NCBI GenBank assembly: GCA_037446635.1
Contig: JBBIIG010000044.1
Location: forward strand, 20,328 to 32,415
DNA from: a bacterium
Lineage (GTDB): Bacteria > Zhuqueibacterota > Zhuqueibacteria > Oceanimicrobiales > Oceanimicrobiaceae
Reading direction: 5' to 3'
DNA: 12,088 nt
Every line of letters starts with the position of its first letter. Position 1 is the stretch's first letter. Made by a program: the position numbers and the translations under genes. Under the pieces are notes generated by a model. It did no database searches, had not been told where the DNA came from, and was given only the letters and a program-made list of their open reading frames with translations. Positions 1 through 12,088 of this stretch are shown in pieces.

Positions 1-205
1 AAGTTGTTCGCGTTCCTCGTTCCCACGCTCTGCGTGGGAACGCAAGCGTAGTCGAGCAGTTCACTTTCCGCTCCCACACAGAGCGTGGGCGCGCGGTAAG
101 TTTAAATCAGAAAGTTGTTCGCGTTCCTCGTTCCCACGCTCTGCGTGGGAACGCAAGCGTAGTCGAACAGTTCACTTTCCGCTCCCACACAGAGCGTGGG
201 CGCGC
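1..205. repeat. Tandem REP/BIME-like array: two 94-bp copies (1-94, 112-205; period 111 bp), each holding an inverted pair of hairpin elements
   Basis: The copies differ at one base (G56/A167). Each has the perfect hairpin CGTTCCCACGC-TCT-GCGTGGGAACG (18-42, 129-153) and a degenerate inverted copy GCTCCCACAC-AGA-GCGTGGGCGC (70-92, 181-203). It lies just downstream of the M56 gene stop and may extend left of the window. Confidence 0.85.
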
Positions 206-260
206 AGCAGTAAAACTCGGGGACGAGCTTCGCGCTCTTATGCTTTTCGGGCTCGCCGTG

Positions 261-2195
261 TCAGCCGTTCAATTTGCTGAGTTCCGAGCTGGCTTGCGGC
301 ATAATCCTGACTTCGAGATGATCTCCGTTGCGGGAGATTGATTCTACCTTATAATAACGGCCGTCAACCATAAACGGCTCGCTGACGAGATGACGTTCCT
401 GCACCACAGTTTCGGTGGTGGGATCGAATACGGTCATGTCTTCAAACACGCCGTTGCGGTTCAAATCCACGCGGAGCTCATTTTGTGAATGGAGCGACTC
501 ATCAAGCGTGGCGCGCAGATACCACGCGGTGGCCAAACCGCCGTAAAGCGCGATGGGGTATTTTTCTCCCGCGAACCAAGCTTCGCCCATCCAAAATTCG
601 TTGCTGTCGAATTCGAGAAAATTTTTCTCCGGCACATAAACCAGATGAATCGCGAAATTGCCGACACGAGTTCTGCCGTTGGCAGCATAGCGATATCGCA
701 CCGCGGTTTCGGATTTGAGGTACTTGCTCATCACCCACTGCGGGCTGTCCTCGAAATGATACTTGGCGGTTTTCTTTTTGATTTTGAGCGGCTGCTCGTC
801 GCTGAAACAGTTGTCGCCGTCAGTGTCGAGATACAACTGCGTGGTGCCGTTGGCATCAACACCCTTCATCACCCAGTAGCGGCGGTAGTCGGTATCGTAA
901 ATTCCAATCGCAGCATATTCGACGTCGCACAAATTGGCCGGCAGCCGGCTTTCACAAAATATTTCTTTGCTTTTTGCGGCAGACATTTTTTGAAATTTCG
1001 AACCCGCGCCCACCGGATGGATGACGTAATTTTTCCCGCCTGCTACGCCGCGGGCGGACTCGCCGTTTACCCAGCGCTGAAGTTTGACCACCTGGCCGTT
1101 GTCATCCGCGCGATTTGCGCGTTCGGACATCGGCAAAAGAAAAATCGCCAGCGCCGCCAAAAGCAGGTTGCTCGTCAGCCGGTTTGATTTTCGCAGTTGC
1201 GTGATGTTGCTGATCTCGCGGATGCGCTCGGAAAATTTCTTTTGGTGATTGCCAAACGACGGCAGCGCCTCCACGCCTTCAATTCCAATTAAATTCATTT
1301 TCAAAACCGACAACATGCTGCTGCCATAATCTTTCGGAGAAATGGTTCCGTTTGAAAGCACCAGCTCATCGCAGATTTGTTCGCGAATGCGGTTGAGCTG
1401 GCTGTTGGTGAGCCACACCAACGGGTGAAAAAAATAAATCAACTGCACGATGTTTTGCAGCTTGATCCACAAATCATCCCAATTGCGGACGTGCGCCAGC
1501 TCATGCGCCACCACCGATTCAACCGTGGCGAGAGGAGATTTCAGCAGCAGGTGCGGCACATAAATCACCGGCCGCCAAATTCCAATGGTGAAAGGCGAAA
1601 GGCAATCTTCGGAATAGACCAATCGGACTCGCCGGCGAATTTGCAGGGTTCGACGCCACCAAGCGAGCAATTCCAAAATCTCAGCATCGGAGACTTCGGT
1701 TGCGGTTGCGGCAATACGGCGATAGTGGAAATAGCGCTTCACGAAAATAGCTGCGAATACCAGCACGCCAGCCAGCCACAGGCAAAAAACCATCGATTGC
1801 CAAGTTACCAACTCAATCCAAGATATGCTGCCGACCACCGCGCCTGCTTGAGTGGAGATTGGCGTTTTTCTTATGGCCAAAGGTTCGGTAACGGCGCTTT
1901 TATCAAAAGCAAAATTGGAGACGGAACCATCGCTGAACGATGGAGAATCAAAGACGACAAATTTTCCGAGCAGCTCGCGCGCGCTAAACGCCGAGGAAAA
2001 ATTTGTTGGCAAAATCAGCCGCAACAGCACCAGCGCCCACAGGCCGTAATGCAAATAGGGCGGCGCGTTTTTCAAGAGCCGGCTCAGCAGCCAGACGATC
2101 AGAAAAAGAATTGCAGAAAAGATAATTTCCTTTTCAACGACGCCGACAAAAACCGCACCGATTTGATTGATGGTTTTTAGGATTGACGCCAACAT
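261..2195 (-). CDS. BlaR1/MecR1-type M56 family metallopeptidase sensor with a non-penicillin-binding C-terminal domain (644 aa)
   Basis: N-terminal hydrophobic segments with LWALVLLRLILP, SPFTIGIWRPVIYVP, the zinc motif HELAH, YFFHPLVW and REQICDE are all typical of M56. RBS GGAGGAAGG upstream. Adjacent to a BlaI-family gene. Confidence 0.92.
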   Translation of the reverse strand: MLASILKTINQIGAVFVGVVEKEIIFSAILFLIVWLLSRLLKNAPPYLHYGLWALVLLRLILPTNFSSAFSARELLGKFVVFDSPSFSDGSVSNFAFDKSAVTEPLAIRKTPISTQAGAVVGSISWIELVTWQSMVFCLWLAGVLVFAAIFVKRYFHYRRIAATATEVSDAEILELLAWWRRTLQIRRRVRLVYSEDCLSPFTIGIWRPVIYVPHLLLKSPLATVESVVAHELAHVRNWDDLWIKLQNIVQLIYFFHPLVWLTNSQLNRIREQICDELVLSNGTISPKDYGSSMLSVLKMNLIGIEGVEALPSFGNHQKKFSERIREISNITQLRKSNRLTSNLLLAALAIFLLPMSERANRADDNGQVVKLQRWVNGESARGVAGGKNYVIHPVGAGSKFQKMSAAKSKEIFCESRLPANLCDVEYAAIGIYDTDYRRYWVMKGVDANGTTQLYLDTDGDNCFSDEQPLKIKKKTAKYHFEDSPQWVMSKYLKSETAVRYRYAANGRTRVGNFAIHLVYVPEKNFLEFDSNEFWMGEAWFAGEKYPIALYGGLATAWYLRATLDESLHSQNELRVDLNRNGVFEDMTVFDPTTETVVQERHLVSEPFMVDGRYYKVESISRNGDHLEVRIMPQASSELSKLNG

Positions 2196-2213
2196 CGACC
2201 TTCCTCCGAGCGG

Positions 2214-2594
2214 TTAGTTCTTCTGCTCCAGCAGCCGGGAAAGCTCTTCGATTTCGGCGGGCGTGAGCGCTTTGCTGCGCGCAAACAGCGACACCACCGA
2301 GCCGTAGTCCATTTCCAAAACGCGGTCGGCAAAATTCCGCACCAGCTGCGCCAATCCCATGGGACGGGTGATCAAAGGTTGATACAAAAATACGCCGTGA
2401 AAATTCTCCTTTGCTAATAAACCCTTCACAACCATGCGATCGAGAATGGTTTTGGTGGTGGAATAAGCCCAGTTGTAAAGCAGATTCAGCTCATCATGAA
2501 CCTCACGCCCGCTCATGCGCCCGCCCTTCCACAAAATTTTCATGATGTCCAATTCGGTTTTCGACAATTCCGGTAAGTTTTTGCTCGCCTTCAT
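2214..2594 (-). CDS. BlaI/MecI/CopY family transcriptional repressor (126 aa)
   Basis: LSKTELDIMKILW, WAYSTTKTILDRMVVKG and C-terminal LTPAEIEELSRLL match the BlaI winged-helix family. Co-oriented directly upstream of the M56 gene. Confidence 0.93.
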   Translation of the reverse strand: MKASKNLPELSKTELDIMKILWKGGRMSGREVHDELNLLYNWAYSTTKTILDRMVVKGLLAKENFHGVFLYQPLITRPMGLAQLVRNFADRVLEMDYGSVVSLFARSKALTPAEIEELSRLLEQKN

Positions 2595-2650
2595 TTGAAA
2601 TCTTGGAATTTTAAAAAGATTGGAAAATTTGGATGCCGTAGTTACGCTGC

Positions 2651-2660
2651 TACAGTTGTA
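2651..2660. promoter_or_regulatory. BlaI/MecI/CopY-type operator TACA-GT-TGTA
   Basis: Exact match to the TACA-N2-TGTA palindrome bound by this family, 56 bp upstream of the blaI-like start codon. Confidence 0.75.
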
Positions 2661-2695
2661 AAAGTTTCCTGATTTTTCGGCGCCTAAAATTTCTC

Positions 2696-2724
2696 TTGCA
2701 TCCGGAACCGAAAAAAGTTATTAT
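2696..2724 (+). promoter_or_regulatory. sigma70-type promoter of ssrA
   Basis: TTGCAT (2696-2701), 17-bp spacer, TATTAT (2719-2724), ending 27 bp upstream of the mature tmRNA 5' end. Confidence 0.7.
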
Positions 2725-2751
2725 TAGTTGTATTTTATGGTCTTTCAAAAT

Positions 2752-3108
2752 GGGGACGACTTGGCTTCGACGGGGGTCGAGGAGCTAAGAATGGCATGCC
2801 GAGGTGGTTCAGGGCCTCGTTAATCAACTGGACGCTAAATTTAAACGCAGACAACTATGCGTATGCTGTTGCTGCCTAATTAACGGCAGCAACCGCTCGC
2901 TCAAATCGCGCCACACGGTTTGAACTGAGCGTCGAAATTGTGGCTATATCATCCATCCTGCTTGAGGGTGGGTGATGAATCTCTTCAAGCTGGCCGGCGC
3001 GGGTTTTGTTGGCTGAACCTGCGGCGGCGAGACTCAATCAACCAACTAAGCATGTAGAAGTTCTTAGAGTCTGGCCTTCGGACGTGGGTTCGATTCCCAC
3101 CGTCTCCA
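2752..3108 (+). ncRNA. ssrA: tmRNA (transfer-messenger RNA); tag peptide (A)ADNYAYAVAA* at 2847-2879
   Basis: 5' GGGGACG pairs with 3' CGTCTCC and includes the G3.U alanine identity pair. 5' GGCTTCGAC motif. T-arm GTGGG-TTCGATT-CCCAC. Resume codon GCA after TTAAAC; the tag ends in AA-stop. Length about 357 nt. The discriminator A3108 is followed by CTA, so CCA is not encoded. Confidence 0.97.
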
Positions 3109-3706
3109 CTAACCTTCCTTTGGGTTGCATAATAATGACGACCAAAGAACTTGAAAAAAACATCCAGGAAGTCTGGAAAATGTTTAGAGAAAATGAGCGG
3201 CGGATAGCTGAGAACTCGAAGGCTGTTGCCGCGCTGACCAGCAAATGGGGCCGCTTTGTGGAAGGTTTGTTGATTCCAGCAGTAGAGCGGCTTTTTGAGG
3301 AGCGCGGCATCGCAGTGGACAAAATATCCCCGCGCGTCAAAGCCCGTAAAAACGGCCGCACCATGGAAATCGACATTCTGGCCATCAACGAGGAATATGT
3401 CGTGCTCATTGAAGCGAAAAGCACTCTGTCTGTGGAAGATATCAATGAACACCTGCAAAACCTGGCCGAATTTAAGTTCTTTTATCCGGAATATGCCGAC
3501 CGCAAGGTTATTGGCGCCGTGGCCGGAATCGTCGTCGATGAAGGCGCAGTCCGCTATGCTTATCAAGCCGGTCTGTTTGTCATTGGCCAGAGCGGAGACA
3601 CCGTGAAAATTTTGAATGACAAAAAATTCGTACCGAAGACCTGGTAAACTATTACAATTTTCACAACAGCAACTGGACGTGGGTTCGATTCCCACCGTCT
3701 CCACTA
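3080..3706. mobile_element. Minimal genomic islet at the ssrA 3' end, bounded by 32-bp direct repeats (attL/attR-like: 3080-3111 and 3675-3706); no integrase
   Basis: GGACGTGGGTTCGATTCCCACCGTCTCCACTA occurs twice, identically, 595 bp apart, enclosing one gene. Confidence 0.75.
3135..3647 (+). CDS. PD-(D/E)XK nuclease-fold protein, DUF3782-like (170 aa)
   Basis: The true start is probably ATG 3135, because the longer track ORF overlaps tmRNA. Short N-terminal coiled coil, [15 protein letters not shown]...LIEAKSTL (D...ExK motif), [16 protein letters not shown]-terminal F.PK.W. Confidence 0.8.
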
Positions 3707-3777
3707 CTTTCCGTTGTTCAAAAATTCTTCTCCGTGGCTGCTCCTCAATAGTTCTCATTCCACTTACGGAGGTCGTT

Positions 3778-4359
3778 ATGGCTGCCAAAAAAATCTTGAT
3801 GATCGTGGGTGACTTTGTGGAAGACTACGAAGTCATGGTTCCGTTTCAAGCGCTGCAGATGGTTGGGCACACAGTGCACGCGGTGTGCAGCGGCAAAAAA
3901 GCGGGCGACAAAGTCCGCACGGCGGTGCACGACTTCGAGGGCGATCAGACCTACAGCGAGAAACCGGGGCACAACTTCACCCTTAATGCCACCTTCAGCG
4001 AAGTGAAACCGGAGAACTACGATGCGCTGGTCATCCCCGGCGGCAGAGCGCCTGAGTACATTCGACTCAACCAGGACGTGCTGAAAGTCGTGCAGCATTT
4101 TTTCAAATCCAACAAACCGGTTGCTGCAATTTGCCACGCGGCCCAGGTGCTGGCCGCAGCGGGCGTTCTCGAAGGAAGAAGCTGCTCCTCTTATCCGGCC
4201 GTAGGACCGGAAGTCAATCGTGCCGGCGGCAAGTACATGGATATCCCCGTGGACAAAGCCCACGTCGATGGAAATCTGGTAACCGCGCCAGCCTGGCCGG
4301 CCCACCCGGATTGGCTGGCGAAGTTCCTGAAAGTGTTGGGCACGGAAATCCGGCTATGA
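3778..4359 (+). CDS. DJ-1/PfpI family protein (193 aa)
   Basis: RBS GGAGG at 3768-3772 before ATG 3778. Motifs [22 protein letters not shown], nucleophile elbow [23 protein letters not shown]. Confidence 0.93.
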
Positions 4360-4368
4360 CATAAATAC

Positions 4369-4436
4369 TGGGGGTATTGGAGTCGTGGAACACTGGTGGA
4401 GAGCATTCCATTGCTCCAAAACTCCATTAATCTACA
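4369..4436. repeat. Degenerate inverted repeat built from TGGAGnnn octamers
   Basis: Left arm TGGAGTCG-TGGAACAC-TGG; right arm CCA-TTGCTCCA-AAACTCCA (reverse complement TGGAGTTT-TGGAGCAA-TGG). Intergenic. Confidence 0.5.
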
Positions 4437-4472
4437 CTACACTGCACGTAGAAAACATGGAGGACACGATCG

Positions 4473-4796
4473 ATGGCTTACACCTTTAAAGAACTCAAAG
4501 CAAAGACCGCGGCCGAACTCAAAGAAATTGCTAAAGGCATCGAGCACGAGGCAGTAAAAGGTTATACCCAAATGCACAAAGACAAGTTGGTGCAAGCCAT
4601 CTGCACCGCGCTGGGAATTGACGTCCACGAACATCACGAGGTCAAAGGAGTTGATAAATCCACCATCAAAACAAAAATCAGAGCTTTAAAGAAAGAACGG
4701 GATCAGGCCATAGAAGCTCACAACCGCCAACAGCTCAAGGCCATTCGCCGCCAGCTCAAAAACCTGAAAAAACGACTGCAAAAGGCAACGGTCTAA
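4473..4796 (+). CDS. Small basic protein with a Rho N-terminal-like (helix-extension-helix) domain and a C-terminal coiled coil (107 aa)
   Basis: RBS GGAGG upstream. ELKAKTAAELKEIAK...GYTQMHKDKLVQAI resembles the Rho_N pattern. The C-terminus is helical and rich in Lys/Arg. Confidence 0.7.
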   Translation: MAYTFKELKAKTAAELKEIAKGIEHEAVKGYTQMHKDKLVQAICTALGIDVHEHHEVKGVDKSTIKTKIRALKKERDQAIEAHNRQQLKAIRRQLKNLKKRLQKATV

Positions 4797-4953
4797 AATT
4801 TTCGCTCTTCGCCAATTTAAAGTTGCATTTCTAAATTAATATTCATTTCTTACTCCCTTCAGCAAACTCGGGCTGCTCCTCCCAAATATTCGGGAATTTT
4901 GGCCATCCGAAATAAGTTACCAAAAAGTGCATCTTTTCCAAAAGGAGCATCGA

Positions 4954-5964
4954 ATGGAATTCGACACCCTGACCACCCTGAGCTACCCGCGGCTCAAAAT
5001 TAAAATCTCGCGAAGAGACAAATCCGTAGACTCATTCGCCGAAGATGTTTTGGAAGGATTATCGTCAACTCCCAAAACCTTGCCTCCGAAATATTTTTAT
5101 GATCGCCTGGGCTCCAAACTCTTCGAGGCCATTTGCGAGCTGCCGGAATACTACGTCACGCGCACCGAGTTCTCGATTCTTAAAACCTTCGCAGATGACA
5201 TCGCTGCGCAATTCGAGGATGACGTGACGCTGGTGGAACTCGGCAGCGGCAACTCCTCCAAAACCCGCTTGCTCATCGAAGCCTTTCTGCGCCAACAGGG
5301 AGGCTTGCACTATCTGCCCGTTGATATTTCCAAAAGCATCTTAATCGAAACCAGTCAGAATTTGTTGAGATCATATCGCCGCCTAAAAATTACCGCGCAC
5401 ATTTCAGAGTATTTTACGGCGCTGCGGTACTTGCAGCAGGAGACCTTCGAAAGCAAAGTTATTTTGTTTTTGGGATCCAATATCGGAAATTTTGAGCCGG
5501 CGGAGGCCGTCAATTTTTTACGAAACACTTACGCCACCATGGGCGAGCATGATCGTTTGTTGATGGGTGTCGATTTAATGAAAGATAAACAAATCCTCGA
5601 ACCCGCTTACGACGACGCCCGCGGCGTGACCGCCCGCTTCAACATCAATCTGCTCGTTCGCATCAACCGCGAATTAGGGGGGCATTTCGACCTGAGTCAA
5701 TTTCGCCACCAAGTCTTGCTCAACGAAAACCTCGGGCGGATTGAGATGCACCTGGAAAGCCGCCGTCCGCAGGTTGTGGCAATCGACCAATTAAATCACG
5801 AATTCTTTTTCCAAAAGGGCGAAACTATTCACACGGAAAATTCCTACAAGTTCACCCTCGCCAGTTTGAAAAAATTAGCAGCGCGCGGCGGATTCGAAAT
5901 CGAAAAAACCTGGCTGGATGCGCGCAAATGGTTCAGTCTGAATTTACTCAGGCCCATCATGTAA
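4954..5964 (+). CDS. egtD: L-histidine N(alpha)-methyltransferase EgtD (336 aa)
   Basis: RBS AAGGAG before ATG 4954. Motifs LPPKYFYD, PEYYVTRTE, LVELGSG, FLGSNIGN, AYDDARGVTARFN, RIEMHL, IHTENSYKF. Confidence 0.92.
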   Translation: MEFDTLTTLSYPRLKIKISRRDKSVDSFAEDVLEGLSSTPKTLPPKYFYDRLGSKLFEAICELPEYYVTRTEFSILKTFADDIAAQFEDDVTLVELGSGNSSKTRLLIEAFLRQQGGLHYLPVDISKSILIETSQNLLRSYRRLKITAHISEYFTALRYLQQETFESKVILFLGSNIGNFEPAEAVNFLRNTYATMGEHDRLLMGVDLMKDKQILEPAYDDARGVTARFNINLLVRINRELGGHFDLSQFRHQVLLNENLGRIEMHLESRRPQVVAIDQLNHEFFFQKGETIHTENSYKFTLASLKKLAARGGFEIEKTWLDARKWFSLNLLRPIM

Positions 5965-6033
5965 CTCGATTTCACCAAACCCCTGCCTCGCTCAACCTCG
6001 CCGAACGCCCTATCTCAACCTATTAAATTCATC

Positions 6034-6062
6034 TTGACTAAAAAAGACAAAAGTTTTAAATT
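6034..6062 (+). promoter_or_regulatory. sigma70-type promoter of the HNH gene
   Basis: TTGACT (6034-6039), 17 bp, TAAATT (6057-6062). Confidence 0.6.
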
Positions 6063-6089
6063 AGCGCCGTAAAAATTACAGCATCATCT

Positions 6090-6602
6090 ATGAACAGCCA
6101 GGTTTTAGTTTTAAACGCAAGCTACGAACCCATTCATGTTTGCGGCGTCAAACGCGCCATCGTATTAATTGTGAAGGGCGTGGCGCGCAGCGAGCAAAAT
6201 ACGCCGCAAGTTATGCGCTCGCCCTCTTGCGAAATTCCCATTCCCGCGGTGATTCGACTGGTGCATTTCATCAGCCTGCCGTATCGCAAAAAGGCCTTCT
6301 CCAAAAAGCACATTTATTTGCGGGATAATTACACTTGCCAGTATTGCGGCCGCCAGAGCCTGCCGAACGATTTGACCCTCGATCATGTTTTGCCGCAATC
6401 GCGCGGCGGCAAGAGCGTTTGGGAAAATCTGGTGACCTCATGCAAAGCTTGCAACACGCGAAAGGGTGATCTCACGCCCAAAGAGGCGGGGCTGGTGGTT
6501 TTGAATAAACCGAAACCGCTGAGCAGTTATTTTTATCTGCACCTGGTGCGCTCGAAAGCGCGCGACAACCAATATTGGAGAAAGTATTTGTACTACGAAT
6601 AG
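6090..6602 (+). CDS. HNH endonuclease, McrA-like zinc-binding family (170 aa)
   Basis: VLVLNASYEP N-terminus, RDNYTCQYCG, LTLDHVLPQSRGG, WENLVTSCKACNTRKG. Confidence 0.93.
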   Translation: MNSQVLVLNASYEPIHVCGVKRAIVLIVKGVARSEQNTPQVMRSPSCEIPIPAVIRLVHFISLPYRKKAFSKKHIYLRDNYTCQYCGRQSLPNDLTLDHVLPQSRGGKSVWENLVTSCKACNTRKGDLTPKEAGLVVLNKPKPLSSYFYLHLVRSKARDNQYWRKYLYYE

Positions 6603-6623
6603 AAGAAGGTGGGTGGAGTTTTC

Positions 6624-6660
6624 AAGCCTGATGGAGGTTTCATCAGGCTTTTTTTCTTTT
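6624..6660 (+). terminator. Intrinsic terminator after the HNH gene, overlapping the stop of the convergent SRPBCC gene
   Basis: Stem AAGCCTGATG / CATCAGGCTT (6624-6633 / 6641-6650) followed by TTTTTCTTTT. Confidence 0.8.
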
Positions 6661-7134
6661 GCGGCCGTTGATGCTCAATTTTTCGAGATTGTCCAGCGCT
6701 TTTTCAAAATTGCGCGCGACCATGCGCTTCATCATGCGAGTCATCAGCTTGCCGGAAATTCCCACCGGCTCCCAAGAGCCGATCATGCGAAACGTCACTT
6801 CGCCATTGTTATTGGTCACCGAAAGGGTAGTTTTAATTTCTTTGGCGTAATTGACTTCCTTGCCGTTGATGATGTCTTTGAGATGCAGCCAGGCAATTTT
6901 ATGCGGCGGCTCCCAGGCAATAACCTCCTGCAGCGTTTCCCCCTGACCGACGTCGATATCGGTTTTGAGCAACTGCTTTCGCCCCACCGCGGAAGCGCGA
7001 TCGCGCGGCTCGTACTGCACTTCGACCGCTACCACGCCCGGCATCCACTCCGGATAGCGTCTCACTTCGCTAATCAACCCCCAGATTTTTTCCGGATCGC
7101 CTTTTATCTTCCGGCTCTTTTTGACATAAACCAT
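6643..7134 (-). CDS. SRPBCC (START/polyketide cyclase-like) family protein (163 aa)
   Basis: IKGDPEKIWGLISEVRRYPEWMPGV N-terminal signature, EVIAWEPPHKIAW, and a C-terminal helix ending ALDNLEKL. RBS AAGGAAGG. Confidence 0.88.
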   Translation of the reverse strand: MVYVKKSRKIKGDPEKIWGLISEVRRYPEWMPGVVAVEVQYEPRDRASAVGRKQLLKTDIDVGQGETLQEVIAWEPPHKIAWLHLKDIINGKEVNYAKEIKTTLSVTNNNGEVTFRMIGSWEPVGISGKLMTRMMKRMVARNFEKALDNLEKLSINGRKRKKA

Positions 7135-7173
7135 TGGCGGAGGCCCTTCCTTTACAAATCGAGAGACAGCTTC

Positions 7174-7201
7174 AGTTTAATATTTTCTCAAAAAATGTCA
7201 A
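7174..7201 (-). promoter_or_regulatory. sigma70-type promoter of the SRPBCC gene
   Basis: Minus strand TTGACA (7201-7196), 16 bp, TAAACT (7179-7174). Confidence 0.5.
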
Positions 7202-7214
7202 GCTATTTTTTCAA

Positions 7215-7243
7215 TTGACTCGTTGATCGAAAATCTGTAACGT
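7215..7243 (+). promoter_or_regulatory. sigma70-type promoter of rlmB, directly abutting the start codon
   Basis: TTGACT (7215-7220), 17 bp, TAACGT (7238-7243); ATG at 7249. Confidence 0.55.
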
Positions 7244-7248
7244 GAGGC

Positions 7249-8016
7249 ATGGCAGAGATCATTTATGGCCGCAACCCGGTTTGGGAAGCGCTGAAGGCGC
7301 GCCTGAAATTTGAGAAAATTTTGGTTGCTGAAAATGCAACCGACCCGCGCCTTTTGGAAATTATCGCCCGCGCGCAAAAGGCTGGAATTTTTGTGCAGCG
7401 GGCGCCGCTCAAAAAATTGGCGGAGATCGCCGGCGCCGTCAACTCGCAGGGCGTCGTAGGGTTGATCCACCAGCAAAGGTATGATGACCTGGATGATATT
7501 TTAAAAATCAGCTCCGCCCGGCAGGAGCCGCCGCTGTTGGCGTTGTTGGATGGATTGGAGGATCCGCACAATCTCGGCGCCATCATCCGTGCGGCCGATG
7601 GCGCCGGCATTCACGGATTGATTTTGCCGAAACGGCGCACTGTGGGCTTGACCAGCGGCGCGATGAAAAGCTCGGCCGGGGCCGCGGCGCATGTGAGGCT
7701 CGCTCAGGTAACAAATCTCAATCAGTGCATCGATCAGCTTAAAAAGAAAAATATTTGGATCGCGGGCGCGGATCAAAACGCCCGCCAACTTTATTATGAA
7801 GCGGATTTATCCGGCGCACTCGGAATCGTCGTGGGCGGCGAAGGCAAGGGACTGCATCGGTTAGTCAAAGAGAAATGCGATTTCCTGGTCAAGATTCCGA
7901 TGTACGGGAAAGTCAATTCGTTAAACGCGGCCGTCGCCGCGGCGCTGATTTTTTTCGAAGCGCGCCGTCAGCGCTCAGCCCCCAGCGCTACGCCTCCTCC
8001 ACCCCGCCTTCCATAA
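7249..8016 (+). CDS. rlmB: 23S rRNA (guanosine-2'-O)-methyltransferase RlmB, SpoU/TrmH family (255 aa)
   Basis: IYGRNPVWEAL, LDGLEDPHNLGAIIRAAD, KSSAGA, VGGEGKGL, IPMYGKVNSLNAAVA, FEARRQR. Confidence 0.93.
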   Translation: MAEIIYGRNPVWEALKARLKFEKILVAENATDPRLLEIIARAQKAGIFVQRAPLKKLAEIAGAVNSQGVVGLIHQQRYDDLDDILKISSARQEPPLLALLDGLEDPHNLGAIIRAADGAGIHGLILPKRRTVGLTSGAMKSSAGAAAHVRLAQVTNLNQCIDQLKKKNIWIAGADQNARQLYYEADLSGALGIVVGGEGKGLHRLVKEKCDFLVKIPMYGKVNSLNAAVAAALIFFEARRQRSAPSATPPPPRLP

Positions 8017-8281
8017 ACTCTTCGATGGTGACCGCGGCCAGGGTCTCGGCGCGAAAGTTCCCCTGCGCGGCAATTTCGGCGCTGACCCTCGCCGCCGATT
8101 TCGCGTCCGGTGCGTCGATAATGGCGACCAGATCGTAGTTGCCCAAAGTTGTGTAAAGATGAACGACTTTGGTGTCGTACTTTTCCATGACTTTTCTGGC
8201 GTCTTGAATCATTTTGGGAAGATTCTGAATGTTCTTCGCTCCCTGTTCGGTAAGATTGACGAGGCGAATAAAAGTGGGCAT
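7988..8281 (-). CDS. GYD domain-containing protein (97 aa)
   Basis: RBS AGGAGG before ATG 8281. MPTFIRLVNLTEQGAKNI...YTTLGNYDLVAIIDAPD...GNFRAETL matches the GYD family pattern. Confidence 0.88.
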   Translation of the reverse strand: MPTFIRLVNLTEQGAKNIQNLPKMIQDARKVMEKYDTKVVHLYTTLGNYDLVAIIDAPDAKSAARVSAEIAAQGNFRAETLAAVTIEEFMEGGVEEA

Positions 8282-8386
8282 GACGACCTCCTGGCGGTAC
8301 CAAACTTGGTTCAAAGGGTTGCGGTTATCATTGGCTCAGAGATTTCAAACTCGGTTGAGGTGATCGTGGTTAATTGAGGAGAAATT

Positions 8387-8473
8387 TGGTGCCGAAGGTG
8401 GGAGTCGAACCCACACGTCCTTTCGGACACACGGCCCTGAACCGTGCGCGTCTACCAGTTTCACCACTTCGGC
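8387..8473 (-). tRNA. tRNA-Leu (anticodon CAG), 87 nt, CCA encoded
   Basis: Reverse complement GCCGAAG...CTTCGGC-ACCA acceptor stem; anticodon arm CACGG-TTCAGGG-CCGTG; long variable arm GTCC-GAAA-GGAC; T-arm GTGGG-TTCGACT-CCCAC. Confidence 0.98.
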
Positions 8474-8486
8474 AAATAACTGGCGA

Positions 8487-8515
8487 AATGTAAACAACGC
8501 GCTCCAAAAAGTCAA
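8487..8515 (-). promoter_or_regulatory. sigma70-type promoter of tRNA-Leu
   Basis: Minus strand TTGACT (8515-8510), 17 bp, TACATT (8492-8487), ending 13 bp before the tRNA 5' end. Confidence 0.75.
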
Positions 8516-8522
8516 TGATATT

Positions 8523-9785
8523 TTATTCGCCGTTCATTCGCATACGGGCGTACAAAGTTTTGGGAGTGATGCCAAGCATTTTCGCCGCCTTGGATTTGTT
8601 GCCCATGGTGCGCCGCAGCGTTTTTTTTATGTGCTCGTGAATCATATCGTCCAACGTTGGGTAGGAAGAATTGCCGATGTCTGAAAAATTCAGTTGATGC
8701 AAATGCTTGGGAAACGCGATGGCATCCGGACACGTCAACAGCAGAGATTCAAGCACAACATGCAGCTCATCGTAATTGAGCGGCCAGTTATAATCCGCAA
8801 AAACCTCGTGCAGCTCTTCGGAAATTTTTTCGACGCGGCTGTACCTTTCTCTTTTCAGCTTATCAAACATCAGCGCCACAATCTCACGCAAATCATGTTT
8901 TCGCAGCCGCAGCGGCTCTACCCGGAACTCAACTTTGGATAACCGCTGCAAAAGCAATTTCAACGTTCGGCTCTCACTTTGGGCTTCATCGAGATGGCTG
9001 GCCGTAGAGACAATCAATCGGAATTGCGGCAAAAACCCGCCGTTGTTCTCGGCGCCGCTTTCGAGTTGATCCAGAATTTTAAGCAGGTAAGATTGTTCTT
9101 CGCCGTCTAATTTTTCGACGCCCTCCAGATAGAGTGTATCCCCGTGCTGCAAATTGTGAGGAATAATGTTCTTTAGATTTTCGCTGCACACTTTTTTGAA
9201 AAACAGCTTATTATCAATCTCCTGGCTGATCACTTTGGCCAGCATGTAGGGCCGCGTTCCAATCTCGGTTCGAATCAGAACCGGCGCTTTATTGGTCAGG
9301 GAGTCGTAGCCGCGAATTTTATCTACGATATCATTGACGTCCAGCTTGAGCAATTTCTGATAATACTTAACCTTTTCGCGATCGTCGCGCTCGTAATTCT
9401 CAAGCTTTCGCATGATGCGATTGTACGCGATGGCGCTTTGGATGGTCAATTTCAAGTCCATCATATCGATGGGCTTGCCGTGATATTGGAACACGCCCAT
9501 TTTCAAAAACTCATGCCGCAGCACAATGTCCTGCCCGGAGATGATGACCATCGGGATGGTCGGATTGGACTTCAATAATTTCTCCACCATGGCAAAGGGG
9601 TCCACGCTCAAGCCCGGCATATTCACATCCAAAATCGTGGCATTCAGCCGCCAGAGATTCGATTCGAATATTTCCAGCACCTCATTCCAATTTCTGGCGA
9701 TGAGCAGGTTGTAATCCTTCTGCAGCAGCCGAACGATAAAATCCAAAAAAGTTTGCTCGTCATCTGCGACAAGTAAAGTCGTCAT
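8523..9785 (-). CDS. NtrC-like response regulator: receiver + degenerate sigma54-activator AAA+ domain + Fis-type HTH (420 aa)
   Basis: Receiver motifs LLVADDE, ILDVNMPG, IISG and GKP. Central remnants FRLIVST, RLSKVEFRVEPLRLRKHD, YNWPLNYDEL. C-terminal HIKKTLRRTMGNKSKAAKMLGITPKTLY. Confidence 0.88.
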   Translation of the reverse strand: MTTLLVADDEQTFLDFIVRLLQKDYNLLIARNWNEVLEIFESNLWRLNATILDVNMPGLSVDPFAMVEKLLKSNPTIPMVIISGQDIVLRHEFLKMGVFQYHGKPIDMMDLKLTIQSAIAYNRIMRKLENYERDDREKVKYYQKLLKLDVNDIVDKIRGYDSLTNKAPVLIRTEIGTRPYMLAKVISQEIDNKLFFKKVCSENLKNIIPHNLQHGDTLYLEGVEKLDGEEQSYLLKILDQLESGAENNGGFLPQFRLIVSTASHLDEAQSESRTLKLLLQRLSKVEFRVEPLRLRKHDLREIVALMFDKLKRERYSRVEKISEELHEVFADYNWPLNYDELHVVLESLLLTCPDAIAFPKHLHQLNFSDIGNSSYPTLDDMIHEHIKKTLRRTMGNKSKAAKMLGITPKTLYARMRMNGE

Positions 9786-10071
9786 TGGCCAACGCCTTTT
9801 CCAATTCTTTTCAGAGATATTTAATGCGGAGTATTGAAAATAAAAAATCCCTTCTAAAATTCCAGTTTTATTACCAAAAATTAAATTGAAAATAAAAAAT
9901 TACAGGCTTCGACTCGGTCAACAAAAAAATGAGGGTTCTTAAAAGTTCTTCACGTTCTGATTGCCAGAATACACTGTCTCATTACAAACCACCCTTTTGG
10001 ACACAAATCGACCAAAACGACAAGACCTAAGTATATTAAAACATTATTACCTATAAATTAACCAGATCCAC

Positions 10072-10087
10072 TGGCATACTTGTTGCT
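10072..10087 (+). promoter_or_regulatory. sigma54 (-24/-12) promoter
   Basis: TGGCAT-ACTTG-TTGCT matches TGGCAC-N5-TTGCW with exact GG-N10-GC spacing. It lies about 60 bp upstream of ATG 10147, after an AT-rich region. Confidence 0.75.
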
Positions 10088-10146
10088 TAAAACGAGGTGA
10101 AGTCATGGACGACTTTAACCAACAACTAACTGAAGGAAGGTGCAAC

Positions 10147-11154
10147 ATGAAAAAGCTCATCAGTCTCACAGCAATGTGGTTGATGTTTGTACCTTTGAGT
10201 GCAACATTAGCGCAAGATTCCGGGTTTTTGTGGATCAAGACATTCCTCCCCGGCAGCGCTGAGCTGAGTGACCCGAGCATCGATCAGCAGGCGCTGGCAA
10301 GATTAGACAGCTTGATGCAGGATCCCGATCTGGAGGTGACGTTCCTCGGCGCCGCGGATAGCATTGGCTGGTATCTGGAAGGCAGAAAAGTTAACGATAA
10401 AATCGCCGAAGCCTGGAACGACGCCAAACGGCTGAGCCGGGCGCGGGCGCTGCGGGCGCGGTACGGCCGCGGCCATATCGGCATCACGCACGACAGCGTG
10501 GCCGGCGTAAAAGTCATTTGGACGCGCACGGCGGGAGCCAACAAGTACACCCAACAAATCGAACATTTGCAGCGCGAACTTGAGGACGTCAAAAGCAACC
10601 TTGAAAGCCTGATACCGGAAACAGCCGACGCCCGTGGCAACGCAACCAGTGGCCGTAACGGCACCAACGGCCACAGCACCAACGGCAAAAACGGCCACGC
10701 GAAGTACACCATTAAAGACGGCTTAACCTTCAACTGGCGGCTGCAAGCCGGCATGTGGACGTGGCAATCGGGCTCGAACGGCAGCCTGGTCTCGCCGTCG
10801 CTGGCGTTGAATATCATCGTCAACAAAACCGCTTTTGTCTTGCAGGGCGGGGTAACCCCCTGGCACCAAACCACGGCGTTCGGAAATAAATCCGAATCCT
10901 TTGTCTATGCCGGCGTCAAACACATGAGGTCCGATCACTTCGGTCTCTCGGCGGGCGTTTTCAGGGGCTGGGAGTTTTTCACCTCTACTGACAACTGGCT
11001 GTTCAAAACCACCGGCTTGGCTACAGGCATCGTGGTGGTTTACGGGCGTTTCGAGCTCACCCCGATGCTGACGCTTTCCAATATCAACACGTTGGAAACA
11101 GATTCGCAGTGGAAAGTGGGCAGCACGGTAGGGCTTAATTTTAACATTAACTAA
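10147..11154 (+). CDS. Exported protein: signal peptide, OmpA-like domain, coiled coil, NG-rich linker, probable C-terminal outer-membrane beta-barrel (335 aa)
   Basis: Start ATG 10147 follows GAAGGAAGG. Signal peptide MKKLISLTAMWLMFVPLSATLA-Q. FLPGSAEL...VTFLGAADSIG...WNDAKRLSRARAL resembles the OmpA-C pattern. The last ~130 aa are aromatic/Gly-rich alternating strands ending VGLNFNIN. Confidence 0.7.
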   Translation: MKKLISLTAMWLMFVPLSATLAQDSGFLWIKTFLPGSAELSDPSIDQQALARLDSLMQDPDLEVTFLGAADSIGWYLEGRKVNDKIAEAWNDAKRLSRARALRARYGRGHIGITHDSVAGVKVIWTRTAGANKYTQQIEHLQRELEDVKSNLESLIPETADARGNATSGRNGTNGHSTNGKNGHAKYTIKDGLTFNWRLQAGMWTWQSGSNGSLVSPSLALNIIVNKTAFVLQGGVTPWHQTTAFGNKSESFVYAGVKHMRSDHFGLSAGVFRGWEFFTSTDNWLFKTTGLATGIVVVYGRFELTPMLTLSNINTLETDSQWKVGSTVGLNFNIN

Positions 11155-11165
11155 AAAGCACATTC

Positions 11166-12088
11166 ATGTTAGTACATAAACTAAAAAAGATTGGCAAAGG
11201 CCTTGGGCAGGCCTGCCTGCACCGGCAGGCGGGCAACCTGATCGTTAGCGCTGGCGTGGCGCTGGCCCTCTATGCCATGGGCTGCAGCAAAGCGCAGACG
11301 CCAATCGGACCACAAAAGAGCACCACCCTGGACGTGACCGCCATCACCCCGGACGGCGCTAGTGTGGACTCGGCGAAGGTTTTCCTGAATGGCCAACTCG
11401 CCGGCTACACGCCCTATAAAAATGAAACCATTGCACCGGGGGTGCTGGCGCTTCGGGTCATGAAGGACGGTTATCAAATATACACCGAGCAGATTGTAAT
11501 TGAAGAAGATCGAAAATATAATATCGAAGCGGTGCTCTCGCCCATTCCGGTCAACGAGGGCGAGCTGCTCATCACCGTCAACGAAGATTCGGCGTTGGTG
11601 CGAGTGAAAGATTCGCAGGAAAACATCGTCGTTGAAACCGATAAGCGCGTGTCGTCGCACGTTCTGCCCAGCGGCGCCTACGTGGTGTCGGCAGAAAAAG
11701 CTGGATACACCACAGTAGTCAGGGCTGTCGAGGTGGTTTCGGGAAAGGTTACCACGGTTAACCTGGAGCTGACCCGACCCGGCACGACCCCGCAAGCCCC
11801 CACTCTGCAATTCCAGATTCTGGAAGACACCGTGCAGGTAGGCGTGGCATTTACTCTGACCTGGCAGTCCAATGGCCGGCAAGTCATCATCGATCAGGGC
11901 GTCGGCACTCGCGGTCCCAGCGGCTCGGAAAAAGTTATCTCTATTTCCACCGGATTGAAAGTTTTTACCGCCACAGCGTACGGCGAAAACAATCTGGTCA
12001 CCGCTAAAACCGATTCCGTATTCATCGCCCCCAAACCCGTGAATGCGCCGACGCTGAATTTCTCGGTTCTGGCCGACAGCATCGTCTA
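11166..12088 (+). CDS. PEGA-domain lipoprotein with downstream Ig-like repeats, partial (runs off the window; absent from the ORF track)
   Basis: Hand translation from ATG 11166 is open to the window end: MLVHKLKKIG...VALALYAMG-C (lipobox Cys codon at 11283). Two PEGA-like units (AKVFLNGQLAGYTP...PG...LRVMKDGY; LPSGAYVVSAEKAGY...V..GKVTTVNLEL), then repeats beginning APTLQF and APTLNF. Confidence 0.82.
   Translation, partial: MLVHKLKKIGKGLGQACLHRQAGNLIVSAGVALALYAMGCSKAQTPIGPQKSTTLDVTAITPDGASVDSAKVFLNGQLAGYTPYKNETIAPGVLALRVMKDGYQIYTEQIVIEEDRKYNIEAVLSPIPVNEGELLITVNEDSALVRVKDSQENIVVETDKRVSSHVLPSGAYVVSAEKAGYTTVVRAVEVVSGKVTTVNLELTRPGTTPQAPTLQFQILEDTVQVGVAFTLTWQSNGRQVIIDQGVGTRGPSGSEKVISISTGLKVFTATAYGENNLVTAKTDSVFIAPKPVNAPTLNFSVLADSIV
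11211..11234. repeat. 24-bp GC-rich palindrome inside the coding sequence
   Basis: GCCTGCCTGC-ACCG-GCAGGCGGGC forms a 10-bp stem with one wobble pair and spans exactly 8 codons in frame. Confidence 0.65.

Follow-up and report, generated by a model that had tools for sequence, protein, structure and literature searches.

The window analysed here, the whole stretch of 12,088 nucleotides, carries the tmRNA gene ssrA, recognized by Rfam with 208.6 bits and by ARAGORN with the tag peptide ADNYAYAVAA. The tmRNA terminates in CTA, not CCA, and its last 32 nt are present in two identical copies at an offset of 595 nt, the repeat starting 4 nt before the T stem (Table 1). Between the copies lie 23 nt, a 513-nt open reading frame encoding a 170-aa protein, and 27 nt, with no integrase. 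The initial annotation had described this perfect duplication around a single intact gene, and the coordinates, the tmRNA model, and the reading frame all confirm it. The 32-mer occurs exactly twice in the genome (4.64 Mb, 97% complete), which answers the call for a search for further copies; three further matches at up to seven mismatches all overlap tRNA genes. The downstream copy is able to form the same 7-bp stem with the 5′ end of the tmRNA.

Table 1. Features of the ssrA locus, with positions counted in the window
Feature	Positions	Strand	Basis
ssrA (tmRNA), the insertion target, with a CTA end and no terminator after it	2752..3111	+	Rfam, ARAGORN, terminator scan
Repeat copy 1, within the working tmRNA: T arm, 3′ acceptor strand, and CTA	3080..3111	+	sequence identity
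Leader, 23 nt, without a Shine-Dalgarno motif and ~290 nt shorter than that of the L151 unit	3112..3134	+	
Gene, probably cargo, for the 170-aa protein with a coiled coil and predicted PD-(D/E)XK nuclease fold; E43, D80, and E93-x-K95 intact	3135..3647	+	
Spacer, 27 nt, homologous to the spacer after the L151 orthologue and 32 nt shorter	3648..3674	+	
Repeat copy 2: tmRNA 3′ end after displacement, with the native DNA continuing beyond it	3675..3706	+	
pfpI/DJ-1 gene, downstream neighbour of the empty site, outside the cassette	3778..4359	+	

Simple consensus scans of the plus strand found no sigma-70-like site within 2500-4500, the ssrA promoter included, and no terminator from ssrA to pfpI. 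The leader of the nuclease gene has no GGAGG or other Shine-Dalgarno motif, and the pfpI leader has GGAGG. The earlier remark that the insert lacks an obvious promoter, ribosome-binding site, and terminator is borne out by these scans. Composition (GC3 0.58 compared to 0.66 ± 0.06) is weak evidence of foreign origin. The nuclease is probably no more than cargo. At its left end the window opens with two 94-nt direct repeats, 111 nt apart, that have palindromic REP-like arms (1-205).

Pfam returned only weak matches for the 170-aa protein, to DUF3782, NERD, and Hjc, with the DUF3782 match below the curated cut-off (E 5e-4, 20.5 versus 24.4 bits). Of 43 aligned homologues, 31 matched DUF3782, 17 NERD, and 11 Hjc at E≤0.01. 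DUF3782 is described, in the available part of the source, as the coiled-coil stalk of a prokaryotic PD-(D/E)XK endonuclease family (PMC4786415). An AlphaFold2 model (pLDDT 89.8) predicts a long N-terminal helix and an alpha/beta core, with no separate specificity, sensor, or DNA-binding domain. The top structural match of this model is NucS 2vld (VIA Z 11.1, rmsd 2.9 over 106 residues), and its other best matches are the PD-(D/E)XK nucleases Can2, AF1548, and Card1. E43, D80, and K95 are invariant among the 43 sequences, and E93 is found in at least 90% of them. By its predicted fold and its E/D...D...(D/E)xK motif the protein belongs to the PD-(D/E)XK superfamily, and the initial designation as a DUF3782-like PD-(D/E)XK nuclease stands for the fold, as modelled, while its DUF3782 part comes down to a match below the cut-off. 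The N-terminal coiled coil and restriction-endonuclease fold are common to the protein and to DUF3782-stalk endonucleases, NucS/EndoMS, AF1548, and the Can2/Card1 domains. The predicted fold is that of a restriction endonuclease, but the protein matches no restriction-modification (R-M) family and no methylase accompanies it. Searched by sequence against solved structures, the protein showed nothing beyond weak coiled-coil resemblance to haemagglutinin stalks (best E 0.003), which we dismissed as compositional.

The family is patchy, being found in 25 of 167 genomes of the phylum and in 1 of 20 other genomes of the same taxonomic family; records with the titles Calditrichaceae, Moduliflexus, Desulfobacterales, Bacteroidales, and Methanosarcinales also include homologues. 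Strains and homologues differ in the N-terminal coiled coil by 7-residue units (window 3135-3200), and several genomes have near-identical tandem pairs or arrays of homologues (L152, L042, L056). Among 81 homologue loci taken with 1-kb flanks, 15 are bracketed by repeats of some kind. We examined eight of the bracketed loci and found two clear units at host gene ends, one on a metagenome contig described below (L151) and one in which the homologue sits between ~120-nt copies of the 5′ end of a P-type ATPase gene (L095). At a third (L065) a promoter region is duplicated, and the remaining loci consist of tandem paralogues, simple repeats, or toxin-antitoxin clusters. The 98-bp repeat at L152 was rejected as a host-gene-end unit, since there the nuclease gene has itself been duplicated in tandem. 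The proposed search for homologues within duplicated tRNA or tmRNA ends gave one case among the eight loci examined, the L151 array; most of the 81 loci are unbracketed. The genome of the window itself has two nuclease paralogues flanking a UPF0150/hicA-like pair (C42, L031:4992-6520), the second of them decayed and lying between copies of the hicA-like 3′ end.

The L151 contig carries the closest homologue found, 75% identical, in a stack of three cassettes behind a tmRNA gene. The order there is the tmRNA gene, DUF4160 and DUF2442 genes, a tail, a broken small reading frame with the nuclease gene, a tail, a gene for a 688-aa propeller protein, and a tail. The tails measure ~52, ~52, and ~106 nt in that order, one of them altered by an insertion and substitutions. 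The array yielded no integrase-like sequence, and the gene that follows it is not pfpI. Because the spacers after the stop codons align, the nuclease units of the window and of L151 are orthologous. The L151 unit has a leader ~290 nt longer and 32 more nt before its tail; as the window unit lacks both, it was probably cut down from a ~950-bp unit, itself without an integrase. The tight packing of the window unit had been held to argue against decay of something larger, and on this point the longer orthologue does not agree.

The two nuclease alleles differ with dS 0.88, dN 0.088, and dN/dS 0.10; the catalytic residues are intact and, by these ratios, the gene is evidently under purifying selection. 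Despite this divergence, the 32-nt core of the tail equals the resident tmRNA end in both genomes. For a neutral scar of dS 0.88 to stay 32/32 the probability would be ~1e-6, assuming drift at the synonymous rate. Since a perfect core is this improbable under neutral drift, the tail appears to be either refreshed by recombination or constrained.

Four runs (X1 to X4) were compared as contigs, and the tables for X1 and X2 are nearly identical and constitute one data set. An empty site, with ssrA followed directly by pfpI, had been suggested as a check and was found: a 151-nt X1/X2 contig with a depth of 2.8 joins position 3079 to 3675, skipping exactly 595 nt. The contig matches 2991-3079 without substitutions, and its short side comprises 61 letters, of which 32 are the repeat and fit both sides. 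This bridging contig, and not the low or zero cover of the gene, is the X1/X2 evidence that we used. Because the neighbouring X1/X2 pieces are 97-99% alike to the window, a near-identical strain carries the exact empty site, on the thin support of that one contig. The filled allele is present in X3, in which a 7,841-nt contig spans 2213-4372 in one piece at ~92% identity (166 other letters and 32 gaps) and the gene has a 21-nt in-frame insertion in the coiled coil (at 3182). X4 has one piece across the right junction (3597-3715). Since relatives at a greater distance carry the filled allele, the empty one may have arisen by a precise deletion and need not be the ancestral state. The initial view of a discrete, integrase-free cassette of 595 bp is supported by the precise empty allele and by the orthologue in a cassette array behind ssrA elsewhere. 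No circle-type go-back joint was present among the joints listed for the four runs, which are joints of contigs and do not imply the absence of circles. Between pfpI and a gene for a basic 107-aa protein with a weak Rho_N domain (window 4473-4796), itself located ahead of an egtD-like gene, X3 and X4 have 77 different letters instead of 61 (window 4372-4434).

A duplicated tmRNA end was found at none of 29 relatives' loci, each with 80-1,502 nt of downstream DNA, and a pattern search of 167 genomes gave a close ssrA-end duplicate only in the genome of the window among the matches listed. Second matches in G062 proved to be contig overlaps, and those in G036 and G060 are tRNA-Lys genes. Across the family ssrA is located near egtD at a variable interval, ~240 nt in G008 and 2.8 kb in G009; the G009 interval (L229:1452-3629) contains a GMC oxidoreductase gene and a twin-arginine-like partner, without a repeat. 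The region is absent from the assembly of the same-genus genome G001 (74% complete), which is uninformative.

The same build is found at protein genes. From a local direct-repeat scan of the genome we hand-picked 14 duplications in which a protein gene has its 3′ end copied. The 12 host genes are hemB, mdh, a CCG/Fe-S oxidoreductase gene, uvrA, an LptD-domain gene, a 3-hydroxyacyl-CoA dehydrogenase gene, a pyridine-nucleotide disulfide reductase gene (two stacked units), an MrfA-type helicase gene (two), a TaqI_C-domain gene, a Glu/Leu dehydrogenase gene (gdh), a nucleoside phosphorylase gene (pnp), and a hicA-like gene. The uvrA and hicA hosts were named by eye and the others by Pfam. The 14 repeats measure 50-241 nt, and all end between -11 and +18 nt from the stop codon. 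The cargo between the copies is mostly toxin-antitoxin (ParE, BrnT, PemK, TumE, DUF433/DUF5615, DUF2442, DUF2283, and partners), the rest being two poorly classified reading frames, palindromic repeats only (uvrA), and the decayed nuclease paralogue (hicA). In this genome, then, ssrA is not special as a target. Similar units duplicate the 5′ regions of an M20 peptidase gene, a PPDK-domain gene, and a glycosyltransferase gene, the last with a DUF433 pair and a type II R-M pair as cargo. The type II R-M pair is located on contig C5, between 70-73-nt repeats. An automatic 5′-end assignment at L350 was dropped as a probable spurious reading frame.

Eleven of 63 filtered unique local repeats (10 hosts) end ≤20 nt from a stop codon, compared to 3.7 ± 1.8 at random, with 0 of 500 random placements reaching 11, although the gene calls behind this enrichment are crude. 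Repeats that cover the stop codon are not enriched (13 of 63, compared to 12.4 ± 3.0 at random). In 12 alignments, 87 of the 129 differences between copies fall at codon position 3, and the affected codons are 71 synonymous and 45 non-synonymous. This excess has p 2e-7 against 45% and remains when the largest unit is left out (60 of 93, p 1e-4); the expectation of 33-45%, for in-place duplication plus neutral decay of the fragment, is our own estimate. The codon pattern suggests that the two copies are working alleles from different lineages.

Elsewhere in the class, duplications of gene 3′ ends enclose 4 of 22 BrnT loci and 2 of 20 DUF433 loci (six genomes), and 6 and 9 loci, respectively, are bracketed by some repeat; the totals of 22 and 20 exclude loci of the window's own genome and loci without full flanks (7 BrnT and 9 DUF433). 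The ends of mdh and gdh are duplicated in 0 of 9 and 0 of 14 usable relatives and that of hemB apparently in 1 of 19 (54 nt), so that these genes are not fixed hot spots. A second hemB match in G011 is a contig overlap.

Furuta, Abe, and Kobayashi (2010) described R-M genes, a lone mcrA included, inserted with long variable target duplications that often span start or stop codons, mostly in competent species and without mobility genes; in the accessible part of that report the mechanism is left untested, cutting of DNA by the cargo is proposed to be involved, and tRNA-type repeats with an integrase are assigned to site-specific recombination (PMC2853133). Except for R-M identity, the ssrA unit has the structure defined there: a direct repeat of >30 bp unique in the genome (32 bp in two copies, and ~52 nt in the orthologous unit), a single-copy empty allele in a relative (the thinly supported 151-nt contig of depth 2.8), and an insert of <20 kb without mobility genes. 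The likeness extends to the R-M pair that occupies such a unit in the same genome. Unlike the cases in the part of Furuta's account available to us, the cargo here is mostly toxin-antitoxin pairs plus an orphan PD-(D/E)XK gene, a tmRNA gene is among the targets, units stack in arrays, more than a dozen are present in one genome, and the copies differ as orthologous alleles do. The H47 island of Escherichia coli, as given in the accessible text, is excised between short direct repeats without a recombinase (PMC5426353); it and the "unconventional circularizable structures" resemble the ssrA unit in being recombinase-free and located between direct repeats, and the ssrA unit may likewise be precisely deletable by host functions, although it is a single gene. 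A literature search found no paper on toxin-antitoxin cassettes in gene-end duplications, with subscription journals mostly outside its coverage.

On balance we lean towards reading the 595-bp unit as a recombinase-free cassette that enters and leaves by host homology-driven recombination, that is, by "insertion with long target duplication." Nobusato 2000 is said to be a further reference on this mode of insertion. We infer the following molecular steps. Foreign DNA carrying the end of a gene X plus cargo would pair with the resident X, and the far end of the incoming DNA would be rejoined inside X, 30-240 nt before its end, which would complete X and displace the old X end downstream. Once flanked in this way, the unit could be portable as a circle or as a linear tail-cargo-tail molecule, needing homology to the conserved end of X only, whatever the DNA downstream. 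Repeated events would stack units, and recombination between repeats would remove a unit cleanly. As homology would cease where conservation does, right ends would fall at the stop codon and left ends would vary. Uptake would probably occur by natural competence, and the nuclease gene would probably be transcribed by read-through from ssrA.

Several observations count against homology-driven insertion. Thirty-two bp is a short homology for RecA, and ssrA duplication is rare, as the surveys of relatives indicate. The empty allele is one short contig of low depth and may be a deletion; repeats that cover a stop codon are no more frequent than at random, the 12 hosts were chosen by hand, and the gene calls are crude. 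The ComEC and DprA frames are open in this genome, but these genes are common in bacteria and were found in 10-11 of 14 control genomes. Integrase-bearing phages also create replacement gene ends with silent changes, as at icd/icdC. The repeat begins where a T-loop tyrosine-integrase att site would be expected to begin. The 54-nt tRNA-Lys duplication of another genome (G134) starts near the anticodon, which is also an integrase-type position. T-stem sites are among the common integration sites listed by Islander in the accessible portion of its description (PMC4383910).

An unlikely alternative is that the ssrA unit is a cis-/trans-mobilisable element whose repeats are true attL and attR sites, moved by the integrase of a passing phage or island, with the protein-gene units a separate phenomenon. 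The repeat covers the T arm, a classic site in the available Islander text (PMC4383910), the excision of the unit would be precise, and on a viral contig (L259) an integrase lies beside a tmRNA gene with the same 27-mer. McMurdie et al. (2011), in the part available, report 15 Dehalococcoides ssrA islands without an integration module, all with uniform 20-bp repeats (PMC3146451). The tails considered here vary, however (32, ~52, and ~106 nt), the 23 + 27 nt inside the repeats leave little room for arm sites, and the identical build at 12 unrelated protein genes would go unexplained. The recommended search of the genome for a tyrosine integrase gave three PF00589 matches, namely, XerD, a XerC-like gene, and an integron integrase; no island-type integrase and no resolvase-family gene were found in the genome, and the ~1.5-kb flanks of relatives' tmRNA loci yielded no integrase-like sequence. 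A cognate integrase, as would be looked for with a cis-mobilisable element (CIME), was found neither in the genome nor near those loci, in assemblies that are fragmented. The claim that the repeat is specifically a tyrosine-integrase att site is not upheld, given the ~52-nt orthologous tail, the ~106-nt sibling tail, and the protein-gene units.

Both tDNA islands and the Dehalococcoides ssrA islands share with the window a restored tmRNA and a displaced 3′ fragment, tandem stacking at ssrA, and integrase-less members, so far as the available sources describe them; the unit differs in its 595-bp size, the absence of an integrase inside, its variable tail lengths, and the occurrence of the same build at protein genes. 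By the terms of Islander, the window has a tDNA with a displaced 3′ fragment in the same orientation but no integrase in an island of 2-200 kb, and the program, in the part of its description available, rejects candidates of <2 kb or without an integrase (PMC4383910). Integron cassettes offer another comparison, with one promoterless gene per unit, arrays, and toxin-antitoxin cargo, and the genome does have an integron integrase. The boundaries of the ssrA unit are instead duplicated host gene ends. Cores of attC have the form RYYYAAC...GTTRRRY, and a simple pattern search of both strands found no attC-like motif pair in window 3060-3790 or in L151 230-1960, so the suggested resemblance to an integron cassette does not hold at the unit ends. 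The integron integrase gene (C9, L247:1786-2805) is on a different contig from the ssrA unit and close to the end of that contig, and the sequence examined around it shows no cassette array.

It is improbable that each unit is what decay has left of a larger island with an integrase, pared down to its addictive genes. Trimming is visible between L151 and the window, and toxin-antitoxin genes resist deletion under a stabilisation model outlined in the accessible part of its source (PMC2654758). No integrase relic was found in any unit, though, and the targets are arbitrary housekeeping genes, while by BLAST none of the genome's 43 tRNAs, the customary targets of integrases, is followed by a 3′ fragment; an old neutral scar would also be hard to square with the perfect core of the tail. 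Extra fragments of tRNA-Pro (the 5′ 56 nt, 169 nt upstream), tRNA-Ser, and tRNA-Gly are present in the genome, at C6 (L248:773-1020), C94:34-371, C90:12462-12497, and C70:819-853.

Still less probable is that the PD-(D/E)XK protein acts as a homing-like nuclease, cutting the empty site and being copied in with a long duplication, along the lines of Kobayashi's break-repair idea. Its intact catalytic residues and apparent purifying selection, the patchiness of the family, the L095 homologue, the decayed paralogue at the hicA-like gene, and the lone mcrA with its long target duplication in the available text of Furuta (PMC2853133) would all fit such a role. Most homologues, however, are unbracketed, with tandem paralogues and simple repeats prevailing among the eight bracketed loci examined; the target is still present in two intact copies in the filled allele; and the predicted model has no separate specificity domain. 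Most sibling units encode no predicted DNase but carry RNase- or gyrase-type toxins, a propeller protein, or repeats, which, with only 15 of 81 loci bracketed, speaks against the initial proposal of spread by the unit's own nuclease.

We regard as very improbable that the second copy acts as a signal at the RNA level and is kept by selection, with its T-arm hairpin or an alternative acceptor strand serving to process or stabilise the mRNA of the nuclease, and with mostly vertical inheritance of the unit; the perfect core, the pairing with the tmRNA 5′ end, and the lack of a terminator after ssrA are compatible with it, but a near-identical strain does without the unit, one L151 tail has an insertion and substitutions, and the protein-gene units are not addressed. 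An assembly artefact at the 32-bp repeat, a length near common k-mer sizes, has a negligible chance, since misassembly is excluded by the independent X3 contig that spans both copies and the X4 piece across the right junction, and L151 has the same gene between tails.

As a single islet the ssrA unit is modest, and the value of the observation lies in the genome- and class-wide pattern and in the allele-like divergence of the copies. The pattern bears on how toxin-antitoxin modules and orphan nucleases reach chromosomes in the absence of a mobile element, and more than 12 units in one genome, with allele-like copies and with filled and empty ssrA alleles, make an old mode of insertion testable. 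If uptake is homology driven, donor lineages should be traceable and the event should be reproducible in a competent strain. More tentatively, and with less than even confidence, we propose that in this class small genes for toxin-antitoxin pairs and nucleases move as cassettes without a recombinase, the "attachment site" being the captured end of any conserved gene. Such cassettes would be portable irrespective of downstream synteny, would stack into integron-like arrays with no need of integron machinery, and would incidentally exchange the ends of host genes among lineages. Orphan toxin-antitoxin modules would thereby have a general way of entering chromosomes. Units that are <2 kb or lack an integrase are discarded by island finders such as Islander, so these cassettes would be systematically missed, and not every duplicated tRNA or tmRNA end should be taken for an integrase attachment site.

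Related arrangements were seen in other sequences. The tRNA-Lys 3′ duplication of G134 (C56, L309; 402-455 and 3494-3547) brackets a 3.1-kb unit with one gene for a 695-aa protein, the start of which resembles the propeller cargo of L151, and with no integrase-like match. The same assembly has two different tmRNA genes (L301, L306), possibly through contamination or a phage copy. On a viral contig (L263; 3995-4027 and 4732-4764), the end of a phage-borne tmRNA gene recurs 737 nt further downstream, and one of two small genes that resemble each other lies between the copies.
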